A model generated the notes under the pieces. That model saw only the letters and a list, made by a program, of their open reading frames with translations. It was not told the DNA's origin and did not search any database. The translations under genes and the position numbers were made by a program. 64,000 nt of DNA from the NCBI RefSeq assembly GCF_004010195.1, contig NC_057757.1:4522807-4586806 (forward strand), read 5' to 3'. The stretch comes from Chiloscyllium plagiosum. Its lineage: Eukaryota. This document shows positions 1 to 64,000 of the stretch, piece after piece. Each line of letters starts with the position of its first letter. Position 1 is the stretch's first letter.

Positions 1-2695
1 GTTTATCGCCAAATTCACATAACCTTTGTTTTGCAAATAATATTTCCCTCTTAGCCGTTTGGGTAAGTGTGGTATTCAGAGCTGTCCTAAGGGCCGTAAT
101 CCTTTGTAGTTTGATAATAGAAGGTCTGTCAGTGTATGCTGTTTCAGACGCTGTTGTTCTCCCTTGAGTTTTTTCTGGGTCGCCGAGTATGAAATGATCA
201 AACCTCGCGCTGTAAGCTTTGATGGTCTCCCACATCATTGATGGGTTGCTAGCCATACCTGAATTAATTTCTAAAATATTTTTAAATTCTTGAGAGAAGT
301 ACTTACCAAATTTACTATCTTTCATCAGGAAGGGGTCCATACGCCAATGTCAGGGGGATGTCTCATTGTTCCTCACCTTGATTTCCATATATACAGCAGC
401 GTGATCAGAAATTTTTATACTACCTATTTTACAGGATGATATGGAATTTAAAAAAAATCAAGGGGGCAAAAAACATATCAATTCTGGTGTGACATTTATG
501 TGGATTGGAGTGAAAAGAAAAATATCTGCCCTGTGGATGAAGGCATCTCCACACATCTACTAATCCTAATTCTTTGTTCAGATCCACCAATTGTCTGGAT
601 CTGGGGGAAAATCCTGCAGTACTCCTGGGAATCCTATCTATTTCCAGGTCAATAATACAATTAAAGTCTCCCCCTATTATTGTATGACAAGCACCGAGAG
701 CCATCAATTTGGAGGAGGCTTCCGTTATAAATTTAAAAGGATGTGCTGGGCGACAATACAGATTTAAGATCCCATATTCCTCTCCATTTATAAGGGCTTT
801 AATTAGAATATATCATCCAGATTAGTCTTTTATCTGATTTAGGATTTTGAAAGGGAGATTCTTCTGAATAAGGATGACAACTCCCCTATTTTTTGAACTG
901 AAGGAAGAAAAGAAGGCCTGATTAAATCCACCCTGTCGTAATTTCCAGTGTTCTTTATCCAATAAATGTGTCTCCTGTAGGAGAGCTATATCAACCCTTT
1001 CTTTCTTGATGTTTGATAATATTTTCTTTCTTTTGATTGGTGAATTACTCCCCTTGATATTCCAGGTGCACCATTTAATCGACTGATTAACCGGGCAAGT
1101 CCCCTCGGAAGAAGAAACCCCATCCAAAACATCCCGAGCATAGAACATATAAAGGTTCTTTAATACACTCACATCAATATAATAAAAAACTATTTCTAAA
1201 TAAAAAAAACATATTTAAATGGAGATTTCCCCCTTGTTCCCAGGGGGCATCACTTCCTTTCTAAACACCCATCATATCCTCTCCCAACCAATGCCCCACC
1301 CTTGACCCAAACGATAGAATAAAGAAAATTCAAATATACTACAAAGCTAGAGTTAACAGTGAATATCCTCCCCCCTCCCCCCCCACACCAACACCTAGAT
1401 ATATTTGGTAATGTTAATACCATGTATGTACATATATAACTATAAAATTACAGTCTCAACAAATAATTAAATATAGCAATACATAATAACAGGTGAAAAC
1501 AGCCCCACTCTTAAAGACATTAACTAGACCCACCCGGCCTATAAACCCCTCTCCTCAGCCCCCCAAGATAATATTAAACAGTAAGGTGATAAAAGGCAAA
1601 AAAAAAGGGGGTGAACAAGGAGGGGGAGGGCAGAACAACATCATTCACCACTCTAATTAACTCTTACAATTTATCTGAGAGAGTCCAGAAATTCCTTTGC
1701 CTTCTCCGGCGATCCGAAGTTGTACACAGACCCTTCATGGCTAAGACGTAGCGTTGCTGGGTAGCGCAGGGAGTACTGGATGGTTAAGTCCCTTAAACGC
1801 TTCTTCGCTTCGTCAAATGCCTTCCTCTTTCCGACCAAAGCTGGGGAGAAGTCCTGGAATAGCATAATCTTGGATCCTTTGTAAATCATGGCTTGGGGAT
1901 CTTTCCCAAGATTTCTGGAAGCTTCTAAAAGCATCTGCCTCTCCTTACAGCTCTGCAGCTGAAACAGGACCAGGCGGAGCCGCTGGTTCAAGTCGGGCCC
2001 GCGCATAGCAACCCGGTAGGCCCATTCTACCCTCATCTGGCCTGATCCAGCCTCCACATTTAACAGCTGTGGAAGTCACTGCTGGAGAAACGCTCTAAGC
2101 TGGCCTTCCTCTTCCCGTTCGGGAAGGCCCAGCAAATGAATATTTCTTCGACGACCTCGATTCTCAAGGTCGTCGATGTGATTTTCTAAGGTCCGGACCC
2201 ACTGTTCGAGAGTCCGGACCCGACCCACGGCAGATTCTGTGGTAGTCTCGGAGGTTGTGGCATTTAGCTCCGCCCCTCTGATTCGGCACTTGATTTCCTT
2301 GCTGTCTCAGTCGTGCTTTTGTAGCGCGGTGAATTCTATCTGCCCCGAGGCTCTTCGATGAAGGCGTTGATCTTCGCATCAAGTTTGGAAATTACTTCCC
2401 TGAGGCTCGCCACCATAGGTAAGTCCCCCGGGGCGGCTGCGGATGCCTCTGCTGCAGCCAGGGAGGGTAGGGAAGGGGTTCCTGTGTGCTGAGAACTGCG
2501 GACACCTTTCCCTTTAGTCATTTTTGCACGAGACTAGACTGTTTAAATTTAGTACAGAGCAACTAATTATATTAAATAAAAACTATTTTAAATGAATTGG
2601 TAGGTGTGGTGGAGGTGGGTGGGTCATTTTGCCCAAGTCTTGGGAGGAGCACTATAGACTCAGCCCTGCTGGGTCGCCGCCATCTTGGATCTCCC
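1..2695 (-). mobile_element. L1-clade LINE, 5' half (5'UTR, ORF1, inter-ORF spacer, ORF2 APE endonuclease), degraded; continues beyond window start
   Basis: ORF1 pieces 1671-2521 (RRRNIHLLGLPEREEG by manual translation; IMLFQDFSPALVGKRKAF, YSLRYPATLRL = L1 ORF1 family). ORF2 pieces with APE motifs WNIKG, IALLQETH, GGDFN, DVWR, RIDMF, SDH; stops and frameshifts. 5' end reads GGGAGATCCAAGATGGCGGC on -. Confidence 0.9.
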
Positions 2696-2784
2696 GTTCT
2701 TCCATCTTAATTCTAGTTGTGACTGATATCAATGAGCAATTTGACTTCCTCACTGCCTCTCTCACATCCACATTAACTTTCACT

Positions 2785-3104
2785 GATTCAGTGGTTAGCA
2801 CTACTGCCGCACAGCTACCAGGGACCCGGGGTTGATTCCAGATCCATCTGTGTGGAGTTTGCACATTCTCCCCATGTCTGTGTGGGTTTCCACCCACAGT
2901 CCAAAGATGTACAGGTTAGGTGGATTTGCCACACTGAAATAATCCATAGTTTTCAGGGATGTGTAGGCTAGGTGGAGAAGTCACAGTAAATATGGGGTTA
3001 CAGGATATGGAAGGGGACTGGGTGTGGGTGGGATGCTGTTCAAAGGGTCAGTATGGACTCAATGGACTGAATGGCCTCCTTCTGCACTGTAGGGATTCTA
3101 TGAT
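2785..3104 (+). mobile_element. HE1-type tRNA-derived SINE (diverged)
   Basis: CAGTGGTTAGCACT...TGTGGAGTTTGCACATTCTCCCC...CCCACAGTCCAAAGATGT...ACTGTAGGGATTCTATGATT, same family as 16608-16908. Confidence 0.8.
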
Positions 3105-3941
3105 TCCAAGATTTGCAAAGAAAGCTAGCTCCCTCCACACACCAATAAAATGAACCTTCTCATCCATCAATAAATATGCTATCTTTAACCTTCCTTTGGG
3201 AAGAGCTTACATTTGCAATTGAACACGTCTTTCTCTGTCTGCAATATTCTTCTCCATTGTTCAGATCTGTCTATATTCTGCAGAGCTTTCTCTTCCCCTT
3301 CCCCACTTCCAGTTATAACCTTCACCTTCATATAATCAGGAAACATGGAAAAGCTATACACATTGCACACCTCAAATATTAACACAGTTTGTCAGCAGCT
3401 GCTAGAACTGCAGTGTGCCATGAAGTACAGGTCACCAAATCAAAAATGTCTAGTTAATTCTTAATTTCTGTTCATTCATCAATTCTCAGTCCACAGCAAT
3501 TTTATTAATAATACACCTCAAGTCATATTTTTACAACATAAACATAGCTGAGGCTTTACCTTGTTTTTGATGCTTGAATAGACAGTCATCAACTAACCAT
3601 CGTATCCATTGTGCAATCTACATTCTCAGAATCTCTCAGATTTCACAATATCATGTTGCTTTCATTAACCTGTGCTCATTCTGCCTAATTCTGTTGTGAG
3701 TTTCAAAGTATCCCTTTAAAAGGAGCCTAATATTAAATCTGTAATAATGGATTCCATCTTTTTGTGTACTACCAATGTTAGTTCAACTGGTTATATTTTC
3801 CTACTTGCATTCTCCCACCTTTCTTCAAAGTTAGCCATAGCTCAGACCTTCCATTTCTTTGGAACTGTTCTGGAATGTAAGTACTTGCTGTGGCTGCATT
3901 GTTAATTTGCTATTCAGCATCTCCTTATTCCTCTTTTACAG

Positions 3942-4846
3942 CCAACTTGGTGACAATTGCCATCCTCGGCCAGGGAAAGTGTGGTCTCTCTAAGTGTGTC
4001 ACTCGGTATCTGATGGCCATGGCAGTGGCTGATCTATTGGTCATCCTCAATTACATAATCCTGACACGAATTAAGGCCTTTTATTTTCCAACTAACTTTC
4101 TGTTCATTACTCCAGTGTGCTCCATCCAATCTGCTCTAAATCATGCTTCTACAGATATTTCGGTCTGGCTAACAGTTGGTTTTACTCTTGATCGTTTTGT
4201 CGCCATTTGTTGCCAGAAGTTGAAGACTAAATATTGCAGTGAAAGAACAGCAACTGCCATCATAGGATTGATCTGTCCCTTCTTCTGTTTAAAGAACATA
4301 CCTTGGTACTTTGCTTATGAATCCATAATTAGAAAGGACAATGTACCATGGGGTTGCAATAGAAAACGAGATTATTATACTGTAAATGCTTGGATAGCAT
4401 ATAATTGGATTCACCGATGCTCTGCACCGCTGCTGCCAATATTTCTGATACTGCTGCTTAATGCCCTGACAGTCAGTCACATTTTAGCATCCAGTAAGGC
4501 CCGTCAGAGATTACGGACCAACCGGGATCTTCAGAATCAAAATGATCCCGAGATGGAGAACCGGAGAAGGTCTGTCATCTTACTCTTTGCCATATCTGGA
4601 AACTTCATCCTGCTGTGGGTTTCCTATGTCATCTACTTCTTACTGATCCGTGTCACACACCATTATTATTCACGTGGTTTCCATGACCCCATGTACATCC
4701 TTGATCAAACCAGTCACATGCTCCTCCTTTTGAGCTGCTGCACAAACACATGTATTTATGCGGTGACCCAGAGGAAATTTAGAGAACAGCTCATCAACGG
4801 GGTGAGATATCCACTGAAAGCAATGTCTCAACTCATACGAAAATGA
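3942..4846 (+). CDS. Class A GPCR, GPR139/GPR142-like; main coding exon (end of TM1 to stop); first exon not found in window
   Basis: Acceptor ctcttttacag at 3931-3941, phase 1 ((A)NLVTIAIL). Open to TGA 4846. Motifs MAVADLL (TM2), TLDRF (DRY-like), DPEMENRRRSVILLFAISGNFILLW (ICL3/TM6), SCCTNTCIY (TM7). Confidence 0.88.
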
Positions 4847-5374
4847 GATACTGAGTGCTTTCCAGCACTAGATCTTGCTTATATCCCATATCCCAACTGA
4901 TATATGACCTGAACCAGAGTCAATCTTTTCCACAAAATGCCACAAAGTACAATAACTGAAACATACTAAATAAGAATGAATGAGCTGGGGATACTGTTTG
5001 CATTAGGGATCATGTTAGATTGCAATAGTGGCTCCAGTTTAACATCTCATTTCTACCATCATCATTGGTAATCACTCGCTGACAAGTGTGATTGACCATC
5101 TTGGAAAGTCCATGTCACTGGTGACAGATTCTGTGGATCTCTGAGTGGTGGATGACCCAATCCTAGAGCTACATTTCCCACCATATTTGGCAGGTGTTTC
5201 CGGGAAGGTAAAATTGGTCCCTGGTCTTGAAATTACTAGCATTTCTTTCTCCGGTTCCTCTTCTGCCCTTCCTCTACCCGCCAGGTGTGCTCATAGAGTT
5301 GCGTCCCTTAATACAGGAGCTTCCTCTAAGTCAGTTTCTCCTGAACAAGGGTCTCCCACTCCCTGAGCGCTGAC

Positions 5375-5652
5375 TCAGTGGGATAGCACTACTGCCTCGC
5401 AGCACCAAGAATCTGGGTTCAAGTCTAACCTTGGGCAACTATGTGGGACTTGCACATTTTCCCTGTGTCTGCATGTGTTTTTCTCTGAGCGTTATGGTTT
5501 CCACCCCCAGTTCATAAATGTGCAGACGAGATGGATAAGCCATGGTATAAATTGCTGACAGCAATACGGTGGTAGGGTTGGGTTGCTCTTTGGTGGATTG
5601 CTGAAGACCTGATGGGCCAAGTGGCCTCTTTTGCACTGTAGGGATTCTATGA
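5375..5652 (+). mobile_element. HE1-type SINE (diverged)
   Basis: AGCACTACTGCCTCGCAGCACC head and CACTGTAGGGATTCTATGATT tail. Confidence 0.7.
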
Positions 5653-6281
5653 TTGACATCAATGTCACATTCCTTGAAGGAAGCCTTCAGGGACTCTGAA
5701 ATGTTTCATTTTACCTCCTCCCCTTCATTTCTGCACAGAACTGGGCACAACAGTGGGGGCTGGGTGAAATCAAACTGCTGGAGAAACTCAGCAGGTCTGG
5801 CAACAGTTGTGGAGAGAAAGCAGAGTTATTGTTTTGAGTGAGAGCAACAGGGAAGATAGGAGCAGGAGGAGGCTATTTAGCCCTTGAGCCCACTCCATCA
5901 TTCAATGTAATAATGAGTAGTTATTGAGTTCAATGCTCTCATCCTGATCTCCACCATATCCCTTGATCCCTTTAGCCACAGAAGCTGTGCCTCCCTCCTC
6001 CTGGATGAAAAAAAAAAGTCCAGGCGTCTTCCTTCACCGTTTTTGTGAGGCTTGGGACTATGCATACTTAAAGCAAAATATAACAGTCAATGAAGCAACA
6101 AAATACCCAAACGTGTCCATAGCAATATACAAACAAATGAATGAACACACATTTAAAAAAGGTGAATATTAGAATACACCAATCTTCAAATATGTGAACC
6201 TTCAGATACACAAATGTACACATAGCTAACAAGAAAGGGAGTCACGAGATAAATGCCAGGGGAAAGCACATAACTAATGTG

Positions 6282-6436
6282 GATTAGTGGTGCTGGATTA
6301 GCACAGCAGTTCAGGCAGCATCCGAGGAGCAGTATCGGGCAAAAGCCCTTCATCAGGGCCGCCTGAACTGCTGTGCTCTTCCAGCACCACTAATCCAGAA
6401 TCTGGTTTCCAGCATCTGCAGTCATTGTTTTTACCT
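6282..6436. mobile_element. Short palindromic Penelope pLTR-derived insertion
   Basis: Inverted arms GATTAGTGGTGCTGGA / TCCAGCACCACTAATC; 14-bp TSD ACATAACTAATGTG at 6268-6281 and 6437-6450. Confidence 0.75.
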
Positions 6437-6539
6437 ACATAACTAATGTGATCTATACTTTCAACAAAGAGAAATTCTGGGACTTAAAACTCAATGTGTT
6501 TTAAGAGAAATAAAAGTTTTTTGAGAGAGAAATAGTAGC

Positions 6540-7935
6540 CTTTTATTTGTCATTTCTACCACATACAACTGACACAGTAAAAATGAGACAGTGTTCCTCC
6601 AGGACCAAGGGTGCTACATGGACAGCACAAACAACATGATTGTAAATGACATAAAGTGCATAAGAAGTGCAAAAACACGCAAGTCACAGTGTGATATAAA
6701 AATGATAAATAATTGACATTTTTCTAGCATTCGAAGTCATGCAAAGATTTGAGATGGTGAAGAGTCCAATTATACAATGTCAAGGAGCCTGATGGCTTGG
6801 GGGAAGAAATTGTTGCACAGTCTGCCCGTGAGAGACTAAGTGTTCCAGACTCTTCTACCAGATGGCAGGAGGAAAACAGTTTGAGTGAGGGGTGTGGGAG
6901 GTCTTCCACAATCCGCTTAGCCTTTTGGATGCAGTGTGTGTTTTAAATGTCTGTGATGGAGAGGAGAGACAGCCCGATGATCTTCTCAGCTGTTCTGACT
7001 ATCCGTTATAGGGTCTTACAATCAGAGATGGTGCAATTCTCAAACCAGGCAGTGATGCAGCCACTCAGGGTACTCTCAATGAACCCTCTGTAGAATGTGG
7101 TGAGGATGGGTAGCAGGTGGACTTTCCTCAGCCTACACAGAAAGTAGAGATGCTGCTGGGCGTTTTGCTGTCTTTGGATCTGGTGTGGAGGGTCCAGATG
7201 AGACTCCCCGACAGGTGTGTGCCAAGAAATTGGGTGCTCTTCACTATCTCCACGGGGGAGCTGTCGAGGTCCGGTGTAGAGTGGTTGCTCAGTGTCCTCC
7301 TGAAGTCAACGACTATCTCTTTCATCTTGACCATGTTCGGAGACAGGTCGTTGGCCCTGCACCAGACCGTGAGCCACTGCACCTCTTCTCTGTATGTTGA
7401 CTCATTCATGCTGATGAGACCCACTACGGTCATATCATCAATGAACTTGATGATGTGATTCAACCTGTGTATCGCTGCACAGTCATGTGTCAGGAGGGTG
7501 AGCTTATAGTGGATTGAGCACACAGCCCCAGGGGAGGGGTTGGGGGTGCATGCTCAGTGTGACACTGTTGAAGATGCTGTTCCCAATTCGGACAACTGAG
7601 GCCTCCCAGTCAGGAAGCCCAGGATCCAGTTACAAATGGAAGCATTTAAGCCGAGCTTTCCAATCAGGTGCTGAGGAATGTTAGTGTTAAATACAGAACT
7701 GAAGTCTATGAACAGTATTCTGATGTAAGTGTCCTTCTTCTCCAGGTGGGTGAGGGCCAGATGGAGGGTGGTAGAAATGACATCATCTGTTGAGCAGTTG
7801 AGTCGAAACACAAACTGCAGGGTGTCCAGCAAGGGGGAGGGGGGGAAGCAGGGTGGCAGCAGGGTCTTAATATGCCTCATCACAAGCCTCCTGAAGCACT
7901 TCATGATGACGGGTGTAAGCGCAAAGGACAGTTGT
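6540..7935 (-). mobile_element. Rex1/Babar-like non-LTR retrotransposon, RT to 3' end, degraded
   Basis: [59 protein letters not shown] in ORFs 7128-7523 and 7554-7976. Confidence 0.8.
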
Positions 7936-8199
7936 TGTTGAGACGAAATTGTGGTAAAAAATACCGATGTCAGCAATTTAATAAAGAATCGTTAGCAGGC
8001 AAATGACATCGTTGACTACAACTGTAATTGTATAGTAAGCTAAATAATAACTCAGTTGTCAGTTTACATGAAATCAGAAATCACCCATAAGTCTTAGAAA
8101 TCCAAGGGACTAGTGAGAATGACAAACTGGGAAAGAAGTGTTGTGAAAACAAACCTGTTCTGGTGAAAGTAATCATAGTTTAAGTTGACAAACCCCCAG

Positions 8200-8735
8200 A
8201 GCACAGTGACTGCACTGAGTACTTTGAAGACCATTTTCGTGGTATTTCCTGTATTCAAGTAGATACTGGCTTTCAAATAGCCCATGGTTTTGTAGCATGA
8301 CACATGATATACTTCATTCAAAACTCCATTGCCTGGACTACTGTTGAATTAATGCATTACATAATAACATCATTCATTGTGATTCCATTGTTAAACACAT
8401 TGACAGTCAGAAACATTATATTACCCAACAGAGCTCACAGGAGACTCCAAGGTCAGATGACTGGGGACAGTGGCAGTGACCCAGGAGATGGGGAAAGCAG
8501 AGGAAATCCATGATTTTGCTGTTTGTTATACCTGGGTGGTGTTCATTGTTTATTCCATATTGAAGCGATTTGATTACTTGGGATATCCGGTTCCTCTACT
8601 AACATTTGTGAGAAAGATTGGCTTCATGCTCCAGTTTCTGAGTTGCTACACAAACACCTTTATGTAGTTACCCAGAGGAAACTATGAAGAGTTGAAGAAT
8701 GAGATAACGCATCCCTTCACAAAGTTGATCAAAGT
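8200..8735 (+). pseudogene. GPR139-like GPCR pseudogene fragment (TM4-TM7)
   Basis: Broken frames give LLNTLTVRNII..NRAHRRLQG..DP/EM.KQRKSMILLF, TWVVFIVY, GFMLQFLSCYTNTF/VTQRK, colinear with the 3942-4846 protein; frameshifts, deletions and stops. Confidence 0.8.
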
Positions 8736-9078
8736 AATTAGATGATGTCTTCTGCCAATGCCCAACGTCAGTAAGAATGTTCATTAGACTCAAAATGTTA
8801 ACTTCATTTCTTTTGAGTTTCTCCATCGATTTCTGTTTGTGATCACTGATAACTGTCCATCCACAGTTCTTTATTTTATTTATTCTAACATTAATATGCC
8901 CAGTTTGTTTCATGCTGTGTTCGATTGTGTGTTTGGTGCAGTTTAAATTTTTTTTCATAAAACGGCCCTATTTGAGAAAGTTGTGTCACTGCTCAGATCA
9001 TTAAATACATAATGTCTCAAGATTAAAATTCAGATCTGAGTTACCCACCTTTTGTATGCTTGATACTTGATGAAGAGC

Positions 9079-10035
9079 GATGTGTGGCTTAGGGACAGGT
9101 AGCATTGAGGAGGCAGGGAGGCTGCAGAAGGATTTGGGCAGGTTAGGAAAGCGGGCAAAGAAGTGGCAGATGGAGTACAACGTGGGAAAGTGTGAGGTCA
9201 TGCACGTTGGTAAGAATAGATTATTTTCTAAATGGGGCAGAAATTCAGAAATCTGAAGTGCAAAGAGATGTGGGAGTTCTAGTCCAGGATTCTCTCAAGG
9301 CAAACTTGCAGGTTGAGTCAGTAATTAGGAAAGCAAATGCAATGTTGGCATTTATTTTGACAGGATTTGGTTATAAAAGCAGGGAGGTACTTTTGAGGGT
9401 CTATAAGGATCTGGTCAGGCCATGTTTGGAGTAGTGTGTGCAGTTTTGGGCCTCATATCTCAGGAAGGATGCAGCGTGTTTAAAGGGGGTTCACAAGAAT
9501 GGTGGGAGAAAGTGAGGACTGCAGATGCTGGAGAGCAGAGTTGAAAAGTGTGGTGCCGGGAAAAGCTCAGCAGGCCAGGCAGCATCCGAGGAGCAGGAGA
9601 ATCAACAAGAATGGCCCCAGGAATGAAAAGTTTAACATATGATGAATGTTTGAGGACTATGGGTTTATACTGGATGGAGTTAAGGAGGACGATGGGGCAT
9701 CTAACTGAAACATACAGCATACTGGACGGCCTGGTCAAAGTAGATGCTGGGAAGATATTTCCATTGGTAGGAAAGACTTGGAGCTGAGGGCATAGACTTA
9801 GAGTTTAGGGAAGACCCTTTAAAATGAAGATAAGGAGAGATTTCTTCAGCCAGAGAGTCATGAATCTATGAATTCACTGCCACAGAATATATTTAAGACT
9901 GAGATAGATAGGTTCTTGAGTATGGTTATGGGGAGAAAACAGGAGAACGGGGTTGAGAAACTGATCAGCCATAATGGAATAGTGGTGCAGACTCAATGGG
10001 CTGAATGGCCTCATTTCTGCTCCTATGTCTTAAGG
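9079..10035 (+). mobile_element. CR1-type LINE 3' part, interrupted at ~9504-9604 by a Penelope pLTR fragment
   Basis: QRDVGVLV, KANAMLAFI, YKDLVRPCLE motifs; insertion flanked by duplicated ACAAGAATGG. Confidence 0.85.
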
Positions 10036-10149
10036 CCTTATGTATCAAAATGAGATTGGATTACTGTATTAAGTATTTAACAATGGCTTCAATAATGAAA
10101 ACTGCTTAACTTTCTAAGTTGACACAAGGGCAAACCTATGAAATGCATG

Positions 10150-11170
10150 AAGTTAAAAATCACACAACACCAGGTTACAGTCCAACAAATGTATTTGGAA
10201 GCACTAGGTTTGGGAGCACTGCACCTTCTTCAGGTGTTTGTCAAGCAGGACTAGAAGATACAAAACTTACAGCAAAATATTACATGCAAGTAAAATGATA
10301 AAATTAACAACAATCGAGGATTGTTCAGTCTTTCATCTTTTAGAAAGAGTTACAGGGTTTGGTTCATTAATATGTAAATCCCAGAACTTTGAAGTTACAT
10401 TCTCAAGTTAAGGTTTTATATATAAAAAGGTGACATTTCGGCTCAGACAATACATTAAAAGTTTGAGGTTCAGAGTCAGTCTGTATCTTAATCTTGACTC
10501 AGACTGGTTCTATTTTCCAAAGTGGAATTGACCCAATATTATATGGATTGACTGCCTACCGGTTGTGCATGTATTGAGCAAAATTGAATATATCTGTCGT
10601 TATAATTCTGCAAATACCAATTCACCCTGTGGACTTCTGTGTGTGCGTGCGAAAGAGAGAGACAGAATGTGAGCGTGTGCGTGTGGATGTGCGCGCATAT
10701 GCCCCAAAAAAATACACATCTGGTAAGTACCCAATGCAGACAGTCAATCCATATAATAATGTTGTAAATAGGACTAGTCCTGAGTCAAGATTGCAATATG
10801 GACAGACGCTGACTTCACACCTTTAATGCATTGTCTGAGCTGAAATGTTACTTTTTAATAAAACATTAACTTATCTTGAGAATGTAGTTCTGGGATTTAC
10901 TTGTTAATGAACTGAAACCATAACCCATTCTAAAAGATGGAAGACTTAACAACAATCGAGGTTTGTTAAATGTATCATTTTACTTGCATGACAATAACCT
11001 TTTGGTATAAATTCTTTGTCTTACGGTCTTGCTTCACAACCACCTGATGAAGGAGCAGCGCTCTGAAAGCTAGTGCTTCCAAATAAACCTGTTGGACTCT
11101 AACCTGGTGTTGTGATTTTTGTTTAAAAAACTTTGCCCACCGCAGTCCACCATCAGCTCCTCCACATTAT
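10150..11170. mobile_element. Penelope-like element remnant with long inverted terminal repeats (~350-bp arms)
   Basis: 10156-10510 is approximately the reverse complement of 10775-11120 (AAAATCACACAACACCAGGTTA / TAACCTGGTGTTGTGATTTT); hammerhead-like motif in each arm. Confidence 0.7.
11041..11075 (+). ncRNA. Minimal type-I hammerhead ribozyme motif
   Basis: CAC-CTGATGA-A-GGAGC-AGC-GCTCT-GAAA-GCTA-GTG: core CUGANGA and GAAA, stem II GGAGC/GCUCU, stem I CAC/GUG, palindromic AGCU stem III. Confidence 0.7.
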
Positions 11171-11297
11171 GAAAACAGGGCAAATGCGTAAAAACAGAAA
11201 TCTCAATCAGAAAAGACATCAACAATTCTAAAGTACAGTGCTGCAAATATCCGCCACAGTTGCCAGGTAACCTGTACATTGTGTCTGCTGGCAATTG

Positions 11298-11432
11298 CTA
11301 AAATAGGATTTGAGGTCTGAAATGCATCTGCTCTGTTGCATTGTTGGACAATGCTGTCTTCAACATCCCCTTGGGATTTCATTCTTTGTATATATTGCAT
11401 GCCCCGCTCTTTTCTCTGAGATGCTGCTTTTG
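11298..11432 (-). pseudogene. ZNF622: ZNF622 last coding exon
   Basis: Acceptor ttcctcacag; KAASQRKERGMQYIQRMKS, +1 frameshift near 11373-11375, then KGMLKTALSNNATEQMHFRPQILF-TAG. Confidence 0.88.
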
Positions 11433-12089
11433 CTGTGAGGAAAGAGAGAACGTGAAAAATCATCACCAATTTACAATCAGATCATTCGTGCTCATTCGGA
11501 TCTTTTTAAAGGAAGAAATGGAGTTGATTATGTATTATCAACCTTAATACTGTCAACAGGAAATACCTTACGTTTAATTCGATTGTAAAACGGAATCCAC
11601 AAAATAAGTGGAATTTTCCACAAATTCAGAGGTTTCAAGCACTCAAGGTACATTCAAGCAAACACACGAGAAGCTCAGCTCACTGTTTATTTAATGCATC
11701 AGTCAGCAGAACACAATTTTTTTGAATCAGGAATCACAAATCACGCTAAAGATTCAGATGGGTATTTTTCAGCATTCCAGACTCATCACAGAGCTTAACA
11801 ACCTCTGCCTCCATTGCTTATTCCTTGCTGCAACAACCCCGCCCCCCCCCACACCCCCCCACTTAGACAATAATCGTTCATTACCTTTTCATTCACAGCT
11901 ACCGTAGACACCATAAAATTACAACATTCAAAAGATATATGGATGGATACATGAATCGGAAAGATTGGAGGGATATCAGCCAAGAGCAGGCAGGTGGGAC
12001 TAGTTTAGTTTGGGATTGTGGTCAGCATGGGCTTGTTGGGCCTGATTCCACGCTAAATGACTCTATAATTGTAGTATCTGTACAAAATA

Positions 12090-12412
12090 AAAGCAGGCTA
12101 TTTGGCCCATCGAATTTACACTGATCCTCTGGAAAGCATCCCACCCAAACCCAATCCCTTACCATATCCTTGGGACCATGCACTTCCCACAGCTAATCCA
12201 CCTAGCCTGCACACTATGTACAAGTTAGCATGGTCAATCCTCCTAACCAGCACTCCTTTGGACTACAGGAGGAAATGTGAGCACTCGGAGGAAGCCCACG
12301 CAGACATGGGGAGAATGTGCAAATTCCACATAGACAGTTGGCTGAGGGTGGAATCGAACCCAGGTTCCTGGCACTGAGAGGCAGCAGTGCTAACCATTGC
12401 GTCACCATGCTG
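12090..12412 (-). mobile_element. HE1-type SINE
   Basis: GAGGCAGCAGTGCTAACCA and GGGGAGAATGTGCAAATTCCACA on +. Confidence 0.8.
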
Positions 12413-12572
12413 CTCTTATTGCATTTTAAATTCTTTCTAGTTCTGATGAAAGATCAGAGTTGAAATGTTAGCTCTGTATCTCTCTTTCTGCAAATGCTGC
12501 CAAACTCAAGTGTTTCCAGCAGGCTTTTAACTTCAGATTTCCACTATCCATAGTATTACTCTTCTGACTTAC

Positions 12573-12713
12573 CAAGCTCACTTGACCAGCCTAATGCCTT
12601 GTATTGTTGCAGCACTCTGCCCAAGGTGCAAGTCCCAGTAGTAGCCACTGCTCTAGAAATACCAAAATGTTGTTTACAATATCTCAGCAACGATCGATGA
12701 CCAATTCTAGCAC
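12573..12713 (-). pseudogene. ZNF622: ZNF622 coding exon 5
   Basis: ttttcatag|(G)ARIGHRSLLRYCKQHFGISRAVATTGTCTLGRVLQQYKALGWSSEL|gtaagt; 141 nt, phase 1-1. Confidence 0.9.
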
Positions 12714-13634
12714 CTATGAAAATTCAGCAAAAGAAAAGCACATTAAAAATATTGCAAGCGCATTTAATTTATTCAATATTTCTTTAGTTTGATGCTTGGA
12801 GCACCTGGCATTGCCTGGGTACAGTCCTGTCCACAAAAGACAAAACAAATCCAACATCAGTCTACTCTCAAATCAAAATAATGGAAGGCATTGTCAGCAG
12901 GGTTACCAAGCAGTTCTTGACAAAACACAATGATGTTCACCAAGCCCACTCAGTTCCTGACCTCATTACAGCTTTGGTCTAAACATGGACAAAAAAAAAA
13001 GGTGAATTCCAGAGTTGAGGTAAGATGACTGGCCTCGACATCAAGGTGGCATTTGACAAAGTATGGTACTGAAGCGACTGAACAAAACCAAAGTCAATAG
13101 GAATCACGGGGAAAAATAAATTACTTCTGGTTGGAGTTATTACTGATGTATTGAGGTCAATCATCTCAACCACAGGACATCACTGCAAGAGTCTAAGGTA
13201 GTATGCTAGTCCATCTTCAACAGTCCCATCAATAACTTTCCTTCCAGCATTTGGTCATAGGTTGGACATTTGCTAACAAGCGCACTGATAAATTTATTCA
13301 GAATAGTCAGCATGGCTTTATGCGGGTGAGTTCTTGTCTCACAAATTGAATCTACAGGGACTTGACCAAACCATTTGACAAGGTCCCTCATGGTAGGCTG
13401 GTTCAGTCACATGGGATACACGGTGAGTTGGCAAGTTGGAAAAGGTGGCTTGGTCATAGCAGACAGGTAGCAGCTGTGGAGGGTGCTTTTCTGACTGAAG
13501 GTCTGTGACCAGTGGTGCTCTGGAAGGATCAGTGCTGGGATCTGTTTGTAATAAGTAATAGGCTTTAGGTGAAAAAAATGTGATGGCCCAACTAGTAAAC
13601 TTGCACTGAAAATTGGTAGAGTTGTGGATAGTAA

Positions 13635-14098
13635 TTCAAAGTTTGGGTGAAGATTTGTAGCTCGGGTGCTCGTTGCTGTGGTTCTGTTCGCCGAGCTGGA
13701 AGTTTTTGTTGCAAACGTTTCGTCCCCTGTCTAGGTGACATCCTCAGTGCTTGGGAGCCTCCTGTGAAGCACTTCTGTGGTGTTTCCTCCAGCATTTATA
13801 GTGGCCTGTCCCTGCCGCTTCCGGTTGTCAGTTTCAGCTGTCCGCTGTAGTGGCCAGTATATTGGGTCCAGGTCGATGTGTTTGTTGATGGAGTTTGTGG
13901 ATGAGTGCCATGCCTCTAGGAATTCCCTGGCTGTTCTTTGTTTCGCTTGCCCTATAATGGTAGTGTTGTCCCAATCAAATTCATGTTGCTTGTCGTCTGC
14001 GTGTGTGGCTACTAGGGATAGCTGGTCGTGTCGTTTCGTGGCTAGTTGATGTTCGTGGATGCGGATCGTTAGCTGTCTTCCTATTTGTCCTATAAGGA
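13635..14098 (-). mobile_element. Penelope-like element, GIY-YIG endonuclease C-terminus plus pLTR, inserted in CR1
   Basis: IGQIGRQLTIRIHEHQ...HEFDWDNTTII...REFLEAWHS in ORF 13731-14126; flanked by duplicated GGATAGTAA. Confidence 0.85.
13711..13750 (-). ncRNA. Minimal hammerhead ribozyme motif
   Basis: Minus strand GCA-CTGAGGA-T-GTCACCTAGACAGGGGAC-GAAA-CGTT-TGC. Confidence 0.65.
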
Positions 14099-16607
14099 TA
14101 GTGGGGATAGTAAGGAAGGTTATCAACCAATACAGCAGAATATAGGCCAGTTAGAAAGTGGTCAAAGAAATGGTAGATGGAGTTTAATCCAGCCAAATGT
14201 GTGGTCGTACATTTTGAGCAGTCAAATGCAAGAGGAAAGCATACAGCAAATGGCAGGACCTTTAGGAGCACTGACAAAGATCTTTGTATCCTCTCTAGCC
14301 ACTGGAGAGGCCCCAGAGGACTGACAAGTAGCTAATGTTGTTCCTCTGTTCAAGAAGGGGAAATAGGGATCATTCAAGAAATTGTAGACCAGTGACGGGA
14401 AGCTATTGGAAGGATTCTTAGGGATGGGATTTAAACGCATTTGGAAAAGAATTGCCTAATTAGGGACACTCAGCATGGCTTTGTGCAGGACAGTTCATAT
14501 CTTACTAACGTGATTGATTTGTTTGCGGTGATTGATAAGGATAGAGCAGTGCATGTTGTTTACATGGATTTTAGTAAGAGTTTTGACAAGGTACCTCGTG
14601 GTAGGCTCAGGGAGAAAATTGAGATGCGTGGGATCTGAGGCGACTCGGCCGGGTGGATTCAGAATTGGCTTGCCCACAGAAGACAGAGGGGAGTGTTGGA
14701 AGGCTGTTTTTCAGGCTGGAGGTCTATGACAAGAAGCTTTACGAAGGGATCCACACTGGGACCTCTGCCATTTGTGATTTTTATAAATGACTTGCATGAA
14801 AATGTAGATGGGTGGATTAGTAAGTTTGTTGATGACAAAAATCGGAGGTGTTGTGGATACAGTAGCTTGTCAAAGAATAGAATGGGACATAGGTTAGTTG
14901 AAGAGATGGGCGGAGAAATAGCAAATGGATTTCAATCCAGGCAAGCATGAGGTGTTGAGACTCAGTGATCAAATGTTAAGGGAACATTAAATGGCAACAC
15001 CCTTAACAGCAATGATGTACAGAGGGATCTTGGGGTCCTAATCCATAGCTCCCTGAAAATGGCCACAAAAGTAGACTGGACGATAAAGAAGGCACATGCC
15101 ATGCTTCCTTTTATTGCTTGGGGCATCAAATACAAGAGTCAGGATGTGATGTTGCAGCTTTATAAAAGTTTGTTTAGGTCACACTGAGTATTGGTGATCA
15201 TTGGTGGACACCACACTACAGGAAGGATGTGGAGGCTTTTGAGAGGGTGCAGAAGACTACTATTACCAGGCTCTACCTGGATTAGAAGGTATGAGCTGCA
15301 AGGAGAGGCTGGACAAACTGGGCTTGTTTTCTCTGGAGTGGCAGAGGCAGAGGGACACCTGATAGAAGTTCATAAACCTTTGAGAGGCATAGACATGGTT
15401 GACATGTCAATCTTTTCCCAACATTGAAACATCAAATACTAGAAGGCATGCATTAAAGGTAAGGATAGGTGTGCGCGCGGGGTGGGGGGGATAAAAAAGA
15501 GTTCAAAGGAGCTATGAGGGGCAAGACTTTTGCTTTTTAAAACACAGTGGTAGGTGCCTGGAACACAGTGCCAGGGGTAGGAATGGAGGCAGATACATTA
15601 GGGGTGGTCAAGGTGCCTTTGGATAAACACATGAATAAGGAAGGAATGGAGGGATATTGACCACAGGCAGGCAGAAGGGATTAGTTTAACTTGCCGTCAT
15701 ATTCTGCACAATATTGTGGGCCAAATGGCCTGTTCCTGTGTTATATTGTTCTACGTTCTATGTACAGAGACACCTTGGCGTGCAAGTCCATAGCCTCTTG
15801 AAAGTGGCAGTAAAGTCAAGACAATGCATAGGTCATGGAAATGATTACAAAATTTGGCAACTCGTGTGGCAACTATAGTTCAGCCACATTTGGAGTATTC
15901 TGTGCAGTTCTGGCCTCCACGCTATTGGAAGGATGTACAGGCTTTGGAGAGGGTGCAAGAGAGGTTTACCAGGATGATGTCTGGATTGGTGTGTAGTAGC
16001 TGTAAGGAGAAGTTGGACAAACTTGAACTGTTTTTGCAAGAGATTCAGAGGCTGAAGGGTGATCTGATGGGATATAAAATTGAGAGGCTAATGGAAGGCC
16101 ACTCATCGGATAATTGGGAGTCTTTTTCCAAGGGTGGAAATGTCAAATCTAAGGGGACATAGGTTTAAGGGAAGAGGAATAAAAGTTTAAAGGAGATGTG
16201 CAAGGCAAGTGTTTATTTCAAAAATAGAGGTGCCTGGAATGCATTGCCAGGGTAAGTGGCAGTAGCATGTATGATAGCAGAAATGATAGTTTAAGAGTCA
16301 GATGTGTACAGGCTGGGAATAAAGGGACATGGCTCATGTGCAGGCACATGGGATGAGTTTGGAATGGTCAGTGCTGAAATGGCATGCTAAAGGGCCTGGT
16401 CCTGTGCTGACTGTTCCATGTTCTATTAAAAGCCCTTCCTGACACCAAACATGCCGCTTGGGCACAAAACTCCTTTTCAAATGTACAATCACAGGAAGTA
16501 TTATAATTTCTATTTTTGAGATCCTATTAATCAGTAATGTTCATCATATATAGTTAAAAATCATGCAACACCAAGTTATAGTTGAACAGATTTATTTGAA
16601 AGTATAA

Positions 16608-16908
16608 GGGCGGCATGGTGGCACAGTGGTTAGCACTGCTGCCTCACAGCACCAGAGACCCGGGTTCAATTCCCGCCTCAGGCGACTGACTGTGGAGTTT
16701 GCACGTTCTCCCCGTGTCTGCGTGGGTTTCCTCTGGGTGCTCCGGTTTCCTCCCACAGTCCAAAGATGTGCAGGTCAGGTAAATTGGCTATGCTAAATTG
16801 CCCGTACTGTTAGGTAAGGGGTAAATGTAGGGGTAAAGGTGGGTAGCGGGTCGGTGTGGACTTGTTGGGCCGAAGGGCCTGTTTCCACACTGTAAGTAAT
16901 CTAATCTA
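16608..16908 (+). mobile_element. HE1-type tRNA-derived SINE, full length, inserted into a Penelope pLTR
   Basis: A-box-like TGGCACAGTGG, B-box GGTTCAATTCC, conserved central domain, CR1-like tail GGGCCGAAGGGCCTGTTTCCACACTGTA, (AATCT)n end, short TSD ATAAG. Confidence 0.9.
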
Positions 16909-17112
16909 ATAAGCTTTTGGGGCGCTGCTCCTTCATTAGGTAGCTAAAAGCACCAAGGAAGTTTGAAAAAAATACTTACCTTGCACATCTCCTTTAAAGT
17001 TTTCTCCTATTACTTTAAATCTATGCCCCCCCTCAGTATTTAACATTTCCACCCTCGGGAAAAAAACTTCCAGACTCCGAAAGCCTGTACTTCCTGTCAG
17101 ACTTTAACATGA

Positions 17113-17325
17113 TTGTTGTGGTTCTGTTCGCCGAGCTGGGAATTTGTGTTGCAGACGTTTCGTCCCCTGTCTAGGTGACATCCTCAGTGCTTGGGAGCCT
17201 CCTGTGAAGCGCTTCTGTGTTGTTTCCTCCGGCATTTATAAACGTCTGCAACACAAATTCCCAGCTCGGCGAACAGAACCACAACAACGAGCACCCGAGC
17301 TACAAATCTACTCACAAACTTTGAA
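17113..17325. mobile_element. Palindromic Penelope pLTR-derived element with hammerhead motif (17151-17190, - strand)
   Basis: Inverted arms TTGTGGTTCTGTTCGCCGAGCTGGGAATTTGTGTTGCAGACG / CGTCTGCAACACAAATTCCCAGCTCGGCGAACAGAACCACAA; minus strand GCA-CTGAGGA...GAAA-CGTC-TGC. Confidence 0.75.
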
Positions 17326-17940
17326 CTATAACTTGGTGTTGTGTGATTTTTAACTTTGTCCATCCCAGGCCAACACCGGCACCTCCGCATCATCATAAAT
17401 AGGAAACTACACATACAAAATGAAGCATCAGTGTCAGGTAGATGCCATGACATTTTTCTTTATGAGAAAGCCCTACTCAAAAGAGAGGTAACAATAAATT
17501 GCAACTCCATTTTCTAACCAGCACAAAAATGAATTTCATTAATGCAATGCCTGAAGTCGTCTTGTTTTTAAATAGGAAAAGTGGTTCAGAAGAGAATTGC
17601 ATTTTGATATTTGACACTGATCACTGTTTCTATCCACCTGCCGTGTCCTCCCTCTACGCCCATACAATAAATCAAATGCATGTGTTAAAATGAAACCACA
17701 AGCACTATTGTAGGCCTAATATGAAAATTATTTTTTTCTTTCCAAATCTACCTAAAAGAGAATTGAGTGAATGGATTGTCTAAGCTCAAGACAGTGATGA
17801 ACAAAAGGCACTTTGATGGTGTTCTGACAAAACATGGCATGAGCATGCTCTCATTAAGTTAACTGATCGTCCATGTAATCCCAAAGTAGTGGAACACTAC
17901 TGTTAAAATCCTTGACAATACATTTTGATAAAGTGACTAA

Positions 17941-18154
17941 AATTATGTTATTTGTTCTGGAAAATGTTCTTTTTACTTATTACTTATCGTATAACATTTG
18001 AGACATTAGTAGCTAAAAATCTGATTTGAGGCAGCAGTGCTAACCACTGTGCCACCGTGCTGCCCACAATTATGTTATTTGTTCTGGAAAATGTTCTTTT
18101 TACTTATTACTTATCGTATAACATTTGAGACATTAGTAGCTAAAAATCTGATTT
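17941..18154. repeat. 87-bp direct repeat flanking a 40-bp SINE head
   Basis: 17941-18027 = 18068-18154; 18028-18067 is the 5' end of an HE1 SINE on -. Confidence 0.9.
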
Positions 18155-19365
18155 ACTGGTAATACACAAACAGCCTTGAGCGTTCAAGCCCATTTCCCAG
18201 TAAATATGGAAAAATGCCAGAGAACTCCAGGTCCCTTCAGGTAAATGCAGCACATCAGGGTAAAGTATAAAGTTACCTATACTTATATCTATATTTAAAG
18301 GCTGGTTTTGGATTATTGTAAAAGTACTATAGAAAAGATGTTCTGAAATTTAAAAGGGTTCAGTCTTAGGGCAAATTCTTGATTCATTTTTATTTTAAAA
18401 GAAAGAAGAATAGAACATCTAGAAATTGAAAATATAATAAGTAAGCTAGAATGATTTTCTTTTGCATAACCAACCATAATGATTTGTGAACAATGAAACA
18501 CAAGTCAAAAATACATCAGATTTCCTCAAACAACTTACCAGCTGAAAATACATAGGATTGTACCCTCATTGTGCTTACTTTTTAGGCATACACAAGGGCA
18601 GCCCATTGACTTTTCTGTGCTAGCTCTCTCCAAGAACAATTCCATCAATCATACTTCTCCACCTTTTCTCAATAAGCCAAACATTTTATTTTCTAATGAT
18701 TACTCAATTTCCTTATGGAAGTCATTACTGAATCTATTTCCACCACACTCCTTAGACAGTACCTGCAACTTCTATTCACTAAAAGAACAAGGGTAGCATA
18801 AGAAAGGGATCAACCTGTACTCTCCCTCTAAGCCACAATCATCCTGACCAGTACATGGTATATGTTTATACAAACTGCAGTAGTTTGAGAAAATGGCACA
18901 ACACCACTTTCCCAAGGGTATCCCACGAAAAGAATTGTATTTTAATATGGAGGAAAATGGTAGTGAGGCCAAAAGGGGTTCAGACAATCTGAAGATCAGG
19001 AAACAGGATTATACCAAGCTTTTGTCAATAAAAATGTCAAACCAAAATACATTACAGTGAGTGTCTGCTCAGGAGCAATAATAAATAATTACTTATAACA
19101 ATCCAGTATAAAAAGCCTTAACAGTTCGGGAGAAGAGAGCCATATTGGAGTTGAAACATTACTCAGTTTCTCTCTTCACAAATGCTGCCACAGAGTTTCT
19201 CCAGCACTTCAATTTTAAATTGATTCCCAGCATCTGCATTATTTCACTTATTACCATCGATTGTGCTCTCGTTTAATTTATCAACATAGTGCATAAACAT
19301 GGAACTTGCTCAACCTAGTCTGTGTAACAAAGATGCGAGATGACATATCAGGGCTGGATACAAAA

Positions 19366-19478
19366 CAGAAGGAAACACAAGCTCCATTGTTTCCTCATTG
19401 GATTCCAAATTCTTGGTTGGCACATCTGCAGCTTTCATTTCAATATCTTCTCCATCTTTGTGATCAGGATAACTCCCT
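19366..19478 (-). pseudogene. ZNF622: ZNF622 coding exon 4
   Basis: cctacatag|(R)GSYPDHKDGEDIEMKAADVPTKNLESNEETMELVFPS(G); 113 nt; expected donor reads TT instead of GT. Confidence 0.88.
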
Positions 19479-20774
19479 CTATGTAGGCATAGAAGCAAAA
19501 TAAAAAATGTCAGCAAACAGATTTAAAGTAGTTTCTTGTACTGGAATATGTAAGGGTGGTCCATGTTTGAAAGACACAAAATGGTTGACAAGAGTTAAAT
19601 AAAATGAGACAGCCTGCTCCAGCATTAAGACACAAAATGGCTGACACGAGATAAACAGGATACACAGCCTATAAATAACAACTACTAATCTTTCTACTTT
19701 GCTTATAAAATAAAAAAGATATGGCCAGAAAGCAGATATTTACAGGGAAATTTATTCATCTTGCTATTTACCAACGCCTTTCAAGCCCATTTATCCTATT
19801 TTGATTTCTATAGTGTCTACACTCTGAGTCTGTTTGACAGGTGACAAGGTGGGAAATTGTGATTTAGGCTTTCACTGATTATGTTTTATCAGACTTCTTT
19901 GACACTATGTGGCCCAACAGTTAGAAGGAGAACACGTTTAAACAGAAATCATGAAGTGCGTGAAAACAGAGCTTGCTGTTTGGGAATAGGAAAACAAAAT
20001 ACATCCGAGACACAGAAATCCAAACCAAGACAAAGAAAACCCTTAGCACCGAGGTCACCATTGGCTTCTCCAAGCAAATTGCATCTTTTCTTTTCCTCAT
20101 CACAAGCATTAACATGTTCAAGGGGCTCGCAGAGGGCAAAAAAAAGGGTTGGCAATGAAACGGCAGTTGCAAAGACCTAAGGGCAAAGGGTGGGGTAACA
20201 GATGGAGGAAGGAGAGATAGTGTCTAAGAGCAATTAGCTGTTATAATGTTAGCAACCACAGGGAGCTGGAAAGGACATTGATGGGCATAAGGACATAAGA
20301 AACAGGAATAGGAATAGACCATACATGACCAATCAATCCTGTACTACTTTCCAAATAGATTGTGGCTGCTCGTGTTTCAATCCATTCCACTCTGCTCCCC
20401 TCTCTCTGGATTTAGAGACATAAATCAATCCATATCAAACATATGCAATGTTGCTGCATCCACAGCACTTCAGAGTAAAGAATTTCAAAGAACCACAACC
20501 ATTTTAGGGAAGAAATTTCTCACTTCAATCCTATATCATCAGCCCCAATCCTAAAAGTGTCTCCCCTGGATGGAGGTTCCCCACCCATGGAAAACATCTT
20601 GGTTTCTGCTCTGTTAAGACCCATCATAATCTTAATCACTGCTAATTCTTCAAACCATAAGAACACAGACCCAATTTAATCAGCTTTTCTTCATAGCACA
20701 CAGTCTTTTGATCCCAGAAACCTAGTGAACCTTCACTGTACTGCCCCCAAAGCAGTTATATTGTTCCTTAAATA

Positions 20775-21823
20775 TGTCATAAAGCTGAGGTTCACCCACC
20801 CCCTCCCAGAAAACTGAAACCAAAATACCCAGAGGAGCACCTCACCTCAATCTGTTAAAAGGTGTGTGAAACGTGGCATACCCCTGCCTTTAACCACTTT
20901 TAGTAGTTAAATAAAAGAAATCCCTGACACTTGCTTTAAAATTAACAAGTAACAATTTATTTATCCAACTCTAACAGTGAACAAATTAATTGAACTACTA
21001 ACAAGCAGAATAAATCCTTTCTAACTATTTACGAATAAAGCAAGACTCTAATGGTATGTTGTTCCAATAAATACATGTTCCACGTACACAAAAGAAAGAA
21101 TTCAGTCTCTCGAAATTACGACCAGGTTATTTATATTTATTGGATTCCCTACAGTGTGGAAACAGGCCCTTCGGCCCAACCAGTCCATGTGGCTTCCAAA
21201 ATGTCCTGTGCCTTCTCCATTGATGCTTCAGTCAGAAATGCCTTCTGCATCAATTCTTTCTGTCAGGAATGTTAACTAGTTGTGCCGTTGGTACCACTGT
21301 TAGCGAGATGGTGCTTTCTCTACGACAGAGGAGGTTGAGAGAGCAGCGATTCTTGCTGGGGAGTTGAGGGCTGTTAGCTCTGCCAGATGGCAGGTAGCTC
21401 TAGGGTCTTTGTCCAACTGCCCCCTTCTTCGTACCCTTGATGACATTAATATTTCTCCACCAGAATTGTTGCTATGTTGTCGAAACCGTCAGACTTAAAT
21501 TAAACAGGTTTTGTTGGTATCTAAGTACCTGGTTCAAATTGATTGGCTAAATTCAAAATCCATTTGTTTTGGTAATAAAGAAACAGCTGCTTGGCCAGCT
21601 AACTGTCCAGTGTTTCAATACTAATGTTTCAATTCGGGTGCTGCGTACTTGCAAACTTTCAAGCTGCTACTCACAGACATCCAATTTAAATCTCCAAGCC
21701 AATAGAAAGCACTTGAACTTTTAAAGGGACCATGCAATGCTATCTCTCCCTCGCATTTTCCAAACACCAAATTTGTAACTTCTTGCCTTCCAATTCACAA
21801 GTATTCTACTCAATTTTATAACA
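20775..21823. mobile_element. Solo-LTR-like element inserted in an old CR1 fragment
   Basis: TG...CA ends with short inverted repeat TGTCATAAA / TTTATAACA, near-TSD AATA/AATG; CR1-like sequence on both sides. Confidence 0.55.
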
Positions 21824-22873
21824 AATGCAAAAGCCCAAACTGCATACAGCATTCCAGATGTCGTTTCATCAAAGACCTCTAAATTTGTCACAATACCTGC
21901 TTAATTATTGTACTTCAGTCCCCCTGCAAATAAAAGGCTAAACTTTTCAGGTGAACGGGGAGTCACAGCAGAAGCTGATGGGTGTATACCAAACTTCAGA
22001 AAGAAAAGATGATGAGTGACAAGATTCACAGAGCATGCATCAGTATGTTGAGAATTAAAGAGATGGAGAAACTAATTAAAAACCAATAAGAAGGCCAGGA
22101 ATCTGCCAAAACAGCTGAACAAATGGCCCTGAAGAAGAGATTCTCAAGATCCCGATGGGCAAAGCGAAATCAGTTTTTACAAGGCGTGCTTGATATGAGC
22201 AAAAGGAAACCCAGAGTTATGTTTGCCATACAGCTGATTGCTGAGTCAAGGGTGGTTTTGACAGAGGTAACTGATCAAAGTAATAGATATCCTTCAAGTT
22301 AGTTCTCCCAGTTCAGAAGAGCATAGATGGTGCAATAATGGAGAGGAAACAATGGACAAAGAGTCAAGGATGAGCTGGGGATGAGATCATTAAATCAGAT
22401 GAGAAAGCATGCCTGTTCAAAGACCAGTCCACAGCTTCCCAAAGTGGGGGCCATGAAAATTGAAATTCTGGGGTCCCAGGTTTTGAGGTAGCAGTGGCCA
22501 TCACGGAGATTCACTCCAGTTGTGACAGCAGTAATCTCACTAACAGGCCCAAGCTTCACAGCACCTCCTGCAATGCCCAGGACAATTTCCAAGCCTTGCT
22601 ATGTGGTCAAAAGTGGAAAAATTCTGGGAAGCATTGGGCTAGGCAGTTTACATTTGAGCGTGCAGTTCCAAGCAAACTAGTTATTAACCCATAAGCAAAT
22701 GCTCAAAGAGGTGGGGTTGACGGAAATATTGAAAAAACATGGATGGTGAGAGATAAAAGGCGATTAGGTTAAAGTGTCAAATATTAAACATTTTTAAAAT
22801 AGTGCCCAAGTTTCTACCAAAAGCAGGATTATTTCTCATATACATGCAATATGAAAAAGGCATTTTTTGTTAC

Positions 22874-23028
22874 CTAAAGTCATAGAAGTCTGCAAATTCA
22901 AGAGCAACATCTCCATCTGTGAAGCGTTTACAATGGCTGCTGTCAACCATATGAGCTCGGACAGCTTCAGTCGAGTAAAAGGACCGCCCTTTCTCATTGC
23001 ACCACAGGCAAACGTTTCCCAGACCAAC
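22874..23028 (-). pseudogene. ZNF622: ZNF622 coding exon 3
   Basis: VGLGNVCLWCNEKGRSFYSTEAVRAHMVDSSHCKRFTDGDVALEFADFYDF(R)|gtaac; the expected G-E codons and in-phase acceptor are missing. Confidence 0.9.
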
Positions 23029-23134
23029 CTTTGTAAGCATCACAAGCAGCTACTTCCATAATGCTGAATGAACCACATCCACAATCTTTTGGCATCTCAT
23101 CAAATTTAAGTTTTGAACCCAAACAGTTAAAAAT

Positions 23135-25035
23135 ACATAGAGCATTACAGCGCAGTACAGGCCCTTCAGCCCCCGATGTTGCATCACATCTGTGAAACCA
23201 ATAAGAAGCCCATCAATCCTACATTACTCCATTCTCGTCCATATGCCGCTTCAGTGACCATTTAAATGCTGTAAAGTTGATCAGTCTATTACTGTTTCAG
23301 GCAGTGCGTTCCACACTCATACTACTGAGTAAAGAAACTACCTCTCACCTCTGTCCGATATCCATCACCCCTCAATTTGAGAGTATGCCTCCTCATGCTA
23401 GTCATCACCATCCAAGGAAAAAAGGCTCTCCACCCAATCTAACCCTTCGATTATCTGATATGTCTCAATTAAGTCACCTCTCAACCTCCTTCTCTCCTAA
23501 CAAAAACAGCCTCAAGTTCCTCAACCTTTCCTCGTAAGATCTTCCATCTTTACCAGGCAACATTCTAGTAAATCTTCTCTGAACCCTTTCCAAAGCTTCC
23601 AAATTCTTCCTATAACGCAGTGACCAGAACTGCGCACAATACTCCAAGTGTGGCCGCACCACTGTTTTGTACAGCTGCAGCATGACCTCATGGTTCCGAA
23701 ACTCCATCCCTCTCCCAATGAAAGCTAACACATCATAAGCCTTCTTAACAGCCCCTAACAGTGGCAATTTTCAGGGATCTATGTACGTGGACACAGAGAT
23801 CTCTCTGCTCATTTACACTACCAAGAAACTTACCTTTAGCCCAGTACTCTGCATTCCTGTTACTCCTTCCAGAGTGAATCGCCTCACACCTTTCCGCATT
23901 AAACTCCATTTGCCACCTCTCAGCCCAGCTCTGCAGCTTACCTATATCCTTCTGTAACCTACAACTGTACCAACTGCAAATTTAACTAACTCATCCTTCT
24001 ATGCCCTCATCCAGGTCGTTTATAATGACAAACAGCAGTGGACCCAAAACAGATCCTTACCATTCACCACTAGTAACTGAACTTCTGGATGAACATTTCC
24101 CATCAACCACCACCCTCAACTAGCCAATTTCTGATCCAAACTGCTACATCACACTCAATCCCATGCCTCCGTAATTTGTGCAGTAGCCTACCATAGGGAA
24201 CCTTATGAAAACGTCTTACTGAAATCCATAAAAGCCACATCAACAGCGTTAACCTCATCCATCTGTATGAGCATCTTCTCAAAGAACTCAATAAGGTTTG
24301 TGAGGCACTACCTACCCTTCACAAAACTGTGTTGACTATCCCTAATCAACTTATTCCTATTGAGATGATTATACATCCTATCTCTCATCACCTTTTCCAA
24401 CAGTTTACTCACAACCAAAGTAAGGCTCCCTGGTCTGTGTCTACTCCCCAACTTAAACAAGGGAGCAACATTTGCTATCCTCCAATCTTCTGGCATTGTA
24501 GACAATGACTACAAAGATCAAAGCCAAAGGCTCGGCAATCTCCTTCCTGGCTTCCCAGAGAATCCTAGGATAAATCCCATCCGGCCCAGGAGATTTACCT
24601 ATTTTCACACTTTTCAGAATTTCCAACACTTCCTCCTTGTGAACCCCAATCCCATCTAGTCTAGTAGCCTGTTTCTCAGTATGCTCCTCAGCAACATTAT
24701 TTTTCATCAGTATTCACACTGGAAAAAGACATTCATTTAGCGCTTTTCCTATCTTCTCTGACTGCATTCACAACTTCCCACTACTGTCCTTGATTGGCCC
24801 TAACCTAACTCTAGTCATTCTTTTATCCCTTATATAGCTATAGAAAGCTTTAGGGCTTTCCCTGATCCTATCCGTCAACAACTTCTCATGTCCCCTCCTC
24901 ACTCGTCTTAGCTCTCTCTTTAGGTCTTTCCTGACTACCTTTTAACTCTCACTCGCCCTAACTGAGCCTTCGTATCTCATCCTAACATAAGCCTTCTTCT
25001 TCCTCTTGACAAGAGCTTTAACTTTCTTAGTAAAC
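23135..25035 (-). mobile_element. CR1-type LINE (ORF2 to 3' tail), 5'-truncated, in ZNF622 intron 2
   Basis: KSPGPDGIYPRIL, PEDWRIANVAPLFK, RDSQHSFV, YKTVVRPHLEYCAQFWS, LERVQRRFTRMLPG. Confidence 0.9.
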
Positions 25036-25744
25036 AACAGTTTACTAAGGAGTTTGTGCGTCTGTCATATGATCAATATTTTAAAATAGAGACAGAGTGT
25101 GGCGTGAACAGCAGTTTACTACAACTCCGAAATGCAAAACTAAACTAATTTAAGCATTGTCTTTTGACAGTCAATTTACTATGCATTAAAAATGATAGGT
25201 GGGTCATATTTCTCTGGCTATTATGTCCAACTGATGGTAGACTTAAATTTCTGAGTCTTCACTCATCCAAGCGATATGAAAGTGAGACCATCAGATTAAG
25301 GTATAGTCCCACTTCTCACTCAAGATCACTCACAACCAAATTCAGCCAGATTAATTTTCACCAAATTCTCAGTTGTGTGTCAAATATTAATACTTTTAGA
25401 AAATGTCAATGCTGTGTCCAGGAGTTTGTTTAGTGTTCTTTTATGCTAGCTCTGCTTGGCAGTTCTCCATAGCAACACAGCTGGGGAAGGAATGTTAGTT
25501 ACACAGTGAGAGGTAAAAGATCAAAGGATCCCTGTTTCACTAGGTCTGAATCACTGTATATGAAGATTCAACGCAGCAAGACGACCACCCTTTCAGATGA
25601 CTGGTTTTAATTGTCGCACTTATCAGACAATTTTCAGCAGCGACCCTATTTAATTTTCCTCTACAGTTTATGCCTTATTAAAAGCTAAGTGGATTAGTTT
25701 GTCATTAAGAACATTGTCAAAATGTACATTTCGTTCTTACTTAC

Positions 25745-25985
25745 CCAGGTACTTCATCAAACCCTTTAGATCCACTAAATATTCAATGTCAGGAATAAAA
25801 AAAACTGTGCGTCTTTGTCATATGATCAATACTTTTCAATAGAGATCGAGAGTGATGTGAACAAAATAAGCAGTCTGTTATTGGAATACTGCCAGGTGGA
25901 GAGTCTTCACTCAGCTTACCTGCTCGGCTCTCGTTTTTAAACTGTTCCTCCTCATCACAGGCAGAATCCACATCCTCCCATTCAC
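25745..25985 (-). pseudogene. ZNF622: ZNF622 coding exon 2
   Basis: ttctactag|(G)EWEDVDS...IPITDCLFCSHHSRSLLKSIDHMTKTHSFF, one extra T in a T8 run (25797-25804), then IPDIEYLVDLKGLMKYL(G)|gtaag. Confidence 0.92.
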
Positions 25986-26149
25986 CTAGTAGAAAAAGTG
26001 CAAAGTTGAAACTAAAGGCATTTTTAAACTTATAATACATGTAACAGTGTTCCATTTGATATAAATCTCTGTACAATGTATGAGTGCGAATATATTCAGA
26101 GCTGGCAACATTTTCTCAGTCAATCAAGTGGAGATCAATTTAACTAGGT

Positions 26150-26475
26150 CCCATTGTGCCCAGGAGTGCAGTAAAAATCTCCTACAACCTCTTTCGTCAG
26201 TCAGAAGATACAGAGGCCTGAACACGCACCAGCAGGTTCAGGAACAGCTTCTTCCCAGCTGTTATTAGACTGATGAATGGACTCTCTAACTTCAAATATT
26301 ACTGACCTTGCTAACAACGCTCTCACCTAGTGCACACCCTGTGCAATGTACCTTCCATTCCACTAAGCCTTTCTGATCTGTACATCTTTTGTTACTGTGA
26401 TCTTCCTGCAATGCTCAGAAACAAAGCTTTTCAGTGTAATTCAGCACATGTGACAATAAATCAATTAAATCAAAA
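26150..26475 (+). mobile_element. Rex1/Babar-like 3' fragment
   Basis: GCAGAAGATAC-like...ACCAGCAGGTTCAGGAACAGCTTCTTCCC...GACAATAAATCAATT; similar to 48245-48665. Confidence 0.55.
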
Positions 26476-26898
26476 TTAACGTACCCAGAAGTGAAATCAT
26501 TTATTACTGAGAACACCTTTGTTAAAGGAAATACAAATTGCAACACTTATAAAACAAATTTTAAATAATTGAGGTTGCAGAAGTATCAGATGCTCACAAA
26601 TAGTACCTTTTTGTCAGTAAGGCATTTCTATAACTTTATCAAAATGTGTTTAATGCATGTATTAATTAGGGTCTGAAGTATTAGGAGTGTACAGCCATCA
26701 CATGCTGGTTGTTTAGATACACTCTCCACTCTATCGAAATAAATACTGGTGAATTGCTAAATGAGTTACCTTGTGCTTAGGAGTTAGAATATTTCTTAAC
26801 AAGAGAGAAGGTGGTGGAAACTTTAGAGCAGTGGGCATATCCTATAGACAGTTGTTAAAACTGAACCAGAAACAAGATGTTGATTTGCTATTATTTAC

Positions 26899-27493
26899 CA
26901 TCATCTTCATCCTCCATCATAGTTTCCTCCTCAAAATACTCGAGCTGTTCCAATTTTGTGGCTCGCTGTTTGAACCAGAGTGACCGAGGTGGTTTGTCAG
27001 GCTTCTTCTTGTTCTGTTTGCTGCTAGCTGTGACCTGAGACTCAAAGTCTTCAGTTACTGGGACAACAGTCTTTTTCCTCTTTGAGGGAGCCAGCTGAAT
27101 GGCTAGATTCGCGGTACCTTTGTCCATTCTATACTTGCTTAGCCCCATCTCCAAATCTTTCACATTCAGCCTTTCCAGCTGTTCACTTGCGACGCTAGTG
27201 GACTTCTTTTCTGCGTCCTGGTGTTTCTTGGATTTTAAATGGTTATCATAGGCATTGAATGTGACAAATCTTTTACCGCAAGAAGTGCAGTCTGTAGCAG
27301 TCCCCTTTCTCTTCTCTTCGACAGCTGATCTCAGGGCCAATACACGTTCTTGGAAGTTTTCAACTGTCACCGGAGGCATGTCTGCGACTTTACGCTTCAG
27401 GTTATATCTGAGCCAATCTGTTTTGTAGTGAGACCTCTGAATCTCAGCATCGCCAAAAGCCACATGACACGTGATGCAGGTGTAGGAAGACAT
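26899..27493 (-). pseudogene. ZNF622: ZNF622 first coding exon
   Basis: MSSYTCITCHVAF...HYKTDWLRYNLKRKVADMPPV...CTSCGKRF...NHLKSKKH; acceptor ttttgttttaag 2 nt before ATG implies an upstream non-coding exon; donor G|gtaaat. Confidence 0.93.
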
Positions 27494-27704
27494 TGCTTAA
27501 AACAAAAATAACATTTAGAACACAGAAAACGAAATCAGGCCCACAAAGAACAAGCATTATCACCACTTTCCATTACAAATCAAATCCAGAGTGCATGCAC
27601 AATTATCCTTGATATCAACAAGATCTGCTTCACCTCTTGGCTGTATTTATAGCTGCCTAGATCCCACACTCGAATTGTCTACTAAATCTCACTGGCTGTC
27701 TTCT

Positions 27705-28360
27705 CAGAGTCGTAGCGATGTACAGCATGGAAACAGGATCCTTCGGTCCGACTCAAGCATGCCAACCAGATATCCTAACTTAATCTAGTTCCATTTACCA
27801 GCACTACGCCCTTCCCATTCATATACCCATCCAGATGCCTTTTAAATGTTGTAATTGTACCAGCCTCAATCACCTCCTCTGGCAGCTCATTCCATACGTG
27901 CACCACCCTCTTGTGTGAAAAAGTTGCCCTCTAGCTCCCTTTTAAATTTTTCCCCTCTTGCCCTAAACCTATACCCTCTAATTCTGGACTTCCACACCCC
28001 AGGGAAAAGACCTTGACTACTTACCCTATACATGCCCCGAATGATTTTATAAACCTCTATAAAGGTCACCCATCAGCCTCTGACACTCTAGAGATAAGTC
28101 CCAGCCTATTCAGTCCCTCCCTGTAGCTCAAATCCTCCAATTCTGGCAACATCCTTGGAAATCTTTTCTGAACTCTTTCAAGTTTCACAACATTATTCTG
28201 AAGGGAGGGAGACCAGAATTGCACACAATATTCCAAAAGTGGCCTAACCAACAGCCACAACATGACCTATACTCAGTGCTCTGACCAATATAGGAAAGCA
28301 TACCAAACACCTTCTTCACTATCCTATCTACCTGCAACTCCACTTTCTAGGAGCTATGAA
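27705..28360 (-). mobile_element. CR1/HER1-type LINE 3' fragment
   Basis: LVRPLLEYCVQFWSP, LERVQKRF, IEVYKI, NFFTQ. Confidence 0.85.
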
Positions 28361-29059
28361 CCACTTTTAAGATGCTCCGTCAAGTTAAATCTCTTTGGCC
28401 AAGCCTTCTAATAGAATGTGTCAGACTTGTCTGGTGACACTTCTGGGAAATGTCTTGGAACATTTTATATTAACGGTGCTACATAAATGCAAGCTTGCTG
28501 TGACATCACTGATATACAACATACATAGCTTTTAGGGGACTTACGGTGGACATGATTGCAACACCACCTTTGGACAGAGGTGGGTGTGTGGGGGGGGGGG
28601 GGGGGGAGCTTGCTGGAGAGATGGAGACAGGAATTTCAACAGCTTTGCCCCTTCCCTACCCTACAATTTGTGGACTACTTTTTAAAAACTTTTATTGCTC
28701 TTAACTCAAGTATTTAGGACTCAAGTGAGACTCATGGCAAGTTCCTTTTAAAACAAACACTTTTCAAAAATCTCTTGTTTGGTTTCAAATGTTTTTTTTT
28801 TGTTAACCATTTGCAAAATCATCCACATTTTCAGATTAATTTTCCAAAGTCTCAGTTGAAAGGAAAACTCTGCAGGGGAGCAAAAGAGAACAATTACGGT
28901 TTTTAATTGCCAACATAAAAATGATTATGAAGATCTTTAAAAATAATGAACATTTTAAATCCAAAGGAGGAATGCATTGCATTGGCATGCCAACCAGTAT
29001 GCACGGTGCCTCCAACAACTGCACTGTGTTGCAGGTTAAAGGAAACGTTGGTTATCGGG

Positions 29060-30005
29060 AAGGGGGAACATCTCCGGGACGCCTGCACCAATCAACCACA
29101 CCGCCCCTGTGGCCCAACATTTCAACTCCCCCTCCCACTCTGCCGAGGACATGGAGGTCCTGGGCCTCCTTCACCGCCGCTCCCTCACCACCAGACGCCT
29201 GGAGGAAGAACGCCTCATCTTCCGCCTCGGAACACTTCAACCCCAGGGCAACAATCTGAACTTCAACAGCTACCACATTTCCCCTTCCCCCACCTCATCC
29301 TAATTCCAAACTTCCAGCTCAGCACTGTCCCCATGACTTGTCCAGACTTGTCCNNNNNNNNNNNNNNNNNNNNNNNNNNNNNNNNNNNNNNNNNNNNNNN
29401 NNNNNNNNNNNNNNNNNNNNNNNNNNNNNNNNNNNNNNNNNNNNNNNNNNNNNNNNNNNNNNNNNNNNNNNNNNNNNNNNNNNNNNNNNNNNNNNNNNNN
29501 NNNNNNNNNNNNNNNNNNNNNNNNNNNNNNNNNNNNNNNNNNNNNNNNNNNNNNNNNNNNNNNNNNNNNNNNNNNNNNNNNNNNNNNNNNNNNNNNNNNN
29601 NNNNNNNNNNNNNNNNNNNNNNNNNNNNNNNNNNNNNNNNNNNNNNNNNNNNNNNNNNNNNNNNNNNNNNNNNNNNNNNNNNNNNNNNNNNNNNNNNNNN
29701 NNNNNNNNNNNNNNNNNNNNNNNNNNNNNNNNNNNNNNNNNNNNNNNNNNNNNNNNNNNNNNNNNNNNNNNNNNNNNNNNNNNNNNNNNNNNNNNNNNNN
29801 NNNNNNNNNNNNNNNNNNNNNNNNNNNNNNNNNNNNNNNNNNNNNNNNNNNNNNNNNNNNNNNNNNNNNNNNNNNNNAATCATTTATCTCTCAACCCTGC
29901 AGACTTCCTGCCTCTATTCCTGATGAAGGGCTTTTGCCCGAAATGTCGATTTTTCTGCTCCTTGGATGCTGCCTGACCTGCTGTGCTTTTCCGGCACCAC
30001 TCTAA
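29060..30005 (+). mobile_element. Penelope-like element 3' end spanning a gap, with hammerhead motif at 29920-29947
   Basis: VAQHFNSPSHS..MEVLGL..RRLEEERLIFRLGTLQPQG (GIY-YIG C-terminus); CTGATGA-AGGGC-TTTT-GCCC-GAAA-TGTC. Confidence 0.85.
29354..29877. other. Assembly gap
   Basis: N run. Confidence 1.
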
Positions 30006-30364
30006 CTCAGACTCATAGGGAAAAGGCAGGCAAGTAGTGTTGCGGATTATCAAACCAGCAACAATTTCATTGAATAGGAGTGTAGACATGATGGGCAGAA
30101 TAGCGTTCGCTGTTCCTATGTCATATGATCTGGAGAGGCCCTCATTTTTAGAATTTTTTTTCTGGATTTGTAACTGAGTTGAAGTTACGAATTGAACATT
30201 GAACAGCAGCTCGCGCTGAAAGCAGAGAACTAAGGCAGCTGCTTGCTACTGAGAATTGGCCTGGACAATACTGCAACTTAAATAATATTCCAAGGATACT
30301 GTAGATGAACTATCACCAAACTGTTGTTTATACTCAGGGCTGGCAGCTGGGTTTGGTAGGGAGA

Positions 30365-31490
30365 ATAAAGGTATGGATTATTTTCTAAACGGGGAGAAAA
30401 TTCAGAAGTCTGAACTGCAAAGAAACTTGGGGGCTTCTAGTCCAGGATTCTCTCAAGATAAACTTGCAGATTGAGTCAGTGGTTAGGAAGGCAACTGCAA
30501 GTGGCATTTATTTTGAGAGCACTTGAATATAAAAGCAGGATTGAACTTCTGAGGTTCTATAAGGCTCTTGTCAGGCCACATTTATTTTTTCTTTATTCGT
30601 TCATGGGATGCTGGCGCTGCTGGCTCGGCAGGATTTATTGCCCATCCCTAATTGCCCACAATAATTAAGAGTCAATCACATTGCTGTGGGTCAGGAGTCA
30701 CATGTAGGCCAGACTAGGTGAGGACAGTAGTTTCCTTCCCTAAAGGACATTAGTGAACCAGATGGGTTTTTCCAACAATCAATAAAGGATTCATGGTCAC
30801 CATTAGATTCTTAATTCCAGATTCCTTTTTGAATTCATATGCCACCACCTGTCATGGTGGCATTTGAGCCTAGGTCCCCATTGTTTGGGTCTCTGGATAA
30901 CAGTCCAGCAATCATACCGCCAGGCTATCATCTCCCTATTTGGAATATTGCGTGCAGTTTTGGGCCCCACATCTCAGGAAAAATGTACTGCCCCTGGAGT
31001 GTGCTCAGAAGAGGTTCACGAGAATGGTCTCAGGAATGAACAGCTTAATACATGAGGAATGTTTGAGAACTCTGGGTCTATATTTGATGGAGTTTAGAAG
31101 GATAATGGGAGATCTAATAGAAACTTACACAGTACTGAACGGACTGGGAAGTGTGGACGTTGGAAAGATGTTTCCATTGGTAGGAGAGACCAGGACCCGA
31201 AGGCATAGCTTAAGAGTAAAGGGGAGACCTTTTAGAACAGAGATAAGGAGAATCTTCTTCAGTCAGAGGGTGGTGAATCTATGGAACTCACTGCCACAGA
31301 AGGCTGTGGAGGTCAGGTCAATGAGTACATTTAAGACAGAGATGGATCGGTTCTTGAGTATCAAGGGGATCACGGGTTACGGGGAGAAAGCTGGAGAATG
31401 GGGTTGAGAAACCTGTCAGCCATGATTGAATGGCAGAGCAAACTCGATGGGCTGAATGGCCTAATTTCTGCTCCTGTATCTTATGGATTC
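30365..31490 (+). mobile_element. CR1-type LINE 3' part interrupted by a tRNA-derived SINE of a second family (30583-30935, - strand)
   Basis: YKALVRPH / LEYCVQFWAP...FFSQRVVNLWNSLP split by the insertion; SINE head GGGAGATGATAGCCTGGCGG on -. Confidence 0.85.
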
Positions 31491-32209
31491 ATGAATCAAG
31501 GGATGGACTGGTGTTAACCAGCCAATCAGACAGAACCCTAATTACAAAAGATAAAAAGAACAATTCTGAATGGATTTTGGGAAACTTTCAGTGACTTAGT
31601 GTTTTTGCTTTCTCTAGTTTTCTATCAAGTTATCAAATTGAAAATTCTGAGAAAAGAATCCCAGTCTTGTAAGAAATAAATCATTATTTCCAAACTTCTG
31701 ATGAAACTGTTTGTATTAATTGGTAACTTCAAAATTCAAGATAAATACTTCTATGAGCACGTGAACAACCCAGTGTCCAACAATTTCATAAAAGTCAGGC
31801 ACTCATCATTTGAGTCGTAATTTTTAGTGTTCAATGAGCAGTTGCTTTACTTTCTTTTTAATTTCTCCCTTAACTGTGTCTATCTACTTCGGTATGTGAA
31901 TGAGAGTCAGACCATAGATATTAGATTTCCTCATTATTTTTGTTCTGCGAAAGTTACATTATTTCACAAAAATTAAACAATTTAAACTTGGCAAAAATCT
32001 ATTATTCTTAGTCTGGTTAGGAACGATTAGGCAATATTAAGATATTTCAGTATATTGCAAACTCAGTGATAGGCTGATTTGGTTCAGCTGCCAATTCCTG
32101 TATCCACCAGTGTCCAACACTGGCACCTCCACAACATATCCCTATATCACAACATGTCCTAGTAACAGAGGGGTAAGGTGGGTGTGGTACGGGAAGTGAG
32201 GAAATCCTT

Positions 32210-32515
32210 TATCCCAGTTCCAACCTACCACTCAGCACCGCCCTCGTGACCTGTCCTACCTGTCCATCTTCCTTCCCACCTATCCACTCCACCCTCCCCT
32301 TCGACCTATCACCTTTACCCCCGCCTCCATCCACNNNCCCCACCCCTCCCCCATTTATCTCTCCACCCCCGAGGCTCCCAGCCTCATTCCTGATGAAGAG
32401 CTTTTCCCCGAAACGTCGATTTTTCTGCTCCCCGGATGCTGTCTGGCCTGCTGTGCTTTTCCAGCACCACACTCTCGGCTCTAATCTCCAGCATTTGCAG
32501 TCCTCACTTTTGACT
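32210..32515 (+). mobile_element. Penelope pLTR with degenerate hammerhead motif (32390-32417)
   Basis: Same family as 29280-30005; CTGATGA...GAAACGTC. Confidence 0.75.
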
Positions 32516-33261
32516 ATGTCCTCATAACAACCAAACGGGAGCTATGGTAGGGCAGGTTCCCTACACCACAATAACGATGATAGCGCTAATGCTGTAAATA
32601 TTGTTTCACTACTATACTTTTGACGTTCAGTGAGGCTACAAACCCTCAAGATGACTGGGGTAAAGGAGTATCTGTGGCAATTGCATTGGCTTGGACCTTC
32701 TGAAAGAAAGGTTGCTGTTGCATTTGTTCATTTGGACCTTGTAGATGGCATTTTGCAGCAGACTGTGATGGAATTGCCAAGAAAATTGAAGCTCCCACGA
32801 CAACCCAAAACTCTCTGAAAACTTCCCTGATTCTGAGCTCGAGGTGCAGAATTCCAACTCACCTACCTGAACAACTTGCTCCAGTTAGAGGGATTCAAAT
32901 ATACGCTCTCCTGTCTAAATTATAAAGCTGGTGCTCGCCACCACTCAGTGATGTCCTGATGCTGTGAATGAACACAGGAAATTAAGATAAAACCCACACT
33001 TACTGCTGAAAGGAAAATGGGTGATATTTCAGTACTGAATGACCCTGTGTGCATTCCAACAAGCTCCTTATCCCTGGAAGAATCCAGGAGTCAAAATCAT
33101 GGAATTCCGAATGGGGGGTGGGGGGGTCATTCAACTGTTTGAGTCTTTACTGAGCCTGAGAAGAGCATTCCCCTCCACCATACTATTCTTTCTCCAACCC
33201 CTCCCTGACCGCAGCCAGTCCATTACCCTCCCCGAACCCGCACTGACTGCGGACAGACCTC

Positions 33262-34051
33262 NNNNNNNNNNNNNNNNNNNNNNNNNNNNNNNNNNNNNNN
33301 NNNNNNNNNNNNNNNNNNNNNNNNNNNNNNNNNNNNNNNNNNNNNNNNNNNNNNNNNNNNNNNNNNNNNNNNNNNNNNNNNNNNNNNNNNNNNNNNNNNN
33401 NNNNNNNNNNNNNNNNNNNNNNNNNNNNNNNNNNNNNNNNNNNNNNNNNNNNNNNNNNNNNNNNNNNNNNNNNNNNNNNNNNNNNNNNNNNNNNNNNNNN
33501 NNNNNNNNNNNNNNNNNNNNNNNNNNNNNNNNNNNNNNNNNNNNNNNNNNNNNNNNNNNNNNNNNNNNNNNNNNNNNNNNNNNNNNNNNNNNNNNNNNNN
33601 NNNNNNNNNNNNNNNNNNNNNNNNNNNNNNNNNNNNNNNNNNNNNNNNNNNNNNNNNNNNNNNNNNNNNNNNNNNNNNNNNNNNNNNNNNNNNNNNNNNN
33701 NNNNNNNNNNNNNNNNNNNNNNNNNNNNNNNNNNNNNNNNNNNNNNNNNNNNNNNNNNNNNNNNNNNNNNNNNNNNNNNNNNNNNNNNNNNNNNNNNNNN
33801 NNNNNNNNNNNNNNNNNNNNNNNNNNNNNNNNNNNNNNNNNNNNNNNNNNNNNNNNNNNNNNNNNNNNNNNNNNNNNNNNNNNNNNNNNNNNNNNNNNNN
33901 NNNNNNNNNNNNNNNNNNNNNNNNNNNNNNNNNNNNNNNNNNNNNNNNNNNNNNNNNNNNNNNNNNNNNNNNNNNNNNNNNNNNNNNNNNNNNNNNNNNN
34001 NNNNNNNNNNNNNNNNNNNNNNNNNNNNNNNNNNNNNNNNNNNNNNNNNNN
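33262..34051. other. Assembly gap
   Basis: N run. Confidence 1.
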
Positions 34052-35072
34052 CAGAGGAGGAGGTTTTTGAGAAAATCAAAAAGGGAGTGCAAACGCCCAC
34101 ACCCAATATACACGTGGTCCACGGACTCCACAGCGCCACAGGACAAGCAGTTGGGCTGGGGGTCCGTGAACCACCGCAATCTGCGGTTGCAGGGGACTGC
34201 TGCGTGCAGCACCCTCCACCCCAGATCCCCGAGAGAAAGGGGGAGGACTCCCGCGTAGAGAGCCCTCCACTGGGGATCCCCACCGCCCGGTGGCAAATGG
34301 GCTCGCCAAGGCGTGTCCGGACGGTGGATGAGGGAGAAGAGGTGGACGGTGTGCAGCAGCAGTCGATACAAGGCCCACCTTTTTACGTCCTCAAAAGGGC
34401 ACAGACCTTATTTTTTCCTTTCCCCCCCACACTACCGCCTAACTGTGGTGGTGCTTATTATTTTTTTCCCAGCACCCATGGTGTGTGTGTGCAGGTGTAA
34501 GACACTGTGAGAGACACAAAGTGCACGAATCTTTATTCAGTTTCCACCACCAGGAAGACAGGAAAACACCCGGGTGGCCAGTGACAAACACTGCCCTTCG
34601 CATCAAAGGGCAGTGCTGTGTGATCAAAACAGTGAAGGGGTGGGTGGGGACTAAATCAAAATAGAGTTGGAGGGAGAAATGATGCACTCCACTCCCTGCG
34701 GCGACCACCTCTCCATGAACAACTCCAGGGTGTTGGTCGACGCCGCGTGCTCCTTCTCCAAGGACACCCGGGCCCTAACGTAACCACGGAAGAGGGGCAG
34801 TCAGTCGGCCCTAACGACCCCCTCCACGGCCCGCTGCCTGGACCTGTTGATGGCCAGTTTGGCCAGGCCCAGGAGCAGACCCACGAGGAGGTCTTCAGAC
34901 CTGCCCTCCCTCCTCCGTACCGGGTGCCCGAAGATCAGGAGCGTGGGACTGAAGTGCAACCAAAAGCAGAGGAGGAGGTTTTTCAGAAAATCAAAAAGGG
35001 AGTGCAAACGCCCACACCCAATATACACGTGGTCCACGGACTCCACGGCGCCACAGAACAAGCAGTTGGGCT
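34052..35072 (-). mobile_element. Two adjacent 3' fragments of a Tx1-clade LINE (zinc-binding C-terminal domain)
   Basis: DLGWRVLHAAV..NCLSCGAVESVDHVYIGCGRL in both pieces (34052-34372 and ~34375-35072); AATAAA on - at 34532-34537; CpG-rich. Confidence 0.8.
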
Positions 35073-35342
35073 GGGACAGACAGATTTTTAATCACTATGT
35101 GAATCAAGCAATATAGGGATACGTCAGGATAGTGGAATTCCTGTTTATCCTATTGCATCCTTCTGGAATATTTAAATCACACCCAATATACACGTGGTCC
35201 ACGGACTCCACGGCGCCACAGAACAAGCAGTTGGGCTGGGACAGACAGATTTTTAATCACTATGTGAATCAAGCAATATAGGGATACGTCAGGATAGTGG
35301 AATTCCTGTTTATCCTATTGCATCCTTCTGGAATATTTAAAT
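35013..35342. repeat. 165-bp tandem duplication
   Basis: 35013-35177 = 35178-35342. Confidence 0.9.
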
Positions 35343-36024
35343 AGCAGGTGAAGAAACAGCACAACCTGCTCCAGGTGGTGATGCTAACAAGCCCCCTGGA
35401 GATCACAGGCAATATCTCCACTCCCCCACACACAAACTAATTCCCCAACAACAACATCTCAAACTTACACATTCTTATCGTTACCAACCCAGTCACTGAA
35501 ATCAAAAAGGCCAGATCTGTAATGGTGATAAAATCCACCAGCTCTGGTGGAAATATCAGTGTTTATATGATTTTAAAGACACCATAGATGCAGAGAATTA
35601 TAGGACTGCTGTCTCATTAGTGAGGGAGATGATCAGTGGTGGATAAACCTAAGGGCCCCCAGGCCTCAGGTGACGGGAGAGTTCAAGAAGGTAGAACAAC
35701 GCTATTTGAAATGATATGGAATTCCAGTGCATTTTAAACTCATGAACTGTGAATGGAGAGAAGAGACAGAAGGCAAAATCTGTTGCTCTGAGACACGTTG
35801 TCTCACAATCCCAATAGTCAAATCTAATATGTATTTTCACCCACAATTTGTGTCTCTGAGTGTGTTCTTTGAAGGGAACACATCCATGGTTCAGGTGAGA
35901 GCAAAAACACCCAAAGGCAACAAGCTTAATACTCCAGCTCAGGATCTGAATCATTCAGCGCTTCCCATTCTGGCAGAAATGTGATGAGATCTAACTTGAA
36001 GGTGCAAAAAAGGACCTCTTTTAC

Positions 36025-36640
36025 ACTGAGTCACAGAGATGTACGGCACAGAAATAGACCCTTCAGTCCAACTAGTCTATGCCGACCAGATATTCTATCC
36101 TAATCCAGTCCCATTTTCCAGCACTTGGCCATTTCCCTGTAAACCCTTCTATTCATATACCCATCCAGAAGTGTTTTAATTGTACCAGCCTCAATCACTT
36201 CCTCTGGCAGCTCATTCCATACATGCACCAACCTCTGTGTGAAAAAGTTGCCCCTTAGAACACTTTCATATCTTTCCCCTCTCACCCTAAACCTATGCCC
36301 TCTAGTTCTGGACTTCCCCACCCCAGGGAAAAGACATTGTCTATTTATCCTATCCATGTCCCTCATAAGTTTATAAACCTCTATAAGGTCACCCCTCAGC
36401 CTCCGACGCTCCAGGGAAAACAGCCCCAGTCTATTCAGCCTTTCCCTATAGTTCAAATCCTCCAACCCTCACAACATCCTTGGAAACCTTTTCCGAACAC
36501 TTTCAAGTTTCCCAACATCTTTCCGAAAGGAAGGAGACTAGAATTGCATGCAATATTCCAAATGTGATCTAACCAATGTCCTGTACAACCGCAACATGAC
36601 CTCCCAACATCTATACTCAATACTCTAACGAATAAAGGAA
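36025..36640 (-). mobile_element. CR1/HER1-type LINE 3' fragment
   Basis: LNRLGLFSLERRRLRGDLIEVYK...NFFTQRLVHVWNELP. Confidence 0.9.
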
Positions 36641-36717
36641 AGTTTTGCACCTTCATTAGTATGTACATCCACATACTGAATCAAAAAGTTTTCTTGTCCA
36701 TACTTAACAAATTTCTG

Positions 36718-36857
36718 ATCTCTGATCCGATTCCTGAAGAAGGGCTAATGCCCGAAACGTCGATTCTCCTGTTCCCTGGATGCTGCCTGACCTGCTGCGC
36801 TTTTCCAGCAACACATTTCCATCTCTGATCTCCAGCATCTGCAGACCTCACTTTCTC
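36718..36857 (+). mobile_element. Penelope pLTR insertion with hammerhead motif (36734-36761)
   Basis: CTGAAGA-AGGGC-TAAT-GCCC-GAAA-CGTC; 15-bp TSD CTTAACAAATTTCTG at 36703-36717 and 36858-36872. Confidence 0.8.
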
Positions 36858-36919
36858 CTTAACAAATTTCTGTCCATCTAAACCCTTAACAGTATGGTGG
36901 TCCCTGTCTATATTTGGAA

Positions 36920-37225
36920 AGCATGGTGACTCCGTGGTTAGCTCTGCTGCCTTACAGCACCAGGATCCCAGGTTTGATTCCAACCTCGGGTGACTGTCTA
37001 TGTGGAGTTTGCACACTCTCCCTGTGTCTGTGTGGGTTCCCTCCGGGTGCTCCAGTTTCCTCCCACAGTCCAAAGATGTGCAGGTCTGGTGAATTGGCCA
37101 TGCTAAATTGCCTTTAGTGCTAGATGCATTAATCAGCGGGTCTGGGTGGGTTGCTCTTCGGAGGGTCGGTGTGAACTGGTTGGGCTGAAGGGCCTGTTTC
37201 CACCCTGTAGGGAATTGAATTGAAT
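36920..37225 (+). mobile_element. HE1-type SINE
   Basis: Family head, central domain and tail. Confidence 0.85.
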
Positions 37226-37227
37226 AA

Positions 37228-38650
37228 AAAACCCCACCCTATTATTCTTACAGATAACTGAAATCTTCTTGCAAATTTGTTTCTCAATTTCCCACTGACT
37301 TTTAGGAGATCTATAATTCAATCCCAATAAGATGATCATCCCTTTCCTATTTCTCAGTTCCACCCAAGTAACGTCCCTGGATGTATTCCCAGGAATATCA
37401 TCCCTAAGTACAGCAGTAATGCTATCCCTTTTCAAAAACACCACTCCCCCTCCTCTCTTGCCTCCTTTTCTGTCCTCCCTGTAGCATTTGTATCCTGGGA
37501 TATTAAGCTGCCAGTCCTGTCCATTCCTGAGCAACGTGTCTGTAATTGCTACATTATCCCAGTCCCATGTTCCTAACCATGCCCAAAGTTCAAAGCAAGA
37601 GGCCTAACAGGGAAGGCAAATGAAGTAAATGCAGTTAACTTATCAGTCCTACCTTGTTCTTTGCTTTGTCCCTGCCTGCCCTGACTGACTTGCTCCTTTT
37701 CTCAGCTGTACCAGTCTCAGGTTGATCTCTTTCCTCAGTATCTCCCTTGGTCTCACTCCCCCCCACACCTTACAAAAAGGTAAACCCTTCTCCCATGCAC
37801 CAGCTCCTCAGCCAAGCATTCATCTGCTTTATCTCCTATTCCTGCCCTCACTAGCTCGTAGCACTGGGAGTAATCCAGATATTACTACCTTCGAGGACCT
37901 CCTTTTTAAATTTCTGCCTAACTCTCTGTATTGTCTCTTCAGAATCTCATCCTTTCCCCTTCCTATGTCGTTGGTTCCAATGTGTACAATGACCTCTTGC
38001 TGGTCCCTTTTCCTTTGAGAACATTCTGCATACTCTCTGAGACATCCTTGATCCTGGCACCAGGGAGGCAACACACCATTCTGTTTTTGCGCTGCTGGCC
38101 ACAGAAACATTGGTCTGTGCTTCCAACTAGAGAGTCACCTATTACAATCGGTTGCTTGGACCCCGATGCACGCCTCATTACATTAGAGCCAGTCTCGATA
38201 CCAGAAACTTGGCTGTCTGTGCCACATCCCCTGAGAATCCATCACTCCCTACATTTTCCAAGGCATGCTTGTTTGAAATGGGGAGAGCCACAGAAGACTC
38301 CTGCACTACCTGCCTACCTCTCTAACCTTTCCTGGAGTTAACCCATCTATCTGACTGTCTGTGTCTGTGTCTTTTGTCCCTTCCTATAACTGCGATCCAT
38401 CACACCCCCTTGCTCTTGTAAATTCCTCAGTGCCTCTAAGTGCTGCTCCAACTGATCCATTCGATCTGATAGGATTTGCAACCAAAGACATTTCCTGCAG
38501 ACATAATCCTCGGGAAGATGTAAACTCTCCCTAAACTCCCACATCCAATAAGAAGACTGCATGACTCTATTAAAGGCCATCTTTGCACCTTAACAGTTTA
38601 CAGACCCAGAAAATAGCTCTGTAAAAAAGAAACACTGCTCCAGGCTAACT
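37228..38650 (-). mobile_element. CR1-type LINE 5' region: ORF1 (Cys motif and SGNH esterase) and start of ORF2 endonuclease
   Basis: DYVCRKC; VIGDSLV, CLPGARIKDV, IVHIGTNDI, VVISGLLPV (esterase); WQLNIPGYKCYREDR..GGGV, WVEL (APE). Confidence 0.85.
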
Positions 38651-38757
38651 TTATACTCATGGCTTTTCCCTTTTTGCCATGCTTTGAGTCACCTTGTGAA
38701 ACCAGGCATGAAATATTCATCGTGCAAAGACTCCCACGAAGTGCAATGGGAAAAATT

Positions 38758-39168
38758 AATGCAACTTGTGACAGAAAATTTCCTTAAAGCATGAAATCCC
38801 AGTGAGAAATACCAGGAGCTGCAGGAAGTTGAGGGGGGAGGCTGCAACTCTTATTGCAGCCACAAGGTGGAGCTAGAGCCTGGCGATCAACAAGAAGCTG
38901 ATGGCTCCCAGGATGAGCTACAGGCGCCCTCTGCTGCTCATCAGAAAACCTGCAATACCCTCTACTGCAACAATTGAATTCGCCCCTCACCGCACTCCCA
39001 GGCACTGTCTTCCAGGACACAACTACTCAATGCACGACAAAGTACTTTTATCCCTCCACTTTGTGGCTGCAATAAGAGTTGCAGCCTCCCCCCTCAACTT
39101 CCTGCAGCTCCTGGTATTTCTCACTGGGATTTCACACTTTAAGAAAATTTTCTGTCACAAGTTGCATT
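38758..39168. repeat. Long inverted repeat, ~115-bp arms, ~180-bp spacer
   Basis: 38758-38872 is the near-perfect reverse complement of 39054-39168. Confidence 0.9.
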
Positions 39169-39199
39169 TTCCTCTTTTGCAGGTTTTGTTAAATCTGCA

Positions 39200-39393
39200 G
39201 GAGAAAGTGAGGACTGCAGATGCTGGAGATCAGAGTCATGAGAGTGGTCCTGGGAAAGCACGGCAGGTCAGGCAGCATCCGAGGGGCAGGAGGCTCGATG
39301 TTTCAGGCAGGAGCCCTTCATCAGGAACGTCGATTCTCCTGCTTCTCGGATGCTGCCTGACCTGCTGTGCTTTTCCAGCAATACACTCTCGAC
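39200..39393. mobile_element. Palindromic Penelope pLTR insertion
   Basis: 15-bp TSD TTTGTTAAATCTGCA (39185-39199, 39394-39408); hammerhead-like CTGATGA...GAAACATC on -. Confidence 0.8.
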
Positions 39394-40094
39394 TTTGTTA
39401 AATCTGCACCTGTCCTCAATACCAGTGGAGACAGCCTACTCTTCCATGATATCATCTATCTCAATTCCACTTTCCCATGTTACTTTCGTACTCTGTGATG
39501 TTACTCGTCTCCAGAAACAACCAATTATCCATTTACGTCAAGGGCATGCTTACTGTGTGCAGAAGAGAATTCCAAAGACACACCACTTTCGGAAGTGAAG
39601 GAATTCCCATTCCAGCCATACCTAGCCTGGCCCTTATTCCAAGTCTACATTCCTGGTTCCAGGCTCCAGCCGTGGAGATATAATGGTCCAATCTTACAGA
39701 CAGACAATAAAGGACAGGATAAAGGTAACATCGCTAGAGCTTCAGCAGGTCAAAGGACTGCCCCCTCATTCGAGAGATCTCCTGGTGGTTTATCCTGAGA
39801 GTCCTACAGCCAGCCAGTAATGACAGCTCACGTGTGGACATTGCCTGCTCCTCTCCAAGGATATTCAGAGTCATCTCCTCCTTTAGAAACTCTATTACGG
39901 CAAATCAAATAAGGAAATAAATTAAATAACAATGTCTTCATGGGAATACTGAGTCAAGATTAAAGTAGTGCTGGAAAAGCATAGCTGGTCAGGCAGCATC
40001 CAAGGAACAGGAGAATCGACGTTTCAGGCAAAAGCCCTTCACTGTCATTTGCATACTTTTGCAATGGAACAAATTAAATAATTAAGAACAAATT

Positions 40095-41263
40095 TAGACC
40101 ATAAGATCATAAGACATAGGAGCGGAAGTAAGGCCATTCGGCCCATCGAGTCCACGCTGCCATTCAATCATGGCTGATGGCCATTTCAACTCCACTTACC
40201 CGCATTCTCCCTGTAGCCCTTAATTCCTTGTGACATCAAGAATTTATCAATCTCTGCCTTGAAGACATTTAGCGTCCCGGCCTCCACTGCACTCTGTGGC
40301 AATGAATTCCACAGGCCCACCACTCTCTGGCTGAAGAAATGTCTCCGCATTTCTGTTCTGAATTTACCCCCTCTAATTCTAAGGCTGTGTCCACGGGTCC
40401 TAGTATCCTCGCCTAACGGAAACAATTTCCTAGCGTCCACCCTTTCCAAGCCATGTATTATCTTGTAAGTTTCTATTAGATCTCCCCTTAATCTTCTAAA
40501 CTCCAATGAATACAATCCCAGGATCTTCAGCCGTTCCTCGTATGTTAGACCTACCATTCCAGGGATCACCCGTGTGAATCTCCGCTGGACACGCTCCAGT
40601 GCCAGTATGTCCTTCCTGAGGTGTGGGGACCAAAACTGGACACAGTACTCCAAATAGGGCCTAACCAGAGCTTTATAAAGTCTCAGTAGCACAACGGTGC
40701 TTTTATATTCCAACCCTCTTGAGATAAATGACAACATTGCATTCGCTTTCTTAATCACGGACTCAACCTGCATGTTTACCTTTAGAGAATTCTCAACAAG
40801 CACTCCCAGATCCCTTTGTACTTTGGCTTTATGAATTTTCTCACCATTTAGAAAGTAGTCCATGCTTGTATTCTTTTTTCCAAAGTGCAAGACCTCGCAT
40901 TTGCTCACATTGAACTCCATCAGCCATTTCCTGGACCACTCTCCCAAAAATGTCTCGATCCTTCTGCAGCCTCCCCACTTCCTCAGTACTACCTGCCTGT
41001 CCACTTAACTTTGTATCATCGGCAAATTTCGCTAGAATGCCCCAGTCCCTTCATCCAGATCATTAATATATAATGTGAACAGCTGCGGCCCCAACACTGA
41101 ACCCTGCGGGACACCGCTTGTCACCGGCTGCCATTCCGAAAAAGAACCTTCTATCCCAACTCTCTGCCTTCTGTCTGACAGCCAATCCTCAATCCATACC
41201 AGTAGCTCACCTCGAACACCATGGGCCCTCACCTTGCTCAGCAGCCTCCCGTGTGGCACCTTA
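40095..41263 (-). mobile_element. Relatively young CR1-type LINE 3' part
   Basis: Long open ORF2 C-terminus 40186-41004; [11 protein letters not shown] in 41032-41319. Confidence 0.92.
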
Positions 41264-42265
41264 CATGGAACATAGAACAGTCCAGCACAGAACAGGCCCT
41301 TCGGCCCTGATTGTTGCACCGACCTGTGGAACCAATCTGAAGCCCATCTAACCTACACTATTCCATTCTCGTCCATATGTCTATCCAGTGACCATGTAAA
41401 TGCCCTTAAAGTTGGCGAGTCTACTACTGTTGCAGGCAGGTGTTCTGCTCCCCTCCTATTCTGAGTAAAGAAACTACCTCTGACATCTGACCTATATCTA
41501 TCACCCCTCAATTTAAAGCTATGTTCCCTCGTGCTAGCCATCGCTACCCGAGGAAAAAAGCTCTCACTGTCCAACCTATTTAACCCTCTGATTATCTCAT
41601 ATGTCTCAACTAAGTCACCTCTCAACCTTTTTCTCCCTCACGAAAACAGCCTCAAGTCCCTCAGCCTTTCCTCATAAGACCTTCCCTCCATATCAAGCAA
41701 CATCCTAGTAAATCTTCGCTGAACCCTTTCCAAAACTTCCACATCCTTCCTATAATGCGGTGACCAGAACTGTATGCAATACTCCTAGTGCGGCTGCACC
41801 AGAGTTTTATACAGCTGCAGCATGACCTCATGGCTCCGAAATTCGATCCCTCTCCTGATAAAAGCTAACACACCGTATACCTTCTTCAGAACCCTACCAA
41901 CCTGGGTCGCAACTTTCAAGGATGTATGTACCTGGACACAGAGATCTCTCTGCTTATCTACACTAGCAAGAATCTGACCATTAGCCCAGTACTCTGCATT
42001 CCTGTTATTTTTTCCAAAGTAAATCACTTCACACTTTTCCACATTAAACTCCATTTGCCACCTCTCAGCCCAGCTCTGCAGTTTATCTATGTCCCTCTGT
42101 AACCTGCAGCATCCTTTGTCACTATCCACAACTCCACCGACCTTAGTATCTTTGCAAATTTACTAACCCATCCTTCTACACCCTCATTCAGATCATTTAT
42201 ACATATGACAAACAGCAGTGGACCCAAAATAAATCCTTGCGGTATCCCACTAGTAACTGAAACCA
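41264..42265 (-). mobile_element. CR1-type LINE 3' part (second subfamily)
   Basis: [43 protein letters not shown]. Confidence 0.9.
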
Positions 42266-42689
42266 GGCCAGCATGGAAGAGATGGACTGAAGGATCTAGT
42301 ATGCTATGCCTTGCCTTTGCAAGAGCCCTCCAATTGACAATGGATGCGTTTACTGAAACTAAAACCAATATCTCATGATTGATGTTTATTTATGGTCAGT
42401 ATGGACGTGTTGGGCCGAAAGATCCATTTCTGTGCTGTCTGACTCTGTGATTCCTTGATGGCTGATTGTGACAGGAGCATGTTTCTTCAGTGTCACTGTT
42501 ACGTTGCAATGCCGTTTGATATCAGATGAAACTCGATGGCACTTCCTTCTGGTCATTCCTGATAAGCCAGCGAGAAAGCTCATCTACTTATCAAAGTTTG
42601 GAGCCTGGATTGCGTCTCGTCACTCAGTGGGTTCAGATGGCCCTGGCAGATCCAACCAATGCCACACACACAGACAATCATGCAAGCAC

Positions 42690-43025
42690 CCACACACCCC
42701 TCCCCATCTCTGTCCAAGGCCCCAAAGGATCCTTCCCCACGTGCCATCTACTGTGTCTGTTGCTCTCAGTGTGGTCTCCTCTACATTGGGGAGACAGGAT
42801 GCCAACTCGCGGAGCGTTTCAGAGAACATGTCTGGGACATACGCGCCAAACAACACCATCGCCCTGTGGCCAAACACTTCAACTCCCCCTCTGACTCCGC
42901 CAAGGACATGCAAATCCTGGGCCTCTTCCACCTCCAAACACAAACCACTGGAGGAAGGATTGGGACCCTCCACCTTGGGACCCTCCAACCACATAGGATC
43001 AATGTGGATTTCACCAACTTCCTCA
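42690..43025 (+). mobile_element. Penelope-like GIY-YIG endonuclease fragment
   Basis: AIYCVCCSQCGLLYIGETGCQLAERFREH..VAKHFNS..LGTLQPHRINVDF. Confidence 0.85.
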
Positions 43026-43109
43026 GATCACAAGAAACTGCGTGAAGGAGATATTTAAGCACCACCTCCACACAAGAGAAACAGGGCAGCACTTGTTGTG
43101 GAAGGATTG

Positions 43110-43643
43110 CATGGGTTTCCTCCGGGTGCTCCAGTTTCCTCCCACAGTCCAAAGATGTGCAGGTTAGTGTGGATTGGCCATGCTAAATTGTCCCATAGTG
43201 TTCAGGGATGTGCAGGTTAGGGTGGATTGGCTGTGCTGTATTATCGAGGTAAAAACAATGACTGCAGATGCTGGAAACCAGATTCTGGATCAGTGGTGCT
43301 GGAAGAGCACAGCAATTCAGGCAGCATCCGACGAGCAGCAAAATCGACGTTTCGGGCCTGATGAAGGGCTTTTGCCCGAAACGTCGATTTTGCTGCTCGT
43401 CGGATGCTGCCTGAATTGCTGTGCTCTTCCAGCACCACTGATCCAGAATGTGCTGTATTATCCCATAGTGTTCAGGGGTGTGCAGGTTAGGGTGGATTGG
43501 CCATGCTAAATTGCCCATACTGTTAGGTGCACTAATCAGAGATAAATGGAGAGGAATGGGTCTGGGTGGGTTACTGTTCGGAAGGTCGGTGTGGACTTGT
43601 TGGGCCGCAGGGCCTGTTTCCACACCGTAGGGAATCTAATCTA
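43110..43643 (+). mobile_element. 5'-truncated HE1 SINE with internal repeat, carrying a palindromic Penelope insertion (43246-43448)
   Basis: 14-bp TSD TGTGCTGTATTATC (43232-43245, 43449-43462); hammerhead motif 43358-43385. Confidence 0.85.
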
Positions 43644-44565
43644 TAAAAATGTAACCTAGTCTAAAATTACTCAATGTTTTATATAAAAAAAATTACCAGG
43701 AGACACAGAAAATCCTTCATGAGATTAAACTTTAATCTTGTAAAATCAAAGCTGTGCGAGCCAGCTAAATGTCTTCCCTTCCTCCCCACGACTTATTCTG
43801 CAACCTGTACAGTTGTTCTGCCTGTGCTTATTGGGTAACATTAGCATAGCCAAACATGGTGGCTTACTTTGTATTTCTAAACTAATCATCATCTGGCACA
43901 CTAGTTCCCTACATCACACTTAACATCCCACATTACAGCACCATCATCGTCAGCATTAGCTCATCTCCCAGTGATTTGACTACCCTATCACAATGCACTA
44001 CCATTATCTGTCACTGGAGCCCTGTAACATGATCCCCGGGCGTACATTGCATTACTAAGTTAACTACGTTACTGTCATAGTAACTTCCATTCACTCCTGT
44101 TAAATGCACAATCCCCTCACATGTCCTACAGCAGCACATTCTGGATCCCAGAATGGTTGCTCCCCGGAAGGTTTCATTGTTCTGCCCCCGAGTGTTGGTG
44201 GCAGGGTATTAGATAGTTTTTTTAAGCTGGATTCATATTGTGCGGGGAGTTTCAGGGATAGATGTGGAAGTGCAATTTCTAACACAGACAGATCAGCCCA
44301 GATCTCAATAAATGACAGAGCCAACTCGAGAGATGTTACATTTTCACGTTAACATAGATTTTGCAAGGACTTCACCAATCCATAATCGTTGAATTAACAA
44401 ATGCAGCAATTGCTGAACAATTGAGGAATCCCAAATAATTATCTGCCCATAAAAACAATTACCTCACACCTTCCTGTTCTGCAGAAGCAGCTCACTTTTC
44501 TGAAGGTACTGACTTTCAGATTTGATACCCAGTTCCTCAATGAGAATAACAGAAAGAGTCAGTGA

Positions 44566-45178
44566 ATTGGTCAGAGTATTGAGTACAGGAGTTGGGAGGT
44601 CTTGTTGCGGCTGTACAGGACGTTGGTTAGGCCACTGTTGGAATATTGTGTGCAATTCTGGTCTCTTTCCTATCGGAAGGATGTTGTGAAACTTGAAAGG
44701 GTTCAGAAAAGATTTACAAGGATGCTGCCAGGGTTGGAGGATTTGAGCTATAGGGAGAGGTTGAACATGCTGGGGCTGTTTTCCCTGGAGCGTCGGAGGC
44801 TGAGGAGTGACCTTATAGAGGTTTATAAAAACCATGAGGAGCATGTATAAGGTAAAGAGACAAAGTCTTTTCCCTGGGGTGAGGGAGTCCAGAAATAGAG
44901 GGCATAGGTTTGGGGTGAGAGGGATAAGATATAAAAGGGACCTAAGCGGCAATTTTTTTAACTCAAAGGGTGGTGCATGTGTGGAATGTGGTGGAGGCTG
45001 GTACAATTGCAACATTTAAGAAGCATTTGGATGGGTATATGAATAGGAAGGGTTTGGAGGGATATGGGCCGGGTGCTGGCAGGTGGGACTAGATTGGGTT
45101 GGGATACCTGGTCGGCATGGATGGGTTGGACTGAAGGGTCTGTTTCCGTGCTGTATATCTCTATGACTCGATGACTCT
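44566..45178 (+). mobile_element. CR1/HER1-type LINE 3' fragment
   Basis: YRTLVRPLLEYCVQFW...; tail ATGACTC repeats. Confidence 0.9.
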
Positions 45179-45204
45179 AAGAATAACAAGAAGGTAAAAG
45201 AGGA

Positions 45205-45550
45205 GCAATTTACCGCAGGTGCTGGAATCTGTAATTAAAACCCCCAAAAAATGCTGGAAATCACAGCATCCATGGAGGTTGAGCGAAATAACATTTCGAG
45301 TCTGGACAAGTCTTTGTCAGAGCTGGTGAAATGCGGAAGGGGCAGTATTTTTGCAGTAATGGGAAGCTGGTGGTTGGAGCGCCAGGGGAGAATGGTTGTT
45401 GATCGTTCAGCGATCAGACTTTGTGAGTGTAGGAATGCTGCACGCTTCACATCAGCTCTGATGAAGAGTTATCCAAACGTGAAACCTTAGCTTGCTCTCC
45501 CTCCGTGGATGCTGCCTGACCCGCTGTGATCTCCAGCGCTTTTCGTTTTC
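45205..45550. mobile_element. Penelope-derived element with inverted pLTR arms (another family)
   Basis: TGCTGGAAATCACAGC / GCTGTGATCTCCAGC; AGCT-CTGATGA...GAAA..AGCT at 45454-45492 and a degenerate reverse copy at ~45288-45324. Confidence 0.6.
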
Positions 45551-45824
45551 AATAAGATCATAGATTATGGGAATAGCCAAACACATCTCCCTGCTCCATT
45601 GCTCTGCGAACCGGAAACTGGCCCTTCAGCCTGTTGGGTCGATAGGGGAGGCAAAAAAACCACTTGGCCACTCTAATCCCATTTTTCAGCACTTGGCCCA
45701 TGAATGTGTTTGTACTCTTGAGCCATCCCTTTTCAAGAGAATAGTGGACCCGAAACAGATCGTCCCTCCATCAAAACAGACCACCACTCTTCAGGGCCCA
45801 AAATGTAATGACCACAAGGAACTA

Positions 45825-46325
45825 GAACCCCTACAGTGTGGAAACAGGCCCTTCGGCCCAACAAGTTCACACCGACCCTCCGAAGAGTAACCCACCCAGA
45901 CCCATTCCCTGAACCTATTGCCCAACATTTACCCCTAACAAATGCAACTAACCTACATATCCCTGGGCACTATGGGTAATTTAACATGGCCAATCCACTC
46001 TAACCTGTACATCCCTGAACACTATGGGTAATTTAGCACGGCCAATCCACCCTAGCCTGCACATCCCTGGGCACTTTGGGGCAATTTAGTATGGCCAATC
46101 CACCCTAACCTGCACATCCCTGGGCACTATGGGTTAATTTAGCACGACCAATCCACCCTAACCTGCACATCTTTGGACTGTGGGAGGAAACCGGAGCACC
46201 TGGAGGAAACCCACACAGACACTGGGAGAATGTGCAAACTCAGTCAGTCGCCCGAGGCTGGAATCGAACCTGCGTCCCTGGTGCTGTGAGGCAGCAGTGC
46301 TAACCACTGAGCCACCGTGCCACCC
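45825..46325 (-). mobile_element. HE1 SINE with internal ~52-bp tandem expansion
   Basis: Unit CCTGCACATCCCTGGGCACTATGGGTAATTTAGCACGGCCAATCCACCCTAA about four times in 45950-46170. Confidence 0.85.
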
Positions 46326-46984
46326 AGCTGAATCATTCTGATCTGCTAATCCATCATCACCGCATCCACATTGCTGGTGGCACATTTGGAAAGCTTACCC
46401 ACACCTTCTCCTCAATATCCTTTTTCCAACATGCAGTCTCATCCCGAGCTGAGCCCAACCAAGAGTTGGCACAGATTGGGGTCGGTTTTCCGACTTGCCA
46501 ATTCTATCCCTCTGGAACCAAACTCTGGGTGTCTGAAGATTGACAATGGCTTTGCTCAGAGCCTTCAGTGACTGGTGACTTTCCGATCTTCAACTTGCCC
46601 TTGATGGAAACGACACTGAGCTGCTGTCGAACTTTTAGTCAGCAACACATAGGGGAGAAAGCCGATCGGAAATTTCCGGATAGCACCCACACGTGTAAAG
46701 TGACAAGCGTCGTCCCACAGTTCAGTGAATTTGACTCTTTCAGACGCTGAATTCTTTCAGACGGTAACTGTCCGATAGGAATAGACTGAACTACTCGCAG
46801 CTAATACATGTTATGGACTGAAAAGGGAGGTGTCTAGATCGTGATTCTCTTTTTCTGGGGATACCCCTTTTGAATCAAATGTTGATATTCCTGTTCCGAA
46901 AGGCAGATAAGAAAGTTTGTTACTGTACCAACCAGCATGCTTCTGTGATGAATGGAACTTGAAACGTCACCTTCAGGCTCACAG

Positions 46985-47170
46985 GGAGAAAGTGAGTATT
47001 GCAGATGCTGGAGATCAGAGTATAAGAGTGTGGCGCTGGAAAAGCACAGCAGGTCAGGCAGCGTCTGAGGAGCAGGAGACTCGACGTTTCCGACGTAAGC
47101 CCTTCATCGATTCTCCCGCTCCTCGGATGCTGCCTGACCTGCTGCGCTTTTCCAGCGCCACACTCTGGAT
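46985..47170. mobile_element. Palindromic Penelope pLTR insertion
   Basis: 13-bp TSD TTCAGGCTCACAG (46972-46984, 47171-47183). Confidence 0.8.
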
Positions 47171-47559
47171 TTCAGGCTCACAGACAGCACCTTTGAACCA
47201 TCAATTTCCACCCCAAGCCTCCCAAACGTTTTCAGATCGATACTCAACCAGCACTGGGCCCTGTTCTGTGATTGGAGTATGGGCTCTCACCACCAGCTCA
47301 GTATTCATCACTCTTCACTAGTTGCTCGGGGTGGGGGGGCGCAGCTAGGGATTAGCCACGTTGGCTGTGGGACCTGGAGTCACAGGTAGGCCAGACTGGG
47401 TAAGGCCAGCAGATTTCACTCTCCCATTAGTGAATCAGATGGCTTTTTTTAAAAATAAACATTTTATCCCGATTTACTGATGTTAAATTTCACCTCTAAT
47501 GAGAGAAGGAAACATGTCTTTAGATCATGAGCCTGAGGTTCTGTATTTATCATTGCTTC

Positions 47560-48075
47560 ATGGATTGACCATGCTGAATAGCCCATAGTGTCCAGGGACG
47601 TGCAGGTGGGGATGAATTAGCCGTGGAAATGCAGGGCTACTGGGATAGGGTGGTGGGTTTGGGTGGGATGCTGCTCGGAGGAACGGTGTGGACTCAATGA
47701 GTTGAATGGCCTGCTTCCCCACTGTAGGATTCTTTTTTTTTTAGATTTAGATTACTTACAGTGTGGAAACAGGCCCTTCGGCCCAACAAGTCCACACCGA
47801 CCCGCCGAAGCGCAACCCACCCATACCCCTACATTTACCCCTTATTACCTATCACTAAGGGGAATTTAGCATGGCCAATTCACCTAACCTGCACATCTTT
47901 GGACTGTGGGAGGAAACCGGAGCACCCGGAGGAAACCCACACAGACACGGGGAGAATGTGCAAACTCCACACAGTCAGTCGCCTGAGTCGGGAATTGAAC
48001 CCGGGTCTCTGGTGCTGTGAGGCAGCAGTGCTAACCCCTGTGCCACCGTGCCGCCCACTATGATTCTATGATTAT
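47560..48075. mobile_element. Full-length HE1 SINE (- strand, ~47740-48058) inserted into the tail of an older + strand HE1
   Basis: Older tail ACTGTAGGATTC / TATGATTCTATGATT is split by the near-consensus minus-strand copy. Confidence 0.8.
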
Positions 48076-48244
48076 TAAAGCTGCCTTTTGTAGCCATCAA
48101 GCCCAGAGGTAGATTTTGTGAGCAGTTCCAAACGGACCTCTGCCAATCATGCAGGAAATGGAGGATAGCATCAAGGCAGAGAAAGCATACCCTCTGGTCA
48201 GGGTGGGCTTTTGGGGTAAATCCAGATTTAGGGGAAGGGGTGCG

Positions 48245-48665
48245 ATCTTCTGCCAGGACTGTAGCAAGCTACAGAGAGTTGTGAGCACAGCCCAGTCCAA
48301 CACACAAATCAATTGACTCCAGCTACGCTTCCCGCTGCATCAGGTAGGCAGCCAACATCATCAAAGACCCCTCCCACCTCGATTATAATCCCCATCCAAC
48401 CTCTTCCGTCAGGCAGAAGATGCAAAACACGCACCAACAGATTCAGGTACAGCTTCTTCCCCACCGTAATTAGACTTCTGAATGGACTTCTCAAATTTTG
48501 CATTTAATGTTGATCTCGCTCTCTATGCACCTTCTCTACAGCCGTTAACATTGTATACCTCATTCTGTTTTATTCCCCTTATGCCTTTTGCCTGTACTGC
48601 ACGCAAAACTGAACTTTTCACTGTACCTAGGTACATGGGACAATAATCAATCGAATCAAATCAAC
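48245..48665 (+). mobile_element. Rex1/Babar-like 3' fragment
   Basis: PLPSGRRCKTRTNRFRYSFFPTVIRLLN; tail (AATCA)n-like. Confidence 0.7.
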
Positions 48666-48979
48666 TGCTCAGGGTGATCTCAGGGAGGACCTCACCCAAA
48701 AGAGATAGTGAATCCGAGGAGCAGGGCTATCACAGAGACGACTGGGGACAAATGAAGCTCAAAGTCGAACAAGAACCCACTTCCTTTCTTGGCTTTTGGG
48801 GATTACTTTCAGGATGAGATGATCACTTCACTGTCACTCCTGCTTATAACCTGCTTCACTTGCCACGAAGAGCTGCTGAGGGAGAGACATTGCTTCATCA
48901 CTGGGTCAGCAGGAACAAGCACACCCGCTGACCCCCTCCACACCTCCAACTGGTAAGCATTGGAACCCACCGTTGTGTG

Positions 48980-49513
48980 GGTAGGCCACTGTTGGAATAT
49001 TGTGTGCAATTCTGGTCTCCTTCCTATTGGAAAGATGTTATGAAACGTGAAAGGGTTGGAGGATTTGAGCCATAGGGAGAGGTTGAATAGGCTGGGGATG
49101 TTTTCCCTGGAGCGTCGGAGGCTGAGGGGTGACCTTATAGAGGTTTACGAAATCATGAGGGGTCTGGATAGGATAAATAGACAAAGTCTTTTCCCTGGGG
49201 TCAGGGAGTCCAGAACTAGAGGGGCATAGGTTTAGGGTGAGAGAGGGGAAAGATATAAAAGAGACCTAAGGGGCAACTTTTTCACTCAGAGGGTGGTACA
49301 TGTATGGAATGAGCTGCCAGAGGAAGTGGTGGAGGCTGGTACAATTGCAATATTCAAGAGGCATCTGGATAGGTATATGAATAGGAAGGGTTTGGAGGGA
49401 TATGGGCCGGGTGCTGGCAGATGGGACTAGATTGTGTTGGGATTTCTGGTCGGCATGGATGGGTTGGACCAAAGGGTCTGTTTCCGTGTGGTATATCTCG
49501 ATGACTCTATGAC
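48980..49513 (+). mobile_element. CR1/HER1-type LINE 3' fragment
   Basis: RERLNRLGMFSLERRRLRGDLIEVY; family tail. Confidence 0.9.
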
Positions 49514-49974
49514 CGACCCTGTTTGTTGGTGAATGTTCACAAGCACTGCAAAGAACGCTATCACTCAGGAGAAAGGTCCTCGTTCTTAGTCTGGGGAGGG
49601 GCAGAGAATGACTGTTACCTGTTCAGTAACATCCTTTTATAAGGACTTGCCCTCAAGCATTAGTTAAAATGTGTTGAGATAAAGACTCAGTTGAGTTTTC
49701 TAGTAGTAATGAGCTGAGATATAATTAGAGTGGGGCTCCGTCTCAAACAGTTGAGTGTTTTTAGTAGTCTTGGATTGGGCTCCATTAATTCAAAAAGCTC
49801 TCGGAATCAGTTGTGAAAGAGCAATGATCTTTGTGACCCCTGCAATGTGCCTATAACTTGCTGTAACAGGAATAAGTCACAGTCAGGATGGTTGGGGGAC
49901 CCTCCTGCTAAAGGTCACTGTGATCTTGTCCTCATAAACCAGACGCTGCAAACACAAACAGGCTCCACCTTCTA

Positions 49975-50470
49975 CTTCTCTTCTGAACGGTGAGAGTGAA
50001 AATGCAAATTTGCTGCTGAGGACATTGATGAAGAGTTGGTCAGGACCTCGGTCCAGCCCTTCTCTGTGTGAGGTTCGAACGAGGAAGGCAGCTGGGGAGT
50101 TGGGGTCTTCACCTTTCCATTCATCTGTAAATGTCAATGAGGTTGGGGTGGGGTTTATCTCCAATGGATTCGGTTGAGGTCAGTTCAGTGTTAGGCCCGA
50201 ATTGAGTTAGAGTCATTTGTGTTTCTGTGGGATAGGTGGAGCTGAACACCGGGGTGGGGAGGGAGTTAGTTGGGTTGGGTTGAGTGAAGGTGGACTCCAA
50301 TTGGCTTCTGTATCGATGGTGGATGATGTAATTGCATCTTGCTTGCTTAATATATTACTCCTGTATCTCAAGGGACTCGTTGATGGTTTTTAGAATCTCT
50401 CTGGTCTACATCACAAACAAATCTATGCTTCACTCTCTTCATAACTCAATACTATCTTAAACCAAACAGT
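49975..50470. repeat. ~500-bp segment duplicated at 63145-63640
   Basis: Colinear, same orientation, e.g. GATGAAGAGTTGGTCAGGACCTCGGTCCAGCCCTTCTCT and GTATCGATGGTGGATGATGTAATTGCATCTTGCTTGCTTAATA in both. Confidence 0.9.
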
Positions 50471-51039
50471 ACGTCTGGGTTTAGGTGGGGACTGCAGATG
50501 CTGGAGATTAGAGTCAAGGTTAGAGTGATGCTGGAAAAGCACAGCAGGTCAGGCAGCATCCGAGGAGCAGGAGAGTCGACATTTCAGACAAGAGCCCTTC
50601 GTCAGTAAATCTGGGTTGGTCAGCAAAACTTGCCCAGTTTGGGTTCTGCCAGGGACACTCAGCCCCTGACCGCATTACGGCCTTGGTTCAAGCATAGACA
50701 AAAGAGGTGAATTCAAGAGGTGAGGTAAGAGTGATATCTGAAATAACTCAACAGAGGCCAGTATCCTGTCACCAAGTCACCCTTTATTGACACGCATATA
50801 GTACCTGACGCTGGTCTGGTTCCCTCAGAGCCAGCTGTGAGAGCGAGCAGAACCTCTGACCCTCATATTGATATCTGTCAGCCAGGGCTCCCTGATTGGA
50901 CCAGGTTAACAGCCCCAATCAGAAAACTCATGTCCTATGAGGTCCACCTGGCTGACCATGTAACAAATACGTCAACAACCATTGTCATCAAGACCTGATT
51001 TAACTGAGTGAGGCATCAAGGAAGTCGAGCACAATTGGT

Positions 51040-51460
51040 TTGAGGTATAAGGAGAGGCTGGATAGGCTGGGACTTTTTTCACTGCAGCGTCAGAGGTTGC
51101 AGGGCGACCTTATCGAGGTTTATAAAATCATGAGGGGTACAGACAAGGTTACTAGCAAAGACCTTTTCCTTAGGGTAAGGGAATTCAAAACGAAGAGGGC
51201 ATAGGTTTAGAGTGAGAGGGGAAAGGTTTAAAAGGGACCTGAGGGGCAACTTTTTTCACACAGAGGGTGGTACGTGTATGGAATGAGCTGCCAGAGGAGG
51301 TGGTGGAGGCTGGTACAATTACAACATTTAAGAGGCATTTGGATGGGTATATGAATAGGACATGTTTACAGAGATATGGGCCAAGTGCTGGCAAATGTAG
51401 TCAGCATGAATGGGTTGGGCCAAAGGGGCTGTTTCCATGCGGTATGATTCTCTGACTCTA
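51040..51460 (+). mobile_element. CR1/HER1-type LINE 3' fragment
   Basis: VVRVWNELPEEVVEAGTITTFKRHLDGYM. Confidence 0.85.
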
Positions 51461-51477
51461 TTAATCTATGTAAAGTC

Positions 51478-52785
51478 ACGGTACAGATATCTCCCTGAGA
51501 GAGATGGGACTGAGAAACACCATTCAGTTTACATATATCTCCCTGAGAGAGAGGGGATTGCAAGACACCAGTCAGTGTACATATATCTCCCTGAGAGAGA
51601 GGGGATTGCAAGACACCAGTCAGTGTACAGATATCTCCCTGAGAGTCAGAGAGAGAGATAGGGAGAGAGGGGACTGAGAGACATCAGTCAGTATACTGAT
51701 ATCTTCTTGAGAGAGAGAGTGAGATGGAACAGAGAGACACCATTCAGTGTACAGATATCTCCCTGAGAGAGAGGGGTGACTGAGAGACAACAGTCAGTGT
51801 GCAGATATCTCCCTGAGAGAGAGATAGAGAGGGGACTGAGAGACATCAGTCACTGTACTGATCTCTCCCTGACAGAGAGCGAGATGGGACAGAGAGTCAC
51901 CAGTCAGTGTACAGATATCTCCCACAGAGAAAGACAAAGAGAGAGAGAGACCAGTCAGTGTACAGATATCTCCCTGAGAGAGAGTCAGAGAGAGGTAGAG
52001 AGAGAAGAGGCTGAGAGACATTAGTCAGTGTACTGATATCTCCCTGAGAGAGAGACAGAGAGAGAGAGACAGTGGTCTAAGAGACACCAGTCAGTCTACA
52101 GATATCTGTGTGTGTGTGTGAGAGAGAGAGGGGACTGAGAGACACCAGTCAGTCTACAGATATCTCCCTGACAGAGAGAGAGAGCGAGATGGGACAGAGA
52201 GTCACCAGTCAGTGTACAGATATCTCCCACAGAGAAAGACAGAGAGAGAGACCAGTCAGTGTACAGATATCTCCCTGAGAGAGAATCAGAGAGAGAGAGG
52301 TAGAGAAAAAAGAGGTTGAGAGACATTAGTCAGTGTACTGATATCTCCCTGAGAAAGAGAGACAGAGACAGAGAGACAGAGACAGCGAGAGAGACCAGTC
52401 AGTCTACAGATATCTCTCTGTGAGAGAGAGAGGGGCGGGGGGACTGAGAGACACCAGTCAGTCTACAGATATCTCCCTGAGAAAGAGAGAGAGAGAGAGA
52501 GAGGGGGGACTAAGGGGCATCAGTCAGTGAACTGATATCTCTATGAAAGAGAGAGAAAGAGAGGACTGAAAGATAACAGTCAGTATACAGATGCTTCCCT
52601 GAGAGAGAGAGAGGAGAGAGGCAGAGAGAGAGAGCGAGAGAGAGAGAGAGAGCAGTCAGCATACAGATATCTCCCTGTGAGAGAGGGGAAGTGAGAGAAA
52701 CCAGTCAGTGTACAGATATCACCCTGAGAGAGAGGAGACTGAGATACACCAATCAGTGTACAGATATTTCACTGGGAAAGAGAGG
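51478..52785. repeat. Minisatellite: core GAGACACCAGTCAGTGTACAGATATCTCCCTGAGA with variable (GA)n linkers
   Basis: More than 20 copies, period about 40-70 bp. Confidence 0.95.
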
Positions 52786-52886
52786 GGTTTATGTGTTTTC
52801 AGTAGCTCCCTGGATTGTGAAGGATGGACAGCTTGTGTTTTGGCTGGGAAAATTTTCCCAGGATCCTCTGCTCTGTGGCCATTGCC

Positions 52887-53070
52887 TTATCTCTTGGCTG
52901 ACATTTCATCACCTGTTGATTGATCCCTGGCCAATCTGCCAAAGAGGCTGATTCATGGGTGGGGCAGAGTGTTATCTGCTCTGATAGGAGCCAGGTGTTG
53001 CTTGGCTGGGTGTCAGGAGGCTGGTCTGAAAGTGTATATAAACCCAGGGTGCACTATGTACAAATCACCT
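52887..53070 (+). promoter_or_regulatory. Candidate RNA polymerase II core and proximal promoter
   Basis: TATATAAA 53035-53042, CCAAT 52931-52935, GGGTGGGG 52957-52964, GATA sites TTATCT 52887 and 52972 and TGATAG 52982, E-boxes 52910 and 52992; ATG 81 bp after the TATA box. Confidence 0.65.
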
Positions 53071-53122
53071 CAGCTAGAGGCAAGCAGACAACTTACTGTG
53101 AGACTCCCGACTCACCACAACC

Positions 53123-53177
53123 ATGAAGTACCTGTGTCTGTTCCTCCTGGTCAGCCTGATGGCAGTGGTCATGGCAT
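53123..53177 (+). CDS. Exon 1 of unidentified secreted protein: signal peptide MKYLCLFLLVSLMAVVMA
   Basis: Kozak-like ACAACCATGA; basic n-region, hydrophobic core, V-x-A cleavage motif; followed by T|GTATGT donor (phase 1). Confidence 0.75.
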
Positions 53178-53249
53178 GTATGTAGCAGTGTGCTGTCCCA
53201 CTCACCCCTGGTAGTGGTCAGCTTTTTAATGTCAGTCCTGCTCTCGCGA

Positions 53250-53592
53250 CCTCTAGACGGAGCTCCGAGTGTCCAGTGTAGACCATGGACAGAGCTCGCA
53301 GTCTCTGGATGGAACTCCGAGTGTCCAGTGTAGACCATGGACAGAGCTCGCAGACTCTGGACGGAGCTCCGAATGTCCAGTGTAGACCATGGACAGAGCT
53401 CATAGCCTCTGGACAGAGCTCCGAGTGTCCAGTGTAGACCATGGACAGAGCTCACAGTCTCTGGACGGAGCTCCGGGTGTCCAGTGTAGACCATGGACAG
53501 AGGTCTGAGTGTCCAGTGTAGACCATGGACAGAGCTCACTGTCTCTGGACAGAGCTCGGAATGTCCAGTGTAGACCACAGATAGAGCTCACA
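53250..53592. repeat. 52-bp minisatellite in intron 1 of the candidate gene
   Basis: GTCCAGTGTAGACCA recurs at 53271, 53323, 53375, 53427, 53479, 53511 (short unit), 53563. Confidence 0.95.
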
Positions 53593-53659
53593 GTAATTGG
53601 AGAGTATTCCCACTCAGTCCTGACTTGTGCCTCATTGATAGTGTACAGGCTTTGGGGAG

Positions 53660-53992
53660 TATGGCAAAGTCTTTTCCTTGGGGTGGTGGAGTCCAGAACT
53701 AGAGGACATAAGTTTAGGGTGAGAGAGGGGAAAGATATAAAAGAGACCTAAGGGGCAACCTTTTCTCACAGAGGGTGATATGTGTATGGAATGAGCTGCC
53801 AGAGGAAGTGGTGGAGACTGGTACAATTGCAACATTTAAAAGGCATTTGGATGGGTATATGAATAGGAAGGGTTTGGATGGATATGGGCTGGGTGCTGGC
53901 AGGTGGGACTAGATTGGGTTGGGATTTCTGGTCGGCATGGACGGGTTGGACTGAAGAGTCTGTTTGCATGCTGTACATCTCTATGACTCTGA
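53660..53992 (+). mobile_element. CR1/HER1-type LINE 3' fragment
   Basis: Family 3' sequence and ATGACTCT tail. Confidence 0.85.
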
Positions 53993-54267
53993 GTCAGGAG
54001 GTGAGTTACTCGCTGTAGGATTCCCAACCTCTGACCTGCTCTTGTAGCCACCGTTTTTATGCGATGAGCCCAGTTGAGTTTCTGGTCAATGGCAATTCTT
54101 GGAATGTTGATGAAAGAAATTATATATTCCTTCTTTGCAGATTGCTAATGACAGAGACTGTGTAATGAAAATGGTGTTAAACCTGACATGAACTGTTTGA
54201 GTTGAAAATATAGATTTCAAATGCATTCTCCACAAATAAACTTGATATAACTTCATTTATTCCACAG

Positions 54268-54288
54268 TTGGTCAACCCTACAGGAAAG
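54268..54288 (+). CDS. Candidate micro-exon 2 (21 nt): (F)GQPYRK
   Basis: catttattccacag|TTGGTCAACCCTACAGGAAAG|gtattg; phase 1-1. Confidence 0.6.
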
Positions 54289-54869
54289 GTATTGCATTTC
54301 ATTCTCACTGTCTGTCTCCTAATGAAGATTAGCAATGAGGACTGAAAGTTAAAGAATGTTAGTGCCAGTGTTTCCCTGCCATAGTGGATTGGCCATACTA
54401 AATTACCCCATAGTGTCCAGGGATGTGCAGGTTAGGCTGGATTGGCCGTGCTCAATTGCCCCATAGCTTTCAGGGATGTGTAGGTTAGGTGTATTAGTCA
54501 GGGGTAAATGTAGAGTAATGCGGAATGGGTGGGTTATTCTTCGGAGGGTCGGTGTGGACTTGTTGGGCTGAATGGCCTGTTTTCACACTGTAGGGATTCT
54601 ATGATGTATTAATTGGGGGGAGGGAGAGTTAATTCTCTCTCGGTTACAGAATTGGCTACACTTCTCTAACAGTCCCCTCCCAGGTCTGCACATATAAGAA
54701 AACTATCCTTCCCAAACCTTGGTCTAGACAAATTGCCACTCCTTCAGTTGAACCCCTGCACTGGAAATCTCAAAACTGGCCTTTTGTGATGAGATACCAG
54801 GAGTGTGTCGTCCACACAGTGGGAGGAAGAAAACACTAATGTTTCCTACATGCACATTTAATGACCAGG

Positions 54870-55080
54870 TTAAAAACCACACGACACCGGGTTATAGTCC
54901 AACAGGTTTACTTGGAAGCACTAGCTTTCGGAGTGCTACTCCTTTATCAGGTAGCTAGTGGAACAGGATCATAAGACACAGAATTTATGGCAAAAGATCA
55001 AAGTGTCCTACAGCTGACGTGATGTATTGAACAAACCGAGATTGCTGTTAAGTCTTTCAGCTTTTAGAATGGGTTGCACA
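54870..55080 (-). mobile_element. Penelope pLTR of the 10150-11170 family
   Basis: ACACCGGGTTATAGTCCAACAGGTTT..GCACTAGCTTTCGGAG; degenerate hammerhead core CTGATAA on -. Confidence 0.7.
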
Positions 55081-55389
55081 AGGTATAATCTAATGGTTGA
55101 AAGATTAATGCCAACTCATTCTGAACATATGGAACTGATTGGGCTGCACATGCAGATTTCCGATTCACCTTCTGTCGGTAATACTCAGGAACACAAGCCT
55201 GTTTCATTTCCTGGGACTCCCAGTGTATTATGTATCAGGAATTGTCTTTAATTTCCTAAATCTGGTTCTCGACAGTGCACAACGGCTGTGTCTCTGAACA
55301 ACACCAAATGTTGCGTGACACCAAATACTCACCGCTGCACTGTCCCCGTGCTCATTGATATCCAGATCCTCATAATAATGTGTGAATTG

Positions 55390-55815
55390 TGTGGCATGGT
55401 GGCTCAGTGGTTAGCACTGCTGCCTCACAGTGCCAGGGACCCTGGTTCGATTCCAGCCTTGGGTGACTGTCTGTGTGGAGTTTGCACATTCTCACTGTGT
55501 CTACGTGGGTTTCCTCCCACAGTCCAGATTTGTGCAGGTTAGGGTGGATTGGCTGCGCTAAATTGTCCCACAGTGTTCAGGGATGGTGCAGGTTAGGGTG
55601 GATTGGCTGTGCTGAATTTGTCCCATAGTTTTCAGGGATGGTGCAGGTTAGGGTGGATTGGACTGTGCTAAATTGTCCCATAGTGCCCAGGGATGTGCAG
55701 GTTAGGGTGCATTAGTCAGGGGTAAATGTAGGGTAGGGGAATGGGTTACTCTTCGGAGGGTCAGAGTGGACTTGTTGGGCCGAAGGGCCTGTTTCCACAC
55801 TGTAAGGATGCTAAT
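55390..55815 (+). mobile_element. HE1 SINE with internal tandem expansion
   Basis: Head TGGCTCAGTGGTTAGCACTGCTGCC, B-box GGTTCGATTCC, repeated GTGCAGGTTAGGGTG units. Confidence 0.85.
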
Positions 55816-57759
55816 TCTAATTTTGTAAGAAAGTGAATGTTTGGGACGCGAGCATGGCAGACTGGCTAGCATTTGATTGTTGCGAATGTTTCCACCATAC
55901 GTGTTGCACCGATGTGTTGGGCTCCTTGAGGATGGGGATATTTCGTAGAATCGTTGGATTGTACAGCACAGAAGGAGGCCATTTGGCCCATGGTGAATGT
56001 GCCAGATCCCGAAAGAGTGTTCCAGTTAGTCCCACACTCCAGCCCTACCTCGGTAGCCCTCTAACTCCCATCATTTTCAAATGTGTGGAGCCTCCTCCTC
56101 CTCCAGTGAGTTGTTTAATTGTCCACCACCATTCGCGACTGGACGTGGCAGGACTGCAGAGCTTTGATCGCTAAGCTCTGCCAATCACTTGCTGTTTGGT
56201 GGCTTAACCAGGTTGGCATCTCATTTTCAGGTGTGCCTGGTGCTGTTCCTGGCATGCCCTCTCGCACTCTCCGTTGAAGCAAGGTTAATCCCCTGGCTTG
56301 ATGGTAAAGGTCGAGTGGGCGATAATGCTGGGCCATGATTGTACAATTCTGCTGCTGACAATAGCCCACAGCGTCTCATGGATGCCCAGACTTGAGTTGC
56401 AAGATCTGTTCACAGCTGAGCCCTTTCCGATCCGATTTTGATAACGGTGCGTCAGCCGAAGTTGTGTTTCAATTACCCTCACTGTGGAAAGCTCCTGACA
56501 TTTTCTACTCTTTGCAGTTAACAATAAAACCATTAGGTGGCGTTGGTGTGCTTTCATTCCTGGATGGTGACGTTCCACCTTCAGATCCCAGTGCTCTGCC
56601 TTTACATTGAGACTATCCCACTTAGTGTGCCCTAACAATGTGTGTGCATATGTCAGGCCATAGTGTAGGAGCAGAAGCAGACCATTCGGTCCATCAGGCA
56701 AGTTCTGTCGACCCAATGGCTAGTCTGAATACCCTGGACTCCACTTTCCTGCCCTCTTCCCTCAACTCCCTCACCATTTAAAAATCTGGGCACGACCTCA
56801 ATTACAATGGGTGTTGCGTGTTTGTGAATTGTTCCAGTTCATGACAGGAGTTGCCAGTCTTCTCCCAGGATCTGGAATGGGTTCGGAACATTGTTCCCTC
56901 AGCTGGCACTTCAACACTGTCATGTCTGGAGCAGATACTGTCCTTCCCCTTGAGGCCTACATCCTATGAGTGAATAAGTGAGGAAATTGAATGCGATAAC
57001 TCTGTTCCAGTGAGGTGTGCCAAATGCGTTTGTTTACCTGCTGTATATGTCCAAGCGGAGGAATAATTTTTATCACCTAATTCACGGTTTATTCTGAGCC
57101 ACTCCAAGTCTGTCCTTGCCTGAGCTCTGACTGTTGACCAGACCATGTTGTTAGAATCCCTACTGTGTGGAAACAGGCTATTCGGCCCAACTGACCCTCC
57201 AAAGAGTATCCCACCCAGACCCATTCCCCTACCCTATTATTCTACATTTACCCCTGACTAATGCACCTAACCCACACATCCCTGGACACTAAGGGATAGA
57301 GTTCAAAAGTGCACAGAGCCTAACATTGGGTGGCTGCTGAAGCTGGGTGTGTGGGTTGGATAGCTCAGTTGCCTGAATATCTGGCTTGCAGTACAGGGTG
57401 TTACGTATGACGCACAGGTTCGATTCCCACACTCCAGTTAGCGTTACCAAGAAAGGAACAGTTTCTCAAACTCAGCTCTGCTGAGGCATGGTTAAAACTC
57501 AGCAGCAGCCAGCTCTCTCTCTCAAAGAAGAGAGCAAGCCCTCTTTCCCCAGTAAGCGTTTACCTTCACTTGTGAAAGTGCACCACTGACCTATAATTCT
57601 GAATCTGTTAATTGTTGCAGTGACTGGGATATCTGGGCGGGTTGGACCGAAGGGTCTGTTTCCGTGCTGTACGTCTCTATGACTATGATGGACTACAACT
57701 CATTCTCTGCAGACAATGTACATTAACACACATCTGTTTTTTTCTTTCTCTTTTCACAG

Positions 57760-57777
57760 TTCCTCCTCCCTATTATG
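57760..57777 (+). CDS. Candidate micro-exon (18 nt): (V)PPPYY
   Basis: Long pyrimidine tract ttttttctttctcttttcacag|TTCCTCCTCCCTATTATG|gtatcg; branch-like cattaac 57721-57727; phase 1-1. Confidence 0.65.
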
Positions 57778-58984
57778 GTATCGTATTTCCTTTTATTTTA
57801 CATTTCATTCTCAAAACAAATGAAGTTTGAAAGGGCTGGAGGCCTGAAAATTGTTGATTATAAGGGTGAATCACTTCACAGCACATTGGCTTCCTTTATT
57901 CCAGGGGGTGATTTCCCTGATGTGGGCCATTGGGATCACGGAAAACCCTGGATATGCCCGCCCACAAAACGGGCAAGACCTTTGCCTAAGATTGTGCAAC
58001 GAATAGATTGGGTTGGGATATCTGGTCGGCATGGACGGGTTGGACCGAAGGGTCTGTACATCTCTATGACTCTATAACTGGGGGTACAGGTGATGACTCA
58101 GGGGCTAGAATGGTTCGGTGGCTCTTTCTGACTGGTGATGGGCCAAGTGGCCTGATCTCTCCGCTCTGCAGACATTGCAAAATATCTGTGGAATGCTTGG
58201 GTGTAGCATCACGGTCCAATGCAATTCAAGACTTTGGGAGCCACTCAGCAGATGACCTAGTGGCTGAAGTAGGGTCATTCAGCCCCTTGAAGCCGCTCCA
58301 TCTTTCAATACCATCGCGGCTTTCATCAGGTTACTCCGCATTCCTGCTCACACCAGTCATTTATCAAGAATCCAGCCACGTCTGTCCTCAAACTCATACT
58401 GCATCATTGAGTTTGTCCTGTCGAAAGTGCCTGATTACCTGCATTTGTCCCACTTTCCTGCACTCTGCCTTTAGTGTTGAATAATCAATGGTTCAACTTT
58501 GACCACCTTTTAAAGAAAAGACTCATCACTCTCTTAGAAAATATTTCTTCATATTTCGATCTCAAATGGGACGACCTGTGATTTGACTCCTGGTATAAGA
58601 TCCTCTCCAAGTCCACCCTGTTGGGAGCTCTCTCAGCCCTGTTCTGTCTTAATTCAGCCTATTTAACCAATCCACGTGCCATCATCACTGCCTGCATTTT
58701 TAGTTTAAATTACTAGTCTTGGACCCGTTCTTTCCTCCGTAAAATTTGGCCAATGTATCTCCAGTCCTGAGTTGTAATCATTAACCAGATCACCACTATA
58801 AATTGATCACCTCAATGGCCACACATTTCCACTTTATCAAAAGCTGAATGATCTCATCAAAAAAATAAGGTATTTCAATCAGTGGGTGTGAAAAATAGTT
58901 CAATTTTTAAAGATTTAGGCCAAATGTGATAAATGAGAAAATTAATATCACACTCCACGCTTTGGTGGAAGAGGGTTAGATTGT

Positions 58985-59560
58985 CAGAGAGCCATAGAAT
59001 CATCCAGCACAGAAACAGACCCTTCGGCCCAACCAGCCCGTGCTGACCATAATCCCAAACTAAGCCAGTTCCAGCTGCCTGCTCCTGGCCCATATGCCTC
59101 CAAACCTTTCCTACTCATGGACTTATCCAAACACCTTTTAAACGTTGTAACTGCACCCTCATCCACCACTTCCTCAGGAGTGCCATTTCACACACGAACC
59201 ACCCTCTGTGTAAATAGGTCGCTCCCCGTGTCTTTTTAAAATCTTTTCTCCTCCCACCTTAAAATTATGCCCCCGAGTCTTGAAATCCACCCCCCCCCCC
59301 TAGGGAAAAGAGACTTGTCATTCACCTTATCTATAATCCCTCATGATTTTGTAAACTTGTATAAGGGTCACCCCTCAGCCTCCTACACTCCAGTCTCTCT
59401 TTGGGACGCAAACCCTCCATTCCTGGCAAAATCCTGGCAAATCTCTTCTGTTCCAGCATCCACACATCCTCAGGAAGTTCATTCCATACGAGAGCCACTC
59501 TCTGTGTTAAAAAAAAATTGCCCCTCGTGCCTTTTTTAAATCTCTCTCCATTCACTTTAA
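58985..59560 (-). mobile_element. CR1-type LINE 3' fragments (rearranged)
   Basis: WNELPEDV, TTFKRCLDK, family tail. Confidence 0.8.
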
Positions 59561-59624
59561 AACGAACAAGGATTGATTAATAAAAGAGGGCAAAGAGTGA
59601 TGCTCGCTCAATGATTAGAAGTAT

Positions 59625-59940
59625 GGGTGGCACAGTGGTTAGCACTGCTGCCTCACAGCGCCAGAGACCCGGGTTCAATTCAGGCCTCAGGCGACTGACT
59701 GTGTGGAGTTTGCACATTCTCCCTGTGTCTGCGTGGGTTTCGTCCGGGTGCTCCGGTTTCCTCCCACAGTCCAAAAATGTGCAGGTTAGGTGAATTGACC
59801 ATGCTAAATTGCCCGTAGTGTTAGGGGCAGGGGTGAATGTAGGGGAATGGGTCTGGGTGGGTTGCGCTTCAGCGGGTCGGTGTGGACCTGCTGGGCTGAA
59901 GGGCGTGTTTCCAAACTGTAAGTAATCTAATCTAATCTAA
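59625..59940 (+). mobile_element. HE1 SINE, full length
   Basis: Near-identical to 16608-16908, (AATCT)n tail. Confidence 0.9.
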
Positions 59941-60052
59941 AAGAAAACGACTCAGAAAGTGCCAATGATGATAAAGAAATTGTAAGTTCCCAATTCATTC
60001 TATGCAGACACTGCTCATTCTTAAACCTTGTTCTTCATTTCTTTTCCCACAG

Positions 60053-60070
60053 GCTCCATTCCCATCTATG
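60053..60070 (+). CDS. Candidate micro-exon (18 nt): (G)SIPIY
   Basis: ttcttcatttcttttcccacag|GCTCCATTCCCATCTATG|gtaagt; consensus donor; phase 1-1. Confidence 0.7.
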
Positions 60071-60593
60071 GTAAGTTATTTAATTTTCTGCATTTACTTC
60101 ACCAGAATGAATAACCATCATGCCTGAGCCAAGAGGACTGTTGAATATGGTGCACCATCATCCCAATCATTGGCATCACGCTCACTATTACAACGGGGTG
60201 ATAGGGTGATGTGTTTCACCTTGGACACAGTGGCCTGCGAATGGACTATTTTTTTTGGGGGGGGGGGCGTTCTCCGCCCAAAAAAAAGCAAAACCATCTG
60301 TTTCCTCAGATCAAGCTGTTGAATTAGACACTTATCTGCCTTGAAGGGAAGTGGATTTCTCTGTGACTGTATGACTCTAAACCCTGGTCTGTGCGAGCTG
60401 GCCACACTCAGACAGGGTGCTTCTATTGTTCTAACTTTAAAAAGACCCCAAGGCCTGACAAGCTCTAGAGCTTCTGGTAGACTGTCCAGCGTGTCTGCCT
60501 TACAACCTCACTTCAAAAACAAACCGGGACAAAACAATCTTTTCAAGTCACGACATTGTTCCATAACTGTAATATTGTCCCACAAGTAATAAC

Positions 60594-62330
60594 TGTTATG
60601 GACCAGATTAGACCCCCTCAAAATATTTTAGGAAGGTAGCCTAGACCCTACCTTTTTGTATTTTTAAAGATAAGTGTAAAGGGCCTGTGTTCCAGATGCA
60701 ATTCAAACCACTCGACGTGAAGCAAAACATGTTATATTCAAGCACTATAGTTAAATTGCAACAAATGAAAGAGGATGGACGTTGCCAGGGTTGGAGGGTT
60801 TGAGCTATAGGGAGAGGCTGAACAGGTTGAGGCTGTTTTCCCTGGAGTGTCAGAGGCTGAGGGGTGACCTTATAGAGGTTTATAAAATCATGAGGCGCAT
60901 GGATAGGATAAATAGACAAAGTCTTTTCCCTGGGGTGGGGGAGTCCAGAACTAGAGTTTAAGGTGAGAGGGGAGAAATTTAAGTGGGACTTAAGGGGCAG
61001 CTTTTTCACACAGAAGGTGGTGCGTGTATGGAATGAGTTGCCAGAGGATGTGGTGGAGGCTGGTACAATTACAGTATTTAAAAGGCATGTGGATGAGTAT
61101 ATGAATAGGAAGGGTTTAGAGGGATATGGGCCAAGTGCTGGCAAATGGGATGAGATTAGGTTAGGGTATCTGGTCGGCATGGATGAGTTGGACTGAAGGG
61201 TCTGCTTCCGTGCTGTACAGCTGTATGACTCTATAACTTTGAATAACTTAACTCTATTTGAACACTTAGCAGAATAATAGACACAGTAACTATTACTGAC
61301 TAACTGTTCCAATGTAGTAACACCCCATAAACACATCCCTGGGCAAAAAAACAAATTCCAAAAAGCTGATTTCTCTCCTAGTTAACCCACAGCAGTGAGA
61401 AACCCCACTTTCCTACTGTAACTGAGAGAAGGGGGAGATAGCTTCTACTTCTTCAAGACCACAACAGCAACTTCTTAAAGCCAAACCTAAAAACTAAGGC
61501 AAAACTATTGGTCAAAGCATTGAGTACAGGAGTTGGGAGGTCATGTTGTGGCTGTACAGGACATTCGTGAGGCCACTGTTGGAATATTGCGTGCAATTCT
61601 GGTTTCCCTGCTATAGGAAGGATATTGCGAAACTTGAAAGGGTACAGAAAAGATTGACAAGGATGTTGCCAGGGTTGGAGGATTTGAGATACGAGGAGAG
61701 GCTGAATAGGCTGGGGCTGTTTTCCCTGGAGCATCGGAGGCTGAGGGGTGACCTTATAGGGGTTTATAAAATCACGAGGCGCATGGATAGGATAAATAAA
61801 CAAGGTCCTTTCCCTGGGGTGGGGGGAGTCCAGAACTAGAGGGCATAGGTTTAAGGTGAGAGGGGAAAATTTTAAAAGGACTTAAGGGGCAACTTTTGCA
61901 CTCAGAGGGTGGTGCGTGTATGGAATAAGCTGCCAGAGGAAATGGTAGAAGTTGGTACAATTACAACATTTAAAAGGCATCTGGATGGGTATATGAATAG
62001 GAAGGGTTTGGAGGGATATGGGCCAAGTGCTGGCAAATGGGACTAGATTAGGTTGGGATATCTGGTCAGCATGGACGAGTTGGATCAAAGGGTCTGTTTC
62101 CATGCTGTACATCTTTATGACTCTATGACTCTAAACCCTGGTCTGTGAGACCAGGCCACACCCAGCCAGGCTGCTTCTATTATTACAACTTTTTAAAAAA
62201 ATCCAAGGCCTGACAAGCTGATTACTCCAGTGTTTCTGGTAGACTGTCCGGTACCTCTGCCTTACAACCTCTCTTCAAAAACAAACCAGGACAAAATAAT
62301 CTCTTCAAGTCACAGCATTGTTCCATAACC
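60594..62330. mobile_element. Solo-LTR-like element interrupted by two CR1 3' fragments (60775-61234, 61510-62132, + strand)
   Basis: Ends TGTTATGG / CCATAAC; CR1 motifs in ORFs 60963-61196 and 61543-61839. Confidence 0.55.
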
Positions 62331-63144
62331 TCTAACTCTGGCTTCTTAGAGTGAGATGCCAATGACACACAGAAGAGTTAGGAGCTGAACTTAGATTGGG
62401 TAGGCACTATCCCTGTGCTCCAGTGAACAATGGCATGATGACTCATGTGCAAAGCTGCCTTATCATTTGACTGGATCTAATTGCTCCCTTCAGTAAAGTT
62501 CACCAATATATATAATGGATAGTTCTATGTGCAGGGATATACTGCCATCTCATTGAATAAGGTTGAGGACATTCCAAACTACTTAGGTCTGTTCCTGCTC
62601 TGAGAGGAAATCATTGACCAGACCATTGATCCAGCTCAATAGTGTTATGGACTAGGCCAGGCCACTCAAATCATTCTTAAGCAGGCAACCCAGACCATAA
62701 CTTCCCAATTTGTTTCGGTAAGTATACAGCGAAAATTAACATGTCTTTCCCGGTTTGCAGGGGCCGCTTCCCGGATTGGATCCCAAAACAAACTGATTGC
62801 CACTTTCCTGCTCAGAGCCCGCTTAATGTGAAATCAACCAATCGCTGCTCATGGAGGGACAGCCCTGCGCCGCTCCATCGGTCCAAAAGAGGGCACCAGA
62901 TCTCCCTGCCACACCCCAGCCCAGCCCAGGCCTTCGCGATCATTCACAAGGACCGCAAATGATACTATCCCTCGGGAGAACGGTCTTCCTCGTTCCCGGA
63001 TTGGGGAGGGGGCAGGGAATGATTGTTATCCACTTTTCCGTAGGGACGAACCTCCATGCACGAGTTCAGATATATCGAAATAAAAATTTAGTCTTCCAAT
63101 ATTAAGAAATAATTAGAATTGAATTCCCTCTCTTGGTTTTCTGC

Positions 63145-63640
63145 TTCTCTTCCGGACGGTGAGAGTGAAGATGCAAACCCGCTGCTGAGGACTTTGATGA
63201 AGAGTTGGTCAGGACCTCGGTCCAGCCCTTCTCTGAGCTAGTTTCGAACGAGGAAGGCAGCTGGGGAGTTGGGGTCTTCACCATTCCCTTCATCTGTAAA
63301 TGTCAATGAGGTTGGGCTGGGGTTTATCTCCACTGGGTTGGGTTGAGGTCAGTTGGGTGTTGGGCCTGAATTGACTTAAAGCTGTTTGTGTTTCTGTGGG
63401 ATAGGTGGAGGTGAACACCAGGGTGGGGGAAGGAGTTAGTTGGGTTGGGTTGAGTGAAGGTGGACTCCAGTTGGTTTCTGTATCGATGGTGGATGATGTA
63501 ATTGCATCTTGCTTGCTTAATAAACTATTCCTGCATCTCAAGCGACTCGTTGATGGTTTTTAGAATCTCCCAGGTCGACATTACAAACATATTTGTGCTT
63601 CACTCTCTTTATTCCTGAATACTGTCATAAACCAAGCAGC
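63145..63640. repeat. Second copy of the 49975-50470 segment
   Basis: See 49975-50470. Confidence 0.9.
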
Positions 63641-63784
63641 AACATCCAATGGGATTGGGATAACAAAGGCATTGGATCCATCAGGATCTGTGTCCATGTC
63701 TTAATGATGTGATACAATAACAGTCCGTTGGTGTCAGCATTGACAGTATCATCAACCCACTGGAACCAAAAGGGATCTGTGTTC

Positions 63785-64000
63785 GAGTAAAGTTCCCTCT
63801 ACACTATCCCCATCAAACACTCCCAGGGACAGGGACAGCACAGGGTTAGATACAGAGTAAAGCTCCCTCTACACTATCCCCATCAAACACTCCCACGAGA
63901 GGGACAGCACAGGGTTAGATACAGAGTAAAGCTCCCTCTACACTATCCCCATCAAACACTCCCAGGAAAAGGGACAGCACAGGGTTAGATACAGAGTAAA
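63785..64000. repeat. 69-70-bp tandem repeat running off the window end
   Basis: ACAGAGTAAAGCTCCCTCTACACTATCCCCATCAAACACTCCC..GGGACAGCACAGGGTTAGAT; ACAGAGTAAA at 63852, 63921, 63991. Confidence 0.95.

Follow-up and report, generated by a model that had tools for sequence, protein, structure and literature searches.

A locus in the analysed window, a stretch of 64,000 nt from the genome of the shark Chiloscyllium plagiosum (contig NC_057757.1), is probably one member of a multigene family of micro-exon secreted-peptide genes, found so far in this shark genome only. The anatomy of the locus, its family of paralogues, the homology of the exon flanks and the frame-preserving exon lengths are directly observed in the genome. 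Each gene would consist of a conserved promoter (GATA/CCAAT/TATA), a first exon that codes for nothing but the signal peptide and ends in phase 1, and cassette micro-exons of 6-24 nt, and the window gene would be a short Pro/Tyr-type member.

A family-conserved promoter precedes a signal-peptide exon

The first-pass annotation of this DNA had proposed a TATA/CCAAT promoter, an ATG, an 18-aa signal peptide and a GTATGT donor, all of which are present where they had been placed. The 5' region contains the following features:

52843..53042, + strand: family-conserved promoter block, aligning over at least 200 nt in 8/8 exon-1 loci
52886-52892, + strand: GATA-like CTTATCT in the promoter block, 8/8 exon-1 loci
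52931-52935, + strand: CCAAT, the site being kept in 4/8 exon-1 loci (window, L002, L004, L008)
53035-53042, + strand: TATA box TATATAAA, 8/8 exon-1 loci (TACATAAA in two)
53068..53177, + strand: exon 1, with a putative transcription start about 25-30 nt past the TATA box
53251..53589, + strand: minisatellite with a 52-nt unit in intron 1 (period 52, 4.8 copies, 92% matches)

The coding sequence of exon 1 (53123-53177) starts with the ATG at 53123 in the context ACAACCATGA, with an in-frame TGA upstream (53099-53101). It encodes an 18-residue predicted signal peptide, MKYLCLFLLVSLMAVVMA, plus one base (T, 53177), thus ending in phase 1, and is followed by the donor GTATGT starting at 53178. 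Residues 4-17 of the signal peptide have a mean Kyte-Doolittle hydropathy of 2.98, and positions -3 and -1 are occupied by V and A, respectively.

Promoter and exon 1 occur in eight genome copies with 83-100% identity, five of them on the contig of the window. The signal peptide is identical in 5/8 copies, the phase-1 GT donor is retained in 7/8, and the exon 1 coding sequence is free of indels in every copy. In distant paralogues the coding sequence is the best-conserved part as compared to promoter, UTR and intron (L005: coding sequence 53/55 vs promoter 57/87; L008: coding sequence 49/55 vs intron 30/62). In the three nearest paralogues exon 1 is followed by the same array, to which the intron-1 minisatellite of the window gene matches at 85-95%.

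Three putative micro-exons continue the reading frame

The three micro-exons proposed earlier (21, 18 and 18 nt at 54268, 57760 and 60053) proved to have all their sequence features in place, i.e. a CACAG acceptor, a GTA donor, a final G and an open phase 1 in 3/3. The cassettes of the window are:

54268-54288, + strand: micro-exon 2, 21 nt, phase 1-1, ttccacag...gtattg; (F)GQPYRK
57760-57777, + strand: micro-exon 3, 18 nt, phase 1-1, tttcacag...gtatcg; (V)PPPYY
60053-60070, + strand: micro-exon 4, 18 nt, phase 1-1, cccacag...gtaagt; (G)SIPIY plus G
57697..57777, + strand: exon 3 with its conserved upstream flank (branch site ttaac, pyrimidine tract, cacag)
59989..60098, + strand: exon 4 with family-type upstream and downstream flanks, both matching the flank profiles
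55224-55238, + strand: decayed cassette TGTATTATGTATCAG; conceptual reading (V)YYVS; donor GA, not GT

The introns are, in order, 1090, 3471 and 2275 nt long. Exons 1-4 retain all eight splice-site dinucleotides, and the promoter motifs, the ATG and the reading frame are likewise intact. If the exons are spliced as drawn, the product would start with FGQPYRK-VPPPYY-GSIPIY-G after cleavage of the signal peptide, and the 19 mature residues accounted for comprise 26% P, 21% Y, 11% G and 11% I. The signal peptide predicts that this product is secreted.

The decayed cassette is bordered on either side by family-type flanks: the top match of the downstream-flank profile lies at 55243-55266 (E=0.45), and an upstream match is found at 55159-55205 (E=9.6). 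This dead fourth cassette (55224-55238) and the at least eight related loci are additions to the first-pass annotation.

Paralogues carry arrays of related cassettes

The micro-exon architecture and the predicted secreted Pro/Tyr/Gly-rich product put forward for the window match a multigene family of the same design. In at least four paralogues, Gly/Tyr/His/Pro-rich phase 1-1 exons of 6-24 nt form downstream arrays: L002 has at least 15 downstream micro-exons of 15-24 nt (GHGGGY, GPGDYGGY, GYGPGHG and similar), L008 has at least 11, in which VGPGYGP alternates with GKxYDxK, and L005 has five of 6-12 nt. The Tyr content is 15-21% in all four genes compared, and the family products would be peptides of this Tyr content, secreted and disordered. 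In the loci that we examined the cassettes are located downstream of the signal-peptide exon and on the same strand; four short unplaced or distant contigs bear cassettes and show no exon 1.

The paralogue flanks are alignable although the exons differ, and they share a branch site, a pyrimidine tract, a CAG acceptor and a GTAA donor. Flank profiles gave 58 matches, and in 43 of these an exon was called automatically. Exon length is a multiple of 3 in 41/43 (6, 9, 12, 15, 18, 21 or 24 nt), a count that does not represent 43 independent events because many cassettes are recent tandem copies; the underlying profile, like the curated set of 45 exons, was moreover selected using the frame criterion. 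A final G is found in 43/44 distinct curated exons. Each cassette would accordingly be a unit of 2+3n+1 bases, nearly always with a final G, and be equipped with a conserved set of splice signals of its own (branch site, pyrimidine tract, CAG acceptor, GTAA-type donor). This design implies that Gly and Val predominate among the junction codons, as found in the curated exons, and that any cassette could be skipped without a change of frame. The cassettes probably multiply via tandem duplication of exon-plus-intron units. In the youngest array the exons are 80.7% identical, as opposed to 95.7-97.5% for the flanks.

An independent profile recovers window exons 3 and 4

To estimate how often such exons occur by chance we scanned 94 kb on both strands for an AG acceptor, an exon whose length is 12-30 nt and divisible by 3, a final G, a GTA donor and an open phase 1, criteria that were picked after the exons had been seen. 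With at least 83% upstream pyrimidines just two candidates were obtained in the 94 kb of both strands, namely exons 3 and 4. At a threshold of at least 72% there were 12 candidates, five of which lie within the 6.9-kb gene interval as compared to 0.27 expected from the rate in the other 181 kb. Two of these five, at 55068 and 56280, have neither a family-type flank nor Tyr-rich content and are probably chance matches.

A profile of upstream flanks was trained on 19 flanks from paralogues, the window being excluded. It ranked the flank of exon 3 first in 188 kb (E=6.3e-7) and that of exon 4 second (E=0.071), and the downstream flank of exon 4 (60071-60098) was the second-best match of the downstream profile (E=1.5). 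The flank of exon 2 was not significant (E=20). Local alignment of exon 2 to four other cassettes yielded z values of 3.4-5.7, scores that were reached by 1-3 of 300 shuffles. Of the three proposed micro-exons, exons 3 and 4 are thus corroborated by flank homology, which lends weak backing to exon 2.

A chance origin of the gene arrangement in the window appears unlikely because promoter and exon 1 exist in eight genomic copies, the paralogues have micro-exon arrays and the flanks are conserved and shared. That there is no gene at all, the repeat-rich DNA simply containing motifs that resemble splice signals or the cassettes being fragments of a transposable element, would agree with the abundance of interspersed repeats in the region and with a downstream element that has 8177 first-look candidates. 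The cassettes, however, are low-copy, with one genome match for the exon-3 cassette and nine for a paralogue cassette, they follow a signal-peptide exon on the same strand in the loci examined, multiples of 3 and the final G are preserved, and the window flanks are the top two in 188 kb with an independent profile. We therefore disfavour this explanation and consider it highly improbable.

The 3' end and the state of the window copy

Strict and relaxed exon scans over 30 kb downstream found no last exon or stop-codon exon, and a downstream scan for a stop codon combined with a poly(A) site gave no candidate last exon. Further cassettes were absent from the 74 kb downstream, and the flank profiles were empty over a further 40 kb. 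The downstream region contains assembly gaps, the first 2.8 kb beyond the window end, and a last exon that lacks the family flank would be missed by every scan applied. Blocks uniquely common to the paralogues comprised the exon-1 region alone, with no 3' end among them, and for none of the family members could a last exon be identified. Two candidates for a 3' end were rejected: an inverted repeat between two tail-to-tail paralogues consists of interspersed repeats, and a block at 70.7 kb, about 10 kb downstream, belongs to the high-copy element with 8177 first-look candidates genome-wide.

These results bear on whether, within a real family, the window copy might be decaying or truncated and give no stable product. 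The truncated version would be a duplicated 5' module (promoter, exon 1 and the start of intron 1) ahead of a few surviving cassettes, with the functional 3' end missing. Homology to the nearest paralogues indeed ends after the intron-1 minisatellite, there are just three intact cassettes and a dead one, and the next 74 kb are devoid of cassettes and of a candidate last exon. The donor context of exon 1 is CAT/GTATGT in the window vs CAG/GTACGT in the four closest paralogues (L002-L005); the last base of exon 1 is a T in the window and a G in 6/7 paralogues, with a T also in the decayed L006, a family member that is clearly dead, having an in-frame TGA and a lost donor. Promoter motifs, ATG, frame and splice-site dinucleotides of the window copy, in contrast, are all intact, and small size alone does not indicate decay because a short member also exists at L005 (five exons of 6-12 nt). 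Moreover, a last exon of the kind that escapes our scans would leave the same picture. We regard decay or truncation as unlikely, yet as an explanation that deserves serious consideration.

Exon 1 might also be real and have other splice partners, replacing the three proposed exons in part or altogether, either because exon 2 is incorrect and splicing is confined to the cassettes with strong flanks or because a downstream gene that has escaped recognition forms the true body. The non-significant flank of exon 2, the frame-compatible candidates at 55068 and 56280 within the interval and the lack of a located 3' end fit this possibility. Against it, both candidates lack family flanks and Tyr-rich content, and exon 2 shows recurrent, if weak, alignment to cassettes that occupy the first position elsewhere. 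A Pfam search of the 68 ORFs of at least 110 aa in the 70 kb downstream detected no domain on the + strand except one weak ALKBH8_N match; two reverse-transcriptase fragments in this region are on the minus strand. Other splice partners hence seem improbable, and a family member with the exons as drawn remains our preferred reading.

Protein, read and literature searches

Protein searches were seeded with a 41-residue frame that is naturally open and surrounds exon 1 of L008. Two collections with billions of predicted proteins yielded no scoring match to the signal-peptide region, be it among longer proteins or among those of similar length. Three proteins from an all-against-all HMMER comparison were repeat-driven matches unrelated to the family. 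When eight sampled exon-1 words were compared with sequencing runs there was no RNA run among the matches listed; five unlabelled runs contain 5-6 of the eight words, and we give them no weight. The open-access literature searched holds no description of such a micro-exon family.

Comparison with known systems

As judged by architecture, the closest analogues appear to be the micro-exon genes (MEGs) of flatworms and elastin with its cassette exons in phase 1:1. Schistosome MEGs have exons of 3-81 bp and introns of up to 5 kb according to the abstract of PMC10526429; symmetric exons are not stated in that abstract, and a MEG-related bioRxiv abstract speaks of 'symmetrically inserted long introns'. 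The coding parts of MEGs are reported to undergo accelerated evolution (PMC4350168). The shark genes resemble them in their predicted secreted products, in very short coding exons (21, 18 and 18 nt in the window, 6-24 nt in the paralogues) separated by long introns, in a signal-peptide 5' exon followed by symmetric exons (41/43 cassettes being multiples of 3) and in exons that diverge faster than their flanks in the youngest array. They differ in that all cassettes are phase 1-1 with a final G and one conserved splice-signal flank across genes, and in that their products would be Tyr/Gly/Pro/His low-complexity repeats. Differential splicing is a hallmark of MEGs. The searches of two collections seeded from the signal-peptide region gave no related protein and no homology to flatworm MEG families; the resemblance is one of architecture class.

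Elastin has junction codons that are also typically Gly or Val, exons far longer than 6-24 nt and, in tropoelastin, a conserved C-terminal domain. Like the shark family, tropoelastin has a signal-peptide first exon, replicated exon units and exclusively phase 1:1 introns, the latter allowing cassette-like skipping according to PMC12554196. The shark genes, in contrast, have 6-24-nt exons and Tyr-rich products, form a multi-gene cluster instead of one or two genes, and lack poly-Ala/Lys cross-linking motifs in the exons read. The alternation of hydrophobic and lysine cross-linking segments typical of tropoelastin is absent from the window gene, an analogous alternation being found in paralogue L008 only. 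The window gene was rejected as a tropoelastin.

The scpp genes of elasmobranchs and bony fish have mostly phase-0 introns, and SCPPs are D/E-rich products with SxE phosphorylation sites from genes at the sparc-L locus, as described in PMC9122587. The shark family shares with SCPPs a low-complexity, predicted secreted product, and the same source mentions a Tyr-rich region in elasmobranch Scpp. All introns of the family are, however, phase 1, and the exons read contain neither SxE, which is absent from the window exon peptides, nor an acidic domain, D and E not being among the seven commonest of the window's 19 mature residues. A genome-wide search for SPARC_Ca_bdg gave eight matches on contigs C14, C1, C38, C32, C41 and C10 and none on the window contig, C48. 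The window gene was therefore rejected as an SCPP, in agreement with the first-pass annotation, whose own rejection is borne out by the phase-1 introns and the missing SPARC match on C48.

Judged from composition alone, the product is probably a cross-linkable (Tyr, Lys) component of extracellular matrix or of a coating. Candidate sites of use put forward in the first-pass annotation are egg case, skin, gland and tooth matrix. For the egg capsule, collagen is given as the main constituent in PMC10230700, whose consulted passages contain no sequence data.

Implications

Whole micro-exon genes are known from parasitic flatworms, and vertebrate micro-exons are known mainly as single alternative exons inside ordinary genes. 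If the family is expressed, it could be a vertebrate counterpart of flatworm MEGs, with cassettes joined variably into secreted Tyr-rich polymers and exons diversifying faster than their flanks, possibly sharing ancestry with tropoelastin, a scenario that we consider speculative and rather improbable. The shared phase-1 signal-peptide exon, the 1:1 phase, the Gly/Val junctions and the alternation in L008 make such common ancestry possible; according to PMC12554196, the emergence of tropoelastin at the base of the jawed vertebrates lacks an explanation.

All of this hinges on the genes being transcribed and spliced as drawn. If so, a clustered vertebrate micro-exon family would expose a type of gene that standard annotation overlooks, as no match was found among the billions of predicted proteins in two collections, and it would be a natural example of the birth, copying and loss of exon-plus-splice-signal units. 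It would, in addition, be a candidate origin of Tyr-rich matrix material secreted by cartilaginous fishes, and the family may serve as a comparison for how the phase 1:1 cassette design of elastin could arise.

Architecture of the proposed micro-exon locus

The promoter, exon 1 and the micro-exons lie in this order on the plus strand of the window, with one minisatellite in intron 1:

52931-52935, plus strand: CCAAT motif
53035-53042, plus strand: TATA element TATATAAA
53123, plus strand: ATG in the context ACAACCATGA, with an upstream in-frame TGA at 53099-53101
53251-53589: 52-nt minisatellite, start of intron 1
54268-54288, plus strand: micro-exon 2, 21 nt, reading F-GQPYRK
55224-55238, plus strand: fourth cassette, TGTATTATGTATCAG
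57760-57777, plus strand: micro-exon 3, 18 nt, reading V-PPPYY
60053-60070, plus strand: micro-exon 4, 18 nt, reading G-SIPIY plus a trailing G

The TATA/CCAAT promoter, the ATG and the 18-residue signal-peptide-like exon with its GTATGT donor, all proposed in the first-pass annotation, were recovered. The coding content of exon 1 is the predicted signal peptide MKYLCLFLLVSLMAVVMA, in which a basic n-region leads into a hydrophobic core of 12 residues (mean hydropathy of residues 4-17, 2.98), with V-x-A ahead of the putative cleavage site. Cleavage behind Ala18 would yield a secreted peptide beginning FGQPYRKVPPPYYGSIPIYG. No protein in two very large protein collections shares this signal peptide. 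A single extra base (T, 53177) before the donor puts the end of exon 1 in phase 1. The three widely spaced segments of 21, 18 and 18 nt also held up as described: each reads open in phase 1, has G as its last base and lies between a pyrimidine tract ending in CACAG and a GTA donor. Immediately upstream of the conserved promoter, 52422-52782 holds (GA)n together with tandem repeats of 49-66 nt (GA-rich plus CAGTCAGTGTACAGATATC).

We scanned both strands of 94 kb for phase-1 open segments of 12-30 nt (multiples of 3) with an AG acceptor, a final G and a GTA donor. With criteria set only after the exons had been seen, a threshold of at least 83% upstream pyrimidines left two candidates, exons 3 and 4, and at 72% or more five of 12 candidates fell inside the 6.9-kb gene interval against 0.27 expected. 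Two of these five, 55068 and 56280, have no family-type flank and read off-type peptides, and are probably chance matches.

A family of related loci

Searching the 3.56-Gb assembly with a 161-nt query spanning TATA element to donor identified promoter and exon 1 at eight places with 83-100% identity, five on the window's contig (2.88-4.58 Mb) and three on short contigs. In this assembly the window is G000:C48:4522807-4586806. On the evidence of these copies, the micro-exon gene family, which is unannotated, numbers eight loci or more, the window's among them; this is a wider view than the one gene first proposed. The promoter is alignable over at least 200 nt; all eight copies carry the TATA box and a GATA-like CTTATCT, and four have CCAAT at the window's site. 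The signal peptide is identical in five copies, the phase-1 GT donor is kept in seven, and none has an indel in the exon-1 coding sequence. This 55-nt stretch is the best-preserved portion of the more distant copies (relative to the window, 53/55 for coding sequence and 57/87 for promoter in paralogue L005; 49/55 for coding sequence and 30/62 for the start of the intron in paralogue L008). Copy L006 (G000:C48:3040384-3043520, minus strand) is dead: its exon 1 meets an in-frame TGA after MKHL and has lost the GT of the donor. The minisatellite also follows exon 1 in the three closest paralogues (L002, L003, L004), with differing copy numbers among the four genes. Homology among them stops just past it, so the 5' module of promoter, exon 1 and intron-1 start apparently spread by copying or conversion independently of the cassette arrays.

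In several paralogues, exon 1 is followed on its own strand by an array of micro-exons. The L002 array comprises no fewer than 15, each 15-24 nt long (DPEPF, GHGGGY, GPGDYGGY, GKKGRGGY, GYKGYGGY, GYGGYGDY and six of GY(x)3HG type), with every exon inside a tandem unit whose length is about 1.35 or 2.05 kb. In L008, VGPGYGP and GKxYDxK types alternate along 11 or more micro-exons, 21-24 nt in length; several copies in this array are dead, through loss of AG or GT or, in one case, an internal stop. The same genomic strand has more cassettes at 36-46 kb from the L008 exon 1. The five exons of L005 measure 12, 6, 12, 6 and 12 nt; if spliced, its 6-nt exons would rank among the shortest constitutive-looking exons.

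L019 and L020 (G000:C48:4283400-4303399), plus strand, and L025/L026, minus strand: cassettes of the L008 gene
L022 and L021 (G000:C48:2864700-2884699), minus strand: 6-nt exons ATTGGG and GTTATG of L005, family-flanked, between the 12-nt exons

Related cassettes also occur on four other contigs, and several family cassettes have decayed by loss of AG or GT or by an internal stop. Tyr makes up 15-21% of the conceptual product in all four genes, the remainder being mostly Gly (50% in the L002 gene), Pro, His, Lys and Asp.

Conserved splice-signal flanks and signs of coding constraint

Cassette flanks align between paralogues although the exons differ wholly, the rough pattern being attctctgcaga.aat..[ct]taaca.a.atctgttt-(Y)n-cacag before the exon and gtaa..t.tttaattt after it. 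An upstream-flank profile built from 19 paralogue flanks, without window sequence, was run on both strands of the window plus 30 kb. Its top match (57697-57742, E=6.3e-7) lies immediately 5' of exon 3 and its second (59989-60016, E=0.071) 5' of exon 4; the third (56507, E=0.74) is non-significant. The cassettes are low-copy (one genome match for exon 3, nine for an L005 cassette), unlike a neighbouring interspersed repeat with 8177 first-look candidates. Given this ranking and these copy numbers, chance is a highly improbable source of the window features. The proposed micro-exon gene gains from the exon 3 and 4 flanks and from the same design in paralogues, but not from the exon 2 flank (E=20); the exon 2 cassette aligns weakly with four others (z 3.4-5.7; 1-3 of 300 shuffles equal the score).

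The best two downstream-flank matches were 60071-60098 and 55243-55266. The latter belongs to the fourth cassette, a dead micro-exon since its donor reads GA. Such a loss within the same locus would fit a decaying family copy, which we consider rather unlikely overall; we lean towards a working gene as drawn.

A further profile, combining window and paralogue flanks, gave 58 matches at E<=0.01, 15 of them without an intact exon under the automatic calling rule. Lengths were multiples of 3 (6, 9, 12, 15, 18, 21 or 24 nt; exceptions, 11 and 29 nt) in 41 of the 43 called exons, and 43 of 44 distinct curated exon sequences end in G, both fractions overstating independence because many copies are recent tandem ones and the training and curated sets were picked by frame. 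The final G gives junction codons that are GGN or GTN in most cases. Within the youngest array, of 7 units, identity is 95.7% in the 40 nt upstream and 97.5% in the 30 nt downstream versus 80.7% in exons, where almost every change alters a residue. With 60-nt flanks, 9 of 21 exon columns vary against 25 of 120 flank columns (Fisher p=0.049, marginal), which is only suggestive of exons changing faster than flanks.

Sequence surrounding the locus

Flank profiles detected no further cassettes in the 34 kb past exon 4 or the next 40 kb, a region with assembly gaps (the first at 66819-67318, in window coordinates continued past 64000). Last-exon scans downstream of exon 4 gave nothing usable, nor did two sought clues to a last exon, blocks uniquely common to paralogues and an inverted repeat between two tail-to-tail paralogues. 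Exon 1 might instead join other partners. We regard this as improbable, as Pfam on 68 ORFs of at least 110 aa, a search blind to small exons, found no known gene body on the plus strand of the 70 kb downstream and no domain there except a weak ALKBH8_N; the minus strand has two reverse-transcriptase fragments.

Two copies of a segment of about 200 nt (60360-60560 and 62120-62320), each adjoining a high-copy interspersed repeat, form a local duplication of about 1.76 kb 3' of exon 4. A 70-nt tandem array of about 1.4 kb runs from 63785 to 64000 and on to about 1230 of L009, the directly following stretch; a similar array (80-85% identity) is found towards the far end of the L002 region. About 50 kb beyond the window end, L035:1535-3119 includes about 1.3 kb that is open in all three plus frames and in several minus ones, presumably repeat sequence of simple or low-complexity type. 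Within the window, a 321-residue intronless ORF (3881-4846, plus strand; PF00001 rhodopsin-family 7TM receptor, E 5e-19, 69 bits) is a GPCR gene or a retrocopy, some 48 kb 5' of the micro-exon locus, and a 201-residue ORF (26891-27496, minus strand; C2H2/zf-C2H2_jaz, E 4e-8) is probably an exon of an opposite-strand zinc-finger gene.

Comparison with known gene systems

In SCPP genes, according to PMC9122587, introns are mostly phase 0, the products are acidic with SxE sites, and the genes sit next to sparc-L. We rejected an SCPP identity, in agreement with the first-pass annotation: introns here are phase 1, the exons read lack acidic character, and the window's contig has none of the eight SPARC-domain matches. 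Tropoelastin, as outlined in PMC12554196, has a signal-peptide exon followed by strict phase 1:1 cassettes. The shark family resembles this outline in its phase-1 signal-peptide exon and 1:1 cassettes, and the L008 paralogue alternates hydrophobic and Lys-bearing exons in elastin fashion, whereas the family's exons are far smaller and Tyr-rich, and those read are without the cross-linking motifs. The family would share elastin's design, not its content. By analogy, the closest system in architecture is that of schistosome micro-exon genes, with exons of 3-81 bp and long introns (PMC10526429); very short exons, long introns and secreted products (predicted here) are common to both. The two have no sequence relation, and differential splicing is the schistosome hallmark. 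Our search of the open-access literature found no description of such a vertebrate micro-exon family.

The window locus most likely represents a short Pro/Tyr-type member of a family with one phase-1 signal exon followed by self-contained 1-1 cassettes. Owing to this design, cassettes could duplicate, be lost or be skipped with the frame intact; exon skipping itself is a prediction, as are the candidate tissues (egg case, skin, gland or tooth). Judging by residue content, which pairs Tyr with Pro, Gly, His and Lys and, in the window exons, lacks Cys, the product may be a disordered extracellular component open to cross-linking via Tyr or Lys.
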